A stretch of DNA of 32,323 nt, taken from NCBI GenBank assembly GCA_041493245.1, contig JBGPYK010000002.1, forward strand, positions 1 through 32,323, written 5' to 3'. Below the pieces are notes generated by a model that ran no database searches, was not told the origin of the DNA, and worked only from the letters and a program-made list of their open reading frames with translations. Numbering within the stretch: the first letter of the stretch is position 1; the number at the start of each line of letters is the position of its first letter. The position numbers and the translations under genes were made by a program. Positions 1-32,323 of the stretch are shown here, piece by piece. The DNA comes from Candidatus Methylomirabilia bacterium. GTDB taxonomy: Bacteria; Methylomirabilota; Methylomirabilia; Rokubacteriales; CSP1-6.

Positions 1-330
1 CTCGCGCCCGGAGTCGCCCACGCGCACGCCGTCGTCCTCGGGCAGCGCGATCCCCGCGGTCTTGGCCAGCGCGCGCACGGCCTCGGGGAAGGACAGCCGG
101 TCCTGACGCATGAGGAAACCGAACGCGTCGCCGCCGATGCCGCAGCCGAAGCAGTGGAAGATGCCCTTGCGTGGATTGACCATGAAGGAGGGCGTCTTCT
201 CGCCGTGGAACGGACAGAGCCCCTTCCAGTTGACGCCGGCCTTCTTGAGGTTCACGAAGCGGCCGACGAGGTCGACGATATCGACGCCGGTCCGGATCTC
301 GTCGAGCAGCCCCGGGGAATATCCCGCCAT
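1..330 (-). CDS. dnaG: DNA primase DnaG, N-terminal 110 codons (gene continues past window start)
   Basis: Not in the ORF track because it runs off the window. Reverse-strand translation from ATG at 330-328 gives MAGYSPGLLDEIRTGVDIVDLVGRFVNLKKAGVNWKGLCPFHGEKTPSFMVNPRKGIFHCFGCGIGGDAFGFLMRQDRLSFPEAV... This is the CHC2 zinc-finger N-terminus typical of bacterial primase (CPFH...HCFGCG). Confidence 0.9.
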   Translation of the reverse strand, partial: MAGYSPGLLDEIRTGVDIVDLVGRFVNLKKAGVNWKGLCPFHGEKTPSFMVNPRKGIFHCFGCGIGGDAFGFLMRQDRLSFPEAVRALAKTAGIALPEDDGVRVGDSGRE

Positions 331-382
331 CAGCCGATCGTCCATGCGGTCGTCATCAGCCGACCGTCCATGCGGTCGTCAT
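331..382. repeat. Tandem direct repeat, 2 x 26 bp, between the mutS2 stop and the dnaG start
   Basis: 331-356 cagccgatcgtccatgcggtcgtcat and 357-382 cagccgaccgtccatgcggtcgtcat differ at one base. On the minus strand each unit reads ATGACGACCGCATGGACG(G/A)TCGGCTGA. Confidence 0.95.
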
Positions 383-2772
383 CCGCCGACCTTCAATGCC
401 GCCACGGTGGCGCCGGCGCCGCCCTCTGAGCGCTCGCCGTCACGGAAGGACTCGACCAGCGGGTGGGCCGAGAGCAGCGTCCGCACCGTCTTGCGGAGCG
501 CTCCGGTCCCCTTGCCGTGCACCAGCCGAACGATCGGCAATCCCGCCATGAAGGCGTCGTCCAGGTATTGCTCGACCAGCTCGCGGGCCTCGTCCGTGGT
601 GCGTCCCAGAAGATGCAGCTCGGGGCCGACGCCCGTCTTGTCCGGCACGTGGATGGCCGTCCCCGTCCGGCGCCCGGGCGCCGCGGCGACGGGACGCAGG
701 GCCGCCAGCGGCACGCGGACCGTCACGGACCCCGCCTGCACTGTGGCCGTACGGCCTGCGATCGACGCGATCTCTCCGCGCACGCCGAGATGCTCGGCGA
801 CGACGGCGGCGCCGGGCACGAGCGCATCCACTTCGGCCGCGGTGAGGGTGGGGAACGGCGTGGCGGTGGGGGTGATGCGGGTGGCGACCTCGTTGAGCCG
901 GCGGCGGCTCTCGTCGATCGACCGCTTCGAGGAGCGATCGGCACGCTTGAGCCGCTCCCACTCGGCCGACACCGCGCGGCGCACGTCCGCAAGGAGCTGC
1001 GCCGCCTGGTCCTTGGCTCGGGCGAGCGTCTGGTCTGCGCGCGTCTCTGCCGCACTCTCACGCTCGCGCGCCTGCGCCAGCCGCGCCGACACCTCCTGCT
1101 CGCGGCGCTCGATGGTGCGGGTCCGCTCGGCTTCGGTCCGGGTCTGCTCGTCCAGACGCAGGAGCAGCTCGGAGAGCCGGGCGGCCTGCTCCGAGCGGTG
1201 GGCCTGGGCGCGTTCGATCAGGTCCGGCGACAGGCCGAGCCGCCCTGCGATCGTCAGCGCGTAGCTCTGGCCGGGGCGGTCGTAGACCACGCGGAACGTG
1301 GGCGCGAGGGTCGTGGCGTCGAACTCGACCGAGGCGTTGCGGGCGCGGGGGTGTGTGCTCGCGAAGGCCTTGAGCGGCTCCAGGTGCGTCGTCGCCATGA
1401 CGAGGGCACCCCGCGCCGCCAGCTCCTCGAGGATCGCCTGGGCGAGGGCCGCGCCCTCGTCGGGATCCGTCCCCGCGCCCAGCTCGTCCAGGAGCACGAG
1501 CGAGCGCTCGTCGGCCTCGGCGAGGACTCCGCGCACTTGCTTGACGAACGCCGAGAACGTCGACAGGTTCTCGGCCACGCTCTGGTCGTCGCCGATGATG
1601 GCGTGGAGCTGCTCGAACACGGGCAGCCGCGAGCCCTCCGCGGCGGGGATGTGGCAGCCGACCTGGGTCATGAGCGCGTGCAACGCGAGGGTCTTGAGCG
1701 CGATGGTCTTGCCGCCCGCGTTCGGGCCGGTGATGACGAGGAGGGGGCGGTCGCGGCCGATCTCGATGTCGACGGGCACGACCTCACGCGACCCGTCGCG
1801 CCAGGTCTGGGCGAGGAGGAGCGGGTGGCGCGCCGCCGCCAGGGCTACGCGGCCGTGGGCATCGATCACGGGGCGCGTCGCCCGCATCCGCTCGGCAAGC
1901 TGCCCCCGCGCAAAGACCCAGTCCAGCTCCCCGATCAGCTCCACCAGCCGCTGGAGCTGATCGCCGCGCTCGCGCACGGCGTCCGTCAGCGCGGCGAGGA
2001 TCCGCGCGACCTCCGCCTCCTCCTCGCGTGCCATCTGGACGAGATCGTTGTTGGCCTCGACCACCTCGGCGGGCTCGACGAAGAGGGTCTGGCCGCTCTG
2101 GGAGCGGTCGTGGACGATGCCGCGGACCCGGCTCCGCGCCTCGGCCCGAACGGGGAGCACGTAGCGGCCGTGACGCAGGGTCACGAAGCGATCGGCGAGG
2201 ATCCGATCCGCCTCGGCCGACTGGAACATGCGCTCGAGGTCGCCGACGATCCGCTTGCGGCGCTCGCGGACCTCGCGGCGGAGCTGGCGCAGGCGGGGGC
2301 TCGCCTCGTCACGCACCGCGCCCTCGTCGTCGAGCGCCCGCCGCAGCGCCTCAGCAAGATCCGCCACCCTCGGCAGCGCCGCGGTGAGCGCGGCGATCCG
2401 CGGGGCGACGCCGTCCAGGCCGCGGCCGTAGGCGGAGACCCTCGCGGCAGCGTCGAGTACGGGCAGGAGGAGAATGAGATCAGCGCCCTCGAGCACGCTA
2501 CCGACGACGCGGCAGTGCTCGAGGATCACGCGCACGTCAGGAACACCGTTGAGCGGCGGCGCGCCCGACTTGGTCAGCGCCAGGCGCGCCTGTCCTGTCA
2601 TCTCGACCGCGGATTCGATGGTGAAGGGCTCGACCGCCGGCTCAGCCGCCCGAGCCCGCTCCCGGCCCATCTCGGTCCGGGCTTCACCGCCGAGGAGCTC
2701 CCGGACCGCGTCCCACTCGATGCCCCGTCCCCAGATCCGCCCTGCCTCCATCCGTCGCCTGTTGTCCGCCAC
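379..2772 (-). CDS. mutS2: Endonuclease MutS2 (MutS ATPase plus C-terminal Smr domain)
   Basis: 797-aa ORF. It has Walker A GPNAGGKT, LLDELGAGTDP, and a C-terminal Smr-like block LHLLGRTTDEARELVEQYLDDAFMAGLPIVRLVHGKGTGALR. Third-position GC is high in this frame. An alternative ATG lies at 2751. Confidence 0.9.
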   Translation of the reverse strand: MADNRRRMEAGRIWGRGIEWDAVRELLGGEARTEMGRERARAAEPAVEPFTIESAVEMTGQARLALTKSGAPPLNGVPDVRVILEHCRVVGSVLEGADLILLLPVLDAAARVSAYGRGLDGVAPRIAALTAALPRVADLAEALRRALDDEGAVRDEASPRLRQLRREVRERRKRIVGDLERMFQSAEADRILADRFVTLRHGRYVLPVRAEARSRVRGIVHDRSQSGQTLFVEPAEVVEANNDLVQMAREEEAEVARILAALTDAVRERGDQLQRLVELIGELDWVFARGQLAERMRATRPVIDAHGRVALAAARHPLLLAQTWRDGSREVVPVDIEIGRDRPLLVITGPNAGGKTIALKTLALHALMTQVGCHIPAAEGSRLPVFEQLHAIIGDDQSVAENLSTFSAFVKQVRGVLAEADERSLVLLDELGAGTDPDEGAALAQAILEELAARGALVMATTHLEPLKAFASTHPRARNASVEFDATTLAPTFRVVYDRPGQSYALTIAGRLGLSPDLIERAQAHRSEQAARLSELLLRLDEQTRTEAERTRTIERREQEVSARLAQARERESAAETRADQTLARAKDQAAQLLADVRRAVSAEWERLKRADRSSKRSIDESRRRLNEVATRITPTATPFPTLTAAEVDALVPGAAVVAEHLGVRGEIASIAGRTATVQAGSVTVRVPLAALRPVAAAPGRRTGTAIHVPDKTGVGPELHLLGRTTDEARELVEQYLDDAFMAGLPIVRLVHGKGTGALRKTVRTLLSAHPLVESFRDGERSEGGAGATVAALKVGG

Positions 2773-2836
2773 CGCCTCGGGGAGTGACTCTCCCGTGGCG
2801 GGGAGTGCCGGCGCGTGAGCTGGACTGGCGCCGGTG

Positions 2837-3031
2837 CTAATCGGAGAACCGCTCGCGACGCTTCGCTTTCTTGCGGGCCACCAGCGCTTTCCGCTTCCGC
2901 TTGACGCTGGGCTTCTCGTAGTGCTGACGCTTCTTGACCTCGGAGAGGAGCCCGACCTTCTCGCACTGCTTCTTAAAGCGCTTCAGCGCGCTCTCGAAGG
3001 ACTCGTCGGGCTCGACGATGACTTTGGTCAC
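2837..3031 (-). CDS. rpsU: 30S ribosomal protein S21
   Basis: (V)[63 protein letters not shown] matches the S21 family. I place the start at GTG 3031-3029 because GGAGGGAG lies 5 nt upstream on the minus strand. The 107-aa track ORF (to 3160) over-extends the N-terminus. Confidence 0.88.
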
Positions 3032-3068
3032 CGAACTCCCTCCCTCACCGCGTCCGTGGAACCCGTCG

Positions 3069-3098
3069 AATAAACGATAACTGTATACCATCTGGCAA
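3069..3098 (-). promoter_or_regulatory. Possible sigma70-type promoter for rpsU (TTGCCA-N18-TTTATT on the minus strand)
   Basis: A locally AT-rich island lies in the divergent gap. The minus strand reads gggggTTGCCAgatggtatacagttatcgTTTATTcgac, about 35 nt upstream of the rpsU GTG. The match is hexamer-level only. Confidence 0.3.
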
Positions 3099-3185
3099 CC
3101 CCCTTCGCCAGTCGTCGGCGGGGGTGGTGCGGAGCCCGCGCTTCCTCTAGACTGGACCATCGTTACCGCGCCATCCGTCTACACC

Positions 3186-4394
3186 GTGCTGCCGTTCGTC
3201 GCCATGCTGCTGGCCATTGCCGTTTGTCCCCTGCGGGTGCCCCAGTGGTGGGAACCCAACCGGAACAAGTTCCTGGTCGCGGCCCTCCTCGGCGCTCCCA
3301 TTTTCGCCCTGTATCTGGCGCGCGCACCGGACGTCCTCGTGCACATGGCCGAGGAGTACGTCTCCTTCATCATCCTGCTCGCCGGACTCTACGTGATCTC
3401 CGGCGGCATCCTGCTCCGCGGTGACCTCGTCGCCACGCCGCTGACCAACGCGGGGTTCCTCGCCGCCGGCAGCCTGCTGGCCTCCTGCATCGGCACGACG
3501 GGCGCCTCGATGCTGCTGATCCGTCCGCTGTTGCAGACCAACCGCGAGCGCCGCCGGGTGAAGCACACCGTGATCTTCTTCATCTTCCTGGTCTCGAACA
3601 TCGGGGGCATGCTGACGCCGCTCGGGGATCCGCCGCTGTTCCTCGGCTACCTGCAGGGCGTGCCCTTCGTGTGGACCTTCCGGCTGTGGCCGATGTGGCT
3701 CGTGATGGTCGCCGTGCTCCTCGTCACCTACGTCGTCTGGGACTCGCGGCAGTTCGCGCGCGAGTCTCTGGCCGCGCTCGCGCGGGACCGCAGCCGGATC
3801 GAGCCGCTGAGGATGCGTGGCGCCATGAATGTCGTGTGGCTCGTCGGCGTCGTGGCGGCCGTCGCGTTCCTGCACGCGCCGCTCCGGGAGATCGTCATCG
3901 TCGTCCTCGCCGCGCTCTCGCTCTGGCGGACGCCGCGCGAGATCCGTCGGGCCAACGGGTTCACGGCCTACCCGATGGTCGAAGTGGCTGTGCTCTTCTT
4001 CGGCATCTTCCTGACGATGATCCCGGCCCTCGAGCTGCTCCGGCTGCGGGGCGGCGAGCTGGCCGTGCGCGAGCCCTGGCAGTTCTTCTGGGCCAGCGGC
4101 GCGCTCTCGTCCTTCCTCGACAACGCGCCCACCTATCTGACCTTCCTGGCGCTGGGGCAGGGGCTGGGACTGGCCGACGAGGTGGTCGGGGTGCCGCAGG
4201 CGATCCTCGCTGCCATCAGCGTCGGGTCGGTCGCGATGGGGGCCAACACGTACATCGGAAACGCGCCGAACTTCATGGTGAAGTCGATCGCCGAGGAGGC
4301 CGGCGTCAAGATGCCGAGCTTCTTCGGCTACACGCTCTACAGCGGCGCCATCCTCATCCCACTCTTCGTCCTCGCCACGCGACTCTTTTTTTAG
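3186..4394 (+). CDS. ArsB/NhaD-superfamily ion transporter (putative Na+/H+ antiporter / CitMHS-like permease)
   Basis: 402-aa polytopic membrane protein. Its N-terminus (LAIAVCPLRVPQWWEPNRNKFLVAALLG) and C-terminal block (SFLDNAPTYLTFLAL...GANTYIGNAPNFMV) resemble proteins annotated as sodium:proton antiporter. It starts at GTG with no obvious SD. Confidence 0.6.
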   Translation: MLPFVAMLLAIAVCPLRVPQWWEPNRNKFLVAALLGAPIFALYLARAPDVLVHMAEEYVSFIILLAGLYVISGGILLRGDLVATPLTNAGFLAAGSLLASCIGTTGASMLLIRPLLQTNRERRRVKHTVIFFIFLVSNIGGMLTPLGDPPLFLGYLQGVPFVWTFRLWPMWLVMVAVLLVTYVVWDSRQFARESLAALARDRSRIEPLRMRGAMNVVWLVGVVAAVAFLHAPLREIVIVVLAALSLWRTPREIRRANGFTAYPMVEVAVLFFGIFLTMIPALELLRLRGGELAVREPWQFFWASGALSSFLDNAPTYLTFLALGQGLGLADEVVGVPQAILAAISVGSVAMGANTYIGNAPNFMVKSIAEEAGVKMPSFFGYTLYSGAILIPLFVLATRLFF

Positions 4395-4930
4395 CCGCGC
4401 GGCGGGCGGGCGACCAGCTCCAGCACGCGCTGGGCGGCGAGGGCGACGGCCTCCTCGACGACCGGCAGCTCGTCACGCTCGAAGCGGTCCAGCACGTGGT
4501 CGGCGACGTCCTCCTTCCGCTCCGGCCGGCCGATCCCGATTTTCACCCGGCGGATCTCCGAGGTGGCGACCGTCTCGATGATCGAGCGGACGCCGTTGTG
4601 GCCGCCGTGACTGCCCTTCATCCGCACCCGAACTGTCCCGAGGGGAAGGTCGATGTCGTCGTAGACCACGATGAGATCGGCGGCGTCGGCATGCAGGCGC
4701 CGGAGGGCGGCGGCGACAGCGCCGCCGGCAACGTTCATGAAACTCTGGGGTTTGACCAGATGGACCGTCTCGTCGCGCCAGCGGCCGCGGGCCACCAGCG
4801 CCGGCCCGTCTTCGCGCCACCCGGCGCGCAGGGTGAGGGCCAGGTGATCGAGGACACGCTGGCCCACGTTGTGGCGGGTACCCTGGTACTTCGGGCCGGG
4901 ATTGCCCAGCCCCGCCACGACGTGGGCCAC
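4391..4930 (-). CDS. pth: Peptidyl-tRNA hydrolase
   Basis: (M)AHVVAGLGNPGPKYQGTRHNVGQRVLD...SHGGHNGVRSI carries the classic Pth motifs. The start is GTG. Its stop overlaps the stop of the convergent transporter gene (TTAG at 4391-4394). Confidence 0.92.
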   Translation of the reverse strand: MAHVVAGLGNPGPKYQGTRHNVGQRVLDHLALTLRAGWREDGPALVARGRWRDETVHLVKPQSFMNVAGGAVAAALRRLHADAADLIVVYDDIDLPLGTVRVRMKGSHGGHNGVRSIIETVATSEIRRVKIGIGRPERKEDVADHVLDRFERDELPVVEEAVALAAQRVLELVARPPRG

Positions 4931-4945
4931 GCGCGGAGGGCCCCG

Positions 4946-5626
4946 CTACTTCTTGCCCTTCTTGCTGTCGTCCGCGGATTCCTCTTCCTTGGGCTTGCGC
5001 TCGGTGAGCACTTCGGGCTCGGCCGTCGTCGCGGCGGCGGGCGCTACGGGTGCCGCGACCTCTTCGGCCCTCGGCGGCGCTACCGTAACCACGGCTTGGC
5101 CGGGGTCGTTCAGGATGCGTACGCCCTCGGGCGCCTGCAGCTCGGCGACGGTGAGGACGTTGCCGATCATGAGCGCCGTGACATCCGCGTCGATCCGCTC
5201 CGGGATCAGCGTGGGCAGGCAGGAGATGTCCAGCTCGTGGATGATGAGGTTCAGGATGCCCTTCTGATCCTTCACGCCGGCGGCCTCGCCCACGGGGTGC
5301 ACGGCGACGCGGACGGTGATCGCCCGGTCGGCCGTGACCTCCTGGAGGTCGACGTGCAGGAGGCGCTCGGACACGGGGTCGAATTGGAGATCGCGGATGA
5401 TGGCCATGCGCGAGCCGTCCCCGCCCTCGAACGTGAGGGTGAGGAGCTGGGTGCTGCCCCCGTGGCCGTGGATGATCCGGAGCACCGCCTTCGGATCGAT
5501 GGTGATCGCTTCGGGGCGGGCGCCGCCGTAGAGCACGGCGGGGACCACGCCCGCGCGCCGGAGGCGCTTGGCGACCTGCTTGCCCGTCTCCACGCGCCGC
5601 TTGATCGTCAGCTCCTGCATCTGCAT
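4946..5626 (-). CDS. rplY: 50S ribosomal protein L25 / general stress protein Ctc
   Basis: MQMQELTIKRRVETGKQVAKRLRRAGVVPAVLYGG... with an acidic/lysine-rich C-terminal tail. ATG at 5626-5624 is preceded by GAAGGAG. The track ORF extends 72 codons further upstream, into prs. Confidence 0.88.
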   Translation of the reverse strand: MQMQELTIKRRVETGKQVAKRLRRAGVVPAVLYGGARPEAITIDPKAVLRIIHGHGGSTQLLTLTFEGGDGSRMAIIRDLQFDPVSERLLHVDLQEVTADRAITVRVAVHPVGEAAGVKDQKGILNLIIHELDISCLPTLIPERIDADVTALMIGNVLTVAELQAPEGVRILNDPGQAVVTVAPPRAEEVAAPVAPAAATTAEPEVLTERKPKEEESADDSKKGKK

Positions 5627-5637
5627 GGAACGCTCCT

Positions 5638-6576
5638 TCACACGAACAGGGTGGACACAGACTCCTCGTCGTGAATCCGACGGATCGCTTCGCCCAGCAG
5701 CGGAGCCACACTCAGCACCGTGACGCGGGCCGCCAGCTTGTCCGACGAGACAGGGATCGAGTTCGTGACGATGACCTCCTCCAGCGGGGAGGCCTTGATG
5801 CGCTCGATGGCGGGTCCGGAGAGCACCGGGTGGACGCCGCACGCTAGAATCCGGCTGGCGCCCTCGCGCTCGAGGGCTTCCACCGCCTGGATGAGCGTGC
5901 CGGCGGTGTCGATCATATCGTCGATCACCACCGCCTCTTTGCCCGCGACGTCGCCGATAAGGTACATGACCACCGCGACGTTCGGGCCTTCGCGGCGCTT
6001 GTCGATGATGGCGAGCCCCGCATGCAGCCGCTTGGCGATGGCGCGCGCGCGCTCGACACCGCCGGCGTCGGGGGAGACGATCACCGGGTCCTTGAGGTCC
6101 TTCTTGCCGAGGTAGTCGATGATCACGGGCGCGGCGAAGAGATGGTCGACCGGGATGTTGAAGAAGCCCTGGATCTGGCCGGCATGCAGGTCGAGGGCGA
6201 GCACGCGGTCGACCCCGGCCGCCTCCAAGAGGTCGGCGACGAGCCGGGCCGTGATCGGCACGCGGGATTGGGACTTGCGGTCCTGCCGCGCGTAGCCGTA
6301 GTAGGGCAGCACGGCGGTGATCCGGCGCACCGACGCGCGCTTGAACGCGTCGATCATCACCAGCAGCTCCATCAGCGTGTCGTTCACGGGCGGGCAGGTG
6401 GGCTGGACGACGAAGACGTCGGCCCCGCGGACGTTCTCGTTGACCTTCACGAACACCTCGCCGTCCGAGAAGCGCGTGACCTCCGCGTCGCTCAGGGGGA
6501 TGCGGAGGTATTGAGCGATCTCCTCGGCCAGGCCGCGGTTGGCGTTGCCTGAGAACAGCTTGAGCTCGTAGGTCAT
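5638..6576 (-). CDS. prs: Ribose-phosphate pyrophosphokinase
   Basis: 312 aa: [24 protein letters not shown]...[10 protein letters not shown]...[11 protein letters not shown]...DDMIDTAGT. These are canonical PRPP synthetase motifs. Confidence 0.93.
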
Positions 6577-6614
6577 ACGCGCCTCACCGAGTCGGTGGCA
6601 GTGCGAGGGGAGCC

Positions 6615-6638
6615 GGGCTCGGCCGGCGAGCCGAGCCC
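6615..6638 (-). other. GC-rich hairpin between tRNA-Gln and prs (possible processing or terminator structure)
   Basis: GGGCTCGGC-N6-GCCGAGCCC forms a perfect 9-bp stem. It begins 9 nt downstream of the tRNA 3' end on the minus strand. No U-tract follows. Confidence 0.25.
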
Positions 6639-6646
6639 TTCAAGCG

Positions 6647-6721
6647 TGGTTGGGGCGGGAGGATTCGAACCTCCGAATACGGGAGCCAAAGTCCCGCGCC
6701 TTGCCACTTGGCCACGCCCCA
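6647..6721 (-). tRNA. tRNA-Gln (anticodon UUG)
   Basis: The minus strand reads TGGGGCG-TG-GCCAAGTGGCAAGGC-G-CGGGA-CTTTGGC-TCCCG-TATTC-GGAGG-TTCGAAT-CCTCC-CGCCCCA-A-CCA. That gives a 7-bp acceptor stem, a 5-bp anticodon stem, U33, anticodon TTG, a T-loop TTCGAAT and an encoded CCA, 75 nt in total. Confidence 0.93.
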
Positions 6722-6741
6722 CTGAATGTCCCTCCCGCCGT

Positions 6742-7665
6742 TCACCGCTTCCGGCCTTTACGGAACCGCACCGCCGGCCCTGCCAGCGTCCGCACCGCCC
6801 AGCACTCCCAGGACCCGCGCTGCACGCGCCGGCGGATCTGCCGGGCGTGGTCCAGCGAGCGCGCCACGCCGAAGACGGTGGGCCCGCTCCCGGACATCAG
6901 CGCCCCCAGCGCGCCGGCGGCGAGGAGCGCCGCCTTCATCTGCCCAATCTCGGGGTGTGCCGGCGCCACGGCGGCCTCGAGACCATTGTAAAGGTTTCCA
7001 GCGACCTGCACCGCACGTCGCGAGCCCACCGCGGCCACGACCGCCCGGGCTCGGGCGCCATCGGAGTACATCTCCGGCGTCATCCGGCCATACGCCTCGG
7101 CCGTGCGCGAGGCGAACCGCGGGTTGACGAGCACGAGCGCGAGCGTCGTCCCCGGCACCCGGTCCAGCTTCTCCCCACGGCCGGTGGCGAACGCGGTCCC
7201 ACCGCGCAGGAAGAACGGCACGTCCATCCCCAGCGTCACCGCCACGTCCGCGAGTCGCGCGAGGGGCCAGCGCAGCCGCCAGAGCCGGTTGAGCCCGAGC
7301 AGCACGGCGGCGGCGTCCGTCGATCCACCGCCGAGACCGGCGGCGACGGGGATGCGCTTGTCCAGGGTGATTCGCACCCCGCGCTCGACGCCGGCGGCCT
7401 CGCGGAGCACCAGCGCCGCCCGGAGCGCCAGGTTCGAAGCGTCCGTTGGAATTCCGGAAGCTGTGGTTCGGAGCTCGAGGGCCTCGGCGTCCTCCAGGAT
7501 GACCCGGTCGGAAAGCTCCACGGCCTGCATCACCGTGACGAGCTCGTGATAGCCGTCGGCCCGCTGCGTCAGAACCTCGAGGGCCAGGTTGACCTTGCCC
7601 GCAGCGCTGAGCTCGAGCCGACGACCGCGTTCCGCCCCCCTCGACAAGGCACCGAAGCCTAACAC
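6742..7665 (-). CDS. ispE: 4-diphosphocytidyl-2-C-methyl-D-erythritol kinase
   Basis: ...AAGKVNLALEVLTQRADGYHELVTVMQAV...DKRIPVAAGLGGGSTDAAAVLLGLNRLW...MSGSGPTVFG carries the GHMP kinase motifs of IspE. The start is uncertain: GTG 7665 is chosen, and TTG 7647 is possible. The track ORF (to 7917) runs into the upstream gene. Confidence 0.85.
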   Translation of the reverse strand: MLGFGALSRGAERGRRLELSAAGKVNLALEVLTQRADGYHELVTVMQAVELSDRVILEDAEALELRTTASGIPTDASNLALRAALVLREAAGVERGVRITLDKRIPVAAGLGGGSTDAAAVLLGLNRLWRLRWPLARLADVAVTLGMDVPFFLRGGTAFATGRGEKLDRVPGTTLALVLVNPRFASRTAEAYGRMTPEMYSDGARARAVVAAVGSRRAVQVAGNLYNGLEAAVAPAHPEIGQMKAALLAAGALGALMSGSGPTVFGVARSLDHARQIRRRVQRGSWECWAVRTLAGPAVRFRKGRKR

Positions 7666-7676
7666 TCCGGCGCGCG

Positions 7677-8444
7677 TCAGCGCAACCGCTCGATCGACAC
7701 GTCGGCGGGGATCGTGAGCCGGAAGCGTTCGTCGTCGATGCCCGCGCCGACGACAGGGTTCCGGTAGCGCACGCTGCCGGTCACGTTGCCCTGGGCGGCC
7801 CAGAGGTCGAAGCCCGTGAGGGAGCCGTCGGGACCGCGATGGTAGGTGACCCTCGCCTCCAACCTCCCGCCCGTGATCTCGATCTGGCTGACGATTCCGG
7901 TGGCGAAATCCATCCACACCCGCTGGCGGTGCAGGGCGCCGATCAGCTCGACCGAGGAGCCCTGCGCGTCGGGCGGCAGGATCTGCGCGACGCGCAGATC
8001 CTTCGGCGGCACGGCGTGGCCGGCCAGGGCGCCGATGAGATCCTCGGGGTCGACGGGCAGGCTCAGGAGCCGGGCTGCCGTCTCCGCCGTGGCCGGCCCC
8101 ACGACGGCTTCGTGGGAGACGGCGTTGTAGGCGGTGATCTGGCCCTCGTGGATCGTCACGAGCAGCAGGGGCTGCCCGAACGGCGAAAGGCCCTCGAAGC
8201 GGATGGACGCCGGTCCCTTCAGCAGGAGCGCGCCGGTGAGCTGCTGCGTATCGCCTCCGCGCTCCACGCGCACGTCGGCCAGCGTGCGGAGATCGGAGAA
8301 CTCGTGCCAGCGCGCGACGAGCAGCGCGATCGCGCGCCGCGCCTCCTCGTTCACGGGCTCGCGCGGTGGCGGCAGCGCGATCGCGCAGCCCCCGCCCAGC
8401 GAGAGGATCAGCAGGAGACTACTGAGAAGCCTTCGGGCGCTCAC
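7677..8444 (-). CDS. Lipoprotein, LolB-like / DUF4292-like (outer-membrane lipoprotein localisation family, tentative)
   Basis: It has a signal peptide with a lipobox: MSARRLLSSLLLILSLGGGC. The position directly upstream of ispE-prs mirrors the lolB-ispE-prs synteny of Proteobacteria. The function call rests on synteny and size. Confidence 0.5.
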   Translation of the reverse strand: MSARRLLSSLLLILSLGGGCAIALPPPREPVNEEARRAIALLVARWHEFSDLRTLADVRVERGGDTQQLTGALLLKGPASIRFEGLSPFGQPLLLVTIHEGQITAYNAVSHEAVVGPATAETAARLLSLPVDPEDLIGALAGHAVPPKDLRVAQILPPDAQGSSVELIGALHRQRVWMDFATGIVSQIEITGGRLEARVTYHRGPDGSLTGFDLWAAQGNVTGSVRYRNPVVGAGIDDERFRLTIPADVSIERLR

Positions 8445-10182
8445 CCTTGAGCCGCTGCAGGCGGGTCGTGGTGTCGTCGATCTTCTTCTTCACCCCGTCC
8501 GCAGCCGGGTCGAGCTGCAGGGAGCGTTCCCAGGCGTTGAGCGCCTCCTGCTCGAGGCCGTTCTTGGCGTAGGCGTCACCCAGGTGGTCGTAGAGCACAG
8601 GGTCGGGCTCCCGCGCCTTCTCCACCGCCCGCTTCAGCTCGCGCAGAGCCTCGGGATAGCGACCCTGCTGGTAGTACGCCCACCCGAGGCTGTCGATGAA
8701 GAAGCCGTTCTCGGGCTCGAGCTCGATCGCCTTGCCGATGAGCTGGATCGCCTCGTCGAGGTTCTGACCCCGCTCGGCATACATGTACCCCACGTAGTTG
8801 TAGGCCTCGGCATGTTTGGGATCGAGGGCGATGACGTTGCGGAAGGTGCGCACGGCGTCGTCGAAGTGCGCTTGCTTCTCGTGGACGACGCCGAGCTGGA
8901 ACAGGAGGTCCTTGTTCCGCTCGTCGAGGCTCAGACCTTCCTGCAGCGTGTCGCCCGCGCGATCGTACTGCTTGGCGCGGAAGTAGGCGGTTCCCAGATG
9001 AAGGAACAGCTCCGGCCGCTTCGGTTCAAGGTTGACGGCCTCGCGCAGCACCGCGATGGACTCGTCGTAGCGCTTGGCCCGCCCGTAGAGGAACCCGAGC
9101 TGCACGCGGGCGTCGACCGAGCGCGGGTCGACGCGGAGGATCCCCTCCAGCTCGGCGCGGGCCTCCTCGTCGCGCCCGCCGTCCATGTAGGTCGTGGCCA
9201 GGAAGTAGCGAGCCCGGAGATTCGTCGGTTCCACCGCGAGCGCGCGCCGGAACGCCTCGCTGGCGCGGTCCCACATCTTCTGCTCGTAGTACACCGCGCC
9301 GAGCTTCATCCAGAGCCGCGGGTCCCGCGGCGAGGACTCGGCCAGCGCCTCGATCTCGCTCTGCGCCTCCTTGAAGCGCCCGAGGCGGATGAGCAGGTCG
9401 CTGAGCCGCTCGACGAAGACAGCGTTGTCGGGATTGGCCTGCGCCGCGCGCCGGTACACGTCGAGCGCGCGCTCGGGGTCATGCCGGGCCTCGTACACAA
9501 ACCCCAGCGCCGTCCACGCGGCGTCGAGGTCGGGGTCCAGCGCGATCGCACGGTTGAGCCGCTGGATGGCCTCGTCCCAGGCCTCAGTCTCGATAGCCAG
9601 ACGCCCGAGGAGGAACTCGGCCTGACTGAGCTGCGGGTGGCGCTCGCTGAGCCGTATCAGGATCACGCGCGCCTTGTCGAACGCCTTCTGCTCGACGTAG
9701 TGGCGCGCGAGCGCCAGGTACGCCTCCTCCGCCGACGGGTTGAGGGCGATGACCTTTTCCAGCTCGGCCTCGGCTTCCGGATACTTCTTCTGCACGCGCA
9801 GCAGCTCGGCGAGCGCCAAGTGCGTCGACGGTTGATCTGGAGCCAGCTCGACCGCCCGGCGCGCGGCCGTCACCGCCTGCTCGGGGTTGTCGGTGCGCGC
9901 CAGCCACTGCGCCAGCTCCCGCCACAGGAAGGGCGACTGGGGATCGCGCTTGAGCGCCTCCTCCATCGCGGCCACGGCGTCCTTGAAGCGTCCCGCCTGC
10001 GCGTGATACTGCGCGACGGTGTACTGGTAGTAGGCCTCGGCCGGCGTCTCCACGGGCACGCTGGGCTGCGTCGGTTCGTGCGGCGCGGAACGCGCGGCGG
10101 CGACGGTGTCGGCGGTGGCGCATCCGGCCGCGAGCGAGCCGGCCCACAGCAGGCCCAGCCCTCCGAGCACGCGGAGGGTCAT
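8419..10182 (-). CDS. Tetratricopeptide-repeat lipoprotein
   Basis: MTLRVLGGLGLLWAGSLAAGC (lipobox) is followed by more than 12 TPR-like units with recurrent A..Y..AL..DP... patterns. ATG 10182 is preceded by GAGGTG. The alternative GTG 10197 overlaps the upstream stop. Confidence 0.8.
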   Translation of the reverse strand: MTLRVLGGLGLLWAGSLAAGCATADTVAAARSAPHEPTQPSVPVETPAEAYYQYTVAQYHAQAGRFKDAVAAMEEALKRDPQSPFLWRELAQWLARTDNPEQAVTAARRAVELAPDQPSTHLALAELLRVQKKYPEAEAELEKVIALNPSAEEAYLALARHYVEQKAFDKARVILIRLSERHPQLSQAEFLLGRLAIETEAWDEAIQRLNRAIALDPDLDAAWTALGFVYEARHDPERALDVYRRAAQANPDNAVFVERLSDLLIRLGRFKEAQSEIEALAESSPRDPRLWMKLGAVYYEQKMWDRASEAFRRALAVEPTNLRARYFLATTYMDGGRDEEARAELEGILRVDPRSVDARVQLGFLYGRAKRYDESIAVLREAVNLEPKRPELFLHLGTAYFRAKQYDRAGDTLQEGLSLDERNKDLLFQLGVVHEKQAHFDDAVRTFRNVIALDPKHAEAYNYVGYMYAERGQNLDEAIQLIGKAIELEPENGFFIDSLGWAYYQQGRYPEALRELKRAVEKAREPDPVLYDHLGDAYAKNGLEQEALNAWERSLQLDPAADGVKKKIDDTTTRLQRLKGERPKASQ

Positions 10183-10193
10183 CACCCAGCACC

Positions 10194-10649
10194 TCACGGC
10201 GTGGCGAACCGGCGCGCGGTGCCGAGCAGACGGCGCGCCGCGGCTCGCACGTCGGGATCGGGAATGGGGGCGATGGTCTCGTCGATCTCACGCACATCGT
10301 CGGGCGTGAGCGCGCGCACCGGCGGGCCCGCTGGCGCCGGCGCGGGCCCGCGCCGGGCGTCGAGCCGTCCGAGCGTGAAGCGGAGCGTGCGAACCGTCTC
10401 GAAGCGCTTGCCGAGGCGTGCCGTCAGCTCACCGGCGCGCAGCGTCAGCTCCTGCAGCCAGGGGGAGTTGTCGACGACGACGTGCAGGCATCCATTGGTC
10501 AGGGCGTGCGGCTCGGCGCGCCGCGCCACGTCGGGGCCCACGATGGCGCTCCACGACCGGCGGACGCGATCTTCGACCAGCCGATCCCGTAGCTCGGGCA
10601 CCGCGCTCACGAGCAGGTCTCCGATGGCACGCGGGCCTCGGTGTGTCAC
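10194..10649 (-). CDS. DUF721 domain protein (DciA family, candidate replicative-helicase operator)
   Basis: 151 aa: IGDLLVSAVPELRDRLVEDRVRRSWSAIVGPDVARRAEPHALTNGCLHVVVDNSPWLQELTLRAGELTARL. This fits the DUF721 pattern (W..ivG...a.h..P..l..g.L.V.V.s..W..EL). The start is GTG. Confidence 0.65.
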   Translation of the reverse strand: MTHRGPRAIGDLLVSAVPELRDRLVEDRVRRSWSAIVGPDVARRAEPHALTNGCLHVVVDNSPWLQELTLRAGELTARLGKRFETVRTLRFTLGRLDARRGPAPAPAGPPVRALTPDDVREIDETIAPIPDPDVRAAARRLLGTARRFATP

Positions 10650-10710
10650 AGCCCATTATCATACTCCCCGCGCCACGACGGTGGCCAGCGGCCCACAGTG
10701 GCGGGCCAAA

Positions 10711-10739
10711 TTGACTCGTCCCGGACCCCACTTTATAGT
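10711..10739 (+). promoter_or_regulatory. Near-consensus sigma70 promoter for rlmD (TTGACT-N17-TATAGT)
   Basis: TTGACT lies at 10711-10716, followed by a 17-nt spacer and TATAGT at 10734-10739. The ATG is at 10750, only 10 nt after the -10 element, and there is no SD. Confidence 0.6.
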
Positions 10740-10749
10740 GGCCTCTCAC

Positions 10750-12117
10750 ATGGCAAAACCGCGCCGTGGGGATCGCCTTGAGGTGACGATCGACGACCTC
10801 GCATTCGGCGGGGAAGGCGTTGGCCGTCTCGACGGGTACGTGATGTTCGTGCGGGGCGGGCTGCCGGGGGATCGGCTGCGGGTGCAGGTCACGGAGACGC
10901 GCGCGCGCTACGGACGCGGGGTGATCGAGGAGGTCCTGGCGCGTTCCCCTCACCGCGTCGAGGCGCCCTGTCCCTACTTCGGGCGGTGCGGGGGCTGCCG
11001 CCTCCAGCACCTCGCCTATCCCGCGCAGCTCGCGTTCAAGGAAAAGCAGGTCCGCGATTGCCTCGAACGGCTCGGCGACCTCGGTGGCTTCGATCTCCGT
11101 CCCATCCTCCCGGCGCCGGATCCCTACGGCTACCGGAACAAGATGGAGTTCACGGTGGCGGAGACGGCGGGAGAGCCTGTCATCGGCCTGCACGAGGCCG
11201 CCCGGTACGACGCTGTCCTCGACATCGAGCGGTGCCTGCTCCAGTCGGAGACGATGAACACGCTGCTCGACGAGGTGCGGCGCCAGGTGCGTGGCCGGCG
11301 GCTGCCGGTCTGGAACGGCCTCACCGAGCAGGGACTACTGCGCTTCGTGACGCTGCGCGAGGGGCGGCGGACCGGCGACGCCATGGTCAACATCGTCGCC
11401 GCGTCGCCTGATCTGGAAACCTTCGGACCCGTGGCCGAGTGCCTGAAGGCGCAGGTTCCGGCGACCGCGAGCGTCGTCCTCAACGTCAACGCCAAGAAGG
11501 CGAGCGTCGCCGTGGGGACCGAGGAGCACGTCCTGCTGGGGCGGGATCACATCACGGAGTCGCTCGGGGGCGTGACGTTCCAGGTCTCCGCCAACTCCTT
11601 TTTCCAGACGAATACCATCCAGGCCGAGCGCCTGTTCGCGCTGGTCGAGGCGGCGTGTGAGCTGCGGGGTGAGGATACGATCGTCGATCTCTACTCGGGG
11701 ACGGGCGCCATCAGCCTGCTGCTGGCTCGACGCTGCCGCCGCGTCTACGGCATCGAGGTCGCCCCGGCGGCGGTGGCCGACGCCGTCCGCAACGCCCACG
11801 CCAACGGGATCGACAACTGCACCTTCCTGTCCGGAGAGGTCCGGCACGTGCTGCCCGCGCTCATCACCGAGGGGGTGCAGGCGGAGACCGTCGTGGCCGA
11901 TCCGCCGCGCGCCGGCTTCCATCCCAAGGCCTTGCAGGCGCTCGCCGCGCTCGCGCCCGCGCGCATTGTCTACGTCTCCTGCAATCCCTCCACGCTCGCG
12001 CGCGACGTCTCAGACCTGACGCGGCGGGGCTATCGCCTCGAGTGGGTCCAGCCCGTCGACATGTTCCCACAGACGCCGCACATCGAGGCCGTCGCCCGTC
12101 TCCGCCGGGCGGCATGA
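10750..12117 (+). CDS. rlmD: 23S rRNA (uracil-C5)-methyltransferase, RumA/RlmD family (TRAM + 4Fe-4S + SAM MTase)
   Basis: MAKPRRGDRLEVTIDDLAFGGEGVGRLDGYVMFVRGGLPGDRLRV is the TRAM domain. CPYFGRCGGCRLQH is the Fe-S cysteine cluster. DLYSGTGAISL, ADPPRAG and the YVSCNPSTLARD motif follow. It forms the 3' part of the artefactual 1327-aa track ORF. Confidence 0.88.
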   Translation: MAKPRRGDRLEVTIDDLAFGGEGVGRLDGYVMFVRGGLPGDRLRVQVTETRARYGRGVIEEVLARSPHRVEAPCPYFGRCGGCRLQHLAYPAQLAFKEKQVRDCLERLGDLGGFDLRPILPAPDPYGYRNKMEFTVAETAGEPVIGLHEAARYDAVLDIERCLLQSETMNTLLDEVRRQVRGRRLPVWNGLTEQGLLRFVTLREGRRTGDAMVNIVAASPDLETFGPVAECLKAQVPATASVVLNVNAKKASVAVGTEEHVLLGRDHITESLGGVTFQVSANSFFQTNTIQAERLFALVEAACELRGEDTIVDLYSGTGAISLLLARRCRRVYGIEVAPAAVADAVRNAHANGIDNCTFLSGEVRHVLPALITEGVQAETVVADPPRAGFHPKALQALAALAPARIVYVSCNPSTLARDVSDLTRRGYRLEWVQPVDMFPQTPHIEAVARLRRAA

Positions 12118-13031
12118 CGGCCTACCTCCTCCGCCGGCTCGCCCAGTCCGTTCTCGTCCTGCTCGGCGTCTCGTTCGTCGTCTTCTTCATCCTGTACCTG
12201 ACGGGTGATCCCGCCCTCCTACTCTTGCCGCCCGACGCCACCGCAGAGGACATCCAGAAGTTCCGCGAGTCGATGGGGTTCAACGACCCCTTCCTGGTTC
12301 AGTACGGCCGGTTCCTCGGGGGCGCGCTCCGGGGCGACTTTGGCCAGTCGGTGCGCCACGGTGAGCCGGCATTCCGCCTGGTCGTCGAGCGGCTGCCGGC
12401 CACCTTCGAGCTGTCGGGGGCGGCGCTCCTCGTCGCGCTCCTCCTGGCCATCCCCGCCGGTGTCGTTTCCGCCGTCCGGCGAAACACCGCGCTCGACTAC
12501 GTCGCGACGGTCGTCGCCCTGCTCGGGCAATCGATGCCGACCTTCTGGCTGGGCATCATGCTCATCCTGATCTTCTCGGTGCAGTTCAACGTCCTGCCGT
12601 CGTCGGGCCGGGGCGGGCTCGAGCACCTCGTCCTGCCCGCCGTGACGCTCGGGCTCTTCACCACGGCCCGCATCACCCGGCTCACCCGCTCGGGGATGCT
12701 CGAGGTCCTGAACCAGGACTACATCCGCACGGCGCGGGCGAAGGGCGTGAGCGGACGTCCCGTCGTCTGGAAGCACGCGTTCAAGAACGCCGCGATCCCC
12801 ATCGTCACCATCGTGGGGATCGAGCTGGGAACCCTGCTCGGCGGGTCGGTGATTACGGAGACGATCTTCGCCTGGCCGGGCGTCGGCCGGCTGTCGGTGC
12901 AGGCGATCTATAATCGGGACTACCCGGTTGTGCAGGCCGCCGTCTTCCTTCTCGCATCGACCTTCGTCCTCGTCAACCTCGTCGTCGACGTCCTCTACAC
13001 GTACCTCGACCCCCGCATCCGGCTGAGATGA
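12114..13031 (+). CDS. ABC transporter permease, DppB/OppB type (peptide/nickel family)
   Basis: MTAYLLRRLAQSVLVLLGVSFVVFFILYLTGDP...YIRTARAKGVS...LYTYLDPRIRL are typical DppB/OppB motifs. The ATG overlaps the rlmD stop (ATGA at 12114-12117). Confidence 0.88.
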   Translation: MTAYLLRRLAQSVLVLLGVSFVVFFILYLTGDPALLLLPPDATAEDIQKFRESMGFNDPFLVQYGRFLGGALRGDFGQSVRHGEPAFRLVVERLPATFELSGAALLVALLLAIPAGVVSAVRRNTALDYVATVVALLGQSMPTFWLGIMLILIFSVQFNVLPSSGRGGLEHLVLPAVTLGLFTTARITRLTRSGMLEVLNQDYIRTARAKGVSGRPVVWKHAFKNAAIPIVTIVGIELGTLLGGSVITETIFAWPGVGRLSVQAIYNRDYPVVQAAVFLLASTFVLVNLVVDVLYTYLDPRIRLR

Positions 13032-13954
13032 GCGACGCGCGTCCGATCAACAACGCGTCGGGGCGGCTGGTGCTCGCGCGCGAACCCCCGACCCCGACGC
13101 GCGAGTGGCTGGTCCTCGGCCGCCGGCTCGCGCGACGGCGCACAGCGCTCTTCGGGCTGGTCGTGGTCGCGCTCGTGGTGGCAACGGCGCTGGCCGCGCC
13201 GTGGCTCTCCCCCTTCGATCCCATCGCTCAGGACATTGGTCATCGCCTGAAGCCGCCGGGGTGGCTGGACGCGGCGGGGCGCCTCCACCCGCTCGGCACC
13301 GACCACCTCGGACGCGACCTGCTCGCCCGCGTCATCTTCGGCGCGCAGCCGGCGCTGCTCGTCGGCTTCGCCGCAGTGATGATCTCGGGCGTGCTCGGGA
13401 TGGTCACGGGGCTGCTGGGCGGCTATTTCGGCGGGCGCGTCGACGACGTGCTCATGCGCCTGGCCGACGTCCAGCTCGCGTTCCCGTTCATCCTCCTCGC
13501 GATCGCCGTCATCGGCGTGCTGGGACCGAGCCTGCCCACGATCATCGTCGTCATCGGCGTGTCGAGCTGGGTCGTCTACGCGCGCGTCGTGCGGGCGGCG
13601 GTGCTCGTGCTCCGCGAGCGCGAATTCGTCCAGGCCGCCCAGGCACTCGGCGGGGGTGACGGCCGCATCCTCGTCCGTCATATCCTGCCCAACGCGTTCG
13701 CCCCCTGGCTCGTCGTGGCCACGCTCGACATGGCGCGGGTCATCGTCCTCGAGTCCGCGCTGTCGTTCCTGGGCCTTGGCGTGCAGCCGCCGACGCCCAC
13801 GTGGGGCGGCATGCTGGCCGACGGCCGGGTCTACCTCACGACGGCGTGGTGGCTGGCGACCTTCCCGGGGCTCGCGATCCTCGTGACCGTCCTCGGCATC
13901 AACCTGTTCGGGGACGGGCTGCGGGATACGCTGGATCCGCGTCTGAAGATCTGA
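13028..13954 (+). CDS. ABC transporter permease, DppC/OppC type
   Basis: 308 aa: ...HPLGTDHLGRDLLARVIFG...REREFVQAAQALGG...LRDTLDPRLK. The ATG overlaps the upstream stop (ATGA at 13028-13031). Confidence 0.88.
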   Translation: MSDARPINNASGRLVLAREPPTPTREWLVLGRRLARRRTALFGLVVVALVVATALAAPWLSPFDPIAQDIGHRLKPPGWLDAAGRLHPLGTDHLGRDLLARVIFGAQPALLVGFAAVMISGVLGMVTGLLGGYFGGRVDDVLMRLADVQLAFPFILLAIAVIGVLGPSLPTIIVVIGVSSWVVYARVVRAAVLVLREREFVQAAQALGGGDGRILVRHILPNAFAPWLVVATLDMARVIVLESALSFLGLGVQPPTPTWGGMLADGRVYLTTAWWLATFPGLAILVTVLGINLFGDGLRDTLDPRLKI

Positions 13955-14381
13955 CGCGGTTGCCGCGCCGTCCGCGGGCGGCGAGCACCGCCAGCGTCGC
14001 GCCCACGGCGTCGATCATGACGTCCCCGGCGCTCGCCGTGCGCGAGGGGATCGTCCCCTGGTGGGCCTCGTCCAGGACGGCCCAGACCACGCTGACGGCG
14101 AGGGCGACCCACGCGCTGGGCGCCGGGGTCAGGCGCCGTTCACCGACGAGGCCACGGAACCAGAGGGCGGCGAGGATCGCGTACTCCGTCAGGTGGCCGA
14201 GCTTCCGCACGAGCGCGTGGAGCAAGGCGATCTGGTCGGGCGTGGCCCAGGGAAAGAGCCAAGTCATGACCGGGATTAAGATGCTCGCGCTGTGCTCGCC
14301 GCTGCCCACGTCAGACGACATCACCCAGATGAGCGCCATCCACCCGAGTGCGGGAAGCCAGTACCGCGCGAAGGCTTTCAC
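13899..14381 (-). CDS. VanZ-family membrane protein
   Basis: (V)KAFARYWLPALGWMALIWVMSSD...HALVRKLGHLTEYAILAALW...VLDEAHQGTIPSRTASAGDVMIDAVGA fits the VanZ-like pattern. I chose the GTG at 14381. The track ORF extends further upstream with an Arg/Pro-rich sequence that does not look like protein. Its 3' end overlaps dppC by 56 nt in convergent orientation. Confidence 0.7.
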   Translation of the reverse strand: MKAFARYWLPALGWMALIWVMSSDVGSGEHSASILIPVMTWLFPWATPDQIALLHALVRKLGHLTEYAILAALWFRGLVGERRLTPAPSAWVALAVSVVWAVLDEAHQGTIPSRTASAGDVMIDAVGATLAVLAARGRRGNRVRSSDADPAYPAARPRTG

Positions 14382-14538
14382 CGGGTGGTAAGGAACGGGT
14401 CGCTCTGGATGAGCGCGGCGTCGACGGTGTGCGGAGGTCGGGGTTCGTTCGGCACGGTGATCGGCGGCCGGCCCGGGGCACCGGCCGCCTCGTGAGGTCG
14501 ATTCTAGCAGACGGGGCGGGGCGGTCCTCCGTGATAGA

Positions 14539-16893
14539 GTGGCGCCGATGCTCGGCGAGATCCTCGACGATCTCCTGACCTCGCGGTCGACTGGGCCGTG
14601 CATCACCGCGATGCGGCACTTCCCGGCCCGCCCCCCGGTGCTCGCGTCCTTTCCGCCGGGGCTCGATCCCCGACTCATCGCGGCGCTGAGGACGCGAGGC
14701 ATCGAGCATCTCTACTCCCACCAGGCGCGCTGCTGCGAGCTGGTCGAGAAGGGCCATTCGCTGGTCGTCGTCACGCCCACGGCTTCCGGCAAGACGCTGT
14801 GCTACAACCTGCCGGTGCTCCAGGCGCTGCTCGAGCGGCCCGACGCGCGGGTCCTCTATCTCTTCCCCACGAAGGCGCTGGCCCAGGACCAGCTCGCCGA
14901 GCTCGAGGCGCTGGCCAAGAGCCTGCCCGATCTGAGGATGTTCACCTACGACGGGGACACCCCGCAGGACGCGCGCCGCGCCGTCCGGGCCCGCGCCAAC
15001 CTCGTCCTCACCAACCCCGACATGCTGCACTCCGGCGTCCTGCCTCACCACACGAAGTGGGCCGTCCTCTTCCAGAACCTCCGCTACGTCGTGATCGACG
15101 AGCTCCACGCTTACCGCGGCGTTTTCGGCAGTCACTTGGCCAATCTCGTGCGCCGTCTCCGCCGTCTCTGCCGGCACTACGGCTCGGCGCCGCAGTTCAT
15201 CATGGCCTCCGCGACCATCGGCAATCCGCGCGAGCTGGCCGAGCGCATCATCGGCGAGAGCGTCGAGGAGGTCGCGGAGAGCGGCGCCCCCACCGGTGAC
15301 AAGCTGTTCCTCTGCTACAACCCGCCCGTCGTCAATCCCGAGCTGGGGATCCGGGCGCCGTACCTCGGCGAGGCTGCCACCATCGCCGTGCGGTTCCTCC
15401 GGGAGCGGATCCCGACGATCGTGTTCGCGCAGAGCCGCCTGTCGACCGAGGTGCTGCTGGGGACGATCAAGGGCGGCGTCGCAGACAAGACAGGGGACAG
15501 CGGGATCGTCCGGGGCTACCGCGGCGGATACCTGCCGACGCGCCGGCGGGCGGTGGAGCAGGGGCTGCGCGCCGGCGAGGTGCTGGGCGTCGTGTCGACC
15601 AACGCGCTCGAGCTCGGCGTGGACATCGGCCATCTGGACGCCGCCGTGCTCGCCGGCTACCCAGGGACCATCGCCTCGCTGTGGCAGCAGGCGGGGCGCG
15701 CCGGGCGCCGCTCCGGCTCCTCCGCGGCGGTGTTCGTGGCGAGCAGCGCGCCGCTCGACCAGTTCATGGCCACCCACCCCGACTACCTCTTCGGCACGCC
15801 GCCCGAGCACGCGCGCATCAACCCCGACAACCCCTTCATCCTCGTGAATCACCTCAAGTGCGCGGCCTTCGAGCTGCCCTTCGAGGCGGAGGGACGCTTC
15901 GGGGACGTGGACGTGCGCCGCGAGCTGGCTGCCCTGGAGGACGAAGGACTTCTGCACCGCGCCGGTAGCCGCTGGCACTGGGCGTCGGAGACGTACCCCG
16001 CCGATCACGTGTCGCTGCGGACGGTCACCACCGACAACTTCCTCGTCATCGACACGACCGCCCGCGACGAGAAGCAGACGAAGCGGCGCCAGATCATCGC
16101 CGAAGTCGACTGGAGCAGCGCCTTCGCCACCGTCTATCCCAAGGCCATCTACCTCGTGGAGAGCGAGCCCTTCGAGGTTCAGGAGCTGCACTTTCGCGAG
16201 GACGAGGAGAAGGTCGCCTACGTCAAACGGGTGAGCGTCGACTACTTCACCGACGCCGTCAGCGCCAAGGGTGTGTGGATCCTGCGGCGGCTCGTCGATC
16301 GCGAACACCCGGCGTACGTGGCCGAGCAGGGCGAGGTGCTCGTGGCGGAGAAGGTCGTCGGGTTCAAGAAGATCAAGATGGGCACGCTCGAGAACGTGGG
16401 CTCGGGGGAGGTCGAGCTGCCGCAGCAGGAGATGCAGACGACGAGCGCATGGCTGAGCGTGCCGTCCGAGACGCTGGCCCGAGTCAGCCGCTCGCGGGAG
16501 GAGTTGATCGACGGTCTCCGCGCCGTGACATACCTCCTGCATCATCTCGCGCCGATCTTCCTGCTCTGCGACGTGCGTGATCTTGGCTCGTGGCTGGGAG
16601 ACACGACCCCCGTGGAGACCGGGGTGGTGGCGACGCGCGAGTCGGCCCGGCGCCGGCTGCTCGACGCCGAGCAGTTCACGCCCACCATCTATCTCTACGA
16701 CTCCCACGCGGGCGGCATCGGCCTGGCCGAGCGTGTCTTCGACGTGCTCCCGCAGCTCCTCCGCCACGGGCTCGACACGCTCCAGGCGTGCGCATGCGCC
16801 TGGGGCTGCCCCTCGTGCGTGGGGCCGGTCAACGAGGTCGGTCGCCGCGCGAAGGCGACCGCTTCCGCCCTGCTCCGTGCCCTCACCGGCTGA
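14539..16893 (+). CDS. DExH-box helicase with C-terminal DUF1998 zinc module (MrfA/YprA-like)
   Basis: Helicase motifs are present: TPTASGKT (I), VIDELHAYRG (II, DExH), MASAT (III), VSTNALELGVDIG (V) and QQAGRAGRR (VI). The C-terminal YLYDSHAGGIGLAE...CACAWGCPSCVGP is the DUF1998/MrfA_Zn four-Cys module. The start is GTG 14539 or ATG 14548. Confidence 0.85.
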   Translation: MAPMLGEILDDLLTSRSTGPCITAMRHFPARPPVLASFPPGLDPRLIAALRTRGIEHLYSHQARCCELVEKGHSLVVVTPTASGKTLCYNLPVLQALLERPDARVLYLFPTKALAQDQLAELEALAKSLPDLRMFTYDGDTPQDARRAVRARANLVLTNPDMLHSGVLPHHTKWAVLFQNLRYVVIDELHAYRGVFGSHLANLVRRLRRLCRHYGSAPQFIMASATIGNPRELAERIIGESVEEVAESGAPTGDKLFLCYNPPVVNPELGIRAPYLGEAATIAVRFLRERIPTIVFAQSRLSTEVLLGTIKGGVADKTGDSGIVRGYRGGYLPTRRRAVEQGLRAGEVLGVVSTNALELGVDIGHLDAAVLAGYPGTIASLWQQAGRAGRRSGSSAAVFVASSAPLDQFMATHPDYLFGTPPEHARINPDNPFILVNHLKCAAFELPFEAEGRFGDVDVRRELAALEDEGLLHRAGSRWHWASETYPADHVSLRTVTTDNFLVIDTTARDEKQTKRRQIIAEVDWSSAFATVYPKAIYLVESEPFEVQELHFREDEEKVAYVKRVSVDYFTDAVSAKGVWILRRLVDREHPAYVAEQGEVLVAEKVVGFKKIKMGTLENVGSGEVELPQQEMQTTSAWLSVPSETLARVSRSREELIDGLRAVTYLLHHLAPIFLLCDVRDLGSWLGDTTPVETGVVATRESARRRLLDAEQFTPTIYLYDSHAGGIGLAERVFDVLPQLLRHGLDTLQACACAWGCPSCVGPVNEVGRRAKATASALLRALTG

Positions 16894-18151
16894 TCCCGGC
16901 GCCCGCGCCGGCACGCTCGAGGAGCTGCGCCAAGTCATCCACCGCATCGAGCGCGCGCGTCCCTTCCGCGTAGCCCCCGACCCGCCGGAAACGGTCCTCG
17001 GCGGGCAGCTCGTGGAGACGGAGGCCGGCCCGCTCCTGACGGTCCGTCGCGAGTTTCCGCTCGACCACCGCCACGGCTGCGTGGCCCTCGGCGGGGCGCT
17101 ACGGGTCTCCGAGGAGGCGCTCCGCGTCCTCTCGCGCGACGAGACGCTGCCCGAGCCGCGCCGCCTGCTGTTCCTCGACACGGAGACAACGGGGCTCGCG
17201 GGAGGGACGGGCACATACGCGTTCCTGGTCGGGACGGGCTGGCTCGAGGATGACCGCTTCGTCATCGTTCAGCACTTTATGCGTGACCTCGACGAGGAGC
17301 CCGCCCTTCTGGCCGCGCTGACGCCGCTTCTCGAGCGCGCAAGCGGGCTCGTGACCTTCAACGGGAGCGGCTTCGACGTCCCGCTGCTCGAGACGCGGTT
17401 CATCCTCGGGCGGCGCCGCTGGCCGGCGACGCTCCCCCACGTCGACCTGTTGTGGCCGGCGCGGCGAGTGTGGGCCGCCCGGTTCGTGGACTGCCGGCTG
17501 GGGACGCTCGAGCGGGAGGTCCTCGGCCACGTGCGCGACGAAGACGTCGCCGGCGCGCTGATCCCATCGCTCTACTTCGAGTTCCTCCGCCGGCGCCACG
17601 CGGCTCCCCTCGCCCCCGTCTTCACCCACAACCGCCACGACGTGCTCTCGCTGGTCGCGCTGCTCGGCTGGCTCGGCCACGCCCTCGCCCCCGGCGAGCA
17701 CGGCGTCGAAGACGCCCTCGACCTCGCCGGCCTGGGACGGCTCTGGGAGCGAATCGATCCCGCGCGCGCGGCCGTCTGCTACCGCGGGGCGCTCGCCGCG
17801 GGGCTGCCGGCGCCCGAGGCGCACTTGGTCCGGCTCCGGCTCGCCGGCTGGGAGAAGCGGTGGGCGCAGTGGGAGGCCGCCTGCGCCTTGTGGGAGGCCG
17901 CAGCCGCGACCTCGACGTTCGATCCGCGACCGTGGGAGGAGCTGGCGAAGTACCACGAGCACCGCGCGCGGGATTTGGCCGCCGCGCGCGTTGTGGTCAC
18001 CACGGCGCTCCGCCGGGCCGAGGCGGCCCTCGCACCATCGCCGATCATTGGCGCGCTCGCCTACCGGCTGGCGCGGCTCGGCCGCCGGTTGGGGCGACGC
18101 GGACGTATCATGGAGCCAGCGCTGGAAGACGAGCGCAGTGAAGGTGTATGA
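16877..18151 (+). CDS. RNase H-fold DEDDh exonuclease with C-terminal TPR-like domain (MrfB/YprB-like)
   Basis: FLDTETTGL is Exo I, TFNGSGFDVPLL is Exo II and HNRHDVLSL is Exo III (H-x4-D). A helical-repeat C-terminus follows (WEELAKYHEHRARDLAAA). The start is uncertain. GTG 16877 is the last canonical start before the conserved region and overlaps the helicase stop by 17 nt. The track start at 16577 is implausible. Confidence 0.75.
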   Translation: MPSPADPGARAGTLEELRQVIHRIERARPFRVAPDPPETVLGGQLVETEAGPLLTVRREFPLDHRHGCVALGGALRVSEEALRVLSRDETLPEPRRLLFLDTETTGLAGGTGTYAFLVGTGWLEDDRFVIVQHFMRDLDEEPALLAALTPLLERASGLVTFNGSGFDVPLLETRFILGRRRWPATLPHVDLLWPARRVWAARFVDCRLGTLEREVLGHVRDEDVAGALIPSLYFEFLRRRHAAPLAPVFTHNRHDVLSLVALLGWLGHALAPGEHGVEDALDLAGLGRLWERIDPARAAVCYRGALAAGLPAPEAHLVRLRLAGWEKRWAQWEAACALWEAAAATSTFDPRPWEELAKYHEHRARDLAAARVVVTTALRRAEAALAPSPIIGALAYRLARLGRRLGRRGRIMEPALEDERSEGV

Positions 18152-18209
18152 CGTCAAGGGCACGGCTCCACGTTAACGAAGCGGATTCCCTTCGAAGGGG
18201 GGTGCGAGC

Positions 18210-18465
18210 ATGAAATCGGAAATCTCGCCCGAACTTCGCGACCTCGTTGAGCGGGCAGAGTTGGCGCACCAACGCTTCTACGTCGGCGAACTCAGGAATC
18301 GACTCGAGCAGACTGCCTGGGGGGAAGTACGTCGCGCTCCACATCGATACTGGTGAATACCTCGTCGCCGACAGCCAGGATGCGGCGCTCGGCGAGTTTC
18401 GCGCTCGGTTCCCAGGCATCCTCGCGTACACCGTTCGGATCGGCGCCCCGCGACTCGTCGCCTGA
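18210..18465 (+). pseudogene. Small DUF5678-like protein gene split by a frameshift in a G6 run (pseudogene, assembly error or slippage site)
   Basis: Frame A runs from ATG 18210 (SD GAAGGGGGG upstream): MKSEISPELRDLVERAELAHQRFYVGELRNRLEQTAWG, then stops at 18354. Frame B (+1) continues as (G)KYVALHIDTGEYLVADSQDAALGEFRARFPGILAYTVRIGAPRLVA to TGA 18465. The frames meet at GGGGGG 18319-18324, and removing one G gives one continuous ORF of about 84 aa. Confidence 0.6.
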
Positions 18466-18524
18466 TGTCGGTGCTGGGTGACGTCGTAGACGGCCTGGTT
18501 CAGCGGCTCAGCGGACGACTGGCG

Positions 18525-19484
18525 TCACGGGACCGGCGTCAACGGGGGCTTGCCCTCCAGGACGGCGAGACAGTTCTTCACCGCGAGCGAGGCCATCGCC
18601 AGCCGGGTGTCGAAGGATGCGCTGGCGATATGCGGGGCCAACACGACATTCGAGAGATCGAGCAACGCCGGGTTGATCCGCGGCTCCTCCTCGAACACGT
18701 CGAGCCCGGCCCCGGCGATCCAGCGCTCGCGTAAGGCCCGGCCCAGCGCGGCCTCATCCATCACGGGCCCGCGGGCGGCGTTGACGAAGATCGCCGTCTT
18801 CTTCATCTGCCGCAGCGCGCGCTCGTCGATCAGATGGCGGGTTTCCGGGAGCAGCGGGGTGTGCACGGTGACGAAGTCGGCCTCCCGCAGCACGGTGTCC
18901 CGGTCGGCGTACGTCGCCCGCAGCTCGCGCTCGACGTCGGTCCCCGCAGGCACGGCGTCGTTGTAGAGGACGCGCATGCCGAACCCCAGCGCGCGCCGGG
19001 CCACGGCCCGTCCGATCCGCCCGAACCCCAGCACGCCGAGCGTCTTGCCGTGCACGTCCATCCCCCACAGGACCTCCCACCCCCACTGCTTCCACTGGCC
19101 CGATCGGACGTAGTGGTCGGCCTCGACCACCCGACGGGCCGCGGCCAGGAGCAGCGCCCACGTGAAGTCGGCCGTCGTCTCGGTGAGCACGTCGGGCGTG
19201 TTGGTCACGACGACGCCGCGGCGGCGGGCGGCCGGAACGTCGATGTTGTTGTAGCCGACGGCCACGTTGGCGACGACCTTCAGTGCAGGGGCTGCCGCGA
19301 GGACCTCGTCGTCGATCGTGTCGACGATCTGGCAGACGAGCCCGTCCCGCCCGGCAAGCCGCTCGATCAGCTCGGCCTTGGGCAACGGGTCGGCGCCCTT
19401 GTGGATCTCGACGGTGAACCCCTGAGGGATCAGCTTGACGGCCTCGTCCGGTAAGGCACTGGAAATAAGGATATTTAGAGACAC
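18525..19484 (-). CDS. D-isomer-specific 2-hydroxyacid dehydrogenase (glyoxylate/hydroxypyruvate reductase or D-glycerate dehydrogenase type)
   Basis: ...GKTLGVLGFGRIGRAVARRA is the NAD GxGxxG motif. FVNAARGPVMDEAAL and LDVFEEEP...NVVLAPHIASAS carry the catalytic R/E/H. I chose GTG 19484 because GAGGGGG lies 5 nt upstream. The track start at 19514 would overlap the groES promoter. Confidence 0.85.
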   Translation of the reverse strand: MSLNILISSALPDEAVKLIPQGFTVEIHKGADPLPKAELIERLAGRDGLVCQIVDTIDDEVLAAAPALKVVANVAVGYNNIDVPAARRRGVVVTNTPDVLTETTADFTWALLLAAARRVVEADHYVRSGQWKQWGWEVLWGMDVHGKTLGVLGFGRIGRAVARRALGFGMRVLYNDAVPAGTDVERELRATYADRDTVLREADFVTVHTPLLPETRHLIDERALRQMKKTAIFVNAARGPVMDEAALGRALRERWIAGAGLDVFEEEPRINPALLDLSNVVLAPHIASASFDTRLAMASLAVKNCLAVLEGKPPLTPVP

Positions 19485-19506
19485 TCCGACCCCCTCTAAT
19501 TTCCCC

Positions 19507-19535
19507 TTGAGCACTTGCCGATGAGGCGGTATGTT
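19507..19535 (+). promoter_or_regulatory. Sigma70-type promoter of groESL (TTGAGC-N17-TATGTT)
   Basis: TTGAGC lies at 19507-19512, followed by a 17-nt spacer and TATGTT at 19530-19535. The -10 element overlaps the left arm of CIRCE, as is usual for HrcA-controlled promoters. Confidence 0.6.
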
Positions 19536-19560
19536 AGCACTCTCTTTAGTCGAGTGCTAA
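19534..19560. promoter_or_regulatory. CIRCE operator (HrcA binding site)
   Basis: TTAGCACTC-tctttagtc-GAGTGCTAA is a perfect match to the consensus TTAGCACTC-N9-GAGTGCTAA. It lies 96 nt upstream of groES. Confidence 0.93.
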
Positions 19561-19655
19561 CGAGGTAGCCGCGTGATCATGAGTACTCAAGCCGGCGCGG
19601 AGGGACGACAAGGCAGGCGCTCCGCGTCCACCACCCCTACAAGGAGGCAGGTTCG

Positions 19656-19949
19656 ATGGCGATGAAGATTCGTCCGCTACATGACCGGATTCTCGTGAAG
19701 CGCCTCGAGGAGCAAGAGGTCAAGAAGGGCGGGATCATCATTCCCGACACCGCGAAGGAGAAGCCGCAGGAGGGCAAAGTCATCGCGGCCGGCAACGGCA
19801 AGGTGGGTGACGACGGCAAGAAGATCCCGCTCGACGTGAAGGCCGGTGATCGCATCCTGTTCGGCAAGTACTCCGGTTCCGAGGTCAAGATCGAGGACGA
19901 CGAATACCTGATCCTCCGGGAGGAGGACGTCCTCGCGATTCTCGAGTAA
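19656..19949 (+). CDS. groES: Co-chaperonin GroES
   Basis: [48 protein letters not shown]... The SD AAGGAGG is upstream. Confidence 0.96.
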
Positions 19950-20028
19950 CGGGTCGGCAGCGACGATCACGGGTCAAGCTCGCGATCATCGCCGAGCCCA
20001 CGACCATCCCCGACTCAACGATCAATAA

Positions 20029-21666
<1,638 letters not shown>

Positions 21667-21714
21667 CCGCCAAGCAGGGTGACGGGCGCAACGCGCCCGA
21701 ACACCGGATCATTT

Positions 21715-21767
21715 GTCCGAGGGGGGCCGACCCCCCTCGGACTCCCCCGGCAGACAGCCGGAGGGGG
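21715..21767 (+). repeat. GC-rich double hairpin, REP-like intergenic element (copy A)
   Basis: Hairpin 1 is GTCCGAGGGGGG-ccga-CCCCCCTCGGAC, a perfect 12-bp stem at 21715-21742. Hairpin 2 is CTCCCCCGGC-agaca-GCCGGaGGGGG at 21742-21767, with one bulge. The core CCCCCCTCGGaCTCCCCCGGC recurs at 27017-27037. Confidence 0.7.
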
Positions 21768-21812
21768 AAGTGGCGCTCGATTCAGTTCAGCTCACGCGAT
21801 GCGTGAGCGGCG

Positions 21813-21851
21813 GCCCGGGCCGCTCCGGCGGCTCGGGCCGTATCGTTTTTT
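21813..21851 (+). terminator. Probable intrinsic terminator of groESL
   Basis: GCCCGGGCCGC-tccg-GCGGCTCGGGC is an 11-bp stem with one mismatch. The sequence cgtatcg and then TTTTTT (21846-21851) follow. A further perfect 8-bp hairpin, GCTCACGC-gat-GCGTGAGC, lies at 21790-21808. Confidence 0.5.
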
Positions 21852-21940
21852 GGGCGTTGACCTTGCCGCGCCGAGGGATGTTTGATAGCCTAAGGCGCTT
21901 CGAATTCGATGTCCCAGGGCCCCAAGGGGGGTGAGTCGTT

Positions 21941-22282
21941 CTGCGGCCTTACGAAATTCTCGTGATCGTTGATTCTCGTCCCACCGACGAAGAGGTCGCG
22001 ACGCTGCTCGCGCAGCTCTCCGACCAGATCAAGTCGCTGGGTGCCGAAGTGATCAAGCTGGAAAACTGGGGGAAGCGCCGTATGGCGTACGACGTTCGCA
22101 AGCAGCGCGAGGGGACGTACGCTGTGCTGGAGGTTTCTGCCGAGCCCTCGACCGTCAAGGAGTTCGAGCGGCAGCTACGGCTGAACGAAAGCGTCCTGCG
22201 CTTCCTGTCCACGCGGGTTCCCATCCGGAAGAAGAAGGCTCGGCCGGCAAAAACTCAAGAGGTGCTTGAGGAGGTCGGTTGA
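21941..22282 (+). CDS. rpsF: 30S ribosomal protein S6, probable CTG start
   Basis: (M)RPYEILVIVDSRPTDEEVATLLAQLSDQIKSLGAEVIKLENWGKRRMAYDV... The conserved S6 N-terminus (R-x-Y-E-I) lies upstream of the track start GTG 21962. An in-frame TGA at 21932-21934 leaves only GTC, GTT and CTG (21941) as upstream codons. The SD GGGGGGTGAG ends 6 nt before the CTG. Confidence 0.8.
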   Translation: MRPYEILVIVDSRPTDEEVATLLAQLSDQIKSLGAEVIKLENWGKRRMAYDVRKQREGTYAVLEVSAEPSTVKEFERQLRLNESVLRFLSTRVPIRKKKARPAKTQEVLEEVG

Positions 22283-22701
22283 TGGCGAGCCTCAACAAGG
22301 TCTTCCTGATCGGCAATCTGGTCCGGCCCCCGGAACTGCGGTACACGCCGAGCGGCACCGCCGTGGCGGATCTCCGTCTGGCGGTGAATCGCAGTTACAC
22401 CACGCAGGGTGGCGAGAAGCGGGAGGAGACGTGCTTCCTCACGATCGTCGTCTGGGGCAAACAGGCCGAAGCCTGTGGTGAGTATCTCGACAAGGGCAGC
22501 CCGATCCTCGTCGAGGGCCGGCTGCAGACCCGCGAGTGGGAAGCCAAGGACGGTCAGAAGCGGGCCGTGGTGGAGGTCGTAGCCGAGCGCGTCCAGTTCA
22601 TGGGGCGCGGCAAGGCGCCCGCCGGCGCGGCCGTGGCGGCCGCCGAGCCCTTCGCCGAGGAAACGTCGCCGGCCGCCGCGGACGACGACGTCCCATTCTA
22701 A
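22282..22701 (+). CDS. ssb: Single-stranded DNA-binding protein
   Basis: MASLNKVFLIGNLVRPPELRYTPSGTAVADLRLAVNRSY... is an OB fold, followed by a flexible Ala/Pro tail and the acidic tip DDDVPF. The ATG overlaps the rpsF stop (TGATG). Confidence 0.93.
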   Translation: MASLNKVFLIGNLVRPPELRYTPSGTAVADLRLAVNRSYTTQGGEKREETCFLTIVVWGKQAEACGEYLDKGSPILVEGRLQTREWEAKDGQKRAVVEVVAERVQFMGRGKAPAGAAVAAAEPFAEETSPAAADDDVPF

Positions 22702-22739
22702 TGAAGGAGGAATAAGCCATCCCAAGTCCTCAGAAGCCC

Positions 22740-22967
22740 ATGAAGCGCCGCCGGTTTGGGCGGCGGAAGATTTGCAAGTTCTGTGCTGAGAGGGTTGACC
22801 TCGTCGACTACAAGGACGTCCGCCGGCTCCGGAGCTTCGTCACCGAGCGCGGCAAGATCATCCCGCGGCGTATCTCGGGGAGCTGCGCCCGCCACCAGCG
22901 TCAGCTCACGCACGCCATCAAGCGCGCGCGCACGGTGGCGCTCCTGCCGTACGTGGCCACAGACTAG
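22740..22967 (+). CDS. rpsR: 30S ribosomal protein S18
   Basis: [71 protein letters not shown]. The start is somewhat uncertain because the strong SD at 22704-22710 is 29 nt upstream of this ATG. Confidence 0.88.
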
Positions 22968-22976
22968 GGGATGGCG

Positions 22977-23423
22977 ATGAAGGTCATTCTCCTGGACGAC
23001 GTGGCGAAGCTCGGCCGCCGGGGCGAGGTGCGCGACGTCTCCGACGGGTTCGCCCGCAACTTCCTCATCCCCAAGAAGCTCGCGCTCACCGCCACCGCCG
23101 GCAACCTGAAAGGCCTGGTCCACATCCAGAAGCAGCAGGAGGCGAAGGCCGACCGCATCAAGGCCGACGCCGAGGCGCTCCGCGGTCGGATCGAGGCGCT
23201 CGTCTACGAGGAGCGGCGCCAGGCCTCTGAGGAGGGGGGTAAGCTCTTCGGCTCCGTGACCGCGCAAGACGTGGTCGATTTCCTACAGCGGCACACGGTC
23301 AAGCTCGAGCGGCGGCGCGTGCATCTCGACGAACCCATCAAGGCGCTCGGCGAGAGCGTCGTCGCCATTCGTTTGCATCCCGAGGTGACCGCGCAGCTCC
23401 GAGTGAACGTCGTCCGCGAGTAG
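22977..23423 (+). CDS. rplI: 50S ribosomal protein L9
   Basis: MKVILLDDVAKLGRRGEVRDVSDGFARNFLIPKKLA... I prefer ATG 22977 (GGGGA 6 nt upstream). ATG 22971 is the alternative. Confidence 0.9.
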   Translation: MKVILLDDVAKLGRRGEVRDVSDGFARNFLIPKKLALTATAGNLKGLVHIQKQQEAKADRIKADAEALRGRIEALVYEERRQASEEGGKLFGSVTAQDVVDFLQRHTVKLERRRVHLDEPIKALGESVVAIRLHPEVTAQLRVNVVRE

Positions 23424-23480
23424 TCGCGCCACCGGACGACACGCGACCCCCGAGATCATGGTTTCGGGAGTCGACGTTTC

Positions 23481-23553
23481 TATCCACCTGCCGTCCACGC
23501 CGTGTCCACAGAGTTCCGTCGGGTATCCACCTGGTGTCCACGGCATGTCCACA
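23481..23553 (+). promoter_or_regulatory. Phased array of six DnaA-box-like heptamers T(A/G)TCCAC (one is CGTCCAC)
   Basis: The boxes start at 23481 (TATCCAC), 23492 (cGTCCAC), 23503 (TGTCCACA), 23524 (TATCCAC), 23535 (TGTCCAC) and 23546 (TGTCCACA). All have the same orientation, with spacings of 11, 11, 21, 11 and 11 bp. An inverted GTGGAC lies at 23591-23596. The array sits in the 216-bp rplI-dnaB gap. Confidence 0.5.
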
Positions 23554-23639
23554 AAAGCGGACGCGCGGACGATTTTCGTTGACGAACGCCGTGGACCCGC
23601 TCAAGGATCATCGCCGATGCTTCGTGGTGACACGCGCGC

Positions 23640-25016
23640 ATGAGCCCCCTGGTAGTTCCTGCGCGAATTCCGCCCCACAACCTGGACGCGGAGCGCGCGG
23701 TGCTCGGCGCCGTGCTCCTGGAGGGCCGGGAGGCCCTGCCGCGCGTCATCGAGATTCTGCGACCCACCGACTTCTACACCGAGGCCCACCGTGTCGTCTT
23801 CGTCACCATGCAGACGCTCTTCGACCGCGGCGAGCCGGTCGACCTCATCACGCTGAGCGAGGAGCTGCGCCGGCAGGGCCAGCTCGACTTCGTGGGCGGG
23901 CCCGCGGCGTTGGCGCTGCTCGTCGAGCAGGCCTCGATCGCCTCGCACTTGATCTCATATTCGAACATCGTCCGCGACATGGCCGTCCTTCGGGAGTTGA
24001 TCCAGACGTCCAGTCAGCTCATGACCCAGGCCTTCGAGGCCAAGGAAGACGTACAGGTGCTGGTCGACGACGCCGAGCGCAGGATCTTCAGCCTGGCGGA
24101 GCGCCGACTCGAGGGCAGCGCGTTGCCCGTGGAGCGCATCCTCAAGAACACGTTCGAGTACATCGAGCGGCTCTACGAGCGGAAAGAACACGTCACCGGC
24201 GTCGCGACTGGCTTCGAGAAGCTCGATGTCGAGACCGCGGGTTTCCAGCCCTCGGAGTTCATCATCATCGCCGGCCGCCCCAGTATGGGGAAAACCGCCT
24301 TTGCGCTGAACATCGCCCAGCACGTGGGCGTGAGCTTGCGGGGCAGGGTGCTCGTGCTCAGCCTCGAGATGTCGGCGTCGCAGCTCGTGCAGCGCATGCT
24401 CTGCTCCGAGGCCAAAGTCGACTCGCAGCTTGTGCGGACAGGGCGCCTGAGCTCCTCCGACTGGCATCGACTCACCGCCGCCGCTGGCCGGCTGAGCGAG
24501 GCCAAGATCTTCATCGACGACAGCCCCGGGCTCACGGTGCTGGAGGCGCGGGCCAAGGCCCGGCGCATGAAGGCGGAGCACGGCCTCGACCTGCTCATCA
24601 TCGACTACCTCCAGCTCATGCGCGGCCGGGCCTCCATCGAGAATCGCCAGCAGGAGATCTCGGAAATCTCGCGCTCGCTCAAGGCCCTGGCCAAGGAGCT
24701 GATCATCCCCGTCGTGGCCCTGTCCCAACTCTCCCGAGCCGTCGAGGCGCGCTCCCAGCGCGACTTCCGCCCCCAGCTCTCGGACCTGAGGGAATCGGGT
24801 GCGCTTGAGCAGGATAGCGACTTGATCCTGTTTCTCTATCGACAGTCTGTGTATAAGGGGGATGACCTCCCTCCCGACGAGGCCAACATCGCCGAGGTGA
24901 TCATCGGCAAGCAGCGGAACGGGCCGATCGGGACGGTGAAGGTGGTGTTCCTCCCGCAGTACGCCCGCTTCGAGAACGTCGCCGACTACCATCGGCAACC
25001 TGAGCCCTCGTTCTAA
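23640..25016 (+). CDS. dnaB: Replicative DNA helicase DnaB
   Basis: 458 aa: PPHNLDAERAVLGAVLLEG..., Walker A GRPSMGKTAFALN, IIDYLQLM and the SQLSRAVEAR...LSDLRESGALEQDSDL motifs. There is no intein. Confidence 0.95.
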   Translation: MSPLVVPARIPPHNLDAERAVLGAVLLEGREALPRVIEILRPTDFYTEAHRVVFVTMQTLFDRGEPVDLITLSEELRRQGQLDFVGGPAALALLVEQASIASHLISYSNIVRDMAVLRELIQTSSQLMTQAFEAKEDVQVLVDDAERRIFSLAERRLEGSALPVERILKNTFEYIERLYERKEHVTGVATGFEKLDVETAGFQPSEFIIIAGRPSMGKTAFALNIAQHVGVSLRGRVLVLSLEMSASQLVQRMLCSEAKVDSQLVRTGRLSSSDWHRLTAAAGRLSEAKIFIDDSPGLTVLEARAKARRMKAEHGLDLLIIDYLQLMRGRASIENRQQEISEISRSLKALAKELIIPVVALSQLSRAVEARSQRDFRPQLSDLRESGALEQDSDLILFLYRQSVYKGDDLPPDEANIAEVIIGKQRNGPIGTVKVVFLPQYARFENVADYHRQPEPSF

Positions 25017-25134
25017 GCGTCGGTGCCCAACATGGTGGTCAGGCGGCCGGCCGCCTCCAGGCCTCGGCCGGTGTCGGCGACGCCGGGAGGCCCGCCTGAT
25101 CTAGCGGTTCACGGCGCATCGCTCCGCGAGTATC

Positions 25135-26967
25135 ATGACGGCCGTGCGCCTGCATCGGCTGAAACGTCTGTTCGTCGGCATACCGCTGCCGACCGCGCAA
25201 TCCAGACACGAGCGCCTCGGAAAGTCGACCGCGCTCGCGGTCTTCGCGTCCGACGCGCTCTCGTCCGTCGCCTACGCCACCGAGGAGATCCTCCTCGTCC
25301 TGATCCTCGCCGGCTCCATCGCGCTGAGCTATTCGCTCCCGATCGGCATCAGCATCGCCCTGCTGATCGCCATCGTCACCAGCTCGTACCGGCAGACGAT
25401 CCGGGCTTACCCCCGGGGCGGCGGCGCCTACATCGTCACCAAGGACAACCTCGGTGTGACGCCCGGCCTCATCGCGGGGGCCGCGCTCCTCATCGACTAC
25501 GTCCTGACCGTCGCCGTCAGCGTCGCCGCGGGGGTGGCCGCGGTCACCTCGGCGGTGCCGGCTCTCTTCCGCTACCGCGTGCTCCTGTGCGTGGCGGCGG
25601 TCGTCGTGGTCGGCGTGGCCAATCTGCGAGGCATCCGCGAGTCCGCCCGACTCTTCGCCGCCCCGACGTACCTGTTCATCGCGAGCCTGGGGGCGCTCGT
25701 CGTGTACGGCTCACTCGGAGCGATCTTCGACTTCCTTCCCGAGGCGCCGTACGAGCCTCACGGCCCCGGCCTCGAGGGGATCGGCCTGTTCCTGCTGTTG
25801 CGCGCCTTCGCCTCCGGGTGCACCGCACTCACCGGGGTGGAAGCGGTGTCCGACGGCGTTCCCGCGTTCAAGCCTCCCGAAGCGGCGAACGCCCGCATCG
25901 TCCTCACCTGGCTCGGCGGCACCCTCATCACGCTTTTCCTCGGGATCACGTTCCTCGCCTACGATCTCGGCGTCACCCCGCTCGAGCACGAAACGGTGGT
26001 GTCTCAGCTCGGCCGCCGCATCTTCGGGACCGGGTTCCTCTACTACGAGATCCAAGGCGTGACGATGCTGATCCTGCTCCTGGCCGCCAACACCTCCTTC
26101 GCGGACTTCCCGCGGCTGTCGTTCTTCCTGGCCCGCGATCGCTTCATCCCTCGGCAGTTCGCCAACCAGGGGGACCGGCTCGTCTTCTCCAACGGCATCC
26201 TCATCCTCGGCGGCCTCGCCGCGATCCTCCTCGTCATCTTCCGCGGCAGCACCCACGCCCTCATCCCGCTCTACGCCGTCGGTGTGTTCATCTCTTTCAC
26301 CCTCTCGCAGACGAGCATGGTCCGCCGGTGGCTGCACCGGCGCGAGGAGGGGTGGTGGTGGCGCGCAGCGGTCAATGGCTTCGGGGCGCTCGTCACCGCC
26401 ATCGTCCTGCTCACGATTGCCATCACGAAGTTCACGCACGGGGCCTGGATCGTGGTGCTGCTCATCCCCGCCCTCGTGCTCGCCTTCACGATGATGCACC
26501 GGCACTACGAGGAGGTGGCGACGCAGCTCTCGCTCGACGCGCTGGAGCCGCCGCCGCCGCTGCAGAACACCGTGCTCGTGCTCGTCGGCGACCTGCACCG
26601 CGGGGTGATCAAGGCGCTCCAGTACGCTCAGTCGCTCTCCGTCAACGCTAAGGCGGTGTTCGTGGAGTCGGACCCCGAGCGGACGCACCGGCTGGAGCAG
26701 AAGTGGGCGAAGTGGGGGATGGGCCTCCCCCTCATCGTGCTCACGTCGCCGTACCGGTCGCTGCTCGGGCCGCTGCTCCACTACGTCGACCACATCCTCG
26801 AGCAGGGCGGCGAGAACCACCTCGTGACGATCGTGCTGCCGGAGTTCATTCCAGCGCGCTGGTGGCAGCACCTGCTCCACAACCAGACGGCGCTGCTCAT
26901 CAAGGGCGCGATGCTCTTCCGCAAGAACGTGATCGTCACCGACGTCCCCTACCACCTCAAGCACTGA
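25135..26967 (+). CDS. APC-superfamily permease with a C-terminal cytosolic domain of about 150 aa (amino acid or cation transporter, KimA-like architecture)
   Basis: 610 aa. It has about 12 predicted hydrophobic spans, an N-terminal ERLGKSTALAVFASDALSSVAYATEEIL motif, and a soluble C-terminus (...VLVLVGDLHRGVIKALQYAQSL...IVLPEF). The substrate cannot be assigned from sequence alone. Confidence 0.65.
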   Translation: MTAVRLHRLKRLFVGIPLPTAQSRHERLGKSTALAVFASDALSSVAYATEEILLVLILAGSIALSYSLPIGISIALLIAIVTSSYRQTIRAYPRGGGAYIVTKDNLGVTPGLIAGAALLIDYVLTVAVSVAAGVAAVTSAVPALFRYRVLLCVAAVVVVGVANLRGIRESARLFAAPTYLFIASLGALVVYGSLGAIFDFLPEAPYEPHGPGLEGIGLFLLLRAFASGCTALTGVEAVSDGVPAFKPPEAANARIVLTWLGGTLITLFLGITFLAYDLGVTPLEHETVVSQLGRRIFGTGFLYYEIQGVTMLILLLAANTSFADFPRLSFFLARDRFIPRQFANQGDRLVFSNGILILGGLAAILLVIFRGSTHALIPLYAVGVFISFTLSQTSMVRRWLHRREEGWWWRAAVNGFGALVTAIVLLTIAITKFTHGAWIVVLLIPALVLAFTMMHRHYEEVATQLSLDALEPPPPLQNTVLVLVGDLHRGVIKALQYAQSLSVNAKAVFVESDPERTHRLEQKWAKWGMGLPLIVLTSPYRSLLGPLLHYVDHILEQGGENHLVTIVLPEFIPARWWQHLLHNQTALLIKGAMLFRKNVIVTDVPYHLKH

Positions 26968-27002
26968 TTGACGTCGGGGGGAGCGACGCCGGATCGAGCG
27001 CG

Positions 27003-27057
27003 CGAAGGAGGCTACGCCCCCCTCGGCCTCCCCCGGCCCGACACCCCCCACCGGGAG
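27003..27057 (+). repeat. GC-rich REP-like intergenic element (copy B, degenerate)
   Basis: CGAaGGaGG-ctacg-CCCCCCTCG pairs at 7 of 9 positions. CTCCCCCGGC...CCGGGAG follows. The 21-nt core at 27017-27037, CCCCCCTCGGcCTCCCCCGGC, matches 21731-21751 at 20 of 21 positions. Confidence 0.6.
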
Positions 27058-27137
27058 CAGTCACTCGGCGAGGGCCCTTTCAGCCCCGGCGGCGTCTGCC
27101 GCGAGTCTGGTACACTTGAGGCCCGCGTGATCGCCGA

Positions 27138-28121
27138 ATGAACCTCGTCCTGTCTCCTGACGGCCCGCTCGACGCCGGCGCCACGCTCGCCCGCTACCGG
27201 ATCTGGGGTGAGGATCCCGTGAACTGTCTCGGCGCGGGCGTGTTCCGCCGCGTCCTGCGTCGGGATGGCGCGCTCGTGCCGTACGAGGTGCGCTGGCGCG
27301 GTTCCGTCGACGACGCGCGGTTGCACGTTCGCATCCCGGGGACGCGCTCGACGCGCGCGCGCGACGCGGTGGCGGCCGAGGTGCGGACGATCTTCGGCCT
27401 TGACTTCGATCTCGCCGGCTTCTACCGGATGGCGAAGGGCGATCCGATGCTCGCGGAGCTCGTGCCACCGCTCTACGGCCTGCGCCCCACGCAGGCACCC
27501 GGGGGCCTCGAGATGCTGGTGGGCTCGATCATCGCTCAGCAGGTGAACCTGACCTTCGCGTTCACCCTCCGCGCCCGCCTCGTCCGCCGCTACGGCACGC
27601 CGGTCGAGCTGGGAGGGCAGACGGTGTACGCGTTCCCGCAGGCGGAGGCGCTCGCCCGCCTCCACGTGCGCCACCTGCGGGCGATGCAGTTCTCCACGCG
27701 CAAGGCCGAGTACATCCGCGACGTCGCCCGCGCGGTGGTGGCGGGCGTTCTCGATTTCGCGGCGCTGGCGGGCGCGCCCAACGTCGAGGTGATCGAGCGG
27801 CTCACGGCGCGGCGCGGGCTCGGTCGCTGGACGGCCGACTGGTACCTTGCGCGGTGCCTCGGCCGCGGCGACGTCTGCCCGGCGGGCGACCTCGCCGTGC
27901 GCAAGGCGTTTGATCATCACGACGGGCGAGGGAGCACCCTGTCGGAGGAGGCCATTCGGCGCCGCGCGAGCGCCTGGGGAGGATACCAGACGCTGGCGAT
28001 CCACTACCTGCTCGCCGGCATGCGGATCGATCAAGGGCGGGGGGAGCGTGCGGGGGGTCCTGCGGCGTCGATGCCTTCACACGTGCGGAGCCGGCCGGCC
28101 GCGGGAGGAGGGAGCGCGTGA
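27138..28121 (+). CDS. DNA-3-methyladenine glycosylase II family protein (AlkA-like, HhH-GPD)
   Basis: 327 aa: ...LEMLVGSIIAQQVNLTFAFTLRARLVRRYG...RGLGRWTADWYLARCLGRGDVCPAGDLAVRKAF contains the helix-hairpin-helix, the Gly/Pro loop and the catalytic Asp context. Confidence 0.82.
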   Translation: MNLVLSPDGPLDAGATLARYRIWGEDPVNCLGAGVFRRVLRRDGALVPYEVRWRGSVDDARLHVRIPGTRSTRARDAVAAEVRTIFGLDFDLAGFYRMAKGDPMLAELVPPLYGLRPTQAPGGLEMLVGSIIAQQVNLTFAFTLRARLVRRYGTPVELGGQTVYAFPQAEALARLHVRHLRAMQFSTRKAEYIRDVARAVVAGVLDFAALAGAPNVEVIERLTARRGLGRWTADWYLARCLGRGDVCPAGDLAVRKAFDHHDGRGSTLSEEAIRRRASAWGGYQTLAIHYLLAGMRIDQGRGERAGGPAASMPSHVRSRPAAGGGSA

Positions 28122-28444
28122 ACAAGAAGCTGAGCCTGCCCATCGTCGGGCAGCCCGACCCGAACACCCCCACGGACGTTCACCTCGTCGGGCGCTACGC
28201 ACTCGGCGTCACGTGGGCGGACGGCCACGGCAGCATCTATCCGTTTGACCGGCTCCGCCACGCCTGCCCGTGCGGCCGGTGCGTGGCGGTCGAGACGATC
28301 GCCCCCGCGATGGCGTGGCCCCGGGACATCAAGAAGCTCGGGGAGAGCCTGCGCGTGACCTGGACCGACGAGCACGAGAGCCTCTACCGCTATCCCGACC
28401 TGCGCGCCGCGTGTCAGTGCGCGGGCTGCACCGGCGGTCACTGA
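28118..28444 (+). CDS. DUF971 domain protein (gamma-butyrobetaine hydroxylase-like N-terminal zinc domain)
   Basis: 108 aa with two repeats of the DUF971 pattern: LGVTWADGHGSIYPFDRLRHACPCGRC and LRVTWTDEHESLYRYPDLRAACQCAGC. The GTG start overlaps the alkA-like stop (GTGA). Confidence 0.75.
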   Translation: MNKKLSLPIVGQPDPNTPTDVHLVGRYALGVTWADGHGSIYPFDRLRHACPCGRCVAVETIAPAMAWPRDIKKLGESLRVTWTDEHESLYRYPDLRAACQCAGCTGGH

Positions 28445-28445
28445 C

Positions 28446-29846
28446 ATGGACGAGGCCCGGAAGCGGCGCGCCCTCTTCGGTGTGCTGCTGTCGATCTTCC
28501 TGGGGGCGATGGAGTCGACCGTCGTCGCAACCGCCATGCCCAAAGTCGTGGGGAGCCTCGGCGGAATCGAGATGTACTCCTGGGTCTTCTCCGGGTTCCT
28601 GCTGACGTCGACCGTCACCATGCCACTCTGGGGCCGGCTCTCCGACCTCTTCGGCCGGCGGCCGACCTACCTCACGGGGCTCGTGATCTTCCTTGTCGGG
28701 TCCGCGCTGTCCGGCCTGTCGCGCACGATGGCGGAGCTGATCGTCTTCCGGATGGTGCAAGGGCTGGGGGCGGGCTCGCTCATCACGATCGGCATGACGA
28801 TCATCGGCGACATGTTCCCGCTGGAGCGCCGCGCCAAGATGCAGGGCTATATCTCCGGGGTGTGGGGCGTGGCCTCATTCGTCGGCCCGCTGCTTGGCGG
28901 GCTGTTGACCGACTACATCTCCTGGCGGTGGGTGTTCTACATCAACGTGCCGTTCGGCGCTGTCGCGATGCTCCTGATCGCCAGCGCCGTCGCCAAGGCG
29001 CGCCCGGCTTCGCGGACGCCGGTCATCGACTACGCCGGCGTCGTGCTCTTCGCCACGGCCGTCTCCGCGCTCCTGCTCGGTGTCGTCGAGGCGGGACGCG
29101 TGGGGACGTGGAGTGGTCTCGATGTCCTGGGGCCGCTCGCCCTCGCCCTCGCCGCCCTTGCCGCCTTCGTCGCCGTCGAGCGGCGCGCGCGGGACCCCAT
29201 CGTCCCGCTTGGACTCTTCGGCAACCGCATCGTGGTCGCCGCCGTCGTGACGGGCTTCCTGTCGGGGGTGGCGATGTTCGGCGCCATCTCGTTCGTGCCC
29301 CTCTTCCTTCAGCGCGTCGCCGGCACCTCGGCGACGCAGGCGGGCTTCGTGCTGACCCCGTTCATCATCGGCTGGGTGGTCCTCTCGGTCGCGAGCGCGC
29401 GCCTGGTGCTGCGCATCGGCTACCGGACCGTGGTGTTCGCGGGGATGATCTGCCTGGCCGTCGCCTTCACGCTGTTCACGCGCTGGGATGCGAGCCTCAC
29501 GCCGGGGACGGCGATGCGCGACGTCCTCCTGGCCGGCATCGGGATGGGGCTGACCATGGTGCCGATGCTCATCGCCGTGCAGAGCGCGGTCCCGCGCGCG
29601 GAGTTGGGTGTCGCGACCTCGATGACCCAATTCTTCCGGGCCGTGGGCGGCGCCGTCGGGCTGTCGCTGATGGGCGCCGTGATGGCGCAACGGCTACAGG
29701 CGGGGTTGCCCATGGTCGCGGCGCTGCACGCCGTCTTCGTGCTCGGGCTCGTCGTCTGCGTGGCGGCGCTGGCGGCCGCCTTCCTGGTGCCCGCGGGCCG
29801 GGCGCACGAGCTGGCGCGCGCGGAGCCGCACGCCGCGGGAGGATGA
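28446..29846 (+). CDS. MFS transporter, DHA2/EmrB-like drug:H+ antiporter family
   Basis: 466 aa: FLGAMESTVVATAMPKVV...WGRLSDLFGRRPTYL (MFS motif A) ...VQGLGAGSL... It is hydrophobic throughout. The start is 1 nt after the DUF971 stop. Confidence 0.85.
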   Translation: MDEARKRRALFGVLLSIFLGAMESTVVATAMPKVVGSLGGIEMYSWVFSGFLLTSTVTMPLWGRLSDLFGRRPTYLTGLVIFLVGSALSGLSRTMAELIVFRMVQGLGAGSLITIGMTIIGDMFPLERRAKMQGYISGVWGVASFVGPLLGGLLTDYISWRWVFYINVPFGAVAMLLIASAVAKARPASRTPVIDYAGVVLFATAVSALLLGVVEAGRVGTWSGLDVLGPLALALAALAAFVAVERRARDPIVPLGLFGNRIVVAAVVTGFLSGVAMFGAISFVPLFLQRVAGTSATQAGFVLTPFIIGWVVLSVASARLVLRIGYRTVVFAGMICLAVAFTLFTRWDASLTPGTAMRDVLLAGIGMGLTMVPMLIAVQSAVPRAELGVATSMTQFFRAVGGAVGLSLMGAVMAQRLQAGLPMVAALHAVFVLGLVVCVAALAAAFLVPAGRAHELARAEPHAAGG

Positions 29847-29849
29847 TCG

Positions 29850-30356
29850 ATGGCCGGTGACCTGCCCTTCCTCGAACGGCTCGCCCAGCTCCCCGCGGTG
29901 CCTGCCGCCTCCGCCGTCGCGCTCCTCGAGCGACTGCCCAACGTCCAGCGCGACCCGGTGATCGGGCCGCTTTTTGGCGTGGACGAGGAGGGCGACACGG
30001 TGGTCAACCCGCTGACCCCCGCCGTGCTGCAGCAGTTCCAGCAGAAGCCGGAGCTGACGTGCTATGCCGCGCTGCTCGAGGGGCTCACGGGGATCTGGAA
30101 CGCGGCCGTCCGCGCCGCCGTCGTGGCGCGGCTGCGCGCCGCGGGGTTGCCGCCCGACGACCTGCTGCTTCGCCTGCAGGCGCTGTCGCCGACGCTCGGG
30201 TTCGCCAAGGAGACGGGCGAGTGGAGCCGGGGGTGGCTCGCCGATCCCTTTACCCAGGACGCGCTCCTCGTGCAGCAATGCGTCGTGCGCGTGCTGTTTG
30301 CCCTGCGCGGAATGGCGGAGACCCGCGCCCAGGAACTGACCACGCAACAAGGCTGA
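29850..30356 (+). CDS. Hypothetical protein, no recognisable domain
   Basis: 168-aa ORF. Third-position GC is very high in this frame. The SD GGGAGGA ends 6 nt before the ATG, and the start is 3 nt after the MFS stop. I recognise no motif. Confidence 0.6.
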   Translation: MAGDLPFLERLAQLPAVPAASAVALLERLPNVQRDPVIGPLFGVDEEGDTVVNPLTPAVLQQFQQKPELTCYAALLEGLTGIWNAAVRAAVVARLRAAGLPPDDLLLRLQALSPTLGFAKETGEWSRGWLADPFTQDALLVQQCVVRVLFALRGMAETRAQELTTQQG

Positions 30357-30381
30357 CGCAGGCCCGACATCGGAGGGGACC

Positions 30382-30726
30382 ATGCACGTGCACGAGCGCA
30401 ACGCGGAGAAGAAGCGGGTGAACGGGCTGATGCTGCAGTCGTCGATGAAGGTCTACCGCGCCTTCGGGGAACTGGGCCGGCAGGTCTTTGCCGACGGCGC
30501 GCTGTCGAAGAAGCAGAAGGAGCTGACGGCGCTGGCCGTCGCCGTCTCGCAGAACTGCTTCGACTGAATCGATCACCGGGTCGAGGAGGTCCTCGACCAG
30601 GGGGCGACGGACGCCGAGATTGCGGAGACGCTCGACATCGGGCTGATCATGGGCGGGACGCTCGCGGTGAAGTCCGCGCGCCACGCCTTCGCCGTGCTGG
30701 AGCAGCTCAAGGCCGGCACGCGATGA
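30382..30726 (+). CDS. AhpD-like / carboxymuconolactone decarboxylase family protein with in-frame TGA (probable selenocysteine) at 30565-30567
   Basis: The joined reading is MHVHERNAEKKRVNGLMLQSSMKVYRAFGELGRQVFADGALSKKQKELTALAVAVSQNCFD-U-IDHRVEEVLDQGATDAEIAETLDIGLIMGGTLAVKSARHAFAVLEQLKAGTR. The TGA replaces the second Cys of the family CxxC..H redox motif. The frame stays open with coding-like codon usage to TGA 30724-30726. The track reports only the first 61 aa. Confidence 0.7.
30579..30598 (+). promoter_or_regulatory. SECIS-like hairpin downstream of the in-frame TGA
   Basis: GGTCGAGG-AGGT-CCTCGACC is a perfect 8-bp stem that starts 11 nt after the TGA. Its 4-nt apical loop contains GGU. 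Confidence 0.55.
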
Positions 30727-30751
30727 TCCGCGGCGGGGGTCGCCCGACGGT

Positions 30752-32323
30752 GTGATCCAGCTCGAGGGCGTCTCCAAGGGCTACGGGGGTCAGGTCCTCT
30801 TCCGCGAGGTCACGTGGCGCATCGGCGGCGGGGAGCGGATCGGGCTCGTGGGGCCGAACGGAGCGGGGAAGACGACGCTCTGCCGAATCCTCGCCGGGAC
30901 CGAGGAACCGGACACAGGCCGCGTGAGCCGGCCGCGCGGCACAACGGTCGGGTATCTGCCTCAGGAGGTGACGGGCGGCGGCGGGGGATCGGTCCTCGCC
31001 GAGGTCCTCGGCGCCTTCGACGACGTCTGGCGCCTCGAGCGCGAGATGGAGGAGGTCGCCGCGTCGCTCGAGGCCGGGACGCCGCAGCGAGACGCCGGCG
31101 CCGTCGAGTCGCTGACGCAGCGGTATGGCGACCTCCAGCACCGCTTCGAGGCGCTGGGCGGGTATCGTCTCGAGACGCAGGCCCGGGCCATCCTGGGCGG
31201 GCTCGCCTTCCGCGCGGACGAGGTCACGCGCCCCCTCGTGGAGTTCTCGGGCGGATGGCGGATGCGCGCGGCGCTCGGGCGCCTGCTCCTCCTCCGGCCG
31301 TCCGTGCTCCTCCTCGACGAGCCGACGAACCACCTCGACCTCGAGTCGCTCGCGTGGCTCGAAGGCTTCCTTGCCGGCTATGACGGCGCCGTCGTCGTGG
31401 TGTCCCACGACCGCTACTTCCTGAACCGCATGGTGACGTCGATCGCGGACCTCGGGCCGTCCGGTCTCGCCCTCTACCAGGGTGACTACGACCACTACCT
31501 CGTCGAGCGCGAGGCGCGGCACGCGCTGATCGAGGCGCAGGCGCGCAACCAGGCCAAGCGGGTGGCGGAGATCGAGCGCTTCATCGAGCGCTTCCGCTAC
31601 CAGGCGACGAAGGCGCGACAGGTCCAGAGCCGGATCAAGATGCTCGAGCGGATGGAGCGCGTCGAGGCAGGCGATGGACCGCGCCGGATCCGCTTCGCGT
31701 TTCCGGAGCCTCCGCGCACGGGCCGGCGGGTAGTCTCGCTGCGCGGCGTGCACAAGGCCTACGGCGCCCACGTCGTCTACGCCGGGATCGAGCTCGACGT
31801 CGAGCGTGGCGAGTGCGTCGCCCTCGTCGGCGTCAACGGTGCCGGCAAGTCGACGCTGCTCCGCGTCCTGGCCGGCGTGCTCCCGTTCGAGGTCGGCGAG
31901 CGCACGCTCGGCGCCCACGTCGCCGTTCACTACTACGCCCAGCACCAGCTCGACGTGCTCGACCCCGGGGCGACGGTCCTCGAGGAGCTGGAGCGCGTGG
32001 CGCCGGAGGCGGCGCGGACCCGGCTGCGGACGCTCCTCGGCGCCTTCCTCTTCTCGGGGGACGCAGTCGACAAGAGGGTGAGCGTACTGTCGGGCGGCGA
32101 GAAGGCGCGAGTCGCCCTGGCGAAGATGCTCGTGCGCCCGGCGGCGTTCCTGTGCCTCGACGAGCCAACGAACCATCTGGACCTGGTCTCGCGGGAGGTG
32201 CTCGAGAGCGCGCTGGCCGAGTTCCCCGGCACCATCGTCTTCATCTCCCACGACCGCTACTTCATCAACCGCATCGCCACCCGCGTGCTCGAGGTGGCGG
32301 ACGGCGTGCTCACGAGCCATCCC
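30752..32323 (+). CDS. ABC-F family ATPase (two ABC domains, no TM domain), 3' end outside the window
   Basis: Not in the ORF track because there is no stop before the window end. From GTG 30752: VIQLEGVSKGYGGQVLFREVTWRIGGGERIGLVGPNGAGKTTL...FSGGWRMRAALGRLLLLRPSVLLLDEPTNHLD... A linker follows, then GVNGAGKSTLLRVL...LSGGEKARVALAKML...LDEPTNHLD. Confidence 0.88.
   Translation, partial: MIQLEGVSKGYGGQVLFREVTWRIGGGERIGLVGPNGAGKTTLCRILAGTEEPDTGRVSRPRGTTVGYLPQEVTGGGGGSVLAEVLGAFDDVWRLEREMEEVAASLEAGTPQRDAGAVESLTQRYGDLQHRFEALGGYRLETQARAILGGLAFRADEVTRPLVEFSGGWRMRAALGRLLLLRPSVLLLDEPTNHLDLESLAWLEGFLAGYDGAVVVVSHDRYFLNRMVTSIADLGPSGLALYQGDYDHYLVEREARHALIEAQARNQAKRVAEIERFIERFRYQATKARQVQSRIKMLERMERVEAGDGPRRIRFAFPEPPRTGRRVVSLRGVHKAYGAHVVYAGIELDVERGECVALVGVNGAGKSTLLRVLAGVLPFEVGERTLGAHVAVHYYAQHQLDVLDPGATVLEELERVAPEAARTRLRTLLGAFLFSGDAVDKRVSVLSGGEKARVALAKMLVRPAAFLCLDEPTNHLDLVSREVLESALAEFPGTIVFISHDRYFINRIATRVLEVADGVLTSHP

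Follow-up and report, generated by a model that had tools for sequence, protein, structure and literature searches.

Which protein reads the six short repeats that separate rplI from dnaB in a genome of the Rokubacteria/Methylomirabilota, and what does it do there? We addressed this in a window of 32,323 nucleotides (the whole stretch of DNA analysed), in related genomes, and in a metagenome scan for the same layout. The organism itself was found in about 20 sediment metagenomes.

Six phased repeats upstream of dnaB

A direct sequence search recovered all six heptamers described in a sequence-only reading of this DNA: TATCCAC at 23481, cGTCCAC at 23492, TGTCCACA at 23503, TATCCAC at 23524, TGTCCAC at 23535 and a second TGTCCACA at 23546. 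These YRTCCAC sites (23481-23552) share the plus strand and follow each other with start-to-start steps of 11, 11, 21, 11 and 11 bp, as had been reported. The gap that holds them measures 216 bp, from the rplI stop at 23423 to the dnaB ATG at 23640, and the 30-nt block said to be duplicated at a 43-bp offset is indeed present twice, at 87% identity; this duplication is the structure of the array. Taken as 9-mers, the boxes lie 2 bp apart (core to core 11 bp four times and 21 bp once), in one orientation and on about one face of the DNA. The parts of the locus, in window coordinates, are:

22971..23423, plus strand: rplI (ribosomal protein L9; Pfam Ribosomal_L9_N and Ribosomal_L9_C), the last gene of an rpsF-ssb-rpsR-rplI string
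23438..23480, plus strand: G+C-rich hairpin 3' of rplI, a putative rplI terminator whose T tail is weak (RNA fold -22.1 kcal/mol, z -1.85)
23480..23510, plus strand: box triplet A, 9-mers CTATCCACC (23480), CCGTCCACG (23491) and GTGTCCACA (23502) with 2 bp between 9-mers; TCCAC cores at -96, -85 and -74 from TTGAC in relatives
23523..23553, plus strand: box triplet B, 9-mers GTATCCACC (23523), GTGTCCACG (23534) and ATGTCCACA (23545); cores at -53, -42 and -31 in nine of nine aligned genomes, -53/-42 being the best-conserved pair
23553..23578, plus strand: spacer AAAAGCG-(GC-rich)-CGATTTTCG, its A-tract and T-tract two helical turns apart; the T-tract abuts the -35 and appears UP-element-like, a pattern conserved in the alignment
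23579..23584, plus strand: TTGACG, -35 hexamer of the predicted dnaB promoter; TTGAC is invariant in 12 related loci
23591..23596, minus strand: inverted GTGGAC within the promoter spacer, probably there by chance
23603..23608, plus strand: AAGGAT, -10 candidate with 3/6 consensus positions, 18 bp after the -35
23617..23643, plus strand: 8-codon upstream ORF, MLRGDTRA*, whose TGA overlaps the dnaB ATG (ATGA)
23640..25016, plus strand: dnaB, replicative helicase of 458 aa (Pfam DnaB and DnaB_C); the same gene call is made on JGI contigs

The array is real and lies far above chance level. The window contains nine copies of TRTCCAC where 3.5 would be expected, and this 72-bp stretch accounts for five of them. 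Phased pairs of the form RTCCAC-N5-RTCCAC numbered four in the window, and all belong to the array, also when one mismatch was tolerated. Six YRTCCAC sites in 72 nt have a Poisson expectation of about 7e-10, and in none of 300 windows simulated with a Markov-1 model did 72 nt contain more than 2 sites. The inverted GTGGAC, which the sequence-only reading had listed after the array, is present but was dropped from the element because the alignment shows it conserved in no relative.

The genes of the window are mutS2, prs, an ispE-like gene, a TPR lipoprotein gene, the gene for DciA, a tRNA methyltransferase gene and peptide ABC permease genes; these are followed by a DEAD/MrfA-type helicase gene, groES/EL, the rpsF-ssb-rpsR-rplI string, dnaB, and genes for a permease, an AlkA-like glycosylase, an MFS pump and an ABC-F protein. 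The DciA (PF05258) helicase-loader gene is encoded on the minus strand (10194-10649) at a divergent coding-strand switch near 10.7 kb, and DnaA-box-like heptamers were absent from that switch. Identical proteins extended the contig by about 4.6 kb, which carries ABC-F, HNH, ComEA-like and two cold-shock genes.

The repeats carry the core of a DnaA box

Positions 2-8 of the DnaA 9-mer were kept across 51 boxes from nine genomes, for which the matrix reads n-[T29/C17]-[A26/G23]-T49-C47-C50-A50-C51-[C20/G18/A10]. An A or G at position 3 of the DnaA box is typical of high-GC bacteria, and TTGTCCACA is the form in Streptomyces and Mycobacterium. The best boxes of the window, GTGTCCACA and ATGTCCACA, share eight of nine positions with TTGTCCACA and have two mismatches to TTATCCACA, so that the earlier statement of a repeat one position off the consensus holds for the 8-mer and for the high-GC form of the 9-mer, and fails for the 9-mers against TTATCCACA.

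The outer positions were not kept. T1 was present in 8 of the 51 Rokubacteria dnaB boxes (16%), A9 in 10 (20%) and T2 in 29, whereas boxes beside dnaA, among the listed metagenome matches, had T1 in 21/28 (75%), T2 in 26/28 and A9 in 25/28 (89%). Positions 1, 2 and 9 were left free in the metagenome pattern, and the comparison with dnaA-adjacent boxes is unbiased there. Promoter-linked arrays of other lineages were intermediate between these two groups. Position 9 is instead fixed per slot, with C at -53 and G at -42, which is unusual for a DnaA box, and these two slots form one strongly conserved pair, GGATATCCACCGGATGTCCACGGA. A perfect anchor box was found in no relative. Such core-only, anchor-less boxes would be either purposely weak sites that need cooperative DnaA, or the sites of another protein that reads a repeat of 7+4 bases.

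Conservation and history of the array in Rokubacteria

The sequence-only reading had named conservation in related genomes as a check on the array, and this conservation was found. The array lies upstream of dnaB in L001-L004, L006, L008, L010, L011, L080, L091 and L130, in degenerate form in L001, L003, L006 and L080. The assignment of the window to Rokubacteria/Methylomirabilota comes from its DnaB relatives, with DnaB identities of 64-89%. Measured from TTGAC, the TCCAC cores of nine aligned genomes fall into the same six slots (-96, -85, -74, -53, -42 and -31, to within 1 bp), while the bases between boxes diverge. Triplets and slots were kept even among genomes whose DnaB differs by 11-19%. 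The conserved order runs from the rplI stop through the G+C-rich hairpin, triplet A, an extra turn of 10 bp and triplet B to the A-tract, the GC-rich spacer, the T-tract, TTGAC(G/C), an 18-bp spacer, nAnnAT, 5-8 nt and an ATG. By inspection of the alignment, neither a LexA-type nor any other conserved palindrome lies between the triplets. Strain variation amounted to 3 substitutions in 317 nt with none in boxes, which is too few to weigh.

In the DnaB tree, a deep sister group A (L014-L022) is always gap-less, with rplI abutting dnaB, and the array is present in 10 of the 15 rows of group B (100/100 support). The gap is missing in L005, L007, L009, L012 and L013. The gap-less pair L005/L007 is nested inside an array-bearing clade with 99/99 support, and both members lost the array without visible replacement. 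The simplest history of these sequences would be one gain in one Rokubacteria subgroup, followed by at least one clean loss. In contigs from the same sediment (runs X17 and X18; window 23422-23670), rplI is joined to dnaB by only 30-38 other letters, so gap-less relatives co-occur with the array-bearing organism.

Two further observations concern these relatives. An insertion about the size of an intein is present in some dnaB genes of Rokubacteria: the DnaB of L013 has 665 aa, and in L080 about 1 kb is added ahead of residue 218. Contigs titled Acidoferrum, Binatia or Limnocylindria (L001, L005, L016 and L018) have DnaB proteins that fall tightly within the Rokubacteria clade of the tree, and were probably mis-binned or come from mislabelled MAGs.

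A candidate dnaB promoter next to the array

A strict sigma-70 and terminator scan of 23380-23680 called neither a promoter nor a terminator, so it is conservation that carries both calls. In 11 of 12 loci, an nAnnAT hexamer lies 18 bp beyond TTGAC (16 bp in L011), always 5-8 nt ahead of the first ATG. In L001, L006 and L130 this first ATG is that of dnaB itself. In the window and in L002, L003, L004, L008, L010, L011 and L080, it opens an ORF of 8-10 codons that ends in a TGA overlapping the start of dnaB. What speaks most for the promoter is that the distance from hexamer to first ATG stays constant whichever ORF that ATG opens. TTGACG and AAGGAT would thus form the dnaB promoter, with a predicted transcript start near 23615-23617. 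The 8-codon ORF begins at about this start and would be leaderless; likewise, the dnaB mRNA of L001, L006 and L130 would be leaderless, as dnaB starts 5-7 nt after the -10.

The hairpin after rplI keeps its position in the relatives despite a changed sequence in the alignment. Together with the promoter, it would uncouple dnaB from the ribosomal-protein operon, as the comparison with gap-less relatives suggests. The sequence AAAAGCG...CGATTTT (23553-23576) between the last box and the -35 is an imperfect palindrome, with the version AAATTCG...CGAATTT in L001. This A/T-tract palindrome could be a bend or the site of a second protein.

Phased boxes at other replication genes

The genes for DnaA, DnaB and ribonucleotide reductase are classical DnaA targets. 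A metagenome scan for three phased RTCCAC boxes returned at least 120 loci, and many of the listed matches were perfect TTATCCACA-nn-TTATCCACA arrays. Among these loci, the array directly adjoined the dnaA gene in at least nine, lay upstream of dnaB in at least five (two of them further Rokubacteria and three from other lineages), and preceded ribonucleotide reductase genes of at least three types in at least four.

The three dnaB loci from other lineages (L098:3606-3633, L107:8584-8611 and L187:6309-6336) have triplets 70-135 bp upstream of dnaB, oriented like the gene, on DNA of 57-59% GC, and their DnaB proteins are 39-42% identical to that of the window. About 100 bp ahead of the dnaB ATG, the L187 sequence is TTGTCCACA-gt-CTATCCACA-cg-TTATCCACA. 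Canonical arrays are thus also found upstream of dnaB, a gene that is a DnaA target elsewhere. No further phased pairs were found in the other dnaB-anchored loci.

Phased triplets also precede a class Ia (ATP-cone) ribonucleotide reductase gene in L147 (7516-7543) and a class II (B12) gene in L161 (7111-7138), and for this reason control of nrd by DnaA appears widespread. In L097 (1304-1331) and L167 (1166-1193), a three-box array ahead of a ribonucleotide reductase gene abuts a ACCTTTTTnCTTGACG -35 element and is followed by an NrdR-box-like CCACAAGATATAGT. The boxes of these two contigs (67-69% GC) are core-only, with mostly C at position 9, and resemble the Rokubacteria dnaB boxes; in a tetranucleotide composition test of the two contigs as Rokubacteria, acidobacterial loci scored alike. 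The high-GC arrays of L148 and L190 were rejected as relatives of the element, as they are unrelated 11-bp tandem repeats beside non-replication genes.

Comparison with known DnaA targets

The closest counterpart is mycobacterial. The region upstream of dnaB is one of five strong DnaA sites in M. tuberculosis (by IDAP-seq) and M. smegmatis (by ChIP-seq), and the DnaA mutant I282T of M. tuberculosis binds more weakly at the dnaB promoter and under-expresses dnaB (Hicks et al. 2020, PMC7738170). This site ('Rv0057, upstream of dnaB') also follows rpsF-ssb-rpsR-rplI and lies directly upstream of dnaB (PMC7738170). Like the array, it is a DnaA target outside the origin, predicted in our case, and in mycobacteria the data point to positive control of dnaB (PMC7738170). 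The same paper also cites a link between DnaA and dnaB in Caulobacter crescentus. The Rokubacteria/Methylomirabilota array differs from the mycobacterial region in that it keeps the heptamer core only, has a regular 3+3 arrangement at an 11-bp pitch and lies wholly upstream of the -35; moreover, it is confined to one subgroup of its phylum, was lost again in some members and is known from its sequence.

In E. coli, pairs of same-orientation 9-mers 2-3 bp apart were needed in vivo at almost all DnaA targets (Stringer, Fitzgerald and Wade 2024, PMC11317965), and the array has this arrangement of a cooperative unit, with same-orientation 9-mers 2 bp apart. Such 'double DnaA boxes' occur at nrdA, dnaA, rpoH, polA and other genes, and, as in the low-affinity oriC arrays with 2-bp spacing, single boxes can be weak. 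The E. coli boxes come in pairs of which one is usually near-perfect, whereas the array consists of six boxes that keep only the core, none of them a perfect anchor.

The sequence-only reading had compared the array with E. coli datA and the B. subtilis DnaA-box clusters. These too are clusters outside oriC (PMC3245932 for B. subtilis), and with both systems the array shares possible regulation of a neighbouring gene and sequestration of DnaA. Those systems, however, have consensus boxes in mixed orientations and act mainly in initiation control, while the array has weak boxes locked to a promoter. Of the four possibilities that the sequence-only reading left side by side, a DnaA-box cluster that regulates dnaB is best supported; the choice of comparators is what we would change, since the experimentally mapped DnaA site at dnaB of mycobacteria and Caulobacter fits better.

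Which protein reads the array

We consider it likely, from the comparisons of sequence above, that the array is a cooperative DnaA-box array that controls the dnaB promoter. Operators of the OmpR/PhoB family (pho boxes, ArcA direct repeats) also have direct repeats of about 7 bp at an 11-bp pitch, upstream of or at the -35, and the array falls within the usual geometry of direct repeats of 6-7 bp at a 10-11 bp pitch. Another DNA-binding protein, either a winged-helix response regulator of this type or a lineage-specific cell-cycle regulator that reads a 7-bp repeat at an 11-bp pitch and activates the dnaB promoter from an upstream position, is a rather unlikely alternative, but one with several points in its favor. 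A conserved 7-bp core with four variable bases is how such sites are classically built, the array does not keep positions 1 and 9 of the DnaA box as dnaA-adjacent arrays do, the slots at -53 and -42 are conserved as one pair, and a class I activator could well work from a place upstream of the -35. Yet the core coincides with the stretch of the DnaA box that is conserved best, with the A/G at position 3 seen in high-GC bacteria, and canonical 9-mers occupy the same place and orientation in other lineages. The sites come in threes and not in pairs, the replication gene behind them is a documented DnaA target (PMC7738170), and the window holds no linked regulator or sensor gene and no response-regulator domain among its genes; nor does either the window or any other dnaB-anchored locus contain another phased pair. 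What survives of the earlier OmpR/PhoB proposal is that only the 7-bp core is kept; the match to the DnaA core, the triplets and the lack of a regulator gene in the window count against it.

If DnaA does bind, the main role of the array might be to titrate or inactivate the initiator, in the manner of datA or the B. subtilis clusters, while dnaB transcription is hardly affected. The presence of six boxes outside any recognisable origin would fit such a sink, as would the mycobacterial dnaB site, which is among the most strongly bound in its genome (PMC7738170), and the B. subtilis clusters are reported to restrain initiation (PMC3245932). We nevertheless hold it to be improbable: the strict register between boxes and -35 across diverged genomes fits promoter control and is not needed for a sink, individually weak boxes make a poor reservoir, and L005 and L007 have lost the element with nothing visible in its place. 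That the array forms an origin or a part of one, as also proposed, is highly improbable and was not borne out, although an array of same-orientation DnaA boxes near ssb, dnaB and the DciA gene (10194-10649) would suit an origin. Relatives nested within the array-bearing clade dispense with the whole gap. The gap has 63% GC and its lowest-GC 25-mer 48%, which leaves no AT-rich unwinding element, in agreement with the earlier remark that none was clear, and no DnaA-trio run was seen by inspection. Domain annotation found neither dnaA nor dnaN in the 32-kb window or the 4.6-kb extension, and the cumulative GC skew, computed for the 32-kb window only, has a local maximum near 23 kb instead of a minimum. 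The repetition of a 30-nt block could further suggest a non-functional local duplication or a chance repeat, but this is effectively refuted by the chance expectation given above and by the conservation of triplets and slots across 11-19% DnaB difference while inter-box bases diverged.

A proposed model for DnaA control of dnaB

Under DnaA control, the initiator, probably in its ATP form, would load cooperatively on both triplets along one face of the DNA, at about -131 to -66 relative to the predicted transcript start. As no box is perfect, occupancy should need DnaA-DnaA cooperativity. Bound DnaA would then stimulate a promoter whose -35 is good and whose -10 is poor, with 18 bp between them, and the A/T tracts between array and -35 may aid contact or bending. 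We infer that the effect is probably activation because the array is clear of both promoter hexamers, of which the -10 is poor, because 18 bp make a long spacer, and because dnaB is under-expressed in the M. tuberculosis mutant with weaker DnaA binding. Transcription of dnaB would in this way respond to the level of active initiator, and a side role as a DnaA sink is possible alongside promoter control.

A bolder reading of the same parts is speculative, and we regard it as unlikely. The gap would be either a rewiring cassette for the replicative helicase that one Rokubacteria subgroup acquired in a single event, or the target of an undescribed regulator of dnaB, perhaps also of nrd, that mimics the DnaA-box core. 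Four parts would make up the cassette: the hairpin, resembling a terminator, which uncouples dnaB from the ribosomal-protein operon; an anchor-less set of six core-only boxes, which (ATP-)DnaA could occupy only by cooperating; a promoter of low strength; and the upstream ORF of 8 codons, leaderless and translationally coupled to dnaB.

Most likely, the example is new at the level of the phylum and the kind of element is already known from the mycobacterial experiments, so that the general understanding of DnaA is unchanged by the array. The DnaA-dnaB link known from Actinobacteria and Alphaproteobacteria would be extended to an uncultured soil and sediment phylum, and, together with the metagenome loci, the array suggests that DnaA-box arrays phased at 11 bp are a recurrent feature of dnaA, dnaB and ribonucleotide reductase genes across bacteria. 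With the cassette present in some close relatives and absent from others, the group offers a natural comparison between a helicase supply tied to the initiator and one tied to ribosome synthesis.

Follow-up and report, generated by a model that had tools for sequence, protein, structure and literature searches.

A gene at positions 30382-30726 of the window, by which is meant the whole 32,323-nt stretch of DNA analysed here (Candidatus Methylomirabilia bacterium, GCA_041493245.1 JBGPYK010000002.1:1-32323), very probably encodes a selenoprotein. Its predicted product is a CMD/AhpD-fold thiol/selenol oxidoreductase of ~12 kDa, in which the UGA at 30565-30567 is decoded as selenocysteine (Sec) via a bacterial SECIS element located downstream. 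Recoding of this kind, missed by gene callers, had been proposed in a first-pass annotation of the window, and the proposal is supported by the conservation of the TGA, by selection on the codons beyond it, by its correspondence to a Cys column and by the fit of the downstream hairpin to SECIS criteria. The features of the gene and of its predicted active site are as follows.

30372-30376, plus strand: Shine-Dalgarno-like GGAGG, 5 nt 5' of the ATG at 30382, read directly from the sequence.
30382-30726, plus strand: full recoded CDS of the CMD/AhpD-like predicted selenoprotein, 114 codons (113 residues plus Sec62).
30556-30558, plus strand: TGC, Cys59, first residue of the CxxU motif; an invariant Cys (TGC in 72 and TGT in 9 of 81 sequences).
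30565-30567, plus strand: in-frame UGA, predicted Sec62; TGA in 81/81 sequences, aligned to the second Cys of CxxC.
30574-30576, plus strand: CAC, His65 at U+3; His in 81/81 sequences (CAC in 58, CAT in 23).

From the ATG at 30382, 61 sense codons ending ...AVSQNCFD lead up to the TGA at 30565-30567, and the frame past this internal TGA is open for 52 further codons (IDHRVEEVLDQGATDAEIAETLDIGLIMGG...) to the TGA at 30724-30726, which is the real terminator. The G+C content of third codon positions (GC3) is 0.95 for the 40 codons on either side of the internal TGA. The short 61-aa ORF, the internal TGA, the 52 additional open codons and their high GC3 had all been described in the first-pass annotation and were all recovered from the sequence. 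Its assignment of the fused 114-codon product to the AhpD-like/CMD proteins was also borne out: the Pfam CMD profile PF02627 matches the fused product with 63.6 bits (cutoff 23; E = 1.7e-17), and since residues 24-103 align to positions 3-82 of the 84-position profile, the domain spans the TGA. The AhpD core domain model TIGR00778 (ahpD_dom) was passed as well, with a score of 32.2 against a cutoff of 27.8. By its Pfam domain score, the predicted protein is placed in the CMD/AhpD superfamily, and matches to solved CMD structures (E about 1e-13) fix both the fold and the alignment of the motif.

The predicted active-site motif is Cys59-Phe-Asp-Sec62-Ile-Asp-His65 (CxxUxxH). A phmmer search against PDB sequences returned the solved homologues 1VKE, 1P8C, 7Y4R, 5DIK and 3BEY (96-145 aa), in full-length, ungapped alignments with E values from 2e-13 (Thermotoga maritima TM1620, 1VKE/1P8C) to 1.5e-6. 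Cys59 and position 62 fall on both Cys of the CxxC motif in 5/5 of these (e.g., RCDDCIRYH and QCPGCIGFH), and distant full-length homologues mostly carry C-x-x-C-[IV]-x-x-H in the aligned columns. The UGA column is therefore occupied by Cys in homologues, a Sec/Cys correspondence that marks the codon as a predicted Sec site. Alignment to Cys-containing homologues thus places the TGA at the second redox Cys, as had been claimed, but the spacing to the His of that motif did not hold. The solved CMD proteins (TM1620, 7Y4R, Pseudomonas aeruginosa AhpD 5DIK and 3BEY) have Cys in a CxxCxxxH motif, whereas the window gene has predicted Sec in CxxUxxH: His stands at U+3 (U-I-D/E-H-R) and Arg at U+4, the usual His column, in 81/81 sequences, compared with His at C+4 in Cys-type relatives. 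The His four residues past the second Cys that characterizes the CxxCxxxH proton relay of the family is accordingly absent, and the catalytic geometry of AhpD cannot be assumed and may differ here. The shift is a subfamily variation that has no effect on domain membership.

In an exhaustive search of 1.84 billion cluster representatives, the nearest full-length proteins were ~29-44% identical to the window protein, and the close family consisted of N-terminal fragments, of C-terminal fragments present as separate ORFs, and of one deletion variant. No Cys orthologue above ~50% identity was found among these representatives. As no close Cys orthologue turned up, obligate UGA encoding of the protein appears to be the rule in this clade.

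In a scan that covered each species by one genome, 181 genomes were identified as encoding a relative, and the best 80 of these 181 loci were compared with the window. All 80 are labelled Methylomirabilota, Rokubacteria or NC10, except for a few that are probably mis-binned MAGs. The tblastn matches pass through the stop, extending from residue 1 to ~112 at 65-89% identity, and the TGA column contains TGA in 81/81 sequences (the window plus the best 80 of the 181 loci). The full-length frame is kept, open to the conserved end, in 80/80 orthologous loci. In codon alignments without gaps, bases that depart from the consensus make up 0.046/0.035/0.226 of codon positions 1/2/3 over the 27 codons before the TGA and 0.085/0.057/0.267 over the 44 codons after it, a downstream pattern indicating that the 3' half is translated in frame and is under purifying selection. 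A UGA conserved among orthologues together with a conserved frame beyond it is the signature of a selenoprotein gene, and in these alignments it demonstrates that the codon is recoded, as judged from comparative sequence data.

The invariant TGA and the purifying selection downstream of it in effect exclude a pseudogene, a truncated protein or a sequencing error, and the first-pass view that the gene is not a pseudogene is sustained. A pseudogene, or a truly truncated 61-aa protein with the downstream frame as a relic, would agree with the GenBank and JGI annotations, which stop at the TGA to give a "carboxymuconolactone decarboxylase family protein" of 62-63 aa, and with the use of TGA as a normal stop in these genomes. 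Such an origin is nonetheless extremely improbable. Across the 81 sequences, at 65-89% identity, the 44 codons past the TGA are under purifying selection just as the upstream half is, and in all 81 the frame runs open to the conserved end. Both halves are required for the Pfam domain, and a product of 61 residues would be missing the His, the second redox residue and half of the fold. The suggestion that the window TGA is a sequencing or assembly error for TGC or TGT might draw on the singletons that have CGA (L083) or encode Leu, Cys or Gly in the TGA column, but it can be dismissed: when 30565-30567 was checked for these codons across genomes, TGA was present in 81/81 independent assemblies from many studies and platforms.

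A few departures from the common pattern were observed. In L083, a single 1.9-kb contig, CGA replaces TGA and the hairpin is intact. Singleton proteins with Leu, Cys or Gly in the TGA column exist, of which P0003 has Cys. Three independent assemblies (L084, L085 and L086) share an identical 24-nt in-frame deletion that removes F-D-U-I-D-H-R-V, leaving them without the Sec, the His and the hairpin's 5' arm; the ORF is still open in these loci, and a zf-CDGSH gene adjoins it. Two deletion haplotypes are present, which differ from each other at 25/93 codons, and one of them differs from a Sec-containing relative, L073, at only 12 codons.

Reassignment of TGA in the genetic code was considered and rejected. 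TGA ends 11 of the 19 confident genes in the window and is also the terminal stop of this gene itself, in 57/81 orthologues, and this normal use as a stop indicates that the recoding is local and that the code is not changed. When the window and all loci were screened by GC3 for other coding-flanked in-frame TGAs, only ordinary same-frame gene junctions came up, so no independent second selenoprotein is found nearby.

Two lines of observation bear on whether residues 1-61 and 63-114 are instead translated separately and then assembled as the products of a split gene. The C-terminal half occurs in databases as separate ORFs of 47-57 aa (e.g., P0131 and P0147), and GTG, a possible start codon, directly follows the TGA in 10/81 sequences. 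Against this, the other 71/81, including the window (ATC), have no start codon right after the TGA, no Shine-Dalgarno sequence precedes that codon, the break would fall in the middle of the active-site helix (CxxC-H), and a conserved hairpin with SECIS geometry would be left unexplained. Separate translation of the two halves is thus given very little credence, and a single recoded reading frame is preferred.

This hairpin lies within the recoded CDS, and two versions of it can be distinguished.

30580-30597, plus strand: conserved core of the putative SECIS, a 7-bp stem (30580-30586/30591-30597) with the loop AGGU at 30587-30590; MFE -10.7 kcal/mol.
30576-30601, plus strand: extended hairpin of this window, with an 8th pair (30579:30598), a 2-bp CC/GG helix and a 1x1 internal loop; MFE -16.8 kcal/mol.

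The hairpin, GGTCGAGG-AGGT-CCTCGACC at 30579-30598, is separated from the TGA by 11 nt (TGA to stem), and its loop lies 19 nt from the TGA. The perfect 8-bp hairpin noted in the first-pass annotation is present in the window, but only seven of its pairs are conserved, the 8th pair (30579:30598) being formed in only 19/80 distinct sequences. The lower CC/GG pairs form in 79/80 and 73/80 distinct sequences, and with their 3' partners offset by one column they form in 80/81 and 79/81.

Taken from the window sequence by itself, the case for the hairpin is moderate. The 32-kb window contains nine perfect hairpins whose stem is 7 bp or longer and whose loop is 4 nt, which corresponds to a chance of ~0.5% that one would start within the 18-nt interval in question. 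For the 26-nt hairpin, the folding energy is -16.8 kcal/mol, compared with a mean of -9.0 for shuffled sequences (z = -3.2; equalled in 0/200 shuffles), and the fold of the 66-nt context is unexceptional (z = -0.97) for this DNA of 69.5% G+C. The argument is therefore carried by the comparative data.

In an ungapped 72-column alignment of the 81 sequences, each of the seven core stem pairs forms in at least 80/81, and the loop AGGU is invariant in 80/81. Three forms occur at the pair 30582:30595 (C·G, 64 sequences; G·C, 15; U·A, 2), and no sequence breaks it; a second variable stem pair is found as U·A (70 sequences) or U·G (10). The covariation comes mostly from the first of these, and five pairs show no variation. 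Alignment cells are paired at 91.3% on the named structure, compared with 26-54% when the partners are slid, and the observed covariation score, which includes 17 double-sided compensations at one pair, was reached in 0/500 shuffles. The compensated pair joins the third base of the Val codon at +5 to the first base of the codon at +10, and a change from Asp to His (or Leu) or Asn at codon +10 is always matched by a silent change from GTC to GTG or GTT at Val +5. The codons of the stem top and loop, GAG GAG GTC CTC, are each represented by a single codon in 81/81 sequences. In 27 other columns with conserved residues the commonest synonymous codon accounts for 68% on average, and none is fixed. 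The notion that the hairpin is a mere by-product of conserved amino acids was rejected on this basis, as the same residues are encoded by freely varying synonymous codons in other parts of the gene. By these alignments, the hairpin is under selection at the RNA level.

The published criteria for bacterial SECIS (bSECIS) elements specify a loop of 3-9 nt, an upper stem of 4-16 bp, a G in the first two loop positions, a UGA-to-loop spacing of 16-37 nt and an MFE of -7.5 kcal/mol or lower (PMC13188914, Fig. 2). The hairpin agrees with this model in every respect, with a loop of 4 nt, a stem of 7 bp, G at loop position 2 followed by another G, a spacing of 19 nt and an MFE of -10.7 (core) to -16.8 kcal/mol, the covarying variants included. 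The earlier estimate that the loop lies about 20 nt from the UGA, in keeping with bacterial SECIS geometry, is accordingly accurate. Relative to the E. coli fdhF-type SECIS and the bSECISearch consensus, the hairpin is alike in being located within the CDS and 3' of the UGA, in having a small loop with G followed by G/U, and in its 19-nt spacing. The fdhF SECIS carries a bulged U; the conserved stem here is a perfect 7-bp helix without one, its sequence is unrelated to that of the fdhF type, and it has no match in Rfam. Rfam searches of the whole window at the gathering threshold found no SECIS family and did find the tRNA-Gln, and searches of 30520-30660 at E <= 10 likewise found no SECIS family, returning the chance matches H19_1 and radC; because bacterial SECIS elements are short and diverse, this null result is uninformative.

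We infer the following course for the decoding event and for the chemistry of the product. The UGA at 30565-30567 would not be read as a stop during translation, and the hairpin 13-32 nt past it (7-bp stem, AGGU loop) would act as a bacterial SECIS, its AGGU loop recruiting SelB-GTP-Sec-tRNA(Sec) as the ribosome reaches UGA62. Insertion of Sec would allow translation to proceed to the TGA at 30724-30726, yielding a full 114-residue CMD-fold protein in which Sec62 would stand for the second Cys of the CxxC motif of the family. In Mycobacterium tuberculosis AhpD the second Cys is the nucleophile, and Sec would thus sit where a gain in rate is expected. By analogy, Sec62 may attack a disulfide or peroxide-derived substrate, with Cys59 resolving the intermediate as a selenenylsulfide, so that C59-x-x-U62 would cycle between selenol/thiol and selenenylsulfide forms in a thiol-disulfide or peroxide-linked redox reaction. 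The substrate may involve the product of the probably co-transcribed gene unk168, which has two conserved cysteines. TM1620 and 7Y4R each contain six chains as deposited, and by analogy with these the window protein may form a hexamer.

The conserved UGA, the coding sequence downstream and the hairpin prove recoding but do not reveal the inserted residue, and the UGA might be recoded to some other amino acid: Cys, delivered by SelB on a tRNA-Cys(UCA), or a residue such as Trp inserted by near-cognate read-through stimulated by the hairpin. SelB-dependent insertion of Cys at UGA has been documented (Vargas-Rodriguez et al. 2018, as listed in the references of PMC13582414), and the singleton database protein P0003 has Cys in the TGA column. 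However, the hairpin fits the SelB-type SECIS model, including its G-G/U loop signature, the position is that of a redox Cys, which is the classic Sec/Cys site, and TGC or TGT would be a simpler way to encode Cys and yet occurs in 0 of 81 species-level genomes. The phylum is also reported to use Sec extensively (PMC13188914). Insertion of a residue other than Sec is therefore considered improbable, and Sec is the preferred identity of residue 62.

Genes for Sec incorporation were sought in the available sequence. No selA, selB, selD or tRNA-Sec gene was found in the 32-kb window or in the 1.13 Mb of related loci: E. coli SelA, SelB and SelD, used as tblastn queries on the window and the 80 loci, had no match at E <= 1e-3, and ARAGORN detected no tRNA-Sec in the window, where the only tRNA is tRNA-Gln, or in 60 loci, which contain no tRNA at all. 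As these loci represent one syntenic neighbourhood, the absence of sel genes from them is uninformative rather than negative. Use of Sec in Methylomirabilota is supported by literature at the level of the phylum: a 2026 review describes a Methylomirabilota MAG with 63 predicted selenoprotein genes as the largest bacterial selenoproteome proposed (PMC13188914), and a 2026 study reports Sec-type group 4 hydrogenases in Methylomirabilota and an enrichment of selABCD in genomes carrying Sec-type hydrogenases (PMC13582414).

The first-pass description of the AhpD-like proteins as an established selenoprotein family agrees with the literature. CxxU selenoproteins from the Sargasso Sea were reported in 2005 as AhpD-like (27 sequences) and CMD-domain (4 sequences) types (PMC1088965), and a more recent catalogue lists an "AhpD-like protein, TIGR01926, CxxU" and a "CMD-like protein, PF02627, CxxU", as well as GSU3128, a "distant AhpD homolog", and AhpD-domain fusion selenoproteins (PMC13188914). 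The window gene resembles the AhpD-like and CMD selenoproteins of the Sargasso Sea and GOS collections in its PF02627 domain, in a CxxU motif with predicted Sec for the second Cys, in its widespread Cys homologues, and in a SECIS hairpin directly past the UGA with a G in the apical loop. Those proteins are marine, whereas the lineage of the window gene is the soil and groundwater Methylomirabilota/Rokubacteria, and the window gene has its His at U+3.

None of the five curated NCBIfam selenoprotein models tested reaches its cutoff with the predicted protein, which is related to these families and is a member of none of them. With TIGR01926 the score is 16 bits against a cutoff of 81.8, and the gene is thus not of the TIGR01926-type AhpD-like subfamily. 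The GSU3128 (seleno)protein family (NF041047) is similar in comprising small, single-domain, AhpD-related CxxU proteins, with local similarity over residues 40-91, but at 32.6 bits against a cutoff of 110 the window gene is not a GSU3128 member. The remaining models, counted among the best NCBIfam matches, describe CMD-type domains that occur as selenoproteins, namely the arsenosugar biosynthesis-associated peroxidase-like TIGR04169 (44.4 against a cutoff of 120) and the AhpD domains of ArsM_AhpD_UU (NF041537; 38.5 against 510) and MduS (NF045649; 21.6 against 380); the window gene differs from all three in lacking an arsenic, radical-SAM or methyltransferase context, its neighbours being an MFS transporter, unk168 and an ABC-F ATPase. 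Neither Methylomirabilota nor the window gene is mentioned in the deep-Sep and BSepDB papers. Falling below every curated cutoff, the gene represents a new member, spread across its phylum, of a known class of selenoproteins, and the phylum itself had been flagged before as rich in selenoproteins. CxxU proteins of the AhpD/CMD-like kind date back to 2005 in the selenoprotein literature, and a specialist would not be surprised by this one.

The window is a housekeeping stretch of chromosome. Its gene order starts with MutS2, a CitMHS transporter, Pth, Prs, tRNA-Gln, a TPR protein and DciA, continues with an oligopeptide permease, a DEAD/MrfA-type helicase, a 2-hydroxyacid dehydrogenase, GroEL and SSB-S18-L9-DnaB, and ends with an amino-acid permease, an AlkA-like glycosylase, the MFS transporter, unk168, the predicted CMD(Sec) gene and the ABC-F ATPase. 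The gene preceding the CMD(Sec) gene is the following.

29850-30356, plus strand: unk168, a 168-aa gene co-oriented with and upstream of the CMD(Sec) gene, its probable operon partner.

The order MFS-unk168-CMD(Sec) is conserved, with unk168 directly upstream in 66 of the 77 loci that have enough sequence and the ABC-F gene downstream of the CMD(Sec) gene in 55/75 loci. The median gap from the end of unk168 to the start of the CMD(Sec) gene is 15 nt, and the two overlap in some genomes. Residues C70 and C143 of unk168 are conserved in at least 95% of orthologues. The protein has no Pfam or NCBIfam match, and all of its ~1,400 homologues are annotated as "hypothetical". It is plausible that unk168 is a partner or substrate of the CMD(Sec) protein. 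Loci of the Methylomirabilis/NC10 type differ in gene order, and the context of L079 (NC10 clade), where the opposite strand carries an amidase and a CBS-domain protein, offers no functional clue. More tentatively, the CMD(Sec) protein may represent a distinct, obligately Sec-dependent CMD subfamily (CxxUxxH) that is confined to Methylomirabilota and forms a two-gene redox module with unk168. If this speculative arrangement were real, the CMD(Sec)-unk168 module would constitute a new selenoprotein/partner system rather than one more AhpD-like peroxidase accessory.

The gene is systematically mis-annotated, as gene callers stop at the same internal TGA. Among 5.8 billion proteins searched, 284 homologues were identified, from GenBank, JGI, ENA and Logan, and the best 120 of these 284 are mostly 62-63 aa in length, cover the first 53-54% of the query and end in ...NCFD; further database records are orphan C-terminal ORFs. 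Since no NCBIfam selenoprotein model rescues the gene, a dedicated model would correct the annotation of at least 181 species-level genomes. The gene leaves knowledge of Sec decoding and of the AhpD/CMD family unchanged, and its value lies in the corrected annotation and in the example that its SECIS provides. It is a clear instance of overlapping constraint on RNA and protein, in which a SECIS predicted within a CDS freezes synonymous sites and would also shape the protein itself, as VEEVL is fixed and the replacement of Asp by His or Asn is tied to a silent Val change across the stem. For the organisms concerned, the gene is a well-supported addition to the predicted selenoproteome of the Methylomirabilota/Rokubacteria, a common soil and groundwater phylum that has been reported to be unusually rich in selenoproteins.

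The two codons ahead of the UGA in the gene for the CMD(Sec) protein, a predicted selenoprotein of the CMD/AhpD-like type, are nearly frozen at their synonymous sites (codons -2 and -1, window 30559-30564), with TTC in 76 and GAC in 80 of the 81 sequences; Asp codons at other sites of this gene are GAT in 10-12 of the 81. This freezing may reflect an upstream-context constraint on Sec decoding. The Sec column itself is occupied by CGA (Arg) in one JGI soil contig (L083:1302-1646), where both the hairpin and the remainder of the CMD gene are intact. Other singleton database proteins carry L, C or G in this column, all one base from TGA, and these variants, like the CGA of L083, represent either errors or rare Sec-loss alleles.

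A different kind of variant was found in three independent assemblies (ENA, JGI and Logan), in which the CMD gene has the following natural variants, each with a zf-CDGSH (PF09360) iron-sulfur domain protein of 68 aa encoded upstream:

L084:698-1060, deletion-variant CMD gene; zf-CDGSH gene at L084:468-674
L085:589-951, deletion-variant CMD gene; zf-CDGSH gene at L085:359-565
L086:574-903, deletion-variant CMD gene; zf-CDGSH gene at L086:310-516

All three share the same 24-nt in-frame deletion, which removes the residues F-D-U-I-D-H-R-V and costs the variant genes the Sec, the His and the 5' arm of the SECIS hairpin. Two deletion haplotypes are present, differing from each other at 25 of 93 codons, and L086 differs from the Sec-containing locus L073 at only 12 of 93. 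One old deletion event followed by recombination is a possible origin of this pattern, as is a deletion that arises recurrently. The deletion may represent the loss of Sec in lineages that no longer possess the Sec machinery.

The C-terminal half of the CMD(Sec) protein has been filed in protein databases as stand-alone "proteins" of 47-57 aa (P0131, P0147, P0158, P0191, P0201 and similar records), and both halves of the gene are therefore mis-annotated. P0131 and P0147 begin at residue 63; in 10 of the 81 genomes a GTG codon follows the TGA directly, and gene callers read it as a start. The Rokubacteria-type CMD gene and its flanks also occur in MAGs named "Candidatus Nitrosocosmicus sp." or "Candidatus Binatia" (L063 (DASRWT010000027.1), L012 and L040). 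Candidatus Nitrosocosmicus is an archaeon, and these placements are probably binning errors. Among the stronger matches to the CMD(Sec) protein in the search of cluster representatives were P0121 (1161 aa), P0123 (852 aa) and P0150 (1355 aa), with 6-7 separate CMD-domain matches apiece; giant proteins of repeated CMD domains are unusual.

Two ORFs of the window have products lacking a family match, the first (unk168) in Pfam and NCBIfam and the second in Pfam:

29850-30356, + strand, unk168, a 168-aa protein of unknown family, directly upstream of the CMD(Sec) gene
7677-8444, - strand, an ORF of 255 aa that, at GC3 0.90, looks strongly coding and lies in the interval from the tRNA-Gln region to a TPR protein

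The position of unk168 is kept in 66 of the 77 loci with enough sequence, at a spacing of 26 nt in the window and a median of 15 nt across loci, with the genes overlapping in some genomes. In L084, L085 and L086 the zf-CDGSH gene stands in its place, a different neighbour yet a likewise redox-flavoured one, and the Sec-containing relatives L072, L073 and L075 are without unk168. The ~1,400 database homologues of unk168 are all labelled "hypothetical". Its residues C70 and C143 are each at least 95% conserved, and unk168 may serve the CMD(Sec) protein as a redox partner or as a substrate.
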